A stretch of 57,292 nucleotides of DNA, taken from NCBI GenBank assembly GCA_035627655.1, contig DASPLI010000001.1:464217-521508 (forward strand). The letters are read 5' to 3'. The DNA is from Minisyncoccota bacterium (lineage in GTDB: Bacteria; Patescibacteriota; Minisyncoccia; Phycocordibacterales; Phycocordibacteraceae). Both the position numbers and the translations under genes were made by a program. Positions 1 through 57,292 of this stretch are shown here, piece after piece. The notes beneath the pieces are model-generated. The model did not search any database and was not told where the DNA came from. It saw only the letters and a program-made list of their open reading frames with translations. Every line of letters begins with the position of its first letter. Position 1 is the stretch's first letter.

Positions 1-371
1 AGGTTGATGTAGCTCTTCCCGTCTCGGTGCGGCGTGATGCCGACTGATCCTGCTTCGTACGTTTGCACGACCAGGTCCGAGAACTCAAGCGGCACAGCGA
101 GACAGGTATTGAATTTCCGTGCAAGCAGGCTCTGTATCTCCGCGCGTAGTTGGAGAAAGAGACTGTTTGCAGGGAAGTGCTTTACCGCTCGATACTGCTG
201 CACCACTTTATGCGGCCCGACCTCATAGGGCGCTTCAGCCGCTTCATAGCGCTGAAGCTCATGTAGTAGTGCCGCACAATCCTCCAGTGAGAGAAAGGAG
301 GGAATGGCAACCGCACCGGTTGTATCAAGAGCAGCGACGTACGGACGAGGATCAAAATCCTGAATGTTCAC
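1..371 (-). CDS. 2OG-Fe(II) oxygenase, AlkB-like (3'-truncated by window edge; not in ORF track)
   Basis: Manual translation from GTG at 371 (preceded by AAGGAGG): MNIQDFDPRPY...LVVQTYEAGSVGITPHRDGKSYINL; Y-x-x-G...HxD iron-binding motif. Confidence 0.7.
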   Translation of the reverse strand, partial: MNIQDFDPRPYVAALDTTGAVAIPSFLSLEDCAALLHELQRYEAAEAPYEVGPHKVVQQYRAVKHFPANSLFLQLRAEIQSLLARKFNTCLAVPLEFSDLVVQTYEAGSVGITPHRDGKSYIN

Positions 372-425
372 GCGTACCTCCTTCTTTCCGTACGGTACGC
401 ACGTCACTCTGCTCTGTCAATTTGT

Positions 426-830
426 TTACGGAAGGGTTGAGCTTTCCAGTCGCAGCGAGGAGCCGCTGCTATCGGTGCGATAGACGTACGTCTTACCCTG
501 CGCTTGCATCTCGACGCGATACCCTTCAACCAATGCCTGAAGGCAGCTTTCTGCCGGACCGCCAAGTCCAAGACAGCCATCCGTCCAGGTGCGCGCTTCT
601 ACGTTGGTAATCGTGACCATGTCCTCGCTCACGGCAAGCGTTGTCGCAAGCTCTGCGCGCGCTGCTTCGGCTGCCGGCCCCACAGGCTCAGACGGCGTTT
701 CGGCATGCTGTCCTGTCTCGTTTTGCGTATTAGATTCCTGGGTGGGTTCTGGAGCCTTAAAGAAAGCAAACCAGATACCGAGCACGAGGAGCACGAGAAC
801 GGCAAGGCCGATGAAGAATGAATTTTTCAT
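426..830 (-). CDS. Membrane-anchored hypothetical protein
   Basis: N-terminal TM helix, low-complexity linker, C-terminal domain WTDGCLG...SCLQALVEGY with two Cys. Confidence 0.8.
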   Translation of the reverse strand: MKNSFFIGLAVLVLLVLGIWFAFFKAPEPTQESNTQNETGQHAETPSEPVGPAAEAARAELATTLAVSEDMVTITNVEARTWTDGCLGLGGPAESCLQALVEGYRVEMQAQGKTYVYRTDSSGSSLRLESSTLP

Positions 831-893
831 ATAGGCTATAGACGATTACGTAGATCCGACTATTACAGCGGATATAGTAGCAAATCGACCTTT

Positions 894-1889
894 TTATTCG
901 TTCGTAGCGACAGAACGGTAGGTTACTTCGGCAACGCGCTTGATAAGACCTGCAAGCGCGTCTGGATCTCTTCCTTCCATCATGACGCATAGAAGGTATG
1001 GCGCTCCCGGATAATAAACGATGCCACAGTCGCTCAACTCGATATGTAACGCGCCGTCCTGGCTTTGGGAATGGATACCGTATTTATGCGCAATTTGTAT
1101 GTTGGACGGCGTACCGGCACGCAGCCCACGATCGAATTCAACTGCGGTGAGCAACTCCGCAGCTCGGTTAGACATTTCACGACTCAGGTATGTGCCGTTA
1201 TAGAGAACACGGAAAAAGAGACCGTAGGTTTTCGTAGAAATCGCGTATGGCTCGGTATCATCGTCATACGGATTTTGAATGCCAAGTACGTTATAGGTCT
1301 CTTTCAGAATGACAGGATCTGCATGTTCCTCCAGGACGTTTTTTGCCTGGTTGTCTGACTGTATGATCATGCCGCGGATCAAATCGTTGACCGTGTAGGA
1401 GTTGCCCGACCTAAGAAGTGGGGTATCTACAAGCGAGTTCTCCACTACTTCTCGCGTTGTTGCGTAAGGGTACCGGGTAGCAAGAACCCCGGGAGTATGC
1501 TCCGCCTCTTTAAAGTACGAAATCATGATGGGAACCTTCAACAAGCTTGCGGGCGCATATGGCTCAAGCTCGTTCACACCCGTCCACTTTCCGGACGTGA
1601 GATCACGAAAATAAACGGAGCCAGCAGTGATACGTCCTTCTGATTTTCCGGTCTCTATGACATTTTCAATTTCCGCTTCCAGTTCGCCGTATGCACGAGT
1701 CTCGTTTCCTTCGTTGATCTGGCAAATAAGAAGCGGGCGGATATACGGATACCGCTCATCATACTCGCGAATGGCGATATCGTTTTCGCGTCCGTCATGT
1801 TGGAGCAGGGATGAGGCAGTCCAGCCGAGAGTGGCGCCGATAAGAAAAATGCCGATACCCGCAAGCGCTGCCTGCTTTGTAATGCGCAT
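894..1889 (-). CDS. Serine hydrolase, class A beta-lactamase-like fold, membrane-anchored
   Basis: SxxK (ASLLK), SDN, HKYG in place of KTG; N-terminal hydrophobic anchor. Confidence 0.85.
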   Translation of the reverse strand: MRITKQAALAGIGIFLIGATLGWTASSLLQHDGRENDIAIREYDERYPYIRPLLICQINEGNETRAYGELEAEIENVIETGKSEGRITAGSVYFRDLTSGKWTGVNELEPYAPASLLKVPIMISYFKEAEHTPGVLATRYPYATTREVVENSLVDTPLLRSGNSYTVNDLIRGMIIQSDNQAKNVLEEHADPVILKETYNVLGIQNPYDDDTEPYAISTKTYGLFFRVLYNGTYLSREMSNRAAELLTAVEFDRGLRAGTPSNIQIAHKYGIHSQSQDGALHIELSDCGIVYYPGAPYLLCVMMEGRDPDALAGLIKRVAEVTYRSVATNE

Positions 1890-1925
1890 ACGAACTTAGT
1901 ATAGCGGAAACTGTCTCGTCGCGTT

Positions 1926-1936
1926 GTTTGGTGACC
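1926..1936 (+). repeat. att-like copy of the tRNA-Glu 3' end (GTTTGGTGACC)
   Basis: Identical to 5584-5594; minus strand reads GGTCACCAAAC. Confidence 0.65.
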
Positions 1937-2028
1937 ACATTAGGTGGAATTGGAACCAGCTCATAGCAGAGCTCAACTTCTGGTTAGTATTTGGTCGATC
2001 TCTCGAACATGAGCAAGAGTCACGATAA
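1930..2028 (+). pseudogene. Possible C-terminal tail relic of a site-specific recombinase
   Basis: Frame starting in the att core reads GDHIRWNWNQLIAELNFW..., resembling tails I recall for tRNA-targeting serine recombinases; no start codon. Confidence 0.3.
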
Positions 2029-2051
2029 ATACAGCCCTCGACGATTAGAAC

Positions 2052-3665
2052 CTATGATGATGAACGATCTAAGAGTGCAAGGGTTTCCGAATCGAGTCGA
2101 TGAGTGAACACGACAAGAAAGAACGGGACGAAGCTGGGAAAGCGTTTCAATAGATTAGGTAAAACCTCCCCATCAAAAGAGTTTGCTTGTATCACTAGCT
2201 TCTTCCAGGATTGGGCTTGCTCAGGGATGTAAGTTGCGTTATCACCTTCCTCCGAACGCCACAAGTAGTAACGCCAGTTTTCGGATGGTATGAATTGCTC
2301 AAAGTGGAAGAAGGATATCTCACGCCACCGGTCAGATATGGGAACTCGAAGACCCCTCCTGGCAAGTAACTCGATAAGAGGCTTTAGGAAATACGAGGCT
2401 CGCCTGTAATCATCCTCGAACTCGTAGTCTAGAAGCTTATATGCACGTTTAATGGCGAAATCGAAGTCATAATATGGCGAAATTAGACCTGGAGGTTCCT
2501 TCGCTTTCCTACCTCCAACTTTAAGGATTTGGTCCATGGCTTCAATGGAAAAACGGTAAGCATTCTCGTTCTGAGTGGGTGCTTGTCGAAATAGTAGCGT
2601 CAAAAATACGAAAGGAATCAATGACGCCTCGCCCCACAAGTTGATGGTTTCGTTGTATGTACCGTCTTGAAACTTATCGATCACGGCAGTCCAATTCTTG
2701 TCTCCATCAATAAGTTCTGAGAGTTTTAGGGCGAGCACATGAGCGGTAGCGGCATGTTTTCTCATTGGCATCAAATCCCTATCTAGCGGAGAGTCGAAAG
2801 CTTTCGTAAAACCACCCGTGTTAATTTCAGCCTCAAGTGCCCGTGCGGTTTGCAGGATATCCGCCCAGGTAATTTGAAAAGCCTCAAGCCAGTAAGCGTC
2901 AGCAAGGCGGCGCTTATCAGCCAACAGGAGTATATGGGTCAGTAAGAGAACGAGTATACGTAATACAGATATGTGATTTTCGTTCTTCCTGTAGGTTCCG
3001 ACCATAAGGTTTGCGTAGAGCACTGCAGCTGCTATATCGCGACGTCGCTGTTCCTTTGAGACTTCCTCATCTACTCTCAAGATCTTGGAAAAGAAAGAGT
3101 TCGCTGATTCGATATCGGCTAAACCTACTGGATTTGGAAAAATCAAATCAATAAGCTCCTTATAAGTTTGAGCGTCACGGGGCAATATTCCATGCGCCAT
3201 GGCCTGGAACTTTGTGAGTAGGTCGCCACGCCTCCATACAATTACCGGCGTATCCTTCCACCTACTTGCATTCAAATCATCGATCGCCACACGGACGGTG
3301 TCATCAAGCTCGCCATTGGTGACAAGATAGGAGATGTGTGGGTGGGATTTATCAATACCAGGGTGCTTTATGGGTATCTCGATTAGTTCTTCAATTTCAG
3401 GCTTTACTTCATCTCGCCATTTCCGCAATGTGATGTCGCCACCCTTCAACTGAAATGCATGGGCAATCCCTTCTGCATCTACGGCAATAACATCCTTACC
3501 TTGTTCGTGCGGACCACTCTTAGAGAAATGCTTAACCGTGAACCCTAGAGTGCAAAGTAGGCTACAGAACAGTGGTTGATAGCCTAGTTCATTAGCGGCA
3601 TCAAGCCAATATTCAACTGCCCGCTGCAGAAAAGGATCGTGTGTATCATGTTGGATAGTACTCAT
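2052..3665 (-). CDS. Mrr-like PD-(D/E)xK restriction-endonuclease domain protein with large helical C-terminal region
   Basis: N-terminal GPHEQGKDVIAVD...AFQLKGGD (D...QxK); ATG 3665 lies 2 nt after the upstream stop (alternative TTG 3671 overlaps it). Confidence 0.75.
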   Translation of the reverse strand: MSTIQHDTHDPFLQRAVEYWLDAANELGYQPLFCSLLCTLGFTVKHFSKSGPHEQGKDVIAVDAEGIAHAFQLKGGDITLRKWRDEVKPEIEELIEIPIKHPGIDKSHPHISYLVTNGELDDTVRVAIDDLNASRWKDTPVIVWRRGDLLTKFQAMAHGILPRDAQTYKELIDLIFPNPVGLADIESANSFFSKILRVDEEVSKEQRRRDIAAAVLYANLMVGTYRKNENHISVLRILVLLLTHILLLADKRRLADAYWLEAFQITWADILQTARALEAEINTGGFTKAFDSPLDRDLMPMRKHAATAHVLALKLSELIDGDKNWTAVIDKFQDGTYNETINLWGEASLIPFVFLTLLFRQAPTQNENAYRFSIEAMDQILKVGGRKAKEPPGLISPYYDFDFAIKRAYKLLDYEFEDDYRRASYFLKPLIELLARRGLRVPISDRWREISFFHFEQFIPSENWRYYLWRSEEGDNATYIPEQAQSWKKLVIQANSFDGEVLPNLLKRFPSFVPFFLVVFTHRLDSETLALLDRSSS

Positions 3666-3667
3666 GG

Positions 3668-4273
3668 TCAATCAATTAACTTTCGCGACTCAACATCCGT
3701 CATGTACTCAGCGTATTTCTTATCCATAATGACTCGCTCTCTTTCATCATACACAGCCCTCTCTTCAGGTGTGGTTTCGGCATTTATCTTTTGGAATGCT
3801 TCAAATGCCTCTGGTGAGGCAATTATCGTTGGACGGACCGGCTTTGAACGATCGTCATCCTCAAAATCGACAGCCATTTTCTCCAGCATCGTGAGAATGG
3901 CATCCGGAGAAAGAGGTGGGTTCCCAGGTATTGTATTGCCACTCTTTTGGATCGCTGCTTTCAAAGTCTCGAATAGGTCACGTTCTATTTGACCAGCCAT
4001 ATCATGAGCCGCAGCATCAATCTTCTCAATCATGTCTGTCATTGAAGTATTGGGTATCTGCTCGCGTGAGATTACGAAAGTGCTCTCAGCGGCACGCATT
4101 TCGCTCTCCTCACGTGTTCCATCAGCTTGGATCACGGATAGAACGGTTCCTTCGAATATGGTCTTCCGCGAACCGAGAGACATGGTAGGAGCCTTCTGCT
4201 TCACCTTCTGGCGAAGTACCTGATCGAGGAGTTTTTTAATCTGCTTCTTAGGCTCCGGAAAATCTACAATCAT
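3668..4273 (-). CDS. Hypothetical protein with possible partial HK97 capsid-like fold
   Basis: About 201 aa ORF; IFEG...STFVISREQI...DMIEKIDAAAHDMAGQIERDLF...IIASPEAF pattern; fold call is by eye. Confidence 0.6.
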   Translation of the reverse strand: MIVDFPEPKKQIKKLLDQVLRQKVKQKAPTMSLGSRKTIFEGTVLSVIQADGTREESEMRAAESTFVISREQIPNTSMTDMIEKIDAAAHDMAGQIERDLFETLKAAIQKSGNTIPGNPPLSPDAILTMLEKMAVDFEDDDRSKPVRPTIIASPEAFEAFQKINAETTPEERAVYDERERVIMDKKYAEYMTDVESRKLID

Positions 4274-4440
4274 AAGGTAAGTAAGCCACAATACTATGAC
4301 TGTGTCGATAGCAATTATATGTCCCGCCGCGCCGTAAAACTAAATTGGTGACCCTAACGATAACAGATTCAAAACCTCTATTAGATAATCTACAAGAAAT
4401 TACTCGTTTTGCCCTCAGTATTCGAGGTAGGGGCAATTAT

Positions 4441-4905
4441 TTACTGAACCTGTTCAAGAAGGGCAAGTCTCCACTGATTTGGTTGCTCAGGGAAGTTAGA
4501 GTCAGCACACTTCGCTACAAAACTACGAAAACTTTTATTAAGTTCATTTCTTATTTCTCCCATACGCCATTGTGCTTTCCCGTTTGTACGCTTCAGAGTC
4601 AAATGTGCCAAGTGTTTATTTATTGCTTCCTTTACACCTACTTTCAGATTAACTACTTCGCCTTGGAGTGGATTGCCGTTTATGTCAGTAAAGTCCGAAC
4701 AGGTGAGATCATCTTTGTTTTTTCTGTTACTTTCTAGAAAATCAATCAAAATACGAGCGTGCAAAAGAAAGCTCTCTAAAATTGCACTTTGCAGCGGTTC
4801 CTTATGTAAAGAATATAATTTGAATGTGTCATTTAGCATCTTGATTTCGTATACAAGAGGCTCAACTTTATTAGCTGGATATCTATCAATTATGAGGTAT
4901 GTCAT
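4441..4905 (-). CDS. Hypothetical protein, possibly HEPN-like
   Basis: 154 aa helical ORF; LESFLLHARILIDFL and INKHLAHLT (NKxxAH variant of Rx4-6H). Confidence 0.55.
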   Translation of the reverse strand: MTYLIIDRYPANKVEPLVYEIKMLNDTFKLYSLHKEPLQSAILESFLLHARILIDFLESNRKNKDDLTCSDFTDINGNPLQGEVVNLKVGVKEAINKHLAHLTLKRTNGKAQWRMGEIRNELNKSFRSFVAKCADSNFPEQPNQWRLALLEQVQ

Positions 4906-5428
4906 TTATAGAGTTTTGAATTGTCTCAATTTGTGCGGGATCTAGTTTTACTGTTTGTGTAAGGACTTGAGCAACAACAATGGGAGCGACGGCTGAAATA
5001 AAAGCAGCTAACACGGAAACTGCTATAGCAATTACTGCTAATTTCTTGGCTTCTTTTGCATTTTCTCTTGCAGACTTGAGCTCGTGGTAATCAATAAATT
5101 TAAAATGAGCGTCAAAACCAACAATGTACTTATGGTGTTCGTGCATGAAGCCTCCTCCGTCACCTTGTTCAACGATAAAGAAAGGTGTCTCCGCATTTCC
5201 TCTCTGGCCTGTTATTTTTGCGTTATATGCGTTTTTGTATGCAGTCTCTAAATACTCATTAACGATTTTTGTCTCCCATCCTTTAAGCTTCAAGCCACTG
5301 ACTAACTGCGGATATGTAAAACCTTCGGGGTACCCAAGCCCGTAATCTATAACACGTAGGAAGATGCTGTCTTCCAGCTTTGCGTCCAATGTGTCTTTCT
5401 CAATATCCTCAACCCGTCTCACTTTCAT
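4886..5428 (-). CDS. Hypothetical protein with C-terminal TM helix
   Basis: 180 aa; charged helix ELKSARENAKEAKK then hydrophobic LAVIAIAVSVLAAFISAVAPIVV; overlaps next gene by 20 nt; TATACT just upstream of ATG. Confidence 0.75.
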   Translation of the reverse strand: MKVRRVEDIEKDTLDAKLEDSIFLRVIDYGLGYPEGFTYPQLVSGLKLKGWETKIVNEYLETAYKNAYNAKITGQRGNAETPFFIVEQGDGGGFMHEHHKYIVGFDAHFKFIDYHELKSARENAKEAKKLAVIAIAVSVLAAFISAVAPIVVAQVLTQTVKLDPAQIETIQNSINDIPHN

Positions 5429-5586
5429 CAGCTAAGTATAATACTGAGTTCAAAACATCGTTAGGTGGGTTTTAAATCCCCTTGGAAACACTCAAAACCG
5501 CCTCTCCCGAATTCCACATTTTAAAACCCCACTTTTACTGTGGATCTGCCTGGTAAAACTCGGGTAAATCGCACAACTGAATCGTT

Positions 5587-5661
5587 TGGTGACCCCACGG
5601 GGAATCGAACCCCGATTTACGCCGTGAAAGGGCGCTGTCCTAGCCGTTAGACGATGGGGCC
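5587..5661 (-). tRNA. tRNA-Glu (TTC)
   Basis: Cloverleaf GGCCCCA...TGGGGTC, anticodon TTC, TTCGATT T-loop, encoded CCA. Confidence 0.97.
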
Positions 5662-5748
5662 GTCTGAACCTGAGCATCCTAGCATCTTTCGTTCAGTAAT
5701 TGTAGATATATAGCCTTTTACAGGCTCAAACGGTAGGATGGCTCAATT

Positions 5749-5837
<89 letters not shown>

Positions 5838-5944
5838 GAAGTGACTCAGAATTGACGATCTAAGCCTGCGCACGGTAGCCTACGTACAGACCCGAAGCAC
5901 CTTTCAGGTCCTCTGCGTCTCAGACGCACACAAGGAGCCATGCT

Positions 5945-6931
5945 ATGCAAAATGGATATGGGTTTCGCGTTCTCGCGACAACCGCCGGCTTGTGTCTTGC
6001 GAAAGAAGCTTGCCAGGCGCTCAGGCGTCCAGATCTACTCATGGAAATGGACATCCAGACGCACAAAGACGGCGAGCTTCGGCTTGAGATCAAGGGCAAT
6101 GTCCGCGGCGCAGAGATCTATCTCTTCGCCTCCGGTCAGCAGCCTGATCGCAATCTGATCGAATTGCTGTGGGCACTTGATGCCCTGCGGCGTTCGGCAG
6201 TAAAGCGGATCACCGTCGTGCTTCCGTACTATCCGTACTCCCGCTCCGACAAGGTGGAAGACGAAAAACGCGAGCCTCTCGGGGCCGCGCTCGTCGCTCG
6301 CCTGATCGAACGGGCTGGCGCGGATCAGTGCTTGATCATGGACCCGCACAACACGTCCATCACCGGCATGTTCCCGCAGGCGCTCTGCGATCGTATCCAC
6401 GCAAGTCGGATACTCGTACCACGCCTGAAGCAACTGCTTGCTGGTCGCGATTTCGTCGTCGCGTCTCCGGACGCCGGCGGCGGGCCGCGCGCTCGCAAAT
6501 TCGCGAAGCGGATGGGTCAGTCGACCATCATCAACTTCTCGAAAGAACGAGTTGGACCCGGTCAGATCAACCCTGACTCGATCCAATTCCAAGGCGACGT
6601 GAAGGACAAAGTGGTTATCTTCGTCGACGACATGATCGACAGTGCCGGAACTATTCTCGGCGCCGTCGACGTTGCACTCGATGCGGGAGCTTCCGCTGCT
6701 ATCGCAGTCGCCCCGCACGCCGTCCTCTCGGATGGCGCGCCGGAGCGCATTGCGGCAAGTCGGATTGAGGCGGTCCTGACGACCAACTCAATCTCGCATG
6801 ACTGGAGCGCGCTCCCCGAGAAGATCGTCCCGGTATCCATCGGTCCGATGCTCGGCCACGCGATTCATTGCCTGCATACCGGCGAATCGCTCAAAGAGCT
6901 TCGCACCTTCGACTACGACGAAGCCGCGTAA
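5945..6931 (+). CDS. prs: Ribose-phosphate pyrophosphokinase
   Basis: LPYYPYSRSDK, VASPDAGG, IFVDDMIDSAGT PRPP-binding motif. Confidence 0.93.
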   Translation: MQNGYGFRVLATTAGLCLAKEACQALRRPDLLMEMDIQTHKDGELRLEIKGNVRGAEIYLFASGQQPDRNLIELLWALDALRRSAVKRITVVLPYYPYSRSDKVEDEKREPLGAALVARLIERAGADQCLIMDPHNTSITGMFPQALCDRIHASRILVPRLKQLLAGRDFVVASPDAGGGPRARKFAKRMGQSTIINFSKERVGPGQINPDSIQFQGDVKDKVVIFVDDMIDSAGTILGAVDVALDAGASAAIAVAPHAVLSDGAPERIAASRIEAVLTTNSISHDWSALPEKIVPVSIGPMLGHAIHCLHTGESLKELRTFDYDEAA

Positions 6932-6936
6932 ACGAG

Positions 6937-6963
6937 CAGCCCCTCTTCGGAGGGGCTGTTTTC
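6937..6963. terminator. Bidirectional intrinsic terminator
   Basis: CAGCCCCTC-TTCG-GAGGGGCTG plus T-tract between convergent genes. Confidence 0.85.
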
Positions 6964-7884
6964 TTATCTCGTCTTTATCCAAATATAGATGTCCTCGAGC
7001 GCTTTCACCGCATCTCCGGCGGCGATATTGTTCTGGTGGTAAAGCTCATCCGTACAGTCTCCTGCAGCCCAGACGCCCTCAGTCGAGGTGTGCTGGTTGC
7101 GCGGATCAGTGATAACGCGTCCGACCTCATCGAGGTTCACGACGTCCTTGGCAAACTCGGTATTTGGGATGACGCCGACCTCAACGAAAATGCCGGTAAC
7201 GGGAAGCGTTTCTTCCTCGCCAGACACCGTGCTCTTGATACGCAGCCCCGTAACGAATTTCTCTCCTTCAACTGCAACCGGCACGCTGTTTGTCCGGACG
7301 CGCATATTCGGGTGTGCGAGCACTTTCTCTACCGTAATGGCGTCTGCTTTATATGTATCGCGGCGGTGGATGAGCGTAACTGACTTTGCGTACGCCAGGA
7401 GCTGCGCAGCAGTCTCAAAGCCGGCATTTCCGCCACCAATGACCGCAACATCCTGATCGGCAAACAGAGGACCGTCGCAGGAGGCGCAGTACGTCACTCC
7501 TTTGTTCTCAAATTCTGCAGCACCCGGCACCTCAAGCTTGCGGCGTCCTGCACCGCTTGCGATAAGTACGGCGCGAGCGTCATATGTCTTCCCGCCCGCT
7601 GTTGCGCGGAATCCGCCCTCGATCTTTTCAAGCTTCTCAACGCGCTCGCCGATCACGGTCTCAAGCACATTGTCCTTGTACGCTTCAAGATGGACCTTGA
7701 AGGATTTAGCAAGATCAGCACCATGGATCTTTATTGTGCCGATCCAGTTCTCAACGCCTTCGGAGACAGTCGACTGCCCGCCGATCTCTTCTGCGATAAG
7801 TGTGGTGGACAAACGCTTTCGTGATGCATAAACGCCCGCGGCGATACCTGCCGGTCCGCCGCCAATAATGAGAAGTTCGCGCAT
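6964..7884 (-). CDS. trxB: Thioredoxin reductase / AhpF-like FAD oxidoreductase
   Basis: GGGPAG, YCASCDG redox CxxC, VIGGGNAG, WAAGD. Confidence 0.88.
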   Translation of the reverse strand: MRELLIIGGGPAGIAAGVYASRKRLSTTLIAEEIGGQSTVSEGVENWIGTIKIHGADLAKSFKVHLEAYKDNVLETVIGERVEKLEKIEGGFRATAGGKTYDARAVLIASGAGRRKLEVPGAAEFENKGVTYCASCDGPLFADQDVAVIGGGNAGFETAAQLLAYAKSVTLIHRRDTYKADAITVEKVLAHPNMRVRTNSVPVAVEGEKFVTGLRIKSTVSGEEETLPVTGIFVEVGVIPNTEFAKDVVNLDEVGRVITDPRNQHTSTEGVWAAGDCTDELYHQNNIAAGDAVKALEDIYIWIKTR

Positions 7885-7952
7885 AGTGGGCACCAGTATA
7901 TCAGCTGGGGACCGGGGTATGGTAGGGTGGGGACGGAAGCAGGGAGGTAGGA

Positions 7953-8288
7953 ATGCCGAATCTCTCCTTAGTAGTTATCCGGACGCCGGATATCGAGAAA
8001 ACCCGCCAGTTTTACGAACGTTTGCTCGGGGTATCCTTTGCGCGCGAGCAGCACGGTGGCGGGCCCGTACACTATGCGGTCGAGCTTCAGGGGAAGATTG
8101 TCTTTGAGATCTATCCGGGCATCAAGACAGACAACGTCCTTGGGTTTCGAACGCATTTCATCAACGGCTGCATCAATCGTGCCAGTCCGTTCTTTTCAAA
8201 GCCGCCTCGGCTCACCCGAGCAGGCGACCGCATCACGCATGCTGTCCTTTACGATCCTGACGGCCGACGCGTCGAACTGACGGAGTAA
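7953..8288 (+). CDS. VOC/glyoxalase family protein
   Basis: TPDIEKTRQFYERLLG, DPDGRRVEL; SD GGAGG; hairpin 8295-8318. Confidence 0.85.
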   Translation: MPNLSLVVIRTPDIEKTRQFYERLLGVSFAREQHGGGPVHYAVELQGKIVFEIYPGIKTDNVLGFRTHFINGCINRASPFFSKPPRLTRAGDRITHAVLYDPDGRRVELTE

Positions 8289-8324
8289 TAGCAAGACCGC
8301 CCGCAATTGCGGGCGGTCCTTCGT

Positions 8325-9557
8325 TTACTTCTTGTTGTTCCTGCGGAGGAAGGAGGGGATAGCGCCCCAGCTTTCTTCGTCTTCAACAACCGGCTTGATC
8401 TCTTCTTCTTTCTTGCGAGATGTGGCGGTGACGACTGGCTCTACTTTCTCTTTCTTTGGCTCTTCAACGGGCGGTTCTTCCTTTGCCTTAGCAATCTCGT
8501 TGTAAATCTTTCCGCGGGTCTCTTCCTGCTGTTTTGGCGGCATGGAGAAGAGCGAGCGCTCGGTTATGACGGGTGCTGAAGTGTGCTCAGGTACGGAGCC
8601 TTCAGGGAAACCGGTTGCAATGACGATAATGCGGATCTGGCCCTTCTTGAGCTTCTCGTCGCGCATGATACCGAAGATGATCTTCGCATTGCGATCAACC
8701 GACTCGTTGATAACCTTTGCAGCTTCCTGGACTTCGAGAATACCGAGGTCCTCGGAACCAGCGACTACGAAGAGGATACCCTTGGCACCATTGATGGATA
8801 CGTCGAGGAGCGGGGAATTGACTGCCGCATGTGCAGCGTCGCGGGCGCGGTTATCGCCTTCGGCAACGCCGATACCCATGAGTGCAGGACCAGCGCCTTC
8901 GACGACTGCCTTGATGTCGTTGAAGTCGGTGTTGATCTCACCTGGCGTCGTGATGATGTCAGAGACACCCTCGACTGCCTGGCGGAGAATCTCATCAGAG
9001 AGAGCGAACGCATTCTTCGCGCTCGTGCCTGGCTCAACAATCTGGAGCAGCTTGTCGTTCGGAATGATGAGGTAGGCGTCTACTTCCTTCTTGAGCTCGG
9101 AGAGGCCGTGCTCAGCAATGTCCTTGCGCTGTGCGCCTTCGAAGGAGAATGGCTTGGTGACAACGGCAACAGTGAGTGCGCCAACCTCCTTGGCGATCTT
9201 TGCGACTGCAGGTGCGGCACCCGTTCCGGTTCCGCCGCCCATACCACAGGTGATGAACACCATGTCAGAACCCTGGAGTGCTTCCTGGATTTCCTGGCGG
9301 GTTTCTTCCGCAGCACGGCGACCGAGTTCCGGATTCATGCCGGTACCAAGACCGCGGGTGAGGTTCTTGCCGATGTGGATCTTTCGCTTAGCAAGCGAAC
9401 GATGCAGGTCCTGCGCGTCAGAGTTGACCGCAATGAATTCAACCCCCTTCACTTTGGAGGCGATCATGTGGTTGATGGCATTGCCACCGGAGCCTCCACA
9501 GCCAACGACCCGTATCCGGGCGAAGGTCTCGATCTCAGGCACGACGCGCTTACTCAT
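8325..9557 (-). CDS. ftsZ: Cell division protein FtsZ
   Basis: GMGGGTGTG tubulin signature, NTDFND T7 loop, C-terminal IPSFLRR peptide. Confidence 0.98.
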   Translation of the reverse strand: MSKRVVPEIETFARIRVVGCGGSGGNAINHMIASKVKGVEFIAVNSDAQDLHRSLAKRKIHIGKNLTRGLGTGMNPELGRRAAEETRQEIQEALQGSDMVFITCGMGGGTGTGAAPAVAKIAKEVGALTVAVVTKPFSFEGAQRKDIAEHGLSELKKEVDAYLIIPNDKLLQIVEPGTSAKNAFALSDEILRQAVEGVSDIITTPGEINTDFNDIKAVVEGAGPALMGIGVAEGDNRARDAAHAAVNSPLLDVSINGAKGILFVVAGSEDLGILEVQEAAKVINESVDRNAKIIFGIMRDEKLKKGQIRIIVIATGFPEGSVPEHTSAPVITERSLFSMPPKQQEETRGKIYNEIAKAKEEPPVEEPKKEKVEPVVTATSRKKEEEIKPVVEDEESWGAIPSFLRRNNKK

Positions 9558-9713
9558 AGGCTCTTAGGGTTGGCTAAATAAATAGAGGATTCGGGACAAT
9601 CATACGCTTATCGCAAGGCCGTGCAAACGTTGATTTAGTCATCAAAAGTGTTCTTATTTTCTGCCGGAAAAAGGAAAGGGCGCCCGAGAGGGGCGCCCGA
9701 ACCGTCGTTCGTA

Positions 9714-10022
9714 TCAGATACGCACGTCGATGGCTGCATATTTTACCGCTCGCACGCCTCGATTGAAGTAGTGAAGCGCTTCGACGCAGCTTGGCAACAG
9801 GCAAGCCATCCATAGGGCGCTCATCGCAGAGATAAGCGCCACTGGCATTTGCCACCAGCAAACTTCGCTTTGCGCAAAGTCGGCAAACAAGAGCCAAGCC
9901 AGGTAGCCGAAGAGTCCAATCAACAGCGTGAGCATGACGAGGAATGCGATCGCCCAATTTCTTGAGGCTCTCGCATGATTGAGTGCGTTCTGCAGTCGTG
10001 TGGTGCCATGCAGTGTGTTCAT
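9714..10022 (-). CDS. Small two-TM hypothetical protein inserted between ftsA and ftsZ
   Basis: AAGGAGG SD, two hydrophobic helices, downstream hairpin near 9677-9697. Confidence 0.7.
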   Translation of the reverse strand: MNTLHGTTRLQNALNHARASRNWAIAFLVMLTLLIGLFGYLAWLLFADFAQSEVCWWQMPVALISAMSALWMACLLPSCVEALHYFNRGVRAVKYAAIDVRI

Positions 10023-10094
10023 GGCGTCCTCCTTCCAAGAGGTAATATACTTTATTATACCACACTTGTCAAGTTGTATAACTGCTGACTGCAG

Positions 10095-11267
10095 TTACGG
10101 TAGGAATTGCTGGAGGAAGCGACGGAGCGATTTACCCGTCCCGGCAAAATGATTCTTCTTTGGTGTATCGGTGTCTCCAGTGAGGCCCCAGAGTGCAAGC
10201 CCGAATGCTACCGCCCAGGTTGCGTCCTTGATCTTCGCGTCCGGCGGTGTCTGCATATCGGCAATCTTTGATGGGAGCGCGAGTGATCCTTTAGCGATAT
10301 CTGTTACCTGGCCCTGGCCGGAAGCGCCGCCGGAGATGATGATGCCGGCCGGCAGATTCCCGCGCTTACCAAGCGCGCGCAGGTGCTTGTCGATGAGGTC
10401 GAACATGTGGCGGAAGCGGCCCGTGATGATGTCGTCGACTTTTTTCTTGGGATACATCGCGCCGCCAAGCCGTCCCATCTTGATCCGCTCCGCGTCCTCA
10501 AGCGAAACCCGGAACCCGAGCGCAAGCTCGTCAGTAATCGTCGAACCGCCGGCTGGAAATACTTTCATGGAAATAGGCACGTTCTCGTCGTACACCACGA
10601 TGGAAAGCGTCTCAGCACCAATATTGGCGAGCACGCAGCCCTTCATCTTCTGATCTTTCGTCAGGGTCACATAGGAGCCGGCAAGCGGGGAGGCCATGCA
10701 GTCGATAATGTCGATGTCGGCTGCCTCGGCAACAGCAATGAGCGCGCTAGCATGGCTCTCAAGACAAGTAATGAAAAGATAGTCCGCCTCAAGTCGTGTG
10801 CCGCGAAGGCCGACCGGATCGCCAAGAACCTTGTGTCCGTCGACGCGGTACTGGAGTGGAATCTCATGGAGGACACGGCGGTTGAGGAAGTGCGGCTCGG
10901 CGCTCATGCGCGCGCTGTCTAGAACCTTCTCAATATCAAGCTCGGTAATCTCCTGGTCTGCGCGGGACACGACGCAGGCGCCGGTTGCGCGCGCCTCATC
11001 AAGCGAAATACCGCCTATGGAGAGGAAGGCGGTCTTAATAGGAACGCGTGCGGCCTGTTCCGCTTGGCGTTTAGCGGCGCGGACGGTGGCAGCGGCATCT
11101 TCCGGATCAACGACGTATCCGTGGCGCATGCCCGCGGACGGAACAAGACCCGTCCCGATGATGCGGGGTACGCTCGCGCCCGTTTGGGTGCGCAGCTCCT
11201 CAACGACGACGATTTTCGTCTGATGGGTGCCGATGTCTATGCCGGTTGCGATTCTTCGTCGGGCCAT
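10095..11267 (-). CDS. ftsA: Cell division protein FtsA
   Basis: GIDIGTHQTK, ANIGAET, ISGGAS actin-like ATPase motifs; start reassigned to ATG 11267. Confidence 0.95.
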   Translation of the reverse strand: MARRRIATGIDIGTHQTKIVVVEELRTQTGASVPRIIGTGLVPSAGMRHGYVVDPEDAAATVRAAKRQAEQAARVPIKTAFLSIGGISLDEARATGACVVSRADQEITELDIEKVLDSARMSAEPHFLNRRVLHEIPLQYRVDGHKVLGDPVGLRGTRLEADYLFITCLESHASALIAVAEAADIDIIDCMASPLAGSYVTLTKDQKMKGCVLANIGAETLSIVVYDENVPISMKVFPAGGSTITDELALGFRVSLEDAERIKMGRLGGAMYPKKKVDDIITGRFRHMFDLIDKHLRALGKRGNLPAGIIISGGASGQGQVTDIAKGSLALPSKIADMQTPPDAKIKDATWAVAFGLALWGLTGDTDTPKKNHFAGTGKSLRRFLQQFLP

Positions 11268-11658
11268 TTCGTTTTGAGGGAACGCTGATAAACCGGGCAA
11301 GGAGTGCCCGCTCTGTGCGTTCCATTGTAGGCCCGTGTAGCTTCCCATTCAAATGGAGGCAGCCGTGGATAAAGAGGAAGGCGACAAAGGTGGTATAGCT
11401 CATGCCATACTCCGGCGCCTGCTTTTTTGCCTCTTCAAGGCAGATTAAGATCTCGCCACTCTTGGTGCCGGTCACGTACGAGAGGACGTTCGGCACGTAT
11501 GTTTTGTTGCGCAAGGTCGAATTCACCGCCTTCGCCTTTGCCTTCGTCACGTACACGAGCGAGACCTCCCATTTCGGGAGAACATGATTGGCGATTGCCT
11601 CGTACGGAAAACGAGGCGCAGAGCGCCTCGTTAGGTTCCGGAGAGAAGTCGTTGCCAC
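11200..11658 (-). CDS. ybeY: rRNA maturation endoribonuclease YbeY
   Basis: HGCLHLNGKLH zinc motif, NVLSY. Confidence 0.9.
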   Translation of the reverse strand: MATTSLRNLTRRSAPRFPYEAIANHVLPKWEVSLVYVTKAKAKAVNSTLRNKTYVPNVLSYVTGTKSGEILICLEEAKKQAPEYGMSYTTFVAFLFIHGCLHLNGKLHGPTMERTERALLARFISVPSKRNGPTKNRNRHRHRHPSDENRRR

Positions 11659-11916
11659 TTACTTGCGGCGGCCGCGTGGGGCCGAGAGGTCGATCTTGCC
11701 AAGCTTCACTTCCTCATTGAACTTCGCGATGCGCTCGCTGCGGATGAGGGCGCGCTTGTGGTCGACATTCTTCGACTTCTGGCGCTCATAGTAGCGCTTC
11801 TTGCGCATCTGACGCACGAGATTCAACCCCTGCGCGCGGCGGGAAAAACGACGGATCAGGGAGGCAGAACTTTCGTTCTTGCCGCGCCTGACCTCTACGC
11901 GTACTGCGTTTACCAT
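11659..11916 (-). CDS. rpsU: 30S ribosomal protein S21
   Basis: KNESSASLIRRFSRR...RKKRYYER; start ATG 11916. Confidence 0.85.
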   Translation of the reverse strand: MVNAVRVEVRRGKNESSASLIRRFSRRAQGLNLVRQMRKKRYYERQKSKNVDHKRALIRSERIAKFNEEVKLGKIDLSAPRGRRK

Positions 11917-12009
11917 AATGCAGAGGACTGTAGCATATACGCCGTAGTTGTGTCCAGGCGGGGTCTGAGGCACTATGCGCAAGGATAACTAGCTAGGGAG
12001 TCCGATCCA

Positions 12010-12810
12010 ATGGATCTTGCAAACCCTTCACGGGTCTACCGACTTTCATTTCGATCCGCTAAAGATACCCAAGGACCGCCCACTCTCGTCTTTCGACTTA
12101 GCACGTATGACGGGGAGCGGCTCGGTGAGCAGCTTCGACTGCTTGAGCCAGTGCTGCCAAAAGTCGCTCAGGAGTATACCGGCACTGCGACATCGTTCTT
12201 CTGGCCCGGTATGGGGCATCCAGAGCTCTTTGCAGAGCCTGAACCATTCCAGGTCGGTTATGGACGATGTGGGCGGTTAGTGACCGTTGACGATGAGGTT
12301 GAAGTGCAGCTGCCGCTCTCTGCAAAGCACCTCTTCGACACTGCTCTCACGATCACCATCCTGCTTGAGTCGTTGAACGCACTGCCAAAAGGCGGGCGGC
12401 CGAGCAATCGGCAGCAGCTTCTGCGGATATCGACGCTTTGTCAGCGGGGCGGACACTATGCGCATGCGGCGCATGGCCACGTGTTTCCTGTAGTGTGTCG
12501 GTGGCTTGCCGAACATCCCGGGAAACTTCCTTCAACAGTGACGCAAGCAATGAAAGAGGTGTGGCGGGCGGTCGCTCCAAAAGAGCTTCGCCGGTACGAA
12601 AACGAGTGTGTCGCGTCTGTCACAGACGGACGATTCTTTTTCGGCTGTTTCGGCAATGCCTGCGACCTTGCGATCTATCCGGACAACGTCTTTGATGACG
12701 AGTTCTGGGAAAACTGCTCGTTCAGCTGTCACAATCTCGATACTGCATTCCAGCAGCTCACGTTGCTATCTGGCCTTGCAGCCATGACGGATCTGATACG
12801 TGACGAATAA
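12010..12810 (+). CDS. Hypothetical protein
   Basis: 266 aa ORF with SD and terminator 12813-12840; C-terminal GNACDL...CHNLDT..QQLTLLSGLA. Confidence 0.8.
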   Translation: MDLANPSRVYRLSFRSAKDTQGPPTLVFRLSTYDGERLGEQLRLLEPVLPKVAQEYTGTATSFFWPGMGHPELFAEPEPFQVGYGRCGRLVTVDDEVEVQLPLSAKHLFDTALTITILLESLNALPKGGRPSNRQQLLRISTLCQRGGHYAHAAHGHVFPVVCRWLAEHPGKLPSTVTQAMKEVWRAVAPKELRRYENECVASVTDGRFFFGCFGNACDLAIYPDNVFDDEFWENCSFSCHNLDTAFQQLTLLSGLAAMTDLIRDE

Positions 12811-12844
12811 CAAAACCGCCGCGATCTCTCGCGGCGGTTTCTGT

Positions 12845-13984
12845 TTAGGCAACAGCCCGCAACTGATCCACGAGTTTATCAAGCGGAATGAAGGTCTCGG
12901 AGTGTGTTGCGCGCTCGCGGAGAATCACGGAGCGCTCAAGCGCTTCCTTGCGTCCCATGATGAGGAGGTAGCGCGGGTTGAGGGAGTCAGCAAGGCGCAT
13001 CTGCTCGGAGAGAGACTCAACGCCAAGCACCTGTGAAAGCGGAATGCGGGCTTTGCGAAGGTCGTCGGCCATGCGGATAGACATGCGCTTGGCTTCGTCC
13101 CCGATATGCACGAACACAAACCGCGGCGCATGCTTCTCGCGAAGCGGAGCAATGACCGCACGATCCTCAATCGTCACACGCAGGAGTGCGCCAACAGACG
13201 CCGGTGCGTTCTTCCAAAACGGCTTCTGCAGATCGTGATAGCGAGAACCCCACGCATGCACGCGATCCCCAGCAGTCACCTCAAAGCAGGTTTCGTTCCA
13301 GGTGCCGCCCTTCGAGAGAATATCCGGCGCAAGCTCGTACGGCGTCTCGGTCGCTTCAAGGTATTCAAGCAGCGTTTCAAAGTGCTTGCGGCTTGCCTCG
13401 GAGAGATGGTCTGTTGAGGAGGGCATGCCATGGTCTTCAGACTTGGAAAGAAGTTCGGCAGCGGCAAACACGTCGCTTCTGGCGCGTTCGACAAACTCAG
13501 GCGGCAGGGTCGCCGCTCGTTTGCGGAAGAAGGTCGCAAGCTCGCGCGCAAGCCGTGCGCGAGTTTCCTTGTCACCCATAGAATTGATGCGCAGGCGCGG
13601 CTCCTTCTTTGCAATATCACCAGCAAGCGCGGAGATGGCACGGATCAAGACAGCGTCTGCAATCGCGCGGTCAGCGCCAAGCGCATGGAACTGAATGATG
13701 ATCTGCTTGGGTGCCGGACGCCCGGGCGCAGCATTCGTGTGCCAGAAAAAGAGCGGCGAGGTGCTAGACGGTGTGAGGCCGGCATCGCGAACGCGCTTGA
13801 GGAAACCAGCAACTTCTTTGGCGTGCGGATCGAGCGCCTCAAGCGACATGTTTTCCGGATATCCCGCTGCAGTCTTCGATCCGCGCGTCTTGAGCGTTGC
13901 GGTCGCAAGCGGCGTGAAGCCGTAATATGTGCCGACCGCGTGCGCGCGCTTCAAAATATCACCAGCATCAAAAGTGGGGGTCAT
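12845..13984 (-). CDS. Degenerate histidyl-tRNA synthetase paralog (HisS/HisZ-like) with anticodon-binding domain
   Basis: YYGF, RINSMGD, LEYLEA.ETPYEL, GSRY, C-terminal HGTP-type anticodon domain; catalytic motifs eroded. Confidence 0.8.
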   Translation of the reverse strand: MTPTFDAGDILKRAHAVGTYYGFTPLATATLKTRGSKTAAGYPENMSLEALDPHAKEVAGFLKRVRDAGLTPSSTSPLFFWHTNAAPGRPAPKQIIIQFHALGADRAIADAVLIRAISALAGDIAKKEPRLRINSMGDKETRARLARELATFFRKRAATLPPEFVERARSDVFAAAELLSKSEDHGMPSSTDHLSEASRKHFETLLEYLEATETPYELAPDILSKGGTWNETCFEVTAGDRVHAWGSRYHDLQKPFWKNAPASVGALLRVTIEDRAVIAPLREKHAPRFVFVHIGDEAKRMSIRMADDLRKARIPLSQVLGVESLSEQMRLADSLNPRYLLIMGRKEALERSVILRERATHSETFIPLDKLVDQLRAVA

Positions 13985-14520
13985 TGTGGAAGCTCGACGT
14001 CGCCCGGATGCATTGCCGCAGAAGCGACGGGGAAGATACGTACAAAGGCTTTACCAATAATGTCGTCCTTCGCGAGCGGACCCCAGATGCGAGAGTCCGA
14101 ACTCTTCGGGCGGTTGTCGCCCATCACGAAGTACTGTTCAGAGCCGAGCGTTGCGTTGAGGGTGTAGGTAGCGTCTTCGGTAACGACATACGGCTCATCA
14201 AGGACGAGCGTGCTGCCATCGGTACGCAAAATGGTTACCGTGCCCCGCTCAATGCGGATCGTTTCGCCCGGTAGTCCGATAACGCGCTTGAGATAGAAGA
14301 GGGATGGGTTATTGGGATAGCGGAATACGACGACATCGCCGCGCTCAGGATCGGCAAGACGATACGAAAGCTCATCAATAATGAGATAGTCGCCATTATC
14401 GAACGTTGGATACATGGAGAGGCCATCAACGACAAATGGCTGCGCGATGAAGACGCGAATAGGAACGACGATGAGTACAGCGAGGAGAACGAGCCAAAAG
14501 ATCTCCTTGAGTACTTTCAT
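13981..14520 (-). CDS. lepB: Signal peptidase I
   Basis: GLSMYPTF (Ser), YLKRVIG (Lys), GDNRPKSSDSR; start ATG 14520. Confidence 0.95.
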   Translation of the reverse strand: MKVLKEIFWLVLLAVLIVVPIRVFIAQPFVVDGLSMYPTFDNGDYLIIDELSYRLADPERGDVVVFRYPNNPSLFYLKRVIGLPGETIRIERGTVTILRTDGSTLVLDEPYVVTEDATYTLNATLGSEQYFVMGDNRPKSSDSRIWGPLAKDDIIGKAFVRIFPVASAAMHPGDVELPQ

Positions 14521-14580
14521 TGGGACGTATTGTATTCCTGTTTTTCGGCGCGTCAAATCCTCGTGCTAGGATCTTTCCTA

Positions 14581-15177
14581 ATGGCATACGTGATTGTGGG
14601 TCTTGGAAACCCCGGAAAGGAGTACGAGAAGACGCGGCACAACGCCGGACGCATGATTGTCGAGCTGTTGGCGAAGCAGGAAGGCTTTCCCGTCTTCGAA
14701 TTTCGAAAAGCAGCGGATGCGCTCGTGTCTGAAGGGGTTATTGATGGAGAAAAGGTGGTGCTTGTGCTCCCCGAAACCATGATGAATCGCTCGGGGAAGT
14801 CAGTCATGAGCTACGTGAAGAGCGTCAAAGCCGCCAAAAACCTCCTCGTGATACAGGACGAGCTCGATTTGCCCTTGGGAACGCTCAAAATGGTCTTTGG
14901 TCGAAACTCGGGCGGCCATCGCGGCGTCGAAAGCGTCATGCGCTCGATCAAGACGAAGGATTTTGCGCGTCTGCGCGTCGGCATTTCAGGCGCCGGGAAG
15001 AAGCATCAGGCAAAGAAACCTTCGGGAGAAGAGAAGGTGGTGAAGCATGTCATTGGAAAGTTTCGTCCAGCAGAAGAAGCAGTGCTCAAAAAGACGCTCA
15101 AGCATGCGGCTGCAGCAGCGCGCCTGTTTGTAACGGAAGGCTTCATCAAAGCGCAGCAGGAAGCTAACACACGCTAG
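14581..15177 (+). CDS. pth: Peptidyl-tRNA hydrolase
   Basis: IVGLGNPG, TRHNAG, DELDLP, GGHRG. Confidence 0.97.
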   Translation: MAYVIVGLGNPGKEYEKTRHNAGRMIVELLAKQEGFPVFEFRKAADALVSEGVIDGEKVVLVLPETMMNRSGKSVMSYVKSVKAAKNLLVIQDELDLPLGTLKMVFGRNSGGHRGVESVMRSIKTKDFARLRVGISGAGKKHQAKKPSGEEKVVKHVIGKFRPAEEAVLKKTLKHAAAAARLFVTEGFIKAQQEANTR

Positions 15178-15226
15178 CGTTTTCAGAGAAGAGGCGTATA
15201 GTCCTCCTCGGAGAAAGGAGGACGAT

Positions 15227-15586
15227 ATGTTCGGACCCGTATCACGCTCTGGCGGGCATACGCGCGTTGATCGAGCAACGATCAGCCGCGCGCTCACTGC
15301 TGCCGGCCGCGTCATGGCCAGTTTCCGCCAACGTCGAGAAACGCTTGAGGCGCGTCTTCTTGCGCTCTATCGACAGATACAAACGGATAAGGATGCGTGG
15401 ATGGCTGCGCGCGAGACTGCATTTCTACTCGCACGCGACCTGATGATGCAGACGCCGTTTACCAAGCAGTCGCCAACGGAGCGCGAAGAAACGCTCTTGC
15501 AGATGGGTGCTGCGATCGAAGCATGTTTCGCTGCACCGACGGAAGGGGAGTTCAAAATCACCTTCTCGCTTCGGTGGCGGTGGTAA
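15227..15586 (+). CDS. Hypothetical helical protein
   Basis: AAGGAGG SD, 119 aa ORF. Confidence 0.7.
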   Translation: MFGPVSRSGGHTRVDRATISRALTAAGRVMASFRQRRETLEARLLALYRQIQTDKDAWMAARETAFLLARDLMMQTPFTKQSPTEREETLLQMGAAIEACFAAPTEGEFKITFSLRWRW

Positions 15587-15676
15587 CGTGCGCGCGCCGG
15601 TACTACACTGCCGGCGCGTTGCCTTTTTTCGCCGTGCGCGCCATACTCCACCTCGGAACACGGGAGGATACAAACG

Positions 15677-16291
15677 ATGGAATCGCCCACGTTCAGCTCA
15701 TGCGAAGAGCTCGAGCGGTACCTTAAGAAGCGAAAAGTGCGAGCGATCGATCGCTGGCCAAAGCCGGTGTGGCGCCTCTGGGAAAATCACCGCGACGGGG
15801 AAGTCGAGTTTCTGGAGTTCGGTAAAGTCACCGCCTATAAGGTGAAGAAAGTCCGACTCCGTATTCTTGCGCACCGTCCCGAAGGCTTGCGGTTCCTCCA
15901 GGAACGGCAAGTCTTTGCAAACGGTCGGTGTCCCGATCCGTCCATGAGTACAAGCGTGAGCGAGAAGCGCCGCTTCTTGTTCAACGAAGACCCATTGGAC
16001 TGTATTCGGCGCGCCCTGTCTGAGGAACTGCAGATTCACGTCGAGGGACCAATCACGAATCTCAGAGATCGTCCGCGTCGGCGAGCGCCTCGGCTGCGAC
16101 AATCAACGTCGCATCCAACACTGCAAGTGTTTGCGGTCCGTGAGCCCTATGAGTGGTTCATGCCGCGAGCATTCCAGCTAGAAGGCTACCAAGAAGTGTG
16201 TAGCTATCGCCGAAGCGACTTTTCATGGGTCGAGCCCGACCAACGCGTTCTTAAGGAAATCGAAGCTCGAGGCATTCCTCAAGCTGCATGA
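15677..16291 (+). CDS. Nudix-like protein, paralog 1
   Basis: ERQVFANG, EDPLDCIRRALSEELQI degenerate Nudix box; SD; hairpin 16305-16330. Confidence 0.65.
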   Translation: MESPTFSSCEELERYLKKRKVRAIDRWPKPVWRLWENHRDGEVEFLEFGKVTAYKVKKVRLRILAHRPEGLRFLQERQVFANGRCPDPSMSTSVSEKRRFLFNEDPLDCIRRALSEELQIHVEGPITNLRDRPRRRAPRLRQSTSHPTLQVFAVREPYEWFMPRAFQLEGYQEVCSYRRSDFSWVEPDQRVLKEIEARGIPQAA

Positions 16292-16412
16292 AGTTCTTCA
16301 TCTACCGCCAGCCCGTTACACGGCTGGCGGCCTTTGTATGCCTTGCACAATTAAAGAAGCGCGCTACCCTTAATGGTGGGCGGGGAAGATCTGAAGCTAA
16401 GGATTCTTCCCC

Positions 16413-17069
16413 ATGTTGTGCTTAGAAAAGCTGAAAGACCGCCTCAGAGAAGGCGGCGTCCCCATAGAAACCTGGGGGCTTCCCGGAACAGCGACCAAAA
16501 CGGTCGAGCACCTTTTTGCAGAGATCAAGGAAGGCTCCGCCTCCATATCTCCAGAAGGCCCGGTAAGCTGTCACAGGACCAGCGTTTGCATCGATATCAC
16601 GCACTTTTGCGTGCTCGAGCTCACGGTACGCCGTCTCGTCGAGACTCGACAGGTATTCCCCGACGGTTCTCCCCGCATGCGCAACCTCCCGTACCTACGA
16701 GAGACTGCGCAATTGATGGAGGATCTTCGCGTTACCGCCTGTCGCGGTCTGCAAGAAGAGCTTGGCATCGACGCCGAGCTTGAGGAGATCATCAATCCGA
16801 ACGTCATCTCTATCGTCAACGCAGAGTTGCCGCGGCAGTACGTTACGAAACACTATACTTCTGACGTCTATCCCGGACTCTCTACGTGGCGCACGGAATG
16901 GCATGTTTCGTATGCGATGCCTCAGCGCCACTATCGGCCTGAGGGATACACGCTCCTTGAGCATGGCATCACCACGCACTTCGAGTGGCTGATCGAACGC
17001 ACACACGAAGAGTGGCAGCGTTTAGGCTTACGCAAACCCTTAAATGAACAACCGCCGGTACGTCAATGA
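16413..17069 (+). CDS. Nudix-like protein, paralog 2
   Basis: TRQVFPDG, EDLRVTACRGLQEELGI; hairpin 17051-17081. Confidence 0.7.
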   Translation: MLCLEKLKDRLREGGVPIETWGLPGTATKTVEHLFAEIKEGSASISPEGPVSCHRTSVCIDITHFCVLELTVRRLVETRQVFPDGSPRMRNLPYLRETAQLMEDLRVTACRGLQEELGIDAELEEIINPNVISIVNAELPRQYVTKHYTSDVYPGLSTWRTEWHVSYAMPQRHYRPEGYTLLEHGITTHFEWLIERTHEEWQRLGLRKPLNEQPPVRQ

Positions 17070-17096
17070 CGGACCGGCGGTCATTCTTTAATTTCC

Positions 17097-18221
17097 TTAC
17101 TTCTTCTTGCCTGCGAACGAGAGCGTCATGCGCTGATCCTTCGGCTCGAAGACCTTGATGGCAAACGGATAGGTCTTGCCAAGCTCCAGAGTCTCGCGAA
17201 GTTCTGCTGGTGAAGCAAACTCGCTGATGTGTACGAGGCCAGCAACGCCTTCTTCGATAGAAGCGAGCGCGCCATGCTTGTTGTACTTGATGATAACGCC
17301 GGAGACTTCCATGCCCTTCTTGTAGCGCTCGGTTGCCGCCTTCCACGGATTCTCTTTGAGCGCTTTGACGGAGAGGGAAATCTTGCCGTCCTTGATCTCG
17401 ATCACCTTCACGCTCACGCGGTCGCCAACCTTAAAGAGGGCGCGCGGGTCTTCAACGAGACCCCAATCAAGCTCGGAGATATGCACGAGACCTTCAAGAC
17501 CCTGCTCGAGCTTCACGAAGACGCCGAAATCAACTGCGCCGGTGACTTCGCCTTCAACGACGTCGCCAACCTGGTACTTGTCGATGAGCGAGGTCTTCTC
17601 CTCGTCCTCAGAACCGGTGCGCTCAGAGAAGATGAGCTTACCTTCCTTTGGCTCGGCCGTGATGATGCGGACGGAGAGCGGCTTGCCAACAAGCTTTTCA
17701 AGCTCGCCGAGAATCTTGTCCTTGTCGCCTTCCGGAACGCGCGGATAGTTGTCCTTCGAGAGCTGGGAAGCAGGGAGGAAGCCCTTGATGCCCTGCCAGG
17801 AAAGGATAAGTCCGCCCTTGTTCGCCTCTTCAACGGTGAGCGTGTAGAGGGTGCCAGAAAGAATGGCAGCCTCCGCCTCGCCCCAGATAGCAGCCTGACG
17901 AGCCTCCTTGAGGGAAAGCTCGATATAGCCGTCGATGCCAGATGGGTCGACAACCTTTGCGGTGATCTGGTCGCCCGGGTTTGCCTTGCGCAGCACGTCT
18001 GCGGCGTTAAGGTACTCGCGGCCGTAAATGATGCCGGTACCAAACGGCGGCAGGTCGACGTACAGGCGGCCGCGCGAAAGCGCGATAATGGTGCCTTCGA
18101 TCAAATCGCCTGCCTTTGGCGGCGTAGCGATAGCATCAACCATGCCGGCCATCGGGTGTCCGGGATCAAGATTAATAGTGACGGTTTCCGGTTTTGGAGC
18201 CGGAGCAGTGTTTTCCTGCAT
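17097..18221 (-). CDS. rpsA: 30S ribosomal protein S1 (four S1 domains)
   Basis: Repeated S1 motifs FGVFVKL..GLEGLVHISE and GVAGLVHISE. Confidence 0.92.
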   Translation of the reverse strand: MQENTAPAPKPETVTINLDPGHPMAGMVDAIATPPKAGDLIEGTIIALSRGRLYVDLPPFGTGIIYGREYLNAADVLRKANPGDQITAKVVDPSGIDGYIELSLKEARQAAIWGEAEAAILSGTLYTLTVEEANKGGLILSWQGIKGFLPASQLSKDNYPRVPEGDKDKILGELEKLVGKPLSVRIITAEPKEGKLIFSERTGSEDEEKTSLIDKYQVGDVVEGEVTGAVDFGVFVKLEQGLEGLVHISELDWGLVEDPRALFKVGDRVSVKVIEIKDGKISLSVKALKENPWKAATERYKKGMEVSGVIIKYNKHGALASIEEGVAGLVHISEFASPAELRETLELGKTYPFAIKVFEPKDQRMTLSFAGKKK

Positions 18222-18250
18222 GTATATATGTGCCAGGTCGCGTCTGCGCC

Positions 18251-18292
18251 GCGGGTTCTGAGGGTCCGAAGACCACTGCAGGGTTAGCCCGC
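18251..18292 (-). promoter_or_regulatory. Structured rpsA 5' leader
   Basis: GCGGG/CCCGC outer stem enclosing GGTC-TTCG-GACC hairpin, 30 nt before an SD-less ATG. Confidence 0.45.
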
Positions 18293-18353
18293 TAGCGCCT
18301 TATGCACGCGCCCGCGATAGGAAGACCGTAGCACGGGAGGGGGATAAAGGAAA

Positions 18354-18377
18354 GACCGGGAGCCGAAGCTCCCGGTC
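18354..18377 (-). terminator. Intrinsic terminator
   Basis: 10 bp perfect stem GACCGGGAGC/GCTCCCGGTC followed by TTTCCTTT on the minus strand. Confidence 0.8.
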
Positions 18378-18390
18378 CGCGACACGTCCG

Positions 18391-18486
18391 TCAGACGTTG
18401 TCGGTGCTGGTGGCGACCGCACCACCCCATCCTTCGTAGCGGATGAGTCCGGTGTCGATTCCCGCACCTTCACCAGGATTACGCAT
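18391..18486 (-). CDS. 31 aa small ORF MRNPGEGAGIDTGLIRYEGWGGAVATSTDNV
   Basis: AAGGAG 7 nt before ATG, terminator 13 nt after stop. Confidence 0.5.
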   Translation of the reverse strand: MRNPGEGAGIDTGLIRYEGWGGAVATSTDNV

Positions 18487-18546
18487 GATGCGTCTCCTTG
18501 TCTGTCGCTCCCGGGTGGAAGCGATACTGCTACCGTAGCACAAAAA

Positions 18547-18567
18547 ATCCGCTCCAGAGGAGCGGAT
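18547..18567 (-). terminator. Intrinsic terminator
   Basis: ATCCGCTCC/GGAGCGGAT stem followed by T-tract on the minus strand. Confidence 0.75.
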
Positions 18568-18647
18568 GGGCAGCGAACCGGGTGAAAGGGTTGGGACGTT
18601 GGGAGACGCGGACCCTTTCACCCGGAGGCTGGGGAGCCGGCGACTTG

Positions 18648-18689
18648 CTACGTGGAATCGAGCAAGGCGCTGGCCGACTTCGTTTTCAT
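18648..18689 (-). CDS. 13 aa micro-ORF MKTKSASALLDST
   Basis: GGAGG SD before ATG 18689; upstream TTGCAG-N16-TATATT promoter-like motif. Confidence 0.3.
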   Translation of the reverse strand: MKTKSASALLDST

Positions 18690-19129
18690 GGACGTTCCTC
18701 CATGTTCCGCCCCCGCTTTGGGAGCTGGATAGCGGGGAATATAACATCGTCACAACATCCTGCAAGTAGTTCGTGTGTATAGAAAACAAAACCGGGCGGA
18801 CATTCATGCATCTCGAAAGATGCAGAGTGTCGCCCGGCCTGGTATCGGCATGTGCCGATGCCTACTTCCCCTTATATCCGCAGCACGGGCCTACCTTTGT
18901 CGGGTTGTTCGTGCGAGTGGAATTGCTCCGGGGGAGCGCGTGCTTCACAACTTCTCATCCATATCTCCGCACAGTTGGAGATTTATGACGTGGGTGAAGC
19001 GGGAGCGCGTTTTTGTGCGACGCGTCCCTGACGGGCATGGCAACTTTTGTTTCCACACCCGCTTTCCGTATTGTCGGTGTCCGACGCTCGTCGCGCAAGC
19101 GCATAAGGTGCGTTATACTGCCTTCATCT

Positions 19130-19771
19130 ATGGTTATCACCCACCACGGCGGGCAGTGCTTCAAGGTCACCTTCGGGGACCTGACGCTTGTGTTTGATCC
19201 GATCGCCAAAGGCGGCAACCTCTCTCCGGTGCGTTTTGGCGCAGATATCGCGCTCGTGTCCCGCAATCACAAAGACATGAATGGTGTCGACGAGGTGACC
19301 TATGGCGAGAAGGTGCCATTTGCCATCACGGGTCCGGGTGAATACGAAAAGGATGGTGTCACCGTGCAGGGCTTTCTCACCAAGAGCGAATATGGATTGG
19401 GGAAGGGTGAAAAAGAAGCGATCAATACGGTCTACGCCGTGAAGCTTGAAGGTATGACGCTCGTGCATCTTGGCGCGCTATCTGAAGCGACGCTGCCGTC
19501 TGAAGCGAAGGAGGGTATTGATGAAATCGATGTGCTCTTCATTCCGGTTGGTGGCGACGGCGTCCTCGATGCTGCTGCGGCCGCAAAGCTCTCCACCATG
19601 CTTGAACCGCGCATCATCATTCCGATGCACTGGAGCGGCATCGGTACGCCCAAATCGCTCGAGGCATACCTTAAAGAAGAGGGCGGGGCGACCGATACGG
19701 TCGACAAACTAACCCTCAAGAAGAAGGATGCACTTGACAAGGATGGTGATATACTGGTGATAACACCCTAA
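19130..19771 (+). CDS. MBL-fold metallo-hydrolase-like protein
   Basis: ITHHGGQCFK, GPGEYE, LVHLG, VDVLF-like IDVLFIPVGG, IIPMHW; HxHxDH motif degenerate; start ATG 19130. Confidence 0.85.
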   Translation: MVITHHGGQCFKVTFGDLTLVFDPIAKGGNLSPVRFGADIALVSRNHKDMNGVDEVTYGEKVPFAITGPGEYEKDGVTVQGFLTKSEYGLGKGEKEAINTVYAVKLEGMTLVHLGALSEATLPSEAKEGIDEIDVLFIPVGGDGVLDAAAAAKLSTMLEPRIIIPMHWSGIGTPKSLEAYLKEEGGATDTVDKLTLKKKDALDKDGDILVITP

Positions 19772-19777
19772 CGGCTT

Positions 19778-20110
19778 ATGCAGCACCCTCGCGATTACGT
19801 CGAACACCTTCGTACCAAGCCTGTTCTTGAGCGCGATCGAATCGCCCTCATTACGGCCGCTGCAGTGACCTCTATCGTAGCGCTTGGCTACGTGGTCGCA
19901 CTTGCTTCATCTGATCGCCTCGTGCTGGATCAGGCTCCCGACACCAATCTCGCAGAAGCAACGAGCTCATCGAAAGAAAATTTCGAGAGTCTGCTTGGCG
20001 CAGCGGCAGCATTCCGCTCGACCTCTGACGGCGAGCTTACGGTCATTGAATCGTCTGCAAGTTCAACCTTCAACGAGGAGGCGAGCGAAGCGACGGTCAT
20101 TCCGTTTTAG
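19778..20110 (+). CDS. Single-TM hypothetical protein
   Basis: 110 aa, one TM helix, between MBL gene and gyrA. Confidence 0.75.
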   Translation: MQHPRDYVEHLRTKPVLERDRIALITAAAVTSIVALGYVVALASSDRLVLDQAPDTNLAEATSSSKENFESLLGAAAAFRSTSDGELTVIESSASSTFNEEASEATVIPF

Positions 20111-20120
20111 ATAGCATTTC

Positions 20121-22586
20121 ATGGCGAAGAAAAAAGAGCATAACGAGGTGCCGGAAGTTCGGGCGTCCATCATAGATCAGTCGATCACCGCCGAGATGCG
20201 CTCGTCGTATCTTGACTACGCGATGTCCGTCATCACGTCGCGCGCCTTGCCTGACGTGCGCGACGGCCTCAAGCCGGTGCACCGCCGCATTCTCTACGCC
20301 ATGGGCGAAATCGGCCTCGGCCCGTCTGCAAAGACGAAGAAGTCGGCGACCGTGGTCGGCGAAGTGCTCGGTAAGTACCATCCGCACGGCGACGTTGCCG
20401 TCTATGACGCGATGGTCAAGCTTGCGCAGGAATTCTCCACGCGCTACCCGCTCGTGATCGGCCAGGGCAACTTCGGCTCAGTCGACGGCGATCCGCCGGC
20501 AGCTATGCGCTACACGGAAGCGAAGATGTCGCGCGTTGGCGCATCCATGCTTACCGATCTTGATAAAGATACGGTTGCCTGGAACCCCAACTACGACGGT
20601 ACGCTCAAGGAGCCGACCGTCGTGCCGGCAGCGGTACCTAATCTTTTGTTGAACGGAACGCTTGGCATTGCCGTTGGTATGGCGACGAACATTCCGCCGC
20701 ACAACCTCACGGAAGTAATCGACGCCACAACGCATCTTATCGATACGCCGGACGCTTCAACGGAAGATCTCCTTGAGTTCGTGAAAGGGCCAGACTTCCC
20801 GCTTGGCGGCATCGCATTCAATCAGGCGGACATCAAGCACGCCTACGCAACCGGCAAGGGCGGCGTGGTATGCCGCGGCGTTGCAGAAATCATTGAAGAC
20901 AAGAAGGGAAGCTCGATCATCATTACGTCGATTCCATTTCGCGTAAACAAAGCCGACCTCATTACCCGCATTGCGGAGTTGGTGCGCGACAAGAAGCTTG
21001 AGGGCATCAAAGATCTGCGCGATGAGTCGGCAGAGGATATCCGCGTCGTCGTTGAACTGAAGGGCACGGCGCATCCGCAGGCGGTTCTCAACAATCTCTT
21101 TAAGTACACGGAACTTGAGTCGACCTTCCACTACAACATGCTCGCACTTGTCGATGGCGTGCCGCAAACCCTTTCACTCAAGGGCATGCTCGAGTCGTTC
21201 ATCGCGCATCGCCGCGAGGTCGTGAAGCGACGCACCGAATACGATCTTCGCAAAGCAGAAGAGCGTGAGCATATTCTCCTCGGCCTCTCCAAGGCGCTCG
21301 ATCATATCGATGAGGTGATTGCGGTTATCAAGAAGGCGAAGGATACGCCGACTGCAGACCTCGAGCTTCAGAAGAAGTTTAAGTTCTCGCCGATGCAGAC
21401 GGCGGCAATTCTTGCGATGCGCCTCTCAACGCTCTCGGGCCTCGAGCGCAAGAAAATCGAAGACGAGCTTGAGGAAATCCAGGAGCTCATCAAGAACCTC
21501 AAATGGATTCTTTCGTCCGAGAAGAACCTTATGAAGGTCGTCAAAGATGAGCTTTCAGATATCAAGGCACGCTACGGCGACGATCGCCGCACTAAGATCG
21601 TGAAGGGCGGCGTGAAGAATATTTCCGTCGAAGATCTCGTGCCGGATGAGGAAAGCGTGCTTGTGATTACCGCTGGCGGCTACGTGAAGCGCACGAATCC
21701 ATCCGAGTACAAGGCACAAAAGCGCGGCGGTGTCGGTGTGATCGATATTTCAACCAAGGAAGAAGACGTCGTGACACATTTCTTGAATGCGTCTGCGCAT
21801 GCCGAACTCCTCTTCTTTACCGACTACGGCAAGGCATACCAGACAAAGATGTACGAAATTCCGGAAGGTAAGCGCGCAACCAAGGGTAAGTCCATCATGA
21901 ACTTCCTCCCGCTTGCGCAGGATGAGAAGGTGACTTCCGTACTCGCCGTTCCAAAGGGTGCTGCTCGTGATGCGCTCTCCGTATTCTTCGTCACCGAAGA
22001 GGGTGTCGTAAAGAAAGTGGAGGCGAAGAATTTCGCTGACGTGCGCCGATCGGGCATCATCGCCATCAACCTTAAGGGGAACGATAAGCTTGTCTCTGCG
22101 CATCTTGCTGGCGAGGGCGATTCCATTTCTATCGTGACTGCGAAAGGTCAGTCCATTCGATTTGATGCGGAAGACGTGCGCGCCATGGGTCGCACGGCAG
22201 CTGGCGTGCGCGGCATGAGTGTGAAGAAGGGCGATCGCGTCGTGTCTGCGGAAGTCGTTTCCGGAAGCGACAAGGGCGCCTGCTTGCTCGTGATTATGGC
22301 AAACGGCTACGGCAAGAAGACCGAACTTTCCGAGTACAAGGTGCAGGGTCGCGGCGGCTCCGGCATCAAGACGGCTGAAGTAACCGCGAAGACCGGCGAG
22401 ATTATCGGCGCAAAGGTGCTCACCGGCCAGGAGGACGCAGAGCAAGAAATTGTCGTCATCTCCAAGAAGGGGCAGGTAATTCGCTGCAAGGCAGCAGAGA
22501 TTCCGTCTCTCTCGCGTGCAACGCAGGGCGTGCGCATTATGAAGATGCGCGAAGGCGATTCGATCGCGTCGATGGTCGCGCTCTAG
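20121..22586 (+). CDS. gyrA: DNA gyrase subunit A
   Basis: [15 protein letters not shown], catalytic AAMRYTE, GyrA-box QKRGGVG, C-terminal pinwheel repeats. Confidence 0.98.
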
Positions 22587-22590
22587 AGAT

Positions 22591-22854
22591 ATGTGGACTA
22601 AAAAGATTCTCCGCATTCTTGCTATCACTATTGGCGTCCTCCTCATTCCGCTTGTCGCAATGCAGTTTACAGAAGAAGTGAACTGGGGTTTGGCGGATTT
22701 CGGGACTATTGGTGTACTCATTTTCGTAGCCGGCCTCACGTATGAGCTGATCACAGCAAAGATGCAGAAGGCTATGCACCGCATGATGGTTGCCGCTGCC
22801 GTCCTGTTTGCCGTTCTTCTTATCTGGGCACATCTTGCTGTCGGGATTTTTTAG
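22591..22854 (+). CDS. Small membrane protein
   Basis: Three hydrophobic helices, 87 aa. Confidence 0.75.
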   Translation: MWTKKILRILAITIGVLLIPLVAMQFTEEVNWGLADFGTIGVLIFVAGLTYELITAKMQKAMHRMMVAAAVLFAVLLIWAHLAVGIF

Positions 22855-22904
22855 CTGTCAGACCGTGCTATAGTCGCTACGGTTCGATTCCGTAGGAGGT
22901 ATCA

Positions 22905-23102
22905 ATGATCCGTCCGGTCACGCGCTACTGCGTGTACTGCAAGAAGACCCACGCTATGAGTGACGCTCGAGGACCGCAGAACTGCGATCCCGTTCTCGAT
23001 CTCGACGATCCGCTTATGCAGATCAAGCTTCGGACAAAGATTCCGGAGGAGCTTGTCTCGCGCGGCAGATCGCCTCGGCGTCGGCCTCCCAAGATTAAGT
23101 AA
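22905..23102 (+). CDS. Small Cys-containing hypothetical protein
   Basis: AGGAGG SD, CVYC...H...C, terminator 23108-23138. Confidence 0.65.
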   Translation: MIRPVTRYCVYCKKTHAMSDARGPQNCDPVLDLDDPLMQIKLRTKIPEELVSRGRSPRRRPPKIK

Positions 23103-23143
23103 AAGAAAAAACCGCAGAAGAATGTCTCTTCTGCGGTTTCTTG

Positions 23144-23632
23144 TTAGCCAATGAGGTCGTAGGCGTGATTCAGCACGAATCGGTGTCCTTCAGGCAATCG
23201 GAAGGTTTCAAATTCCTCCCGTGTCAGCCATACCGCCTCGTGTTTCGCATTCTCTTCGCCAGCCACCTGATCTTGCTCGGAATCGACAAGCTCGAACAGG
23301 AAACACCGGAAATGCGCGAAGCGGTTTACCCCTTTGGGATGGTGGAAGAACTTCGAGTGGTAGCGGGGCAGTTCTGCAACAAGGCGCAGGTTCTTATACC
23401 CGGTCTCCTCGCGGATTTCTGCACGCGCCGCCTCTTCTGCGCTTTGCCCTTCCTCCACGCCGCCAGTGACGAGCGTCTCCCAATCGACGGTCTTCCACTT
23501 GAGGCCAAGAATCCTGCCGTTCTGCGGATTACGAACGACGGCGGTTATTGCGTCTCGTTCAACAAACGGAAGATCGGGACGTACGGCGTTCATGCCAGTA
23601 TCGACGAAGAGCGGTTCCGATGCGGTATCCAT
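23144..23632 (-). CDS. NUDIX hydrolase
   Basis: GGVEEGQSAEEAARAEIREETGY Nudix box. Confidence 0.9.
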   Translation of the reverse strand: MDTASEPLFVDTGMNAVRPDLPFVERDAITAVVRNPQNGRILGLKWKTVDWETLVTGGVEEGQSAEEAARAEIREETGYKNLRLVAELPRYHSKFFHHPKGVNRFAHFRCFLFELVDSEQDQVAGEENAKHEAVWLTREEFETFRLPEGHRFVLNHAYDLIG

Positions 23633-23702
23633 AGTGTCCTCTTATTCTATATCCAATGCGATTTACGCATACCTCTGCGCGAAGAGCAATATGACAAACA
23701 AA

Positions 23703-23870
23703 GAGGCCGATGCGTGTGACGCATCGGCCTCGTGAGAATGAGAGGAATACCTCCTTCGCGTGGGATTCCTATGGTGAGGGGTACCCACACTAGGCTCAGA
23801 TCTAGGGTCTGCAGGCGGACACGTTCCTATTAGTCCGGGTCTTTCAACCACCTAGTCTCTCTCGTTCCCT
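23703..23870 (-). ncRNA. Candidate structured ncRNA with terminator (6S-like?)
   Basis: GGGAACGAGAG pairs with CTCTCATTCTC (10 of 11) closing about 135 nt; followed by 13 bp hairpin 23703-23731 and T-rich tract; no credible ORF. Confidence 0.35.
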
Positions 23871-23960
23871 GGAACGTCTGGCGCATAACGTAGCAAGCGG
23901 TAGTGCGAAGGTCAAGACATCTGTTGAATACATCAGTTATACGAGAGGCGGCATGCTATT

Positions 23961-24500
23961 TTGAGACTAATGTCGTTTGCAAAACCGTTAGACAACGTGC
24001 TGCAGATGGGGCTGCGGGAGGGCATGCAGGTTGGAGATATCGGGACGGGATCCGGACACTATGCGCTTGCTGCGGCGAACATCGTCGGCGAAGCGGGGCA
24101 TGTCTACGCGTTTGATATTCAGGAAGACGTGCTTGCACGCCTCCGGAGTGACGCCAAGCAGCGTGGTGTCGAGAATATCGAGACGGTCTGGGGCGATATA
24201 GAAAAAGAACACGGCACGCTGGTTGCCGATCGCTCTCTTGATGCGGTCATTCTTTCCAATACGTTGTTTCAGCTTGAGAAGAAGGAGGTAGCGCTTCAGG
24301 AAGTAAAGCGCATCTTGAAGCCGAAAGGAAAGTTGCTGGTCGTTGACTGGGCTGGTAGCTACAGTGGCATGGGTCCCAAAGAAGAACATGTCGTTCCTGA
24401 GCAGGAGGCAGAGCGCATGCTCATTGCTGCAGGCTTCCACAAGATGAAAGCGTTTCGCGGCGGACCGCACCATTATGCGCTTCTCTTTGCGGCACCATAG
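23961..24500 (+). CDS. Class I SAM-dependent methyltransferase
   Basis: VGDIGTGSGH motif I, LLVVDW. Confidence 0.9.
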   Translation: MRLMSFAKPLDNVLQMGLREGMQVGDIGTGSGHYALAAANIVGEAGHVYAFDIQEDVLARLRSDAKQRGVENIETVWGDIEKEHGTLVADRSLDAVILSNTLFQLEKKEVALQEVKRILKPKGKLLVVDWAGSYSGMGPKEEHVVPEQEAERMLIAAGFHKMKAFRGGPHHYALLFAAP

Positions 24501-24514
24501 TACACTAGTGGTAT

Positions 24515-25816
24515 ATGGATAAATTCCACCCCTTCCAGATCATTCTCATCGTCGTCTTCGCGTTTCTCGCGCTCTTCGGCATCTTTTCATTCGCCTCCTT
24601 CAATGGCGGCGTCTCGAGTTCTGGGAATGCAGGTGAGGTTCTGATTTGGGGTACGCTCCCGCAAGAAGCGATTCAAACGGGCATAGATGAGATTCGCGCC
24701 GGGAGCGATAAATACAGCGATGTCTCCTACGAAGAGCATCCGGCTGAGACCTTTGACCGCGACCTCGCTGACGCGATTGCGGCAGGAGGTGGTCCGGACA
24801 TGATCATCCTTTCGCAAGAGGATCTGTTCGCAAATCGCGCGAAGCTCACACTCTTGCCGCCGTCGGTCATTTCGGAGCGAACCTACATCGATTCTTACCT
24901 CTCAATTTTCGAACTCTTTCTGACTGATGGTGGCGTGTACGGCGTGCCGCTTGCAGTTGATCCGATGGTGCTGTTTTACAATCGCCAGATCCTCGCCTCC
25001 GCAGGAGCGGCAACCCCGCCGGCAACCTGGGAGGCAGTGACCGGCCTTGCAAAGCCGATCGTGCGTCGAACGCCCGATGGATCCATCTCAGAGGCGGTCA
25101 TCCCGTTTGGTGAATACACGAATGTTCGCAACGCGCGCGGTATCATCTCGCTCCTGTTTTTGCAGGCAGGCAGTCCGATTACCATTCAAGAAAAGGAAGA
25201 AGTTAAGTCCGTTCTTACGGATACTGCCGGTGCGTTTGGGCAGACGGCAGCGCAATCCGCGCTCAACTTCTACACGCAGTTTGCAGATCCGGCGAAAGCT
25301 GTTTACTCCTGGAACCGCTCGCTTCCGGACTCCCGAAGTCTCTTTATTGCTGGCGACCTCGCACTCTATCCTGGATTTTCGTCTGAGCTCCCGTATCTTC
25401 TTGCGGCAAATCCGAATCTCGACATAGACGTCGCCCCAATTCCGCAGCCAGGAACTGCGACGGTACGGACCACGTATGGCCTTGCGTACGCGTTCGCTGT
25501 TCCAAAGGCTTCCAAGAACCCCAATGGCGCACTGCAGACTGCTTATGCGCTTACTGCAGAGATGCCGATGACCGCGATCACCAGCGAGCTTTCTATGGTG
25601 CCGGCTCGCCGTTCGCTCGTGGGCAAGGGAAGTGATGACCGGTATGCCGCCGTATCCTATGCAGACGCGCTGGTTGCCAAGGGGTGGTTATCCCCCGGTC
25701 CGGCTGCCACTGATGTGGTGTTCTCCGCTATGATTGGAAATATAACCAGCGGACGAATGGATTCACTTGAAGCCCTACATAACGCCGGAGAATCACTCAA
25801 TGAAACGCTTCGCTAG
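24515..25816 (+). CDS. Extracellular solute-binding protein (carbohydrate-binding family 1-like), membrane-anchored
   Basis: GGPDMI, YGVPLAVDPMVLFYNRQIL, PATWE, FIAGDLA motifs. Confidence 0.85.
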   Translation: MDKFHPFQIILIVVFAFLALFGIFSFASFNGGVSSSGNAGEVLIWGTLPQEAIQTGIDEIRAGSDKYSDVSYEEHPAETFDRDLADAIAAGGGPDMIILSQEDLFANRAKLTLLPPSVISERTYIDSYLSIFELFLTDGGVYGVPLAVDPMVLFYNRQILASAGAATPPATWEAVTGLAKPIVRRTPDGSISEAVIPFGEYTNVRNARGIISLLFLQAGSPITIQEKEEVKSVLTDTAGAFGQTAAQSALNFYTQFADPAKAVYSWNRSLPDSRSLFIAGDLALYPGFSSELPYLLAANPNLDIDVAPIPQPGTATVRTTYGLAYAFAVPKASKNPNGALQTAYALTAEMPMTAITSELSMVPARRSLVGKGSDDRYAAVSYADALVAKGWLSPGPAATDVVFSAMIGNITSGRMDSLEALHNAGESLNETLR

Positions 25817-26129
25817 CTCACTCATCGCCCTCATCGGTCTGACGCCGCTTCTTGCACGCGCGCAGGAAGGCGTATTGGTAAACCCGCTTCGCGCCGACTC
25901 ACTTCCTGAACTCATTGCCGTTATTTTAGGTGCTGTGGTCGAAATTGGCTCCATCGCGCTTGTACTTGCACTTGTCTGGGTTGGATTCCGGTTCGTGCGC
26001 GCGCAAGGCAACGACACCGAACTCAAGAATGCGCGCGAAGCGCTTATGTGGACGGTGGTCGGCGGTTTGATCCTGCTTGGATCCGCTGTCATCTCGGAAG
26101 TGGTACAGCGTACGGTTGAACAGCTATGA
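25800..26129 (+). CDS. TrbC/VirB2-like pilin 1
   Basis: Signal peptide, NPL, two TM helices with charged AQGNDTELKNAR loop. Confidence 0.75.
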   Translation: MKRFASSLIALIGLTPLLARAQEGVLVNPLRADSLPELIAVILGAVVEIGSIALVLALVWVGFRFVRAQGNDTELKNAREALMWTVVGGLILLGSAVISEVVQRTVEQL

Positions 26130-26365
26130 CGTTTGCAGACGTTGTCGAGCGGGGAATTCTACCCATTGTCGACGGGCTTATCGTCCCGCTTCTCTACGCG
26201 CTTGCCTTTATTTTCTTCTTGATCGGCATCGTGCGACTCCTGTTCTCCCAGAGCGAAACGGAGCGTTCCAAAGGGCGTGATTTCGCGCTGTGGTCCGTTA
26301 TCGGATTTGCCGTTATCTTTTCGGTCTGGGGACTGGTGCGCGTCCTGCTATCCATCATTGCCTAA
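26126..26365 (+). CDS. VirB2-like pilin 2
   Basis: Two TM helices, loop ERSKGR..ALWSVIG. Confidence 0.7.
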   Translation: MTFADVVERGILPIVDGLIVPLLYALAFIFFLIGIVRLLFSQSETERSKGRDFALWSVIGFAVIFSVWGLVRVLLSIIA

Positions 26366-26368
26366 CCT

Positions 26369-26785
26369 ATGACTTTCGTTGATCTCCTGCTTATCGTCTT
26401 CCGAATCCTCAACGGGATCGTGGTCCCGCTCATCTTCCTCGTCGCATTCGTCATTTTTATTGTTGGTGTCGCGCAGTTTTTCTTCTCGCATAACGAAGAG
26501 ACGCGCAAGAAAGGCCGCAACTTTGCGCTCTCCGGCGTCATCGGCTTTTTTCTCATGATTGCTATTTGGGGCATCGTGCAGCTCATCGTAAACACGTTTG
26601 GCTTCAATCAGCCGAATCTTCGACCGCCCTATTTTGGCGGCGGAAGCTCTTTTGAGAGCGGGAGCCAGTTTAATTTGTTTCCAGGAGGGAGTGACAACAA
26701 CTCCAGTACCAACAATGGAACTATCTTTCCGGGTGGTGGTGGCGGAGGGCGGAACGGCTCTGGCTTTGACGCTAATTCGGACTAG
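26369..26785 (+). CDS. VirB2-like pilin 3 with Gly/Asn/Ser-rich C-terminal tail
   Basis: Two TM helices, loop ETRKKGR..ALSGVIG; low-complexity tail. Confidence 0.7.
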   Translation: MTFVDLLLIVFRILNGIVVPLIFLVAFVIFIVGVAQFFFSHNEETRKKGRNFALSGVIGFFLMIAIWGIVQLIVNTFGFNQPNLRPPYFGGGSSFESGSQFNLFPGGSDNNSSTNNGTIFPGGGGGGRNGSGFDANSD

Positions 26786-26869
26786 GTTGTTTTCCACACA
26801 GGTTTCCAAGCCGTATTGACGATCCGTTGTGGCGTCTTATCCTATACAGGTAGCTACTAATCGTATCTC

Positions 26870-27220
26870 ATGAAAAAATTCATTCCGTTTGCTGCTGCGT
26901 CTGCCTGGGCACTTCCGCTTCTTGCGCTTGCGCAGGTGAACAGCATCTTTAGCGCTGCTGAGGTGATCACCCGCATCATCAACGGCGTCGTGATTCCGCT
27001 TGTGTTCGCAGTCGCGTTCATCGTGTTTATTGTCGGTGTGGTTCGTTACTTCATTGCCAACGAGGGCGATGATCGCAAGAACGCACGCAGCCTCATGATT
27101 TACGGCATCCTCGGTTTCTTCGTCATGGTTGCTGTCTGGGGTCTCGTCAACATTCTCCTTGGAACGTTCAATCTCAACCAGAACACTCCAAACCTTCCGT
27201 CGGCACCAGGCCCTCGCTAG
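26870..27220 (+). CDS. VirB2-like pilin 4
   Basis: Signal peptide ALA-Q, two TM helices, loop DRKNAR.LMIYGILG. Confidence 0.75.
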   Translation: MKKFIPFAAASAWALPLLALAQVNSIFSAAEVITRIINGVVIPLVFAVAFIVFIVGVVRYFIANEGDDRKNARSLMIYGILGFFVMVAVWGLVNILLGTFNLNQNTPNLPSAPGPR

Positions 27221-27291
27221 CGAGATACGTGTGCGTGCAAAGCCCGGGGATTCCCGGGCTTTGTCGTTAGAAGGAGTGCTACACTTTTCCT

Positions 27292-27522
27292 ATGTCTCTT
27301 GGTGCACTTGCTTCCTATTTCGTGTTCCAGCTCCTGATTCCGCTTATCTTTACCGTCATCGTTGTGACGTTCATTTGGGGCGTCTTCCTCCACTTCACGG
27401 CCGGTGCAGACGGCGAGCTTGGCGAGAAGGGGAAGGTCTTTATGGTCTGGGGGCTTGTAGCACTGGTGATTATCTTCCTGTTGTGGTGGGCGTTGCGCTC
27501 GTTGGCGGATGTTACACTGTAG
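27292..27522 (+). CDS. VirB2-like pilin 5
   Basis: Two TM helices, loop EKGKVFMVWGLV. Confidence 0.65.
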   Translation: MSLGALASYFVFQLLIPLIFTVIVVTFIWGVFLHFTAGADGELGEKGKVFMVWGLVALVIIFLLWWALRSLADVTL

Positions 27523-27524
27523 CC

Positions 27525-27773
27525 ATGAACGAAGTCTCTGATTTTTTGATTCGCATTGAGCAGGCGATCCTCAATCCGATCATTACTCTCATCTCGCTTG
27601 CAGCGTTTTTGTACTTTATTTGGGGCGTCGTGCAGTTCATCCAGGCTGGCGCAACCGGCGGCGAGATGAAAGAAGACGGCAAGCGCCACATGCTCTGGGG
27701 CATCATTGGTCTTGCCATTATCTTTGGCGCGCGCGCCATCCTCGCGATCATCGCCCGATCTGCAGGTCTCTAG
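27525..27773 (+). CDS. VirB2-like pilin 6
   Basis: ATG 27525; two TM helices, loop EDGKRHMLWGIIG. Confidence 0.7.
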   Translation: MNEVSDFLIRIEQAILNPIITLISLAAFLYFIWGVVQFIQAGATGGEMKEDGKRHMLWGIIGLAIIFGARAILAIIARSAGL

Positions 27774-27855
27774 TGCTGGGGAGAGGACTCGAACCTCCAT
27801 GCCCGAAGGCGCTTGCTCCTAAGGCAAGTGCGTCTACCAATTTCGCCACCCCAGC
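27774..27855 (-). tRNA. tRNA-Leu (TAG)
   Basis: GCTGGGG acceptor, CTTGC-CTTAGGA-GCAAG anticodon arm, variable arm. Confidence 0.95.
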
Positions 27856-27983
27856 AATACGTCTAAGAATACACAGTAAGCGCTTCCTTGTCTCTACTGC
27901 TATATATTGACATATACATATAATATGTAGTAATATATTTGAACTGGACCTCTGCCATTTCGGCATGCCAGGGAGGGTATCGA

Positions 27984-28268
27984 ATGACCTTTCACTCGTC
28001 TGAAACCGTTCACGGCTATGCGATCCACGCCAATGCGAGCGTCGGCCTCTATCCAGAAATGGACGGCGAACTCATCGAGACGCTGCGCACTGCGTTCGGG
28101 CACGACCCGCGCGTCGCGACGATGCTCCAGGTCCGCTCCGCCGACGGCTGCGTGCCGATCGTGAGCCAATCCTTCGGCGCCATCCTGGCGAGCTATGACC
28201 AGCTCACCACCTGCCAGAAGCACGCCGTCGCCGAGCTGGCGCACTTTGAACGGATCGTCTGGCAATAA
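27984..28268 (+). CDS. Hypothetical protein inside tRNA cluster
   Basis: GGGAGG SD before ATG 27984; TTGACA/TAATAT promoter-like AT patch; terminator 28289-28316. Confidence 0.75.
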   Translation: MTFHSSETVHGYAIHANASVGLYPEMDGELIETLRTAFGHDPRVATMLQVRSADGCVPIVSQSFGAILASYDQLTTCQKHAVAELAHFERIVWQ

Positions 28269-28325
28269 GGCCGCGATCCTCTGACGACGAACGCCCCGCA
28301 TCACTGCGGGGCGTTCTTTCGTTTC

Positions 28326-28401
28326 TGGTCCGCCCACTTGGATTCGAACCAAGGACCAATCGCTTAAGAGGCGAGTGCTCTACCAGCTGAGCTATGGGCG
28401 G
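28326..28401 (-). tRNA. tRNA-Lys (CTT)
   Basis: Cloverleaf, anticodon CTT, encoded CCA. Confidence 0.95.
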
Positions 28402-28452
28402 ATACCTATGGATACTATAAGGCAACCAGTGTTTTTTCAACTGACACCTGTG

Positions 28453-28536
28453 TGCCGAGGGTGGGACTCGAACCCACACGACATTGCTGTCTGAGGTGTT
28501 TAAGACCTCTATGTCTACCAGTTCCATCACCTCGGC
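28453..28536 (-). tRNA. tRNA-Leu (TAA)
   Basis: GAGGT-CTTAAAC-ACCTC anticodon arm, variable arm. Confidence 0.93.
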
Positions 28537-28549
28537 AAGATACTGCTTG

Positions 28550-28621
28550 AGGCCCGAGCGGGAATTGAACCCGCGCATGGGAGTTTTGCAGACTCCTGCG
28601 TTACCACTTCGCCATCGGGCC
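28550..28621 (-). tRNA. tRNA-Cys (GCA)
   Basis: GGCCCGA acceptor, anticodon GCA, U73. Confidence 0.95.
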
Positions 28622-28661
28622 GATAGGCGCATACTAGCGCACTTAGGCTAAATACGCATCG

Positions 28662-28994
28662 CTAGCCTTCGCGGATTTGTCGGGAGATATCGTCTAAGTG
28701 CTGGCGATGTTTCTCGCCAAGATCTGCCTCGAATCGAACACGCGGGAGGAATGAAAAGCGCGCTTCCTTCTTAATGAATGAACGAAAGTCGTCTGCATGG
28801 CGGGTCAGAAACTCAACCGCGTGCTCGGTATCAGCGTCCGGAAATACGCTTACGTACACGGTAGCGTTTTTTCGATCAGGAGAGACATCGGCTCGGGTAG
28901 GCGTGATGAGCGTTTGTCGTCCCGCCTCGCGGGCAATGTATTCAGCCGCAAGGTGAACGAGGAGGGAGGCGGCTTTGTCGTCACGGACGCTCAT
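28662..28994 (-). CDS. rbfA: Ribosome-binding factor A
   Basis: VSPDRKNATVYVSV, FLPRVRFEAD; coupled to infB. Confidence 0.88.
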   Translation of the reverse strand: MSVRDDKAASLLVHLAAEYIAREAGRQTLITPTRADVSPDRKNATVYVSVFPDADTEHAVEFLTRHADDFRSFIKKEARFSFLPRVRFEADLGEKHRQHLDDISRQIREG

Positions 28995-30469
28995 GATTCA
29001 ACAACGCGGAACGCGTGCAGCTCATCTCCCGGCGCAATTTCCGTCTTCGTCTCAACCTGTAGGCCGAACTCTCCTTCCACGTGGATTTCCTGCACGTCGG
29101 CACGAGCGACCTGAAGGTTGAGGATCTTGCCGGTCGCAAGCTCAATGCCGCGACGCATAATCTTTACTCGGTCACTTACCGAGAACGCTCCGCTCAGGTA
29201 GCGAGCGCCAAGGACCTGCTTTGCACCCGCTGTACTGAAAGCCTTCAGTACTTTCATAGTGCCAACCACCTCCTCGGTCTTTATGCGCGGTGCGCGTTCA
29301 ATAAGGAGTGTTTTCACGCGCTCCTCAAGTTCATAAATAATAGTGAATGACTCGATCGGTACATTAGCGCGGAGTGCGAGATCTCCGGCAAGCGCATCAA
29401 CCGATACATGAAAGGCAATCACCATACCGCCTCCTGTCTGCGCCGTCTTCACGTCTCCTTCGGTGACGCTGCCAACTCCCGTGCTAATGAGTTTAATAGC
29501 GACTCGCTCATGCGTCATGCGGCCGATGAGGTTGGCGATAGCTTCAATGCTTCCGGTGACGTCTGCCTTGAGTACAACTGGCAGTATGACTTTGCCGTTC
29601 TCCTCGCTTGCTGTGCGTGTTGGAAGTGGCTTTGCTGCGCCATCACTTGCGAGCTTCTCCGCTTCTTTTTTAGAGGCAACAGTCGTGAATTCCTGACCAG
29701 CGGTCGGCAGCGTATTCCATCCGGACACGGACACGGGTTCAGAAGGCCCGGCGCTTGGAGTGCGCTTGCCCTGGAAGTCTTCAATAAAGCGGACTGGGGC
29801 ATACGCCTGGCCTGCAACAACAAAGGCGCCAGTTGTAAGCGTGCCGTTCTTAATAATGAGTGTTGCAGAAATGCCGCGCTTCGGGTCCTGTGAGGACTCA
29901 AGCACGAAGCCAGATGCCGGAAGCGTCACGTCTGCGGTGAGTTCGGCAAGGTCGGCGGTCAGCAGTACCAAATCAAGCAATTCCGGGATGCCCTGGCCGG
30001 ACTTAGAGGAGACGCCAGCAAACGGAATATTACCGCCAAGACCCTCAAGGTAGATGCCAGCTTCCAGTGCGGAAATCTTTGCCTTCTCAACGTCTGCGCC
30101 GTTCTTGTCGACTTTCGTGAAGGCAACGACGAATGGAATACCAGCTTCTGTAATTTCGCTAAAGGCCTCAGCCGTCTGCGGCTTTACGCCTTCGTCTGCA
30201 GCAATGACCAGAATCGCGATATCTGCCGCTGCGGCGCCGCGAGCACGGAGCGCCTTGAAGGCTTCATGGCCCGGAGTGTCGAGGAAGGTGATGCGGCGCA
30301 GTTTTCCTTCGTGTTCATGCTCAGCAACATATGCTGAGACGTGCTGGGTGATGCCTCCGGCTTCCGTTGCGGTAACGTTCGCCTTCCGGATGTAGTCCAG
30401 AAGAGAAGATTTTCCGTGGTCGATGTGGCCCATGACGGCAACGATCGGATGACGAGGCGCAACTGCCAT
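28991..30469 (-). CDS. infB: Translation initiation factor IF-2 (short form lacking N-terminal extension)
   Basis: [39 protein letters not shown]. Confidence 0.96.
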
Positions 30470-30546
30470 ATGCTAAGGAGTACATCATGATAGAGGTCTC
30501 TTTGCAATGAAGCGGCCGTCCGACAGTGTGTCGAACGGCCGCAGAA

Positions 30547-30807
30547 TTAGAAGATTCGCGTGCGATAGCCGAAGAGCATGAGTGTACGGGCCAAGAGCCC
30601 GAACAAAAAGTACGTGAGTACCGACGCAACGCCGGTCTCTACTTTTCCTTGGTAAAAGGCGTATGCCCCGACCACCGCAATCCAGAATCCGAAGATGGCA
30701 ATAACGGGCCCCATCGGCCAGACGGCCGGGTGGGTTCCGCGGATGGTTTCTCGAAATGCAGAGATGGGGTAGACGACCCATCCACACACAAAGAGCAGTC
30801 AAGACAT
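30547..30807 (-). pseudogene. Small membrane protein gene with in-frame TGA at codon 3 (or shorter gene from GTG 30789)
   Basis: GGAGG-N9-ATG TCT TGA CTG CTC TTT GTG..., same frame as 30547..30789 ORF. Confidence 0.5.
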
Positions 30808-30883
30808 GGTATGCGTCCTCCGTTTTATCCGGCCTGCACCTTAGCACGTGCAGCTGATGCTGTCATCGCGTAGGATACGGTTT

Positions 30884-32017
30884 ATGGGACGCAGCTACCT
30901 TGATCATGCCGCAAGCACCCCAGTCCTCCCGGCAGCGCGACGGGCATTTCTGCGTGCACTTCGGGTGCCAGGGAATCCAAGCTCTCCACATACGGAAGGC
31001 AGGGAGGCGAAGGAGTTGCTTGAGGGGGCGCGTAGAGCGATAGCCAAGCTTGCCGGTATGAAGCGTGAACAGGTGGTGTTTACCGGCAGCGCGACGGAAG
31101 CCAACAATCTTGCGATTGCTGGGCATGTAGCCGCATCTTTGCGCAAGCATGTGCTCTATATGGATGGTGCACACGCGTCTATCGTTGAGACTGCGCAATC
31201 TCTCGCCGGCGAAGCTATTCCTTTAAAGGAAGGAGCGCTTGATATGGTCGCGCTGCGGCGCATGATCCGGCCAGACACGACATTAGTGTCAGTCGAAGCA
31301 GTATCTTCAGAAACCGGGCTTCGTGTCGATACCCGGGCAGTGCGCGAAGTGCTCGACGAGGTGCATGCTGCTGGAGGCCCCCGTATTTACCTGCATGTGG
31401 ATGCAAGCCAGCTGCCGCTCATTGAGTCGTTTGAGCGGACGCGTCTTGGCGCCGACCTTATCACGCTAGATGCGCAGAAGGTGGGCGGGGTGCGCGGAAT
31501 CGGCACACTCTTGATAACACCGCTGGTGCCGCTTGCTTCTGTCATACAGGGCGGTGGGCAGGAGCGTGGGCTTCGTTCGGGCACGCCAAGTCCCGCGCTT
31601 GCCGCTGCATTTGCCGCAGCGCTCGAGCAGGGAGCTCCTCGACGGTCTGGTTTTCAAAAGCGGGCAGAGAAACTTCGAGCGCTTGTATGCGAGGAGATAA
31701 AAAAGATTCCGAACTGTATTCTAAACGAAGGACGAGATCAGGCGGCGCACATCATAAACTTCTCACTCATTGGTCGAGATACTGACTATCTCGCAACACT
31801 CTTGGATGCCGACGGGATCGCTGTTTCCACCAAGAGCGCTTGCGAGACGGACGCTGAAGCAGGGTCGCGGGCGGTATTTGCCTTGACGGGGGATGCGGTA
31901 CGTACCCAATCAACGATCCGTGTATCGTTTGGACCGACGACTGCAGAAGGGGAGGTACGACGCTTCCTCAAAGCGCTGCAGGCGCGCGTCGCCTTCCTCG
32001 ACCACGCATCGCTTTGA
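30884..32017 (+). CDS. iscS: Cysteine desulfurase, IscS/NifS family
   Basis: YLDHAAST, DAQKVGG (PLP Lys), RSGT, STKSAC (catalytic Cys). Confidence 0.9.
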   Translation: MGRSYLDHAASTPVLPAARRAFLRALRVPGNPSSPHTEGREAKELLEGARRAIAKLAGMKREQVVFTGSATEANNLAIAGHVAASLRKHVLYMDGAHASIVETAQSLAGEAIPLKEGALDMVALRRMIRPDTTLVSVEAVSSETGLRVDTRAVREVLDEVHAAGGPRIYLHVDASQLPLIESFERTRLGADLITLDAQKVGGVRGIGTLLITPLVPLASVIQGGGQERGLRSGTPSPALAAAFAAALEQGAPRRSGFQKRAEKLRALVCEEIKKIPNCILNEGRDQAAHIINFSLIGRDTDYLATLLDADGIAVSTKSACETDAEAGSRAVFALTGDAVRTQSTIRVSFGPTTAEGEVRRFLKALQARVAFLDHASL

Positions 32018-32033
32018 TGCTATACTGCGATTG

Positions 32034-32756
32034 ATGGATATCGAGGACCTCTCAAAGTCGCAGCTCCTCCTCCTGACGATTCTGGTGAATTTCGTCGTGT
32101 CGATTGCAACAGGAGTGATGACCATTTCTCTGTTGGATGAAGCACCGACGACCGTAACGCAGACCGTCAATCGAATTGTTGACCACACGATTGAAACCGT
32201 TACGACCCAGGTTCCGGTCATAGGCAGTAGCGAAGACAAGGCACCGACGACCGAAGAGCTGCTCACGGCTGCGATTGCGGCTAACGTCGCTCGAACCGTC
32301 ACGCTTTCGCGCGCAGGCACCAGCGGCATGCTTGCAACCGGCGTCTTCCTGCCCGATGCTCGCGCGGTCGTCAGCGTTTCCGATGATCTACCGGCAGTCG
32401 TAAAGGTTACGTTCAGCGATGGCACTGAAGCAGAGGCAACGAGGACAGGGAAGGAGGGCGGATTGGTGCGCTACGTCTTTGCCGCAGATGCCGCATTGCC
32501 GCAAGCTCCGTCCGCAAACCTGACCGATTCAAGCGCTCTCAAGCAGGGTCAGACTGTCATCGGGCTTTCAAGCGATCGAAGTGCAGTGACGAGTATCATT
32601 TCCCGGATAGACGAGAATGGCATCTATGCCGTCCTTCCCGGGGTACCGCAAGGAGCCGCCATCGTGAACCTCTCAGGATCCGTGGTCGGTATCAATGCTG
32701 GCGGTGTCTATCTTCCAGCTGAGCGCATCAAGACGTTTGTCGAACCGTCTCCGTAA
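32034..32756 (+). CDS. Membrane-anchored trypsin/HtrA-like pseudo-protease
   Basis: TM helix; ATGVFLPDARAVVSV, LKQGQTVIGL, GAAIVNLSGSVVGIN follow the S1C scaffold but lack catalytic His and Ser. Confidence 0.7.
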   Translation: MDIEDLSKSQLLLLTILVNFVVSIATGVMTISLLDEAPTTVTQTVNRIVDHTIETVTTQVPVIGSSEDKAPTTEELLTAAIAANVARTVTLSRAGTSGMLATGVFLPDARAVVSVSDDLPAVVKVTFSDGTEAEATRTGKEGGLVRYVFAADAALPQAPSANLTDSSALKQGQTVIGLSSDRSAVTSIISRIDENGIYAVLPGVPQGAAIVNLSGSVVGINAGGVYLPAERIKTFVEPSP

Positions 32757-32787
32757 CGCGCATTAGTTACTAATCGTCTGTATAACC

Positions 32788-35448
32788 ATGCCTCCCTTCC
32801 GTAACTTCACTGCAAAAGCCAAGGAAGCCATCCGTAAGGCTCACGAGCTTGCGATCGAACGTGGTCAGAACCATGTTTCGCCGCTCCATCTTTTGACTGC
32901 CCTCATCCATCAGGAGGAGAGCCTTGTCTTTTCTGTACTTGATCGCATGGACGTCGACACGGTTCTGCTTGCCGATACCCTGCTTGAAACTCTGGAAGCG
33001 CCAGAAACAAGTTCGACGCTCTCCCCTTCCTATCAGCTGTATTTGACCCCCGATCTTGCTGCAGCGCTTGAGTCTGCAGGGAAGGTTGCAACCCGGATGA
33101 ACGATTCGTTCATTGGTACCGAGCACCTCTTTGTCGCACTGCTTGAAAACCCAGGTCCAGCTGGAGAGATCATTTCTCGCTTTAAGATTGATAGCGAGAC
33201 GGTCATGGCCGTTCTCAAGGAACTGAAGGATGCAAAGGAAGGGCAGGTAGTCGAGCCGAAGCGCTTCCGCGCGCTTGCCAAGTACACGCGCAACCTCACC
33301 AAGCTTGCAAGCGAGAACGCGCTTGATCCGGTCATTGGCCGCGATCAGGAAATTCACCGCGTGATTCAGATCCTTTCGCGCCGCACCAAGAACAACCCGG
33401 TCCTCATTGGAGAAGCGGGCGTTGGTAAGACGGCAATTGCCGAAGGTCTTGCATCGCGCATTGCGCTTGGCGATGTTCCGGAATCTCTCAAGAACAAGGA
33501 ACTGCTTTCTCTCGACCTTGGTCTCATGATCGCTGGTACAAAGTATCGCGGTGAATTCGAGGAGCGCATGAAAACGGTTATGAAAGAAGTCGAGAAGGCA
33601 GAAGGAAAAGTCATTCTCTTTATCGATGAGCTCCATACGCTTGTTGGTGCGGGTGCCGCTGAAGGCGCGATGGATGCCTCAAACATGCTCAAGCCTGCGC
33701 TTGCTCGCGGCGAGATTCGCATTATCGGCGCAACCACCCTGAAGGAGTACCAGCAGCATATTGAAAAGGACACGGCACTCACCCGCCGTTTTCAGCCGGT
33801 ATATGTTCAGGAGCCATCTGTTGAGGATGCGACCGCTATTTTGCGCGGCCTTCGCGACAAGTACGAGCTCTTCCATGGCGTGCGTATCACCGACGGCGCA
33901 ATCGTCTCCGCAGTCGAGCTCTCAAGCCGCTACATTTCCGATCGTTTCCTTCCAGACAAGGCCATCGACCTTATCGATGAGGCCGCGTCTGGTCTCCGCA
34001 TCGCGCTTGAGAACAAGCCGCCCGTGCTTGAAGAGGCAGACCGCCGCATTCGCCGTCTTGAGATCGAACGCAAGGCGCTTGAGAAGGATCTTGGCGGAGA
34101 ACATGAGAAGGAGATTCGTGAACGACTCGATGCGATCGAAGAGGAATTTGCTGACCTCCAGGAGAAGACTGGCGAGCTGCAGCTGAAGTGGCAGAACGAA
34201 ATTGAAGTATTGCGAAGCATTCGCACGCTCAAGGAGGAGCTAGAGAAGTTGCGTGTTCAGGCAGATAACGCTGAGGCGATCGCTGACCTTGGCACGACTG
34301 CCGAGATCCGCTACGGCAAGATGCCAATCCTTCAGAAGGAGCTTGAAGCAAAGACCAAGCGCCTCAAGACGCTGCAGAAGTCCCGCCGTGTACTCCATGA
34401 GGAGGTTACGGAATCAGAGATTGCAGCTGTGGTTTCTCGCTGGACCGGTATTCCGGTATCTCGCATGCTTGAGGAAGAGGCAAGCAAGCTTGCGCGCATG
34501 GAAGAAGCGCTCAAAGAGGCAGTCATCGGGCAGGATCGCGCGGTGAAGGCCATTTCAGATGCAGTAAAGCGCTCTCGCGTCGGCATTGGAGATCCGAACC
34601 GTCCGATCGGCTCGTTCCTCTTCCTAGGCCCCACCGGTGTCGGTAAGACGGAGCTCTCCCGCAGGCTTGCAGAATTCATGTTCAACGACGCAAACGCGCT
34701 CGTTCGCGTCGACATGTCTGAGTTTATGGAGAAGCACTCAGTCGCCAAACTCATTGGCGCGCCTCCTGGCTACGTTGGGTACGAAGAAGCAGGGTCTCTT
34801 ACTGAGCGCATCCGCCATCGTCCGTACGCTGTCGTGCTGTTTGACGAAGTAGAGAAGGCGCATCCGGAAATCTTCAACATCCTGCTCCAGGTACTCGACT
34901 CTGGCCACCTGACTGACGGCAAGGGCAGGAAGGTGAACTTCAAGAACACCATCATTGTGCTCACCTCAAACATCGGTTCTGAGTTTATGGATCGCGCAGC
35001 CTCTATCGGCTTTGGTACGAGCGAGACGGATCGTGAGCAGATGCACGACAAGGTCATGAAGGCGCTCAAGGAGCACTTCCGTCCAGAGTTCCTCAATCGT
35101 CTCGATGACATCGTGATGTTTGAGGCGCTTGAAAAGGAGACGTTGATCGGCATTGTCGAGAATCAGGTGAAGGAGGTTATTGAACGCTTGGCCGGTAAAC
35201 GCATCACCCTCAACCTCTCACCTGAGGTCAAGGCCTGGCTTGCTGACGTGGGATATAACCCACAGTACGGCGCACGTCCTTTGAAGCGTGCTATCCAGGA
35301 TAAGATCCTTACCCCGATTGCAACGCTCATGGTCGGCCAGGGGGTTATGGAAGGTGGAACTGTTTCCGTCACCATGAAGAACGGAGAGCCGCACTTTGAG
35401 GTCCGTAAGAGCGTCTCTCGCCCTCGTAAGGCCACCGCTGCCAAGTAA
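32788..35448 (+). CDS. clpB: Hsp100 AAA+ chaperone, ClpB-type with IGF loop
   Basis: Two NBDs ([16 protein letters not shown]), KYRG and GYVG pore loops, full-length M domain with EIRYG, IGF at 35005-35013. Confidence 0.93.
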
Positions 35449-35486
35449 GGTTGCTCAAACCGGGTATTCCTGGTAGATTTGCCCCT

Positions 35487-35642
35487 ATGTCGCAGGACCA
35501 CCTTATCAAGCTCAAGTCGACGAAGTCCGACCACGTCTACTTTACCCGCAAGAACCGCAAGAAGGTTGAGCGGAAGATCGAGCTCAAGAAATACGATCCA
35601 ACCACGCGTAAGCGCGAAATTTACAAGGAAACGAAGAAGTAA
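35487..35642 (+). CDS. rpmG: 50S ribosomal protein L33 (Cys-free form)
   Basis: YFTRKNRK, IELKKYDP; terminator 35648-35665. Confidence 0.95.
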   Translation: MSQDHLIKLKSTKSDHVYFTRKNRKKVERKIELKKYDPTTRKREIYKETKK

Positions 35643-35721
35643 GCACGAAGCCCCGAAAGGGGCTTTTGCTTTTTCCAAATATAGTGTTACGGTTGTGCCG
35701 GGCTAGAAACGAGAGGTGTAC

Positions 35722-36216
35722 ATGTTTCTAAAGCGCTTTCTACCAAAAGACGCGCATACGAAGGAGGTTGAGCGGGCCGTCGAGACCATCTCCTGGATGG
35801 TGTCCTGCGAGCTTCAAGAAGTTCAAATGCTTCGCAAAGGCTTCAGTGAAGCTAAGCGAATCGATTCGATCTTCCTCAGTCCTCTGAAGTGGCTCGCGGT
35901 TGCCAATCCCGCCATCTTCCGCTTGAGCCAGGTGATCAACCTGGGGGCGCATGAAGAAGCCTTGGCTTGGGCTGCGGCAGATCTTCGCGTGCTCCAGAAG
36001 AAGATCAAGCAACGGAACTGGCGGCGGATGATTGAGTACCTCGACGCGCGCCTCAAGCTTATGAATGAACGTTTTGACTGGGCAACACACCGTGAAGACG
36101 GTGTTACCCCGCAAGAAGCGGTTCAAGCTAAGTTTGAAACCGAACGCGAGATCCGATCTTGTATTGCCGCACTCAAGCGGCAGTACGAAAAGGATAAGGG
36201 TCACCCGTATCAGTAA
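35722..36216 (+). CDS. Hypothetical helical protein
   Basis: GAGG SD, about 164 aa ORF. Confidence 0.7.
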   Translation: MFLKRFLPKDAHTKEVERAVETISWMVSCELQEVQMLRKGFSEAKRIDSIFLSPLKWLAVANPAIFRLSQVINLGAHEEALAWAAADLRVLQKKIKQRNWRRMIEYLDARLKLMNERFDWATHREDGVTPQEAVQAKFETEREIRSCIAALKRQYEKDKGHPYQ

Positions 36217-36310
36217 CTAAGAAGCCGAAACCGGAAACGGGAGTAGGCTTTTTCTATTGAATAATGACTGTCCTTATTTCTGGGTTGCATGCCGTTAGAA
36301 GGGCTCTAGA

Positions 36311-36772
36311 ATGAAGTGTATGAACATGGAAAAACCAAAAAGTACAAAAGTGTCGGGTTGGAGGGCTGCACTCGGAGCGATAGGGGTTGCTGCTGTGGGT
36401 GCGGGAGTCGTTCACGAGATAGAAAGTGCAGGGAACAGACAGAGCCATGAGATTCATGCCGTTGAAGCTTTGCGCCAAGGGGTGGAAACAACCGGCAGAC
36501 TTATAAGCATCAGCGATGTTGAACCAATGGTGCAGACATACGATGATGAGGCGGGTGTAACCAGAGAACGAACCGTACCTGTACGATATGTGGTAGTTGA
36601 AATAAACGGAGAGGAGGTACGCGGCAGACTTCATGCAGACATGCTGCAGGATGGCGACTATGAATCACAGCAGCCAGTAACCGTACGCTACTCAGAATTT
36701 CCAGATCCGAGTAATCCGGGCAAGGTGTCTATTTCTATTGAAAGCGTAAATAGTTTGACTCAAGGATCGTAA
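36311..36772 (+). CDS. TM-anchored protein with small beta-barrel (DUF3592-like)
   Basis: N-terminal TM, VETTG...VTVRYS..PSNP pattern; 15 bp hairpin 36797-36831. Confidence 0.65.
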   Translation: MKCMNMEKPKSTKVSGWRAALGAIGVAAVGAGVVHEIESAGNRQSHEIHAVEALRQGVETTGRLISISDVEPMVQTYDDEAGVTRERTVPVRYVVVEINGEEVRGRLHADMLQDGDYESQQPVTVRYSEFPDPSNPGKVSISIESVNSLTQGS

Positions 36773-36844
36773 CTACAGAAGTTGCCTGTAGAAACGAAGC
36801 ACAGACTCCGGGGAATCCGGAGTCTGTGCTTTAAGTTTCGAATG

Positions 36845-36915
36845 CGGGCCCACGAGGAATCGAACCTCGACTAACGGTTTTGGAGACCGTTGTTCTACCG
36901 TTAAACTATAGGCCC
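36845..36915 (-). tRNA. tRNA-Trp (CCA)
   Basis: ACGGT-CTCCAAA-ACCGT anticodon arm, G73. Confidence 0.95.
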
Positions 36916-36994
36916 TACGGCTAAAACCATAGCAGATTCGGCCCTGTGGGGAAAGCAGCGCTTGCCGCTTCATCCTGGCTCTATACTGAAGGGT

Positions 36995-37975
36995 ATGCGT
37001 TACCTACGTCTCCTCCTACCGGCCGTAGTTCTTACGGTTGTTCTCTTTGTGCCAGATGTTGCCTTTGCGGCAAACGCCAACTTCTTCGGTCCGATTATTC
37101 CGGAGGAATGCCATTGCCCAGGCCGTGCTCCTGATTGGGGATGTGTGCTCGTCGTTATCCAAAACGGTTTCAACTTCTTGGTTTCTCTTGGCGTGATCGC
37201 GTTTACGCTCGCGCTTGCGTATGCCGGCTTCCAGTACATGGCAAGTTCAGTAAACGCAGGAAACAAGGAGAAAGCAAAAGAAATGATTCAAAATGTCCTC
37301 ATGGGACTGCTCATCATGCTTTCCGCATGGCTTATGGTCGACTTCGTCATGAAGGTACTCTACAACCCATCGGCAGGCGGTTTTGGCCCGTGGAATAGTA
37401 TCCTTGCGGCGGACGATACGTCGATGTGTCTTGAGATCCATAATCCGCCTGGATTCACTGGTCCTGATACCGAAGGCGAAGGGGAGGGCGAGACGGAAGG
37501 AGAAGGCGAAGGAGAGGGGGAAAGCCAGAACCAGACCGGTACTGGTCCTAACTGCCCCGCCGCAAATCCTTCAAGCGTCGTAGCGTTTCCCGCTGCCGCT
37601 ACGTCAGGTGATACAGAAAAAGCGCTTCCTGAAACGGTAGAGAACTTCATGGAAATGCGCGAAGCTGCTGCAGAAGACGGCATTGATCTCAAAGTCGTAG
37701 ACGGGTATCGTTCCGATGCGGAGCAGGTGCAGCTGTGGAATCAGTACTGCAGTTCAGGAACGTGCAGCCGCCCGGTAGCAAAACCGTGTTCGCTTGGCGG
37801 TACTGGATCGAATCATAACTCCGGTAGAGCTATCGATATCAACGTTGGCTGTCAGAACGGTCAGACCAACTGCAGTACGCCTGCCTATAACTGGCTCAAA
37901 GAAAACGGCATGCGTTGGGGTTTTAGGAATTCGCTTGCGAATGATCCGGTCCACTGGTCTCCGACGGGGCGTTAG
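36995..37975 (+). CDS. VirB2-like pilin fused to M15 (VanY-like) D-Ala-D-Ala peptidase
   Basis: Signal peptide, pilin-type TM pair, EG-repeat linker, GYRS..EQ, SNHNSGRAID, DPVHWS. Confidence 0.8.
   Translation: MRYLRLLLPAVVLTVVLFVPDVAFAANANFFGPIIPEECHCPGRAPDWGCVLVVIQNGFNFLVSLGVIAFTLALAYAGFQYMASSVNAGNKEKAKEMIQNVLMGLLIMLSAWLMVDFVMKVLYNPSAGGFGPWNSILAADDTSMCLEIHNPPGFTGPDTEGEGEGETEGEGEGEGESQNQTGTGPNCPAANPSSVVAFPAAATSGDTEKALPETVENFMEMREAAAEDGIDLKVVDGYRSDAEQVQLWNQYCSSGTCSRPVAKPCSLGGTGSNHNSGRAIDINVGCQNGQTNCSTPAYNWLKENGMRWGFRNSLANDPVHWSPTGR
37472..37522 (+). repeat. Glu-Gly low-complexity linker
   Basis: Encodes EGEGEGETEGEGEGEGE. Confidence 0.85.
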
Positions 37976-38789
37976 ACATTCGGAGCTTCCGAAGCCACGC
38001 TTCCTGGCGTCGCGCATACTGAAAGAGTTGTGATTTGAGTGCGGGAAGAATAGACGCCTCATCCCGTTCGCCGCGCAGGTACTCACCGACAACGCGGTAT
38101 TCAAGTCCAAGCTCGTTGAGACGCTCGTCGCCAACATACTCACGGACCTTCCGTACCTCCTCTATAAGGCCACGAGGAAACTTAAGAGCCTCGCGTTCTG
38201 CAATACGGGTTCGAAGCTCATCTCGGTCAAGGAAAATTGGCATCCATTCAACATCGTATTTCTGCGCTACTGTTCGTTCCGGCACGCTTCCATGTGCTTC
38301 GATAATCTCGAGGGCTCGGATGAGGCGTCGGCGGTTCTTGGGGTCGAGTTCTGCAGCGCGGCGAGGGTCACGTGTTTGGATTTGTGTATACAGCTCTTCC
38401 GTCGTCTTCGTTTCAAGTTCTTCGCGGAGTTTTGGGTTTGGCGCGGTGTCTGTGGGGAGGCCGTTGAGGAGGGCATCAAAATAGAAGTGCGTCCCGCCAA
38501 CCAGGATAGGGAGTTTTCCACGGCTTGATATCTCGTCAATCAGGCGAGTGGCATCCTGTACGAAATCATGGGCGGTATAGACATCTTTTGGGTCTCGGAT
38601 ATCAATAAGGTAGTGGGGAATGCCGACCATCTCTTCCGCAGACATCTTTTCGCTTCCGATATCAAGCATGCGGTACACCTGTCGGGAGTCGACGGAAATA
38701 ACCTCGCCATCTCGCTCTTTAGCCACCGCTACCGCACGAGCGGATTTTCCTGAGGCGGTGGGTCCGACGATGCAGACGATCTTGATCAT
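37923..38789 (-). CDS. miaA: tRNA dimethylallyltransferase
   Basis: IVGPTASGKS, VDSRQVY, VGGTHFY, NRRRLIRALE, YARRQ; start ATG 38789. Confidence 0.95.
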   Translation of the reverse strand: MIKIVCIVGPTASGKSARAVAVAKERDGEVISVDSRQVYRMLDIGSEKMSAEEMVGIPHYLIDIRDPKDVYTAHDFVQDATRLIDEISSRGKLPILVGGTHFYFDALLNGLPTDTAPNPKLREELETKTTEELYTQIQTRDPRRAAELDPKNRRRLIRALEIIEAHGSVPERTVAQKYDVEWMPIFLDRDELRTRIAEREALKFPRGLIEEVRKVREYVGDERLNELGLEYRVVGEYLRGERDEASILPALKSQLFQYARRQEAWLRKLRMSNAPSETSGPDHSQANS

Positions 38790-38848
38790 GCGCTGGATGC
38801 TAGCACAAAACAGAAGAAGCCGCGCACGAATGCGCGGCTTCTGTCGCT

Positions 38849-39328
38849 TTAGAGCGACGCCCAGGCGAACCGGAGCGCCTGCCGATATTTCTTGGTATCG
38901 GCAAGGATCGCTGACTCGTTTGGTTGGAGGTCTGGCGACAGTTTGCTGACCTCGCTTGCAAGCACCGTCCGAATCCCGGTCCGCTCTGCATCGGTAAAGC
39001 CGAGCAGGTCGTCGAGGATGCGGTTGAAGAATGCTTGCGAAGCAATGGGGAGCGTGATCACTGCGCTGCCGTCGTCGCACTGCATGACCAGGTGGCCATG
39101 CGGTCCGGCCGCTTTGCAGTCGAACGCCCAGCTCGAGTCGATTTCGAATTTGCGGGTACACGACGGGCAGAAGCCGGCGTGCAGTCCGAAATCATCATCA
39201 GCCATGAGTTGACGTTGAGTGAGTGAGAGGCCAGCTGCGGGATCTTTCGTATCGACGTAGTACATCCGCGCGCCGTTGAACACGAAGTTCGGATAGTCGA
39301 TGACGAAGGCAGGTGCTTGCAGTCCCAT
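38849..39328 (-). CDS. Hypothetical protein with CxxC/C/H cluster
   Basis: AAGGAGG SD before ATG 39328; CPSC...C...HGH...C. Confidence 0.75.
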   Translation of the reverse strand: MGLQAPAFVIDYPNFVFNGARMYYVDTKDPAAGLSLTQRQLMADDDFGLHAGFCPSCTRKFEIDSSWAFDCKAAGPHGHLVMQCDDGSAVITLPIASQAFFNRILDDLLGFTDAERTGIRTVLASEVSKLSPDLQPNESAILADTKKYRQALRFAWASL

Positions 39329-39439
39329 GATTTCCTCCTTGGGTATCAGGAAGATCTTCTTCCACATTCACTCTTCCATGATTTATGGGATTTGGCAACA
39401 AAAAACCCTCGGGAGCCGGATGCTCCCGAGGGGAAGTTC

Positions 39440-40180
39440 TTACGGGTACGCTCTGGTGAGCGCATCCCAGTTTTCTTTTGCGTTTTCAACCGGAGGGACG
39501 AGTTCCTTTCCTTCTCTTGTGAAGGGGTTCTCTCCTTCTTTCCAGGTCTTGAAGTCGCCGTCGACGTACGAGACGATCTCGAGTCCTTCGAAATCAGCAA
39601 GCTCAGATTTTCCAGTCCGATTGCAGAGCACCAGGAGGAATGGATCATACCTGATGAAGCTGCCGAGCGTTTGCTGTGTCGCGTCCCAGACCTTCCGCAC
39701 GCTCCCGGCGGTGGTGATGGTGTCTTCAACGAAGACGATCCGTTCACCAGGAAGCGGCGGGTTTCGCTTGAAGTGGAACTTGCCAGTTTCTACCAGCTTG
39801 CCATCCTCCACTTCGGTCACTTTCTCGGCAAACGACATGCGCACTTCGCCGCCAAGATTCTTGATGCTGTCGATTGAACGAGCGACTTCGTGCGCAAGCG
39901 TGATGGCGCCCATTGCCGGTCCGATGACTCGCGTCGGGATCGGCAGCGCATCGTTCCGGCGCAGCGTGTATTCGAGCACCAGTTCCTGGACGAGATACGA
40001 GAGGAGTGCTGGTCGTTCAGATAGCACGGCACCGTTGAAGTAGCCGTTTGAGAGAAGTCCGGACCGGAGTCGTACATAGGGACGGTTCTCGTTGCCGTCG
40101 TGGCGCCAGAAGACGCCGTAGCTTTCAAGTTTCTTAGCGCGCTCTTCAGCAGAGCGCAGCCAATGGTTTGTTGGGGGCAT
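39440..40180 (-). CDS. pyrE: Orotate phosphoribosyltransferase-like PRTase
   Basis: LRSGLLSNGYFN, GPAMGAI, VFVEDTITTAGS PRPP motif; hairpin 39406-39432. Confidence 0.75.
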   Translation of the reverse strand: MPPTNHWLRSAEERAKKLESYGVFWRHDGNENRPYVRLRSGLLSNGYFNGAVLSERPALLSYLVQELVLEYTLRRNDALPIPTRVIGPAMGAITLAHEVARSIDSIKNLGGEVRMSFAEKVTEVEDGKLVETGKFHFKRNPPLPGERIVFVEDTITTAGSVRKVWDATQQTLGSFIRYDPFLLVLCNRTGKSELADFEGLEIVSYVDGDFKTWKEGENPFTREGKELVPPVENAKENWDALTRAYP

Positions 40181-40246
40181 GAGGAACTCTCCTTGTTGTG
40201 AGTCCAAAAGCGACTGTAGCGTCTTGCTACAGGGTGGTCAAACAGG

Positions 40247-40330
40247 TGCCGGGAGAGAGACTCGAACTCTCACGCCCTTGCGGGCAACAGGTTTTGAATC
40301 TGTGGCGTCTACCAATTCCGCCATCCCGGC
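40247..40330 (-). tRNA. tRNA-Leu (CAA)
   Basis: GCCGGGA acceptor, anticodon CAA, variable arm. Confidence 0.94.
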
Positions 40331-40390
40331 AATGAATTTATCCTACGTGTTTTTTGAGAGATCGCAACGAAGCGTGCTAAAATCCTGGCA

Positions 40391-41305
40391 ATGCAGGAGC
40401 CAACGAAATACGACTCAGTTTTTTGGATTGAGGTCGACAAGATCGTCCCCAATCCGTACCAGCCACGCCGCGAATTTGATGAGGCAGCCTTGAAGGCGCT
40501 TGGCGAGTCTATCCGTCAATACGGCATTCTTCAGCCGCTCGTCGTTTCTCGAGTCGACGTTGAGCGCTCAGATGGCGGGCTTGGAAGCCAGTACGAACTT
40601 ATTGCTGGCGAACGACGCCTTCGCGCCTCGAAGCTAATTGGCCTCAAGGCGGTGCCTGCGGTCATCAAGGGTGTTGAGAATGATCGCATGAAACTTGAGC
40701 TTGCAATTATCGAGAACCTCCAGCGCGAAGACCTGAATGCTATTGACCGCGCAAAAGCCTTTAAACAGCTCGTGGAGGAGTTTGGACTCTCACACGCGGA
40801 AGTGGGTGCTCGCGTCGGGCGAAGCAGGGAATCAGTCTCTAACTCCATTCGCCTCCTTGCGCTCCCTGAGCATATTCAGCAATCCATGGTCGCTAAGGAA
40901 ATCTCCGAAGGTCATGCTCGAGCACTGCTCATGCTTTCTGATCGTCCGCAGGAACAGGAAACCCTCTTTAAGGAAATCGTTCTCAAGAAGACCTCGGTGC
41001 GCATGGTGGAGCAAATGGTTCGCCGTATCGCGACCGATAAGATCCGCAAGCACGACAAAACGCCCGAGATTATGGAGATTGAGAAGTCCCTTACCGAGAC
41101 ACTCGGCACACGCGTCATTATCGAGAATCGACCGAATGGCGGCCGGCTTCTGATTGAGTTCTTCTCGCCAGAAGATCTATCCCATATTGTTTCTGCACTT
41201 GCTGCTGAGGCAGGAGAAACAAAGCAGGTTGAGGACGAGGCGCCGGTCGCTGACGCGCCGAAGACCGACGAAGATATCTACTCAGTCAAGAACTTTAGCG
41301 TTTAG
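40391..41305 (+). CDS. parB: Chromosome partitioning protein ParB/Spo0J
   Basis: PNPYQPRR, GILQPLVV, IAGERRLRA, IENLQREDL, HTH. Confidence 0.96.
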   Translation: MQEPTKYDSVFWIEVDKIVPNPYQPRREFDEAALKALGESIRQYGILQPLVVSRVDVERSDGGLGSQYELIAGERRLRASKLIGLKAVPAVIKGVENDRMKLELAIIENLQREDLNAIDRAKAFKQLVEEFGLSHAEVGARVGRSRESVSNSIRLLALPEHIQQSMVAKEISEGHARALLMLSDRPQEQETLFKEIVLKKTSVRMVEQMVRRIATDKIRKHDKTPEIMEIEKSLTETLGTRVIIENRPNGGRLLIEFFSPEDLSHIVSALAAEAGETKQVEDEAPVADAPKTDEDIYSVKNFSV

Positions 41306-42929
41306 CTTTTGCTTTGACCGCGCGCTTACGCACCAAGCGACTATCCGGTTTTGGCGGAGTGGTTGGACGGCGCTCAGATACTTCAAGCACTGCGCGAATG
41401 TGTTTTCGTGCGACTGAGGTGCGTGCCATTTCAAGCCATTTCTGGGTCGGATGCGCAGAATCCTTGCGGAGAATCTCAACAATGTCACCGTTTCGAAGCG
41501 CGGTATCAAAAGCCACCATCTTGTTGTTTACGCGGGCGCCTGACATATGGTTTCCAAGATCGCTGTGGATCGCATAGGCAAAGTCGATCGGGGTTGAGTT
41601 GATCGGCAGGTCGATAACGTCTCCTTTGGGAGTAAAGAGGAATACACGGTGCGAGAAGAAATCTTCTTTGAGACTATCGACAAATTCCGAGGACTTCGGG
41701 AGCGTATCGTGCACTTCTGCAAGCTCGGTGAGCCAGCGAGGGGATTCTCCTGCAACGCTCTTCCGGCGCGCACTATCCGGCTCCTGTTTTTTGGAAGAGA
41801 AGTTGAGCAGGGTAGGCACAAGATCGCGAATCCACGAGAATGAAAGCATTTCGAATGCGTTTTTTTGGGCATCTTTCCCAAGCTTTTCGATCCGTTTTCC
41901 AAGCTGCTTGTAGGACATGTGGGAGGCAATACCAAACTGTGCCGCTCGATGCATGGCATCGGTACGTACCTGCATCTCAACAATGCCGGCATCTCCGGTG
42001 AGGACGGTGGTATGGAGCGACTGATAGCCGTTTGGTTTCGGAAAAGCGATATAGTCCTTGAACTCACCCGGCATTGGGCGGAAGCGGGAGTGAATAACGC
42101 CAAGCGTGGTATAGCAGTCGTCGACAGTCTGCACGATGACGCGGAGGGCAGCGATATCGTGAATTTTAGTAATGTCATCATCCTTACGCACCAGCTTTTG
42201 GTGGAGGCTCCAAAGCCCTTTCATCCGGATTTCGGTGCGGAAATCGCGAAGTCCCTTTTTGGCCAGTTCGCGACGAAGGTCTTTCTGCACTTTCATAAGC
42301 CCAACTTCCGTTTCCTTGCTCTTCAGTTTCCGTACTTCGACAGCGTGTGCATACGCATCCGGGTCAATGACGGGGAAGGCAAGATCTTCGAGATCCTTTT
42401 TCATACGTCCCATTCCGAGACGATCTGCAAGCGGTGCGTAGATCTCCAGCGTTTCAAGCGCAATGCGCTTCTGCTTCTCCTTTGGCACGTGCTCGATCGT
42501 GGTCATGTTATGGAAACGATCGGCAAGTTTGATGATCAGTACGCGCACGTCCTCAGACGTTGCTACCAATAGGCGGCGCAGGGATTCAGCATGGCGTTCA
42601 GCGCCCCGGTATTTATGTTTTCCAAGCTTGGTAACACCCTCGACGAGAAAGAGAACGTCGGCACCGAATTCTTTCTTGATCTCTTCAGCGGTCGCTTTGC
42701 CATCTTCTATGGCGTCATGAAGCAGGCCGGCGGCAACGGTTGCGGCGTCCATGCCAAGCGTAGCGAGGATCTTTGCCGCTGCAGCTGGATGGACGAAATA
42801 GGGTTCGCCCGAGTAGCGGACATCAGTCTTGTGAGCTGTCTCAGCGAACGTATACGCTTTGGTAACAAGCGCGATATCCGCGGGTGACGGATTGCGCATC
42901 TGTGCAAGGATGTCCTTGACGGACGTCAT
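41295..42929 (-). CDS. rel: RelA/SpoT homolog (HD + synthetase + TGS)
   Basis: LHDAIED, KLADRFHNM, KDYIAFPKPNGYQSLHT, EMQVRT, FTPKG/DFAYAIHS TGS. Confidence 0.92.
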   Translation of the reverse strand: MTSVKDILAQMRNPSPADIALVTKAYTFAETAHKTDVRYSGEPYFVHPAAAAKILATLGMDAATVAAGLLHDAIEDGKATAEEIKKEFGADVLFLVEGVTKLGKHKYRGAERHAESLRRLLVATSEDVRVLIIKLADRFHNMTTIEHVPKEKQKRIALETLEIYAPLADRLGMGRMKKDLEDLAFPVIDPDAYAHAVEVRKLKSKETEVGLMKVQKDLRRELAKKGLRDFRTEIRMKGLWSLHQKLVRKDDDITKIHDIAALRVIVQTVDDCYTTLGVIHSRFRPMPGEFKDYIAFPKPNGYQSLHTTVLTGDAGIVEMQVRTDAMHRAAQFGIASHMSYKQLGKRIEKLGKDAQKNAFEMLSFSWIRDLVPTLLNFSSKKQEPDSARRKSVAGESPRWLTELAEVHDTLPKSSEFVDSLKEDFFSHRVFLFTPKGDVIDLPINSTPIDFAYAIHSDLGNHMSGARVNNKMVAFDTALRNGDIVEILRKDSAHPTQKWLEMARTSVARKHIRAVLEVSERRPTTPPKPDSRLVRKRAVKAKAKR

Positions 42930-42990
42930 AGCAGGAAGCATACTTTAATCTTCGCTCTTTTCAAAACCGGTTCAACAAGGGAGCCGAATT

Positions 42991-43254
42991 ATGGCTGACG
43001 ACTATCTGCCACCGTTTATTTGCATGCAGTGCAATACGGGGCACCATGATCCGCGCAAAATCACCGTCTGCAGTCATTGCGGCGGAGAAAATACCATCAA
43101 AGTTCGTACTGCTGCAACGGCATTACGTGCGGTTGCCAGTGCAGTGCACGACGTGCATCGCACTGTCGACAGCGACGACTTTGAAGGGTTCAAAAGCGCA
43201 CGGATTCGTCTTGATGAAGCGAGCCAAAGACTCAAACCGCCTAGCAGACGCTAG
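42991..43254 (+). CDS. Zinc-ribbon small protein
   Basis: CMQC...CSHCG, SD, hairpin 43235-43260. Confidence 0.7.
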   Translation: MADDYLPPFICMQCNTGHHDPRKITVCSHCGGENTIKVRTAATALRAVASAVHDVHRTVDSDDFEGFKSARIRLDEASQRLKPPSRR

Positions 43255-43265
43255 GCGGTTCTGTC

Positions 43266-45641
43266 TTACATGAGGTAGCCAGCTGCCTCGTCTGCGGTCA
43301 GCTCGTCGACATTCACGGTGTCGGGTAGGTAGATACGGCGAAGGCCTTTCTTGAGGAAATATCCCTGCTTTGATTTATAGAGCGTCAGCGCTTTACCCGT
43401 TTTCGGGTGCTTGCCGAGTTCTTTCGCGATGGTTGCGCCCTTGGGAGCTGCCTTAGGAGTATTGAGAAGCGTCATAGCCTCGTCAAAAGTGATGGTATAG
43501 GGATCTCCCTTCTTGATTGATCGGAATTCGCCATTGTGTGCGACATACGGACCGAAGCGACCAGTGTTCGCAAGAACTGGTTCCCCGGTCTCTGGATGCT
43601 TGCCAAGCTCACGCGGAAGGGAAAGATACTTGACCGCATCCTCAAGCGTTACGGCGTCTAGCTTCATGTCAGCTGGAATAGAGGCGCGTCGTGCGTTTAC
43701 CACCTTTTTCTTTGCTTTTTTCTTTGTCTTCTTCTTTGGTTCTTCTGCGGCCTCTGCCTCGGGCTGTTCTGGAAGCGGCATTTCTACATACGGTCCGTAG
43801 CGTCCAGTGCGGATAAAGATAGGAAGACCAGTTTCTGGGTGGTTACCAAGCGGCTCGTCCCCTTTTACTTCTGCGCCATCTTCCTGGCGTGCGCCGGTAC
43901 AGTCAGGGAAGCGCGTGCAGCTCATAAAGACACCGCCACGGCCAAGTTTGTATTCCATCTCGCTCCCGCAGACGGGGCAGGGAAACTCCTTCGGCACTTT
44001 CCCAAGAGAGGTTGCTTTCGGAAGATCTTCTTTGCCTTTAACCGCAGCCTGAAACGGCGTGTAGAAGTCGCGCATGGTTTTTTCGTACTCACGCTCGCCG
44101 CGGGCAATGTCATCAAGCTCATCCTCCATTTCTGCGGTAAATGAGTCACTAATATAGGAAGGGAAATGCTCTTCGAGCCAGCCAGATACGACCATGCCGG
44201 TTGCGGTTGGCATAAGTGTGCGGCCTTGCTTCTCCACATAGCCGCGGTCCTGAATGGTCTTCATAATAGAGGCGTAGGTTGATGGTCGACCGATACCCCG
44301 CTTCTCAAGCTCCTTAATAAGGCCGGCTTCGGTATAGCGGTTTGGCGGCTCGGTTTGCTTCTCAAGCGAGTCAAGCGATAGTAGTTCCACTGGCTCCCCA
44401 TCCTTTACCTTCGGCAGTTCTGTATCCTCCCCGCGGGCGCGCGTATCGCAGGCAAGCCAGCCAGGGAAGATAACGCGAGAACCCGTCGCAGCGAATGCGG
44501 GAATATCCGTGTCTGTCGCAGTCTCGATTCTGGTGCGGAGCAACTTGGCACTCTTCATTTGGGAGGCAAGTGCGCGAGTGCGAATGAGATCATATAGCGC
44601 GATTTCGTCCGCGGTGTTGCCAGCCTTCGCCTTTGCAGGGTTGGTTGGGCGGACGGCCTCGTGTGCTTCCTGCGCGTTTTTGCTCTTGGTTTTATAGGTA
44701 CGGATTTGCGCGTAGTCGCTGCCGTATTCCTTTTCAACGGTAGCAAGAAGCTTGCCGACCGCTTCCTTGGCAAGGTTTACGGAGTCGGTACGCATGTAGG
44801 TAATATGTCCGGCTTCGTAGAGCTTCTGTGCGGCACGCATCGTGCGAGACGGCGCAAAGCCAAGGCGCGTTGACGCTGCCTGCTGCATGGTTGAGGTGGT
44901 GAACGGCGGACGTGGCGCTCGCTCCTCGTCTTTCTCGGTTACTGACGCGATTCTCCATGCTGCCTTGTTGCCCGCATCAAGGATGCGTTTTGCCTCGGTT
45001 GCGTCTTTGGGCTGTTCAACGCAAGTAGTGGTAAACTCTCCGTTCTTTGCTTTCAATTTTGCTTCCAGTACGAAATATGTTTCAGGAACAAACGCTTTGA
45101 TCTCGCGTTCGCGCTCGGCAAGAATGCGGAGGGCAGGAGACTGCACGCGTCCTGCGGAGAGGCCATAGCGAACCTTCTTCCAGATAAGGCCGGAGAGGTC
45201 GTAGCCGACCAGGCGGTCAAGCACGCGTCGAGCTTCCTGGGCAGCTCTCAGATGCTCGTCAATAGCACGCGGATGTGTAAGTGCTTCTTCAACTGCGTCC
45301 TTGGTGATCTCATGAAATACAACGCGCTTGGGGTTCTCCAGATCGGCCGCTTCCTTAATATGCCAGGCGATAGCCTCTCCTTCGCGGTCGGGGTCGGTTG
45401 CAAGAAAGACCTCGGATGCGCGGTCGGCAGCCTTCTTGATCTTCGCGATCACCTCCTTCTTTTCGCTGGAAACGACATAGCGCGGCACAAAGCCGCCCTC
45501 GATGTCGACGGCGTCCTTATTGGATTTCGGAAGATCGCGAATATGCCCGACTGAGGCCAGGACTTCATACTCGCTCCCGAGATAATGTTGAATCGTTCGC
45601 GCTTTGGCGGGAGACTCAACGATGAGTAGCTTCTTGCTCAC
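43266..45641 (-). CDS. topA: DNA topoisomerase I
   Basis: IVESPAKA, ATDPDREGE, SAGRVQ, ITYMRTDS, one Zn ribbon, C-terminal GRYGPY repeats. Confidence 0.97.
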   Translation of the reverse strand: MSKKLLIVESPAKARTIQHYLGSEYEVLASVGHIRDLPKSNKDAVDIEGGFVPRYVVSSEKKEVIAKIKKAADRASEVFLATDPDREGEAIAWHIKEAADLENPKRVVFHEITKDAVEEALTHPRAIDEHLRAAQEARRVLDRLVGYDLSGLIWKKVRYGLSAGRVQSPALRILAEREREIKAFVPETYFVLEAKLKAKNGEFTTTCVEQPKDATEAKRILDAGNKAAWRIASVTEKDEERAPRPPFTTSTMQQAASTRLGFAPSRTMRAAQKLYEAGHITYMRTDSVNLAKEAVGKLLATVEKEYGSDYAQIRTYKTKSKNAQEAHEAVRPTNPAKAKAGNTADEIALYDLIRTRALASQMKSAKLLRTRIETATDTDIPAFAATGSRVIFPGWLACDTRARGEDTELPKVKDGEPVELLSLDSLEKQTEPPNRYTEAGLIKELEKRGIGRPSTYASIMKTIQDRGYVEKQGRTLMPTATGMVVSGWLEEHFPSYISDSFTAEMEDELDDIARGEREYEKTMRDFYTPFQAAVKGKEDLPKATSLGKVPKEFPCPVCGSEMEYKLGRGGVFMSCTRFPDCTGARQEDGAEVKGDEPLGNHPETGLPIFIRTGRYGPYVEMPLPEQPEAEAAEEPKKKTKKKAKKKVVNARRASIPADMKLDAVTLEDAVKYLSLPRELGKHPETGEPVLANTGRFGPYVAHNGEFRSIKKGDPYTITFDEAMTLLNTPKAAPKGATIAKELGKHPKTGKALTLYKSKQGYFLKKGLRRIYLPDTVNVDELTADEAAGYLM

Positions 45642-45771
45642 GAAGTAACTGATAGCGCGCTCCTCTATATATTGTCAAATTATAGTGAGCGGAAGATGAA
45701 TGATATTTCTTCCTTTTTTGGATAGAAAAAGCGGCGTGGGTTGGTTACCACGCCGCCTCATCGAGCGATCG

Positions 45772-46059
45772 TTATTCGCACGAACGACGATTGATGACAT
45801 CGTCCGCGCGCTGCCGCAGATCGTCCGGCAGGGCCCGCCAGCTTTCCGGATGCGCCTCGCGCGTGCGCGCGAGATTCTGCCGGATTTGTGCGCGGTGGCG
45901 CAGAGAAAGCGCCCGACGTGGTCCCGGCGGTGAGCAGTATTGGTCGAGGGTGAGCTCGACCGTTGCCCGATTGACCGGAGCCGACGTGTCCGCACAGGCG
46001 AGGGTAGGAAGGGACAAAGCTGCTGCCAGGGCGGCAGCGGCCAATGCACGAATTTTCAT
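45772..46059 (-). CDS. Small secreted protein
   Basis: AGGAG SD, Ala-rich signal peptide, two Cys in mature part. Confidence 0.7.
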   Translation of the reverse strand: MKIRALAAAALAAALSLPTLACADTSAPVNRATVELTLDQYCSPPGPRRALSLRHRAQIRQNLARTREAHPESWRALPDDLRQRADDVINRRSCE

Positions 46060-46195
46060 GCTTCTCTCCTGCGACCCTATGTCGCCTTATAACTATACAT
46101 ATAAAGGCTAGATACGTCAAGTTTTGGCTTGTATCTTGACAATATGAATATATGCAGATATGGTTTGCGACGGTTCAAACAGAGGAGGAACCAAC

Positions 46196-46561
46196 GTGAG
46201 TGTATCTTTCACGGCTAACGAGTTGCGGGCATGGTTGCGGTACCATCTCGGCTTGGCGCGGCTTGCTATCGAAGCTTATCCCAATAAGCACGATCCATTC
46301 CTCGCCCTCGATTCTCTGAGCCGAGAGCTCTACCGGACGCTTGAAGAAAACAGGCGTCTGCGGTATCTCCCGGATCACATCGATGACGCGATGAATGTCA
46401 TGAATAATGGCTATCGTCCCGGCATCTACCGCAAAACTATCAATACCTGGCAGCGTCTCCGCGACCTCTTTGTTGAGACACCGGACCTGTTTGAGAAGTA
46501 TGGAATCGCTTCGCAAGAAGAGATCCAAAAGCTTCGCAAGCAGATGCGTTTGCCTGATTGA
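46196..46561 (+). CDS. Hypothetical helical protein
   Basis: GAGGAGG SD before GTG 46196; TTGACA-N17-TATGGT upstream; 15 bp hairpin 46572-46607. Confidence 0.75.
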   Translation: MSVSFTANELRAWLRYHLGLARLAIEAYPNKHDPFLALDSLSRELYRTLEENRRLRYLPDHIDDAMNVMNNGYRPGIYRKTINTWQRLRDLFVETPDLFEKYGIASQEEIQKLRKQMRLPD

Positions 46562-46686
46562 TAGAACAGGGCTTGCATTCCCGCTCTTTCGGGAGCGGGA
46601 ATGCAAGATCCTCTTGAGGATCATCTGTATCCTCGTACATGAAGAGGATTATGTTCATTTATCGAGGCCCCGCACGCTGCGGGGCC

Positions 46687-47343
46687 TCATTTTTTAAGTT
46701 GGAGCGCCTCAAGAATATGTTCGGCATCTGCAACCAACCCAGCGCCAAGGCGTAGGAAGAGGTGTGCTCCGTAGCCGTGCTCATCACCGATGCGGTGCGG
46801 AACCATAAGTAGGTCTCGATTGTATTCATGGGTGAGTCGAGCGGTGACGAGTGTCCCAGAGCGTGGTCCAGCCTCGATAACGAGGACTGCGTGTGCAAGT
46901 CCAACCATAATGCGGTTGCGAGATGGGAATTCTTTGAGATACGGTCGGTGATCGGGCGGATTTTCAGATAGCAACAGACCGCCAGCTCCTAGAATTTCAA
47001 GAGCGAGTGACGCATTCGTGCGCGGGTAGAGTACCGCATCGCTAAGGCCCGAGCCTGGAACGGCAATGGTATGGAGTCCGGCCTTCAGTGCTGCCTGGTG
47101 CGCGCAAGCATCCGTGCCAAGCGCAAGTCCCGAGACGATAGAGATGGGGTGGCCAGCAAGGCCGGCGATAAGAGATTCGCACGCCGACTTCCCATACGGC
47201 GAGAGCGCGCGGGAACCAACAACTGCGAGTAATTTTGTTTCTTCTGTCGGCCATGCGCCGCGGATCCAGAGGCGTTCTGGTGGCTGCGGTATTTGTAATA
47301 ACTGTGCGGGATACTCCGATTTCGGGAGTTCGCGTATCTCCAT
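46687..47343 (-). CDS. dprA: DNA-processing protein DprA (Rossmann domain only)
   Basis: AVVGSR, IVSGLALGTD, FPSRNRIM, EAGPRSGTL. Confidence 0.93.
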   Translation of the reverse strand: MEIRELPKSEYPAQLLQIPQPPERLWIRGAWPTEETKLLAVVGSRALSPYGKSACESLIAGLAGHPISIVSGLALGTDACAHQAALKAGLHTIAVPGSGLSDAVLYPRTNASLALEILGAGGLLLSENPPDHRPYLKEFPSRNRIMVGLAHAVLVIEAGPRSGTLVTARLTHEYNRDLLMVPHRIGDEHGYGAHLFLRLGAGLVADAEHILEALQLKK

Positions 47344-47399
47344 GCACGTAAGTATGCAATAGAAAAAGCGCGCGGAAGGAGTTATCCGCGCGCTTGTGA

Positions 47400-48146
47400 T
47401 TAGTCGAGAAAGTATCCAACAACAACCGTGGCATCGTCTTTGCGCATACGAAGCCGGTGGAAATCCGCCTTCAATATGTCGCCGGCGTGCATTTGCTCCT
47501 CGATGCAGGCCAGCCAGGCCATGTTCATGTATTCCGGCTGACTCATCGAGAAGAAACCGTCTGAACCGAGAATGACGAATCCAAGCGCTTCAACTTCTGT
47601 TGAAAGAAGCGCAGGCGTTTGAATCGTCTGATCGCGAAAGACGTGATCGCCCAGTGTACGCGACAATGACAGCTCGTTACCGCCAGGGATATGCAGTCGC
47701 CCCAGCTTTACGTTGGCACCTGCGTCTTTGAGTCGCTGGTGTTCAGCGTCGTTGCCAGAGATATCATGCGGACGCAGCCATTGAAATCGCATCGTCTCTC
47801 CGCCGATTCGTCCGGCACATGCAAACGTGTCACCGAGTGTTGCAAGTGCCACACATCCGTTTTGCCGAAGGTAGGCAAGCGAGATGGATGCGCCATCGTG
47901 ATAGCCCCACGTATCGCCGAGCAAGTCGTGGATGATTTCCTTAAGCGTGAGCTCTGGATCTCCCCACGACGCTGCTTCGAACTTTTGTGGCAGTACTTGC
48001 ATGCAGCGGATAATCGTATCGTCAGACTCGCCGTGACCGTCGATAACTGCGATAGCAATGCCGTCTGTCACATTCTGCACAATATGTCGGTCTTGGTGCC
48101 GCCAATGCCCTGAAGGGCGTTCAGCAGCGGTAACCTTCCATTTCAT
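47400..48146 (-). CDS. PP2C/PPM-family protein phosphatase
   Basis: HQDR, IDGHG, LGDT, LSRTLGD, GSDG, DDAT; AGGAGG SD before ATG 48146. Confidence 0.88.
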   Translation of the reverse strand: MKWKVTAAERPSGHWRHQDRHIVQNVTDGIAIAVIDGHGESDDTIIRCMQVLPQKFEAASWGDPELTLKEIIHDLLGDTWGYHDGASISLAYLRQNGCVALATLGDTFACAGRIGGETMRFQWLRPHDISGNDAEHQRLKDAGANVKLGRLHIPGGNELSLSRTLGDHVFRDQTIQTPALLSTEVEALGFVILGSDGFFSMSQPEYMNMAWLACIEEQMHAGDILKADFHRLRMRKDDATVVVGYFLD

Positions 48147-48228
48147 AAGAACCTCCTGATTTCCGATTCGGACTATACCACGCACCCTGCTTCCGTGAAG
48201 GGAAGATATGGCGTACAATCGGCCCATC

Positions 48229-49497
48229 ATGCTCGATATTCACTTTATCCGCGAGAACGCCGATCTTATTAAGGAAGGCGCGCGCAAAAAGGCAATCGAC
48301 GTCGATATCGACCGACTCGTCGCACTTGATGAGGAGCGCCGTCGGATTGGGCAAGCCCTCGACGAACGACGTGCGGAGCAAAACCGCGCTTCAAAGACGA
48401 TTGCGCTTGCGAAGGGCGACGAGAAAGAAAAGCTCCTGGAAGCCATGCGCCACCTGAAAAGCGGCATGCAGGAGCTTGAGACGCAGTATCAGACGGTCAT
48501 GGAGGAATGGCAGCGCTTGATGCTTGCTGTTCCGAACATTCCGGATATTTCTGTTCCGGAAGGTGGGAGTGATGCGGAGAACGTTGAAGTAAAGGTGTGG
48601 GGCGATAAGCCGCAGTTCTCGTTTGCGCCGAAGGGGCATGTTGAGCTCATGAGCGCTCTTAGCATGGCTCACTTTGAACGGGGAACGAAGGTTGCGGGAT
48701 TCCGCGGCTACTTCCTTGAAGGAGACGGTGCGCTTCTCTCGTTTGCTATCTGGCGTTATGCGCAGGATTTCTTTCTGAAGAAGGAGCTCACGCCGCTTAT
48801 CGTTCCGTCTCTCGTTCGTCGCGAGGCATTTATGGGCACTGGCTATCTCCCGCAAAGCGAAGAAGATCTCTACAAGACGCAGGATAGCGAATATTTGGCA
48901 GGAACGGCCGAGGTGGCAACCATGGGCTACTACATGGACGAGGTGCTGGATATCAAAGATTTGCCGAAGAAGTTTCTTGCGTTCTCGCCGTGCTTCAGGC
49001 GCGAGGCAGGTGCGCACGGCAAGGATGTGCGCGGTCTCATTCGCGTCCATGAATTCTATAAGTGGGAGCAGGTCATCTTGTGCGAAGCGTCGCACGAGGA
49101 GTCGGTGCGCTGGCACGAGTGGCTCAACCGCAATACCGAGGAATTTATTGAGTCGCTCCAGATTCCGTATCATACGGTGGTCAACTGTGGTGGCGATCTC
49201 GGACTTGGTCAGGTGAAGAAATACGATATCGAGTTGTGGGTACCCAACGAAAATACCTATCGGGAAATCAGCTCCGCTTCTTACTTCCACGATTTCCAGA
49301 CTCGTCGCCTCAATATCCGCTACCGCAACGCTGAAGGGGAAATGCGGTTTGCGCACTCGTTGAACTCGACCGCCATCCCAACGCCGCGCATCTTGGTATC
49401 AATCGTTGAGAACTATCAGCAGGAGGATGGATCGGTGAAGATTCCGGACGTTCTTGTTCCCTATGTCGGCAAAGAAGTCATTCGACCTCGAGGCTAA
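48229..49497 (+). CDS. serS: Serine-tRNA ligase
   Basis: MLDI, PNIP, GTAEV, CFRREAG, EISSAS, LNSTAI. Confidence 0.97.
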   Translation: MLDIHFIRENADLIKEGARKKAIDVDIDRLVALDEERRRIGQALDERRAEQNRASKTIALAKGDEKEKLLEAMRHLKSGMQELETQYQTVMEEWQRLMLAVPNIPDISVPEGGSDAENVEVKVWGDKPQFSFAPKGHVELMSALSMAHFERGTKVAGFRGYFLEGDGALLSFAIWRYAQDFFLKKELTPLIVPSLVRREAFMGTGYLPQSEEDLYKTQDSEYLAGTAEVATMGYYMDEVLDIKDLPKKFLAFSPCFRREAGAHGKDVRGLIRVHEFYKWEQVILCEASHEESVRWHEWLNRNTEEFIESLQIPYHTVVNCGGDLGLGQVKKYDIELWVPNENTYREISSASYFHDFQTRRLNIRYRNAEGEMRFAHSLNSTAIPTPRILVSIVENYQQEDGSVKIPDVLVPYVGKEVIRPRG

Positions 49498-50359
49498 GCG
49501 CCCGACGAAGAAAAAGGTTGCCGTACGCCGCACAAAGCGCGCGGAGCCTGCGCCGCGTCGTAAAAAGTCGCTTCGCGAGCGGAGAGAAGAAGAGCGGACG
49601 CTACGGAATATTGGTCTTGGCGTTGCCGGGCTTCTTGTTGTTTGTGGACTGCTCTACCTGTTGTGGCGTCCGGAAATACGCATTACGCAGGTACATGCGG
49701 TGGGCGTAGAAGACGTTACGACCGTAGAGTCTCTAGCCAAGGAGGAGCTCCAAGGTGCGTACTATCACGTTATTCCGCGCGATTCGTTCTTCTTCTATCC
49801 AAAGCAGGCAATCGAGGCACAGATTCTTGCGGAATACCCGACTATTGCAGACGTGCGCCTTGCGCGCCAGGGCTTCAGCGCGCTCACCATTGAAGCGGTG
49901 GCGCGTGAACGCGCGTTCTTGTGGTGTGGTACGCCAGAAGAACGTTCATCGCTAACCTGTTTTGAAACCGACAAGGAGGGGCTCGTGTATGCGCCCTCAT
50001 ACGCGACATCTACAGAATTGCTTCGCGTCTATGCGGCGCTTGATGTAGCGTCCTCGACCGATCCGTATCCGATCCGCCACAAGATTATTGGCGCAGAGTC
50101 GATTCGAAACGTACTTCGATTTGCGGAAAACGTGCGCGCGCTTTCCGTGCCGGTACGCGCAATCTCGCTTCGAGGCGATGAAGCGGATCTGCATGTGGGC
50201 GAAGGTACACGCGTCACGTATGTAATTGGACATGAGCGTGAAGCGGCAGATAACGCTCGTGCCGCCTTCTCCAAGCTCAACTTGCTCGACGGCTCGATTG
50301 AATACGTGGATCTTCGGTTCCCAGGAAAAGTGTATATAAAGCGTTACGGGGAGGAATGA
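49463..50359 (+). CDS. FtsQ/DivIB-like protein
   Basis: Basic N-tail, single TM, POTRA-like region, C-terminal EYVDLRFPGKVY; start uncertain. Confidence 0.65.
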   Translation: MSAKKSFDLEAKRPTKKKVAVRRTKRAEPAPRRKKSLRERREEERTLRNIGLGVAGLLVVCGLLYLLWRPEIRITQVHAVGVEDVTTVESLAKEELQGAYYHVIPRDSFFFYPKQAIEAQILAEYPTIADVRLARQGFSALTIEAVARERAFLWCGTPEERSSLTCFETDKEGLVYAPSYATSTELLRVYAALDVASSTDPYPIRHKIIGAESIRNVLRFAENVRALSVPVRAISLRGDEADLHVGEGTRVTYVIGHEREAADNARAAFSKLNLLDGSIEYVDLRFPGKVYIKRYGEE

Positions 50360-51354
50360 TTTGGGACAAGAACAGCAAGCCGTTTTTTGCACTCGCGCCG
50401 ATGGCGGACGTGACCGATCCTGCCTACCGTAAACTCATTGCGGCGTCTTCAAAAGGACTCCCAACATCTATTCCGTACATTACCTGGACCGAGTTCGTAT
50501 CAGCTGACGGTTTGTATCACACGCGCGAGAAGAAGGGGATGCTAGACGCGGAGAATCCGCTCGTGCGGGATCTTCTCTATACCGAAGGGGAGCGTCCGGT
50601 TATTGCCCAATTCTTTACCTCTCGGCCGGAGATGATGGAGTACGCGGCAGCGCTTGCGGTTGAACTCGGGTTTGATGGTGTAGATATCAATATGGGCTGC
50701 CCGGACCGCTCCATTGAAAAGCAGGGAGCCGGTGCAGCGCATATCAAGGACCCGCAAACTGCGAAGCGTGTTATTGAAGCAGCGCTTCAAGGTACGGGTG
50801 GAAAGATTCCAGTCTCAGTCAAAACCCGGCTGGGGTTCAATACGATCGAATACGATACCTGGCTTCCGCATCTGCTTGAAACCGGCATCAGCGCCCTCAC
50901 ACTCCATATGCGCACTCGCAAGGAGATGAGCAAGGTAGCCGCGCACTGGGAGCTTGGCGCTGAAATCGTTTCTTTCTGCAAGAAACACCGCCCGGATCTC
51001 CCGATTCTCGGAAACGGCGACTTGGTGAGTGTGCAAGATGCCGAGAGTCGGGTGCTCTCCCAGGGTTTTGATGGTGCGATGCTTGGGAGAGCGATATTCG
51101 GAAATCCGTGGCTCTTTTCCGGTCGAGATCTGGAGACTGTTACGCCAGCAGAGCGCATCGAAGCGCTGCTGACCCTGGCTCGTTCGTTTTCGACGCTTGC
51201 GCCTCAGAAGCACTTCTCGATTCTCAAGAAGCACTTCAAGGCGTTCATCTCGGGGTGGGATGGCGCGGCAGAGCTGCGTGCCCGGCTTATGGTTATCAAC
51301 AGCCTCGAGGAGCTCGAAACGGTACTCGGGGAGTACGATAGCGCTAACCAGTAA
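50356..51354 (+). CDS. dus: tRNA-dihydrouridine synthase
   Basis: LAPMADVTD, WTEFVS, DINMGCP, SVKTRLG, GNGD, MLGRA. Confidence 0.95.
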   Translation: MIWDKNSKPFFALAPMADVTDPAYRKLIAASSKGLPTSIPYITWTEFVSADGLYHTREKKGMLDAENPLVRDLLYTEGERPVIAQFFTSRPEMMEYAAALAVELGFDGVDINMGCPDRSIEKQGAGAAHIKDPQTAKRVIEAALQGTGGKIPVSVKTRLGFNTIEYDTWLPHLLETGISALTLHMRTRKEMSKVAAHWELGAEIVSFCKKHRPDLPILGNGDLVSVQDAESRVLSQGFDGAMLGRAIFGNPWLFSGRDLETVTPAERIEALLTLARSFSTLAPQKHFSILKKHFKAFISGWDGAAELRARLMVINSLEELETVLGEYDSANQ

Positions 51355-51372
51355 TGTAAGAAGGAGGTGCGG

Positions 51373-51576
51373 ATGCCTTTGCGCAAGCTGGAAGTACTTA
51401 CCCCTGAATCTGCTCACGCCTACGCTTTCGCTTGCGCCGCCCGTGCCCGGGCAGCCAAGACTCCGGAGGAGTTCGAGCGGCACTACCAAGAAGGCATTCG
51501 TGCCATGCGGGAGTTCCATCGGCTCCGGCGGGAGTTGGCAGAAGGAATAGGGGTCGCAAAGCGCGTCGGACTCTAA
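51373..51576 (+). CDS. Small hypothetical protein
   Basis: AAGGAGG SD before ATG 51373, helical 67 aa. Confidence 0.55.
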   Translation: MPLRKLEVLTPESAHAYAFACAARARAAKTPEEFERHYQEGIRAMREFHRLRRELAEGIGVAKRVGL

Positions 51577-51608
51577 CCCCGGCGCGCTTTCTTGTATACT
51601 GTCCCCAC

Positions 51609-52634
51609 ATGGCCCACCAATCTCTCTATCGTGCGTATCGTCCCCAGACCTTTGCGGAGGTGCTTGGTCAGGATCAGGTGCTTGGTCCGCTTTCCGAGCA
51701 GCTCCAAAGCGGCAAGGTTGCGCACGCCTATTTGTTTGCCGGGTCGCGAGGACTGGGGAAGACATCGGTCGCGCGGCTGTTTGCTAAAGAGCTTGGCACG
51801 AGCGAGAAGGATCTATATGAAATAGACGCTGCGTCCAATAACAGCGTTGAGGATATTCGCTCACTGACGGAAAACATCCATACGCTCCCGTTTGATTCCA
51901 AGTACAAGATCTACATTCTCGACGAAGCGCACATGCTCTCCAAGGGAGCATGGAATGCGTTTCTGAAGACGCTTGAGGAGCCGCCGGCATACGCTATTTT
52001 TATTCTCGCAACGACCGAACTTGAAAAAGTTCCGGAGACCGTACGCTCCCGCTGCCAGGTGTTTGAATTTCGCCGTCCGTCTCGCGAGGGGCTCGTAAAG
52101 CTCGTATCGACGGTTGCTGCCGCAGAGGGCTATACGCTTGAAGCGTCTGCCGCAGAGCTTGTGGCCATTCTTGCAGACGGATCCTACCGCGACGCTCTCT
52201 CCGTGCTTGAGAAAGTGTTTGCTGCAACGTCTGGCAAGAAGGTGACTCGCGAAGAAGCAGAGCGCGCAACGGGCGCGCCCAAGAGCGAGATTGTCTTCTC
52301 GCTCGTGTCTGCGCTTCACGAGGGGAATACCGGCGCAGCGCTTATGGCTATCTCCAAGGCGGAGAGGGAGGACGTTGATATGGCGCTCTATACCATGCTC
52401 GTGCTTGAGCAGGTACGCACCGTTTTACTCCTTCGGCATGCGCCGGAGCTTCGTGCATCCCTCAAACAGGAACTGGGAGAAGACCACGGAACGCTTGAAG
52501 AGATTGCTTTGGGAACAGATTCAAGACTCTCGCATAAAACACTCAAATCCCTTCTTGATGCAGCAGCGCAGATTCGTTACGCTCCGGTTCCTGCGCTTGC
52601 GCTTGAGCTTGCTGTGATGGAGCTCGCTGCATGA
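51609..52634 (+). CDS. dnaX: DNA polymerase III subunit gamma/tau (short)
   Basis: LYRAYRPQTF, GSRGLGKTS, DEAHML, FLKTLEEPP, SRC. Confidence 0.96.
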   Translation: MAHQSLYRAYRPQTFAEVLGQDQVLGPLSEQLQSGKVAHAYLFAGSRGLGKTSVARLFAKELGTSEKDLYEIDAASNNSVEDIRSLTENIHTLPFDSKYKIYILDEAHMLSKGAWNAFLKTLEEPPAYAIFILATTELEKVPETVRSRCQVFEFRRPSREGLVKLVSTVAAAEGYTLEASAAELVAILADGSYRDALSVLEKVFAATSGKKVTREEAERATGAPKSEIVFSLVSALHEGNTGAALMAISKAEREDVDMALYTMLVLEQVRTVLLLRHAPELRASLKQELGEDHGTLEEIALGTDSRLSHKTLKSLLDAAAQIRYAPVPALALELAVMELAA

Positions 52635-53524
52635 AGGCAACAGCAGGCATACAGCTGATCCTCTCATTTGTTGCAGTCGCAATCGCTGGCTATACGCTCT
52701 ATACGGTCGGCGGTCAGTACTTTGCACCTCCGTGTGAAGAACCGCTTTCATACTACGTTGCCGCGGTAGATCCACGCTTTGGCGTGTCGCCGCTTGAGGT
52801 AGAGGATGCGCTCAATGACGCTGCGGCGCTCTGGAATGAGGCGGCGGGAAAGACGATTCTTGTGCCAGGAGACGAAGTATCGGTTTCCCTGGTGTATAGC
52901 GAGGTACAGGAGACAGTGGAGCTTGGCGAGGTGATAGACGCAGAGCAAGCTTCCTATGACGCGAAGCGGGCGGAAGTGGAGGCGCTTCGAGATCGATTTC
53001 AAGATGCGCGAGAAACCTATGAGGCAAACCTTGCTGCCTTTGAGCGCGATGTGGATGCGTATGAGCGGCAGGTGGCCTCCTGGAACGCGCAGGGCGGCGC
53101 TCCGCCGGGCGTGTACGCCTCGCTGCAGGAAGAAGAGCGCGAACTAAGTAGGCGACAAGAGGAGCTAAACAGCGAAGTGGCAGATCTCAATGCGCTTGGC
53201 GGGACGATTAATGAGGCGGTACGGGATCTCAATGTACTTGCTCGCAAGCTCAACGCGCGCGTCGATCGATATAACGAACATGCTGGCGAAGATTTCGAGC
53301 AGGGAAATTATGTAGAAGACGCGGAGGGGAAGCGGATTTCAGTCTATGAGTTTGAGAATGGTACCGAATTCCGACGGGTGCTTGCGCACGAGCTTGGGCA
53401 TGCGCTGGGGATGGAGCATATTGAGAACCCGGAATCCATCATGTATTCGTATAACATCGGCACTTCGCTTGCCCTTACGCCAGAAGATATCGGAGAGCTT
53501 AAAGACGTCTGCCGGCTTGAATAG
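52631..53524 (+). CDS. Matrixin (M10) zinc metalloprotease with coiled-coil insertion
   Basis: HELGHALGMEH, SIMY Met-turn, N-terminal TM. Confidence 0.85.
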   Translation: MKATAGIQLILSFVAVAIAGYTLYTVGGQYFAPPCEEPLSYYVAAVDPRFGVSPLEVEDALNDAAALWNEAAGKTILVPGDEVSVSLVYSEVQETVELGEVIDAEQASYDAKRAEVEALRDRFQDARETYEANLAAFERDVDAYERQVASWNAQGGAPPGVYASLQEEERELSRRQEELNSEVADLNALGGTINEAVRDLNVLARKLNARVDRYNEHAGEDFEQGNYVEDAEGKRISVYEFENGTEFRRVLAHELGHALGMEHIENPESIMYSYNIGTSLALTPEDIGELKDVCRLE

Positions 53525-53553
53525 GAACTGAAGCTCGTGCAGGATGTAGGTAT

Positions 53554-53627
53554 TGGGGGATCGTCTAATGGTAGGACAGGGGCCTTTGAAGCCCTTAATC
53601 TAGGTTCGAATCCTAGTCCCCCAGCCA
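53554..53627 (+). tRNA. tRNA-Gln (TTG)
   Basis: TGGGGGA/TCCCCCA acceptor, anticodon TTG, encoded CCA. Confidence 0.96.
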
Positions 53628-53726
53628 ACTCGTGCTAGGTTATCGCGCACGAGACGCGTAGATAGCCGTTAGGGTCTGTATGAAATATCGGCAAAACTTC
53701 AATGCCTTTGATATACTTCTCTAAAT

Positions 53727-54176
53727 ATGAACAGTAAACTAATAATAGGTGGAGCCATTGTTATTATTGCAGGGCTACTAATCTTAGGAAGATTTACTTC
53801 AAAAGAAGCGGCGGGCAACTGGGGAAATACTGATATTCAATGTCTAGCTCAAGGTCACCAAAACCTTGCCCAACATATTCACCCAAATCTGTTCATTACC
53901 GTTGACGGTCAACCAGAACCTCTTCCTTTAAATCTAGGTATTAATGAATCATGTATGGCGGAAGTTCATACTCATGAAGAAGAGAATAGAATTCATATAG
54001 AGTCAGTAACTCCTAAAACGTTTACACTCAATGATTTTTTTAGTGTTTGGGGTAAAGGAATTGAAAGGGAAGGATATACCCTTAATGTTCTATCAGATGG
54101 TGATACGGTAGAGGATCCAGCTAATCTTGAACTACGGGATGGTCAGCGTATTGAACTTAATTATTTGAAGAAATAA
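53727..54176 (+). CDS. Membrane-anchored His-rich putative metal-binding protein
   Basis: HIH...C..EVHTH...IHIE; AT-rich codons. Confidence 0.75.
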   Translation: MNSKLIIGGAIVIIAGLLILGRFTSKEAAGNWGNTDIQCLAQGHQNLAQHIHPNLFITVDGQPEPLPLNLGINESCMAEVHTHEEENRIHIESVTPKTFTLNDFFSVWGKGIEREGYTLNVLSDGDTVEDPANLELRDGQRIELNYLKK

Positions 54177-54256
54177 TAGCTAATAACTAGTTCCAACTTC
54201 GTTCCAAACGTACTCTCATTAGTGATTAGAAACAAGCAGTTTGATATGCTAGCCAA

Positions 54257-55696
54257 ATGGCTATAGCAAAGACCAATGTACTCCTAGAGGGTCCAATAAT
54301 GCGGTCGCTCGTAACGCTCGCTGTTCCTATAGTGCTCGCCAACATACTTCAGGCAGCCTATTCGCTCACAGATGCCTTCTGGGTGGGTCGCTTAGGCGGC
54401 GCTGCTGTCGCAGCTGTTTCCGTATCTTTTCCAGTGATGTTCCTCTCAATCGCGGTCGGAGCAGGTCTTGCTATCGCGGGTTCTACGCTCATAGCTCAAT
54501 ACTTCGGAGCCAAGAATCAGGACATGGTGAATCATGTCGCTTCTCAGACGCTTTTAATGATTGTGATCGCTTCGCTGGTCCTCGGTGCAATTGGATATGC
54601 AATTGCACCGGTCCTGCTCGGTCTTATGGGAGTGTCTCCTGATGTCTATTCAGCGGCGCTTGGATTCATGCGCATCTCTTTCATCGGACTCGTATTTAAC
54701 TTCACCTTCTTCATGTTCCAGTCGCTCATGAGAGGAGTGGGTGAGGCGAAGCTCCCTGTGTATATCGTCTTCGGTACCGTCCTTCTGAACTTCGTTCTCG
54801 ACCCTCTCTTTATCTTCGGCTGGGGACCTATTCCAGCCTTGGGTGTCACGGGCGCAGCGCTCGCGACGATCGGCACCCAGAGCGTCGCCACCATCATCGG
54901 ACTCGCTGTGCTCTTTAGCGGACGCTATGGCATCAGCCTATCCTGGAAGGGTTTCATCCCTGACTTCTCGTATATCAAGCGAGCATTCTTCTTAGGCTTT
55001 CCAGCCTCAATCGAGCAGTCAGCCCGTGCGCTTGGTCTAACCGTCATGACGTTCCTTATCGCGAGCTTCGGTACGCTCACGGTCGCAGCGTATGGCGTCG
55101 GCAGTAACGTACTCCAGGTGGCCATGATTCCTGCCATGGGTCTTTCTATGGCTATCTCTACGCTCGTAGGCCAGAACATTGGGGCGGGAAATGTAGAGCG
55201 CGCGGCACGTATCGGTAAGCTCGGAGCAGGGCTTTCGTTCCTGATCCTCACCGTTCTTGGAGGTATTGTTTTTCTTATTGCACCGTATCTCACCGCCTTC
55301 TTCGTCCCGAATGATCCTGCAGTGATTGCTGAAGGAGCGGTCTTCCTGCGTACTATGGCTCTCGCCTGGGGCTTTATGGGGGTGCAGTTCGCACTCACTG
55401 GCGTTCTGCGCGCTTCGGGAAATATGATCGTCACGATGGTGCTCACGCTCGTGTCCACGTGGGTCATTCAGTTTCCGCTGGCATATATTCTCTCCAAGCA
55501 CACGGACCTCGGCGCGCATGGTATCTGGTGGGCATTCCCAGTGACTAACATTCTTATTGCTCTCATTACCCTCGGCGTATACGCGAAGGGAGATTGGAAG
55601 AAGACGCACCTGACGGATCCCGAAGACATCCTCACTGAACGCGTATCAGAAGAGATTATGGAAGAGGAAGAGGCCCTTACCAGCCGCTGTCCTTAG
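54257..55696 (+). CDS. MATE family efflux transporter
   Basis: LAVP..LANILQ..Y.LTDAFWVG, LNFVLDPLFIFG, GQNIGAG; about 12 TM. Confidence 0.95.
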   Translation: MAIAKTNVLLEGPIMRSLVTLAVPIVLANILQAAYSLTDAFWVGRLGGAAVAAVSVSFPVMFLSIAVGAGLAIAGSTLIAQYFGAKNQDMVNHVASQTLLMIVIASLVLGAIGYAIAPVLLGLMGVSPDVYSAALGFMRISFIGLVFNFTFFMFQSLMRGVGEAKLPVYIVFGTVLLNFVLDPLFIFGWGPIPALGVTGAALATIGTQSVATIIGLAVLFSGRYGISLSWKGFIPDFSYIKRAFFLGFPASIEQSARALGLTVMTFLIASFGTLTVAAYGVGSNVLQVAMIPAMGLSMAISTLVGQNIGAGNVERAARIGKLGAGLSFLILTVLGGIVFLIAPYLTAFFVPNDPAVIAEGAVFLRTMALAWGFMGVQFALTGVLRASGNMIVTMVLTLVSTWVIQFPLAYILSKHTDLGAHGIWWAFPVTNILIALITLGVYAKGDWKKTHLTDPEDILTERVSEEIMEEEEALTSRCP

Positions 55697-55702
55697 CGGT
55701 GG

Positions 55703-55996
55703 CTATAAATACTCCTTCTCATAGCGGCGCATCGCGTTCTCGATGAGTTTTAAACCCTTGCCTCGCTCAGTCGACATATAGACGCCCTGGTCGTCCTTGA
55801 TGATCATTCCTTCCTCTATCAACTTCTTGAGCTTGAGGGTGAGCGTGCGCGTAGAAATGCCCTCCAAGGATCGTTCGAGTTCGCAGAAGCGCTTCGGTCC
55901 ATGGTTGAGGCGGTACACGATTAGTATGGTCCAGCTGTCTGATAGCAGTTGGGCCACTTTTGTAACTGGGCAGGTGATTTCACCGTCTCTTTTCAT
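55703..55996 (-). CDS. HxlR-family (YodB/HypR-like) winged-helix regulator
   Basis: CPV..VAQLLSDSWTILI, RFCELERSLEGISTRTLT; N-terminal Cys. Confidence 0.92.
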   Translation of the reverse strand: MKRDGEITCPVTKVAQLLSDSWTILIVYRLNHGPKRFCELERSLEGISTRTLTLKLKKLIEEGMIIKDDQGVYMSTERGKGLKLIENAMRRYEKEYL

Positions 55997-56023
55997 GATT
56001 CTGGTACTATAGCAGGTACTCGG

Positions 56024-56042
56024 TACTTTACAAAGTAAAGTA
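56024..56042. promoter_or_regulatory. Probable operator
   Basis: Perfect inverted repeat TACTTTAC-AAA-GTAAAGTA in the divergent intergenic region. Confidence 0.6.
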
Positions 56043-56086
56043 GCCTCAGGTATACTTATATTAATTAACTTTAAAAGCGAAACAAT

Positions 56087-57022
56087 ATGAAAGCAGCACA
56101 AATTAAAGGGTATGGGGGTTCGGATGTAATCGAAATAATTAACGACGCGCCAAAGCCAATAGCACAGCCAGGACAGGTTTTAGTAGAAGTACATGCAGCG
56201 AGTCTGAATCGCATTGATGTGATCACTCGCGCTGGTTTCATGCATCAAATGATGCCTCTCACTTTCCCTGCAACTTTGGGGGGAGACTTCGCGGGCATCG
56301 TAAGTGAGGTTGGAGAAGGTGTTACGGATGTGCAGGTGGGCGACGAGGTATATGGTCAGGCAGGAGGCCTTATGGGCGGCTCTGGCTCACTCGCCGAGTT
56401 CACCGCAACACAGGCAAGCAAGGTTGCTAAGAAGCCCGCAAGCATCGATATGACGCAGGCGGCGTCGCTCCCACTTGTTGGAGCAAGCGCTATCCAGGGA
56501 ATTGAGGAGCATATCAACGTACAGCATGGTCAGAAGGTCCTGATTCACGGCGGAATGGGCGGTATCGGGTCTCTAGCAATTCAAATCGCCAAGATGCACG
56601 ACGCCTATGTTGCTACGACCGTTTCAACTGAAGAAATGGAAGTAGCGAAAGAGCTGGGTGCAGACGAAGTAATTGACTACAAAACCCAGGACTTCACATC
56701 GATCGTTAAAGACTACGATGCGGTATTCGTAACCGCTCAGCCCACGCTCAACGATTCTTTGAAGGTGCTGAAGAAGGGAGGAATTCTGGTATCTATGGTG
56801 GGTCCTGTCGAAGAATCCATGGTCAAGGAATACGATGTCACCATCATACCTCAGATGACTCAGGTAAGTGCCGCCCAGCTCGCTCGCCTCACTGAACTCG
56901 TCGATACTGGTAGTGTTAAGCCCGTGGTCGATAAGGCTTTTACACTCGGCGAGGTTAAGGGGGCATTCGATTACTTCGAGCAGCAGCACCCGAAAGGCAA
57001 GGTCGTGGTAACCGTAAAGTAA
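56087..57022 (+). CDS. NADPH:quinone oxidoreductase-like MDR protein
   Basis: VHAASLN, LGGDFAGIV, VLIHGGMGGIG, GKVVV; no zinc ligands. Confidence 0.92.
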   Translation: MKAAQIKGYGGSDVIEIINDAPKPIAQPGQVLVEVHAASLNRIDVITRAGFMHQMMPLTFPATLGGDFAGIVSEVGEGVTDVQVGDEVYGQAGGLMGGSGSLAEFTATQASKVAKKPASIDMTQAASLPLVGASAIQGIEEHINVQHGQKVLIHGGMGGIGSLAIQIAKMHDAYVATTVSTEEMEVAKELGADEVIDYKTQDFTSIVKDYDAVFVTAQPTLNDSLKVLKKGGILVSMVGPVEESMVKEYDVTIIPQMTQVSAAQLARLTELVDTGSVKPVVDKAFTLGEVKGAFDYFEQQHPKGKVVVTVK

Positions 57023-57032
57023 CTCACCAAGC

Positions 57033-57292
57033 ATGAAGATACACGAGCTAGGCCACGTGGTGCTGTATGTAACTGATATTGAGAAGTCAGCTAACTTCTA
57101 TCGGGACACTCTCGGCTTTAACGAGATAAGCCGCATGCGGGGAGCGGCGATTTTCTCCTCTGGTCGCACACACCACGAGTTGCTTCTTATCGAAGTAGGA
57201 GGGAAGGTTCCCGAGAAAACGGCACCCAAGCCTGGCCTCTACCACATCGGTTTCAAGATAGGGGACGGTCCTGAGGCTGCTCAGAAAGCCTA
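57033..57292 (+). CDS. VOC family protein, ring-cleavage dioxygenase-like (partial)
   Basis: Manual translation MKIHELGHVVLYVTDIEKSANFYRDTLG...HHEL...GLYHIGFKI; runs off window. Confidence 0.85.
   Translation, partial: MKIHELGHVVLYVTDIEKSANFYRDTLGFNEISRMRGAAIFSSGRTHHELLLIEVGGKVPEKTAPKPGLYHIGFKIGDGPEAAQKA

Follow-up and report, generated by a model that had tools for sequence, protein, structure and literature searches.

Lit/Gol is a capsid-sensing abortive system, and HK97-fold homologs of capsid proteins (Ccm), which are encoded by phage-inducible chromosomal islands, interfere with the assembly of helper phages. Olokun, a defence system composed of OloA and OloB, was reportedly described by Millman et al. 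in 2022. The two Olokun proteins form a 2:2 complex, which is broken by mutations in the nuclease site (bioRxiv 10.1101/2025.07.10.664194). The window analyzed here, a stretch of 57,292 nucleotides from a Minisyncoccota contig, contains two adjacent genes, A and B, that share the general plan of Olokun, both being two-gene operons that encode a PD-(D/E)xK nuclease of ∼540–560 aa and a non-enzymatic partner. However, OloA is a large adaptin-like protein, whereas A is capsid-like and only 201 aa long, and the A-B pair is without an NTPase, in contrast to Olokun. Residues 25–135 of B match positions 14–131 of the 556 positions of the PADLOC OloB model (E = 5e-6, 23.9 bits), while no OloA partner was found, as A and the two further genes of the locus, C and D, had no PADLOC match at E ≤ 1. 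Since the OloB match is confined to the nuclease domain and does not extend over the full length, membership in Olokun was rejected. A first reading made from the DNA letters without database searches (the sequence-only reading) had not recognized the pair as a named system, and this was confirmed: the A-B pair has no match in Pfam or NCBIfam and, the N-terminal likeness to OloB aside, none in PADLOC v2. In the literature, we found no published description of the pair or of any capsid-derived defence component.

To describe the genomic setting of the pair, the features of the locus are collected in Table 1. The GC content is 0.37–0.48 within the island (∼2000 to 5500) and 0.53–0.62 in the adjoining flanks. 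The island is bounded by a 14-nt direct repeat of the tRNA-Glu 3' end, the two copies of which are identical at 13 of 14 positions, and the distal copy is situated between a beta-lactamase-family gene (894–1889) and the stop codon of gene B. Both ORFs of the pair are intact and only 2 nt separate the stop codon of A from the ATG of B, for which an alternative TTG start at 3671 would yield a protein of 539 aa. The two tightly coupled genes in a tRNA islet that the sequence-only reading had reported were thus found again, with tRNA-Glu and tRNA-Ser as flanks, and annotation of the island genes agrees with its remark that no methyltransferase, terminase or portal gene lies near the pair in the window. 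An Rfam scan of the island returned the two tRNAs and nothing else, and promoter and terminator scans gave fewer sites than in shuffled sequence. Genes C and D showed no significant match in Pfam, PHROGs, NCBIfam or PADLOC. They were rejected as components of the system because both are missing from every other A-B locus.

Table 1. Coordinates of the A-B locus and of its features in the window.
Feature	Position	Strand	Remarks
Gene A	3668..4273	-	201 aa; ATG 4273, stop 3668-3670; ORF list
Gene B	2052..3665	-	537 aa; ATG 3665, stop 2052-2054; ORF list
Low-GC island	1940..5583		genes D, C, A and B in this order, all on the minus strand; integrase absent
tRNA-Glu	5587-5661	-	island flank
tRNA-Ser	5749-5837	+	island flank
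Direct repeat, att-like, overlapping the tRNA-Glu 3' end	5584..5597		repeat family D7: GTTTGGTGACCCCA
Direct repeat, distal copy at the opposite island end	1926..1939		repeat family D7: GTTTGGTGACCACA
A residues 23-163, aligning to PHROGs phrog_544 (major head protein), profile 48-182 of 282	3785..4207	-	window A (P0001), E = 0.0042
A residues 41-60, comprising invariant E41-G42 and then a beta-hairpin of variable sequence	4094..4153	-	proposed equivalent of the capsid E-loop
A residues 78-111, 34-residue helix ending at conserved G112-N113	3941..4042	-	proposed equivalent of the capsid spine helix
A residues 154-197, charged C-terminal helical hairpin, would substitute for the remaining capsid fold	3683..3814	-	
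B residues 10-160, PD-(D/E)xK nuclease domain	3186..3638	-	Foldseek and OloB match
B residues 54-74, catalytic motif E54-Q-G-K57-D58 ... Q72-L-K74	3444..3506	-	invariant columns
B residues 165-537, helical domain common to caspase-type relatives	2055..3173	-	hhalign; proposed docking/regulatory domain

We analyzed the coupling of the two genes in other genomes. A was located directly upstream of B in all 38 loci, including the 24 of 24 B-bearing genome loci in which A lies immediately upstream on the same strand, so that the co-occurrence put forward earlier as a check was indeed observed. Four distant A members were examined, and all four had B downstream. At least 17 A and B homologs were present on the same longest contig. 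The A-B junctions range from +1 to +11 nt or consist of overlaps of 35 to 47 nt. The distance matrices of A and B correlate with r = 0.86, a value reached by none of 5000 Mantel permutations, showing that the two proteins diverge together. Decaying copies of the pair were found at three loci (L020, L021, and L024), and B is reduced to 184 aa in L032/L033.

The AlphaFold model of B (pLDDT 88, pTM 0.86) displays an N-terminal alpha/beta core followed by a helical remainder of ∼370 aa, close to the ∼380 aa that had been estimated from the sequence. The nuclease domain is the most conserved part of the protein (entropy 1.64). In 45 homologs with identities down to 24%, no variation was seen at residues E26, E54, K57, D58, Q72, and K74, and the D...QxK motif recognized in the first reading is therefore well founded (D58, Q72, and K74). 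The core fold together with invariant E26, D58, Q72, and K74 places B in the PD-(D/E)xK superfamily; judged by its sequence and model, B is a PD-(D/E)xK nuclease and is predicted to be an active enzyme. In Foldseek searches, the N-terminal domain matched the NucS/EndoMS structure 2vld with a probability of 1.0 and an rmsd of 4.4 Å over 126 columns, and a second NucS/EndoMS structure, 5gke, was also retrieved (2vld and 5gke, rmsd 4.1–4.4 Å at probability 1.0). Further matches of this domain were EcoT38I, EcoO109I, and Can2.

The earlier designation of B as an Mrr-type nuclease was retained in part. B and the Mrr or type IV nucleases share the D...(Q/E)xK motif variant at the N-terminus and the absence of a cognate methyltransferase. 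However, B did not match Pfam Mrr_cat (PF04471) or Mrr_cat_2 at E ≤ 1, and among the 147 B homologs, the Pfam annotation is empty for all 120 that were listed; "Mrr-type" is therefore a description of the motif and not a family membership. B also differs from Mrr in possessing an obligate partner (A) and the 370-aa helical domain, and in lacking Mrr_N and any other reader domain for DNA modifications. Bona fide Mrr_cat genes were located directly upstream of the A-B pair in two loci.

Because the top structural matches of the nuclease domain are the repair nucleases NucS/EndoMS, XPF, and Mus81, the pair had to be considered as a possible housekeeping factor for DNA repair or for the processing of nucleic acids, A then being an accessory subunit, and one A-B locus is indeed situated between gyrB/recF and dnaN/dnaA. 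We regard such a role as very unlikely, since the pair has a sporadic, horizontally transferred distribution and is missing from most genomes, the copy in the window lies on a low-GC island, and the replacement of the nuclease by a caspase, as described below, would make no sense in a repair enzyme.

The helical domain of B (∼370 aa) had no confident fold match in the PDB. It is, however, also present in a family of caspase proteins (PF00656) of ∼630 aa that occurs in Pseudomonas, Cupriavidus, and Mesorhizobium. An hhalign comparison of the B alignment (A2, columns 172–494) with the alignment of the caspase family (A7, 268–592) gave a probability of 94.7% and an E-value of 6e-8 over 308 columns. 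At each of the three independent loci examined (L031, L037/L038, and L039–L041), an A-like gene overlaps the start of the caspase gene by 4 nt, and the A-like proteins of this branch are recognized by the HMM of the diverse A alignment (A4) with E-values of 1e-22 to 1e-26. The caspase-type branch thus resembles the A-B pair in having a homologous A-like partner, a homologous helical domain and a like gene order, but its N-terminal effector is a caspase-like protease (Peptidase_C14) and not a nuclease as in B, and its A-like proteins are without the MIxDFP start and the RKLVD end of A. No name for this branch was found in the literature. The exchange of a nuclease for a caspase on a common helical domain is typical of immune modules.

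To elucidate the origin of the partner, we analyzed the A family, which comprises 1752 clusters at 50% identity (E ≤ 1e-3). Among the 37 close homologs of A, 29 are exactly 201 aa long, and nearly all of the 150 best representatives have 192–205 aa, barring fragments and a few N-terminally extended sequences. As the lengths are almost uniform in the family, the shortness of A is a stable family trait and not the result of a recent truncation, and the notion that A is a recently truncated prophage capsid gene was rejected because the length of ∼200 aa is constant throughout. The AlphaFold model of A (pLDDT 79) predicts an N-terminal helix, a beta-hairpin, a long helix and alpha/beta elements, an order that fits the N-terminal part of the HK97 fold. 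Its hairpin strands comprise residues 44–48 and 54–58 (DSSP on the model), and its long charged C-terminal helix spans residues 169–197, so that the observation that A stops early with a charged helix holds true. E41 is the sole invariant column across 127 diverse A members. The entropy is 3.0 in the hairpin compared to 2.57 overall, while it is 1.57 for the N-terminal MIxDFP and 1.4 at the C-terminus, where R197-K-L-I-D201 is highly conserved. The best-conserved regions of A are therefore the two termini and not the hairpin.

Profile searches linked the family to tailed-phage head proteins. One true A protein with a B gene downstream, P0170, matches phrog_544 with residues 33–165 (profile 56–184, E = 1.1e-8, 35.8 bits), which represents significant similarity to a major head protein family at the family level. 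In P0187, residues 83–175 match profile positions 107–199 (E = 8e-4). Altogether, phrog_544 was matched by 6 of the 127 A members in a consistent register, the P0170 match being the best, whereas the A protein of the window alone reached only E = 0.004, and its link to capsids is therefore transitive, through its family membership with P0170. Other members gave weak matches to phrog_371, phrog_2522, Pfam Phage_capsid, and Phage_capsid_4; the weak matches thus span three PHROG families of major head proteins and two capsid families of Pfam, and the sequence evidence for a capsid consists of one strong HMM match plus several weak ones. A literature search for phrog_544 yielded no paper.

At the level of structure, a Foldseek search of the A model against BFVD, a set of predicted viral structures, retrieved the T7 capsid protein gp10 (gp10B) as the top match (E = 0.019, probability 0.99), although the superposition with gp10 had a TM-score of just 0.39 and an rmsd of 10.9 Å, and A, which is too short for the complete fold (N-arm, E-loop, P-domain with spine helix and beta-sheet, full A-domain), covers only about profile positions 48–199 of 282. 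No capsid was found by Foldseek in the PDB, where the best match had E = 3. The sequence-only reading had stated that A follows HK97 major-capsid patterns; this stands as a remote sequence similarity, while the fold itself was not confirmed by the structural comparisons. PDB sequence searches with the profiles A1, A2, and A4 and with P0170 gave chance matches only, and hhalign of A4 against T7 gp10A gave nothing. Likewise, when A4 and an extended A profile were run as HMMs over every ORF of T7 and of the head regions of TP901-1 and Mu, the capsids did not stand out (E ∼1–3). In 50,697 phage records, no capsid gene was matched by tblastn with P0001, P0170, two A-like proteins or the consensus of A4, and a pattern search of IMG/VR viral contigs for A and for B returned no relatives. 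The phage records yielded a single real match, an A-like gene on the scaffold MT835554, which probably represents Pseudomonas DNA. Taken together, the capsid-family profile matches and the Foldseek match to T7 gp10 make capsid ancestry probable rather than proven, and A, judged by sequence and model, is probably descended from a tailed-phage major head protein.

It is also conceivable that the pair is a defence module in which the capsid likeness of A has no functional meaning, A being an antitoxin-like inhibitor or adaptor, while sensing would reside in the helical domain of B or in the turnover of A, for example if host shut-off halts its replenishment. The pair is laid out like a type II toxin-antitoxin system, in which the upstream gene is small and its translation is coupled to that of a larger enzyme, the conservation of the two termini rather than the hairpin fits docking, the structural support for a capsid fold is weak, and the helical domain is the element retained upon the effector swap. 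Nevertheless, the phrog_544 match of P0170, its consistent register and the repeated matches to capsid families are hard to ascribe to chance. Moreover, the rigid length of A over 1752 clusters indicates a structured core under selection, and thus more than a simple inhibitory peptide. We consider this explanation somewhat doubtful, though it deserves serious attention.

Since the model of A appears to keep the presumed subunit-contact elements (N-terminal helix, hairpin, and long helix), A might alternatively act as a direct poison of capsid assembly, a dominant-negative fragment similar to the capsid-redirecting proteins of satellites, with B serving separately in DNA degradation or mobilization. 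The Ccm proteins provide a precedent for such interference. However, conserved satellite genes (integrase, primase, packaging) do not surround the pair, only A and B recur, and the strict coupling, the co-divergence with B and the common helical domain argue that A acts through B. In addition, a truncated protein that is made constitutively in small amounts would probably not prevail over the abundant capsid protein, and we therefore consider direct poisoning highly improbable.

The A-B pair shows a patchy distribution over about ten phyla, and its carriers include Patescibacteria, Bacteroidota, Thermodesulfobacteriota, Myxococcota, Chloroflexota, Acidobacteriota, Actinomycetota, and others. 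Restriction-modification, CBASS, toxin-antitoxin, Mrr, integrase, Tn7 or IS genes were present in seven of the nine annotated neighbourhoods, while the remaining two (L025 and L043) contained no defence genes. One neighbourhood combines CBASS, Type ISP restriction-modification, ParE and a transposase, another HinfI restriction-modification and Fic, a third an integrase, an excisionase and Mrr, and a fourth Mrr_cat and IS3 elements. Tn7 TniQ/TniB and HicAB were each found in one neighbourhood, caspase-type loci being among these, and the copy on a Rhodococcus megaplasmid adjoins an ATP-dependent endonuclease and a DEAD-box helicase. No head-morphogenesis genes (portal, protease or scaffold, terminase) were found in the annotated A-B neighbourhoods, and only B recurs beside A (38 loci).

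The location of the pair on a megaplasmid, a Tn7-like element and integrase islands and beside IS elements, its antitoxin-like order of coupled genes and the existence of degraded copies would also be expected of a selfish addiction module of the toxin-antitoxin type, which stabilizes islands or plasmids and plays no anti-phage role. This appears unlikely to us, as the nuclease/caspase swap on a common regulatory domain and the CBASS and restriction-modification neighbours are typical of immune modules. In addition, domain scans of A detected no HTH, RHH or AbrB domain, so that A is without the DNA-binding domain usual in type II antitoxins. It should be noted that toxin-antitoxin and abortive-infection roles are mutually compatible.

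Judging from the pairing, the effector swap and the genomic context, an anti-phage function of the A-B pair is most likely. With moderate confidence, we propose that the two genes constitute a mobile immune module, which probably acts by abortive infection and in which the capsid-derived A gates the effector B; the formation of an A-B complex, the trigger and the abortive outcome are what we infer. In such a module, the effector would be the N-terminal PD-(D/E)xK nuclease of B fused to its helical domain of ∼370 aa. The ancestor of A would be a major head protein of tailed phages, of which A would retain the N-terminal two thirds up to the start of the A-domain, with the charged helical hairpin substituting for the remainder of the capsid fold. 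Because the two genes are 2 nt apart or overlap, A would be made in step with B, and it may bind the helical domain of B through its conserved termini and thereby hold the nuclease off. Late in infection, capsid protein, scaffold, protease or portal might engage or remove A, as A would retain capsid-type contact surfaces open to phage head-assembly proteins. The effector would then be freed or activated and the DNA destroyed. The more specific idea that the domesticated HK97-fold fragment is the sensing subunit itself, which mimics a capsid subunit, is drawn into or cleaved by the phage head-assembly machinery and so releases the effector fused to the helical domain (the DNase in the window, the caspase-like protease in Pseudomonas), is possible, and we put it forward tentatively.

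If the pair is a defence system, a large uncharacterized family (1752 clusters of A at 50% identity, in many phyla) would be added to the bacterial immune repertoire. To our knowledge, few defence systems have been described in the candidate phyla radiation, which the A-B family reaches. The combination of one small partner and a helical domain with either a nuclease or a caspase represents a natural experiment in modularity, and the probable capsid ancestry of A suggests that phage head assembly may be recognized by molecular mimicry, a new route of infection detection. Should A indeed be a capsid sensor, the module would be the first case of bacterial defence with a sensor derived from a viral structural protein. 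In prokaryotes, it would then correspond to the restriction factors that originate from capsids and to the integrated decoys of plant immune receptors. Cultured carriers make the hypothesis testable now. The nuclease type is present on plasmid pdjl-6-4 of Rhodococcus qingshengii, where the pair is WP_054801557.1 and WP_064075238.1, while Pseudomonas chlororaphis, P. syringae, and Cupriavidus carry the caspase type.

Compared with the HK97-fold major head proteins (phrog_544, phrog_371, phrog_2522, and PF05065), A shows remote homology over residues 23–165, but its helical hairpin would stand in for what remains of the A-domain and for the P-domain. In contrast to phage head proteins, A always lies beside an effector enzyme, with no portal, protease, scaffold or terminase gene adjacent. 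The proposed logic of the A-B pair resembles that of CapRel SJ46 (PMC9712102), whose effector becomes free once the phage major capsid protein is present late in infection. In CapRel SJ46 and Lit/Gol, however, the capsid is sensed by unrelated domains and neither contains a capsid-derived subunit, and their effectors, a tRNA pyrophosphokinase or a protease directed at EF-Tu, differ from those of the A-B family, which are a predicted DNase or a caspase.

Genes A and B, which encode a 201-aa capsid-like protein and a 537-aa protein with a nuclease and a helical domain, respectively, are located on an island of low GC content (0.37–0.48 across window positions 1940–5583, versus 0.53–0.62 in the adjoining flanks), together with the two small genes C and D. 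The ORFs and coordinates of A and B described in the sequence-only reading were correct. A gap of 2 nt separates the A stop codon from the B start codon, and the first residues of A (MIVDFP...) are conserved throughout its family. A 14-nt sequence at 5584–5597, overlapping the 3' end of tRNA-Glu, recurs with 13 of 14 identical bases at 1926–1939, just past the B stop codon; this repeat at both island ends is the signature of an element inserted in a tRNA gene. No integrase is left on the island and, as had been noted earlier, no methyltransferase, terminase or portal gene was found near the pair.

Positions of the genes (nucleotides of the window) and of the predicted structural elements of A (residues)
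Feature	Position	Strand	Remark
Gene D	4886–5428	minus	ORF on low-GC island
Gene C	4441–4905	minus	ORF on low-GC island
Gene A	3668–4273	minus	ATG at 4273; N-terminus MIVDFP...
Gene B	2052–3665	minus	ATG at 3665
tRNA-Glu	5587–5661	minus	3' end borders island
A, N-terminal helix	residues 6–33		AlphaFold model
A, beta-hairpin	residues 44–58		AlphaFold model; after invariant E41-G42
A, 34-residue helix	residues 78–111		AlphaFold model; ends at conserved G112-N113
A, short helix and strands	around F137, P145, P148 (conserved)		AlphaFold model
A, charged helical hairpin	residues 154–197		AlphaFold model

C (154 aa) and D (180 aa, with a C-terminal transmembrane helix) overlap by 20 nt, and neither had a significant match in Pfam, PADLOC, PHROGs or NCBIfam. 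Their GC content (0.37–0.41) is below that of A–B (0.45–0.48), suggesting a separate acquisition, and since both are absent from every other A–B locus, they represent separate cargo. They may form another small two-gene module. The genes flanking the island, mostly identified from sequence and by Pfam for the first only, encode a beta-lactamase-family protein, PRPP synthetase, thioredoxin reductase and FtsZ. The first of these genes (894–1889, minus strand), just outside the island, specifies 331 aa including an N-terminal membrane anchor and belongs to the class A beta-lactamase/penicillin-binding family (Pfam Beta-lactamase2, E=2e-31); in a Patescibacteria-like genome, its product more likely acts as an enzyme of the cell wall than in resistance. 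Nine tRNA genes are present in the window, including a Leu, Lys, Leu, Cys cluster at 27.8–28.6 kb (27773–28621).

When one genome per species was scanned with the B alignment, 24 loci were recovered, which belong to Patescibacteria, Bacteroidota, Thermodesulfobacteriota, Myxococcota, Eisenbacteria, Chloroflexota, Acidobacteriota, Actinomycetota, FCPU426 and Nitrospirota. A was located directly upstream on the same strand in all 24, and upstream of B in 38 of 38 loci once those from other homologs were added, which bears out the expected co-occurrence. The junction ranges from +1 to +11 nt in the clade of the window copy or is an overlap of 35–47 nt, and distant A members taken as the starting point showed the same pairing. 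Pairwise distances of A and B were correlated across 25 loci (r=0.86, reached in 0 of 5000 permutations). A–B is a mobile pair whose genes are strictly coupled and evolve together. A pure addiction module would also be a coupled pair, but it fits the data more poorly and is considered unlikely. Decaying copies were observed as well: B is frameshifted in two loci (L020 and L021), and the Nitrospirota locus L024 keeps only fragments of A and B. In two other loci (L032, 2905–3459; L033, 899–1453), B comprises 184 aa with the nuclease domain only and may be either degraded to a pseudogene or a variant of minimal size.

No significant Pfam or NCBIfam match was obtained for B, and its sole match in a defence library was the PADLOC model for OloB, the Olokun nuclease, over residues 25–135 only (E=5e-6). 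At least 147 homologs were found; E26, E54, K57, D58, Q72 and K74 are invariant among 45 aligned ones, with identities down to 24%. In the confident AlphaFold model (pLDDT 88, pTM 0.86), residues 1–160 align structurally with PD-(D/E)xK nucleases by Foldseek (NucS/EndoMS, probability 1.0, rmsd ~4.4 Å), with further matches to EcoT38I, EcoO109I, Can2 and XPF/Mus81. The remaining ~370 residues are helical and had no confident structural match. The earlier label "Mrr-type" holds for the catalytic motif, whose D58, Q72 and K74 are among the invariant residues, but not for Pfam, by which B is no member of Mrr_cat and was rejected as an Mrr enzyme. B is an active-looking nuclease with intact catalytic residues and the Mrr-like D...QxK form of the motif.

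Using the A consensus in tblastn, we found an A-like gene on MT835554, labelled "Bacteriophage sp.". Its downstream partner, overlapping by 4 nt, encodes not a nuclease but a 636-aa protein with caspase motifs, which belongs to the Peptidase_C14 "caspase family proteins" of Pseudomonas, Cupriavidus and Mesorhizobium. The C-terminal region of this family is homologous to the helical domain of B (profile-profile comparison: probability 94.7%, E=6e-8, 308 columns), and an A-like gene was located upstream at the Cupriavidus and P. chlororaphis caspase loci checked (E=1e-22 to 1e-26). Therefore, the module core consists of the A-like protein and the helical domain, both kept when the effector changes, while the enzymatic head is interchangeable, a pattern typical for immune and conflict systems. 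The record MT835554.1 (1–33402; "UNVERIFIED: Bacteriophage sp.", human faeces) probably represents a piece of Pseudomonas chromosome and not a phage; the caspase-family protein that it encodes shares 100% identity with P0303, a multispecies protein of Pseudomonas. Phage records contained only this A-like gene and no B, and neither A nor B was found in IMG/VR viral contigs. The Cupriavidus caspase-type pair (L037, 13082–16029; L038) adjoins Tn7-like genes (TniB and two TniQ copies), a row of small unannotated genes and one HAD_SAK_2 gene, and may be cargo of a Tn7-like transposon.

Single A–B neighbourhoods contained CBASS, a Type ISP restriction-modification enzyme, ParE/Phd and a transposase; HinfI restriction-modification and Fic; an integrase, an excisionase and Mrr; Mrr_cat flanked by two IS3 copies; or an unstable-antitoxin gene. 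Tn7-like TniQ/TniB or HicAB was found near the pair in two more, and two annotated neighbourhoods had no defence or mobile genes of these kinds. A divergent pair on the Rhodococcus qingshengii plasmid pdjl-6-4, whose B is annotated by NCBI as "restriction endonuclease", lies near an ATP-dependent endonuclease, an exonuclease and a DEAD-box helicase. A housekeeping nuclease is a poorer fit to the data and highly improbable. In two unrelated loci, an Mrr_cat restriction nuclease gene directly precedes A (L036, 2235–3146, with a spacing of 8 nt; L044, 8482–9279), which could be a recurrent three-gene arrangement or mere defence-island clustering.

No Pfam, NCBIfam or PADLOC family was matched consistently by A. 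When 1.84 billion cluster representatives were searched with its profile, 1752 matched at E<=1e-3, and among the best 150 almost all members are 192–205 aa long, the exceptions being fragments and a few N-terminally extended proteins. The shortness of A is thus a fixed family property, ruling out a recent truncation. The AlphaFold model (pLDDT 79, pTM 0.59) shows the elements in the order given in the table. The termini are the best-conserved segments (MIxDFP..K9 and R197-K-L-I/V-D201), and the N-terminal helix, the hairpin and helix 154–166 the most variable parts.

Window A matched the PHROGs "major head protein" family phrog_544 (E=0.004, residues 23–163 to profile 48–182 of 282), by far the most recurrent family among 127 diverse A members (matched by 6); phrog_2522 and phrog_371, also "major head protein", were matched too, and Pfam Phage_capsid and Phage_capsid_4 appeared once each among the weak matches. 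By group testing, the best phrog_544 match was tracked down to the homologue P0170 (E=1.1e-8, 35.8 bits, residues 33–165 to profile 56–184), a true member of the family by its match to the A profile (E=2.9e-54), with a B homolog directly downstream; P0187 matched in the same register. Among predicted viral structures, the top Foldseek match was the capsid protein gp10B of T7 (E=0.019, probability 0.99, TM-score 0.39), with another capsid protein lower in the list. However, neither Foldseek nor sequence searches of the PDB gave a match, and the same holds for tblastn searches of phage genomes and for comparisons with the capsid proteins of T7, TP901-1 and Mu by hhalign or HMM. A is not a functional capsid gene; its likely ancestor is an HK97-type head protein, of which it would retain the N-terminal two thirds. 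A direct assembly poison would draw on the same resemblance, but it agrees less well with the data and is very improbable.

Taken together, the sequence-only reading is confirmed in what it observed and supported in part in how it interpreted this. A–B is a real, widespread two-gene module; its comparative-genomic features point strongly to an immune system, and its partner A is probably capsid-derived. We moderately favour an immune module gated by A and triggered by phage head assembly. A would bind the helical domain of B, probably via its conserved termini or C-terminal hairpin, and hold the effector inactive; upon infection, a phage head-assembly component would engage A through capsid-like contacts, or cleave it, and the enzymatic head, a nuclease here and a caspase in the related pairs, would be set free to stop the infection, probably at the expense of the cell. 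The main rival, a distinctly weaker candidate, keeps the defence role, but A would act simply as an inhibitor, its descent from a capsid protein being without present relevance. Cultured carriers make the proposed function and mechanism amenable to testing.

The literature searched, with partial coverage and recent naming possible, held no description of the A–B pair or its caspase-type relative, and the module is apparently unnamed. The closest named system is Olokun, in which a PD-(D/E)xK nuclease is likewise paired with a partner that is not an enzyme, OloA and OloB forming a complex. Since the similarity is limited to the nuclease domain and OloA is a large adaptin-like protein, unlike A, membership in Olokun was rejected. 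The logic proposed for A–B resembles that of capsid-sensing abortive systems such as CapRel SJ46 (PMC9712102), from which it would differ by its capsid-derived subunit, a component found in none of them.
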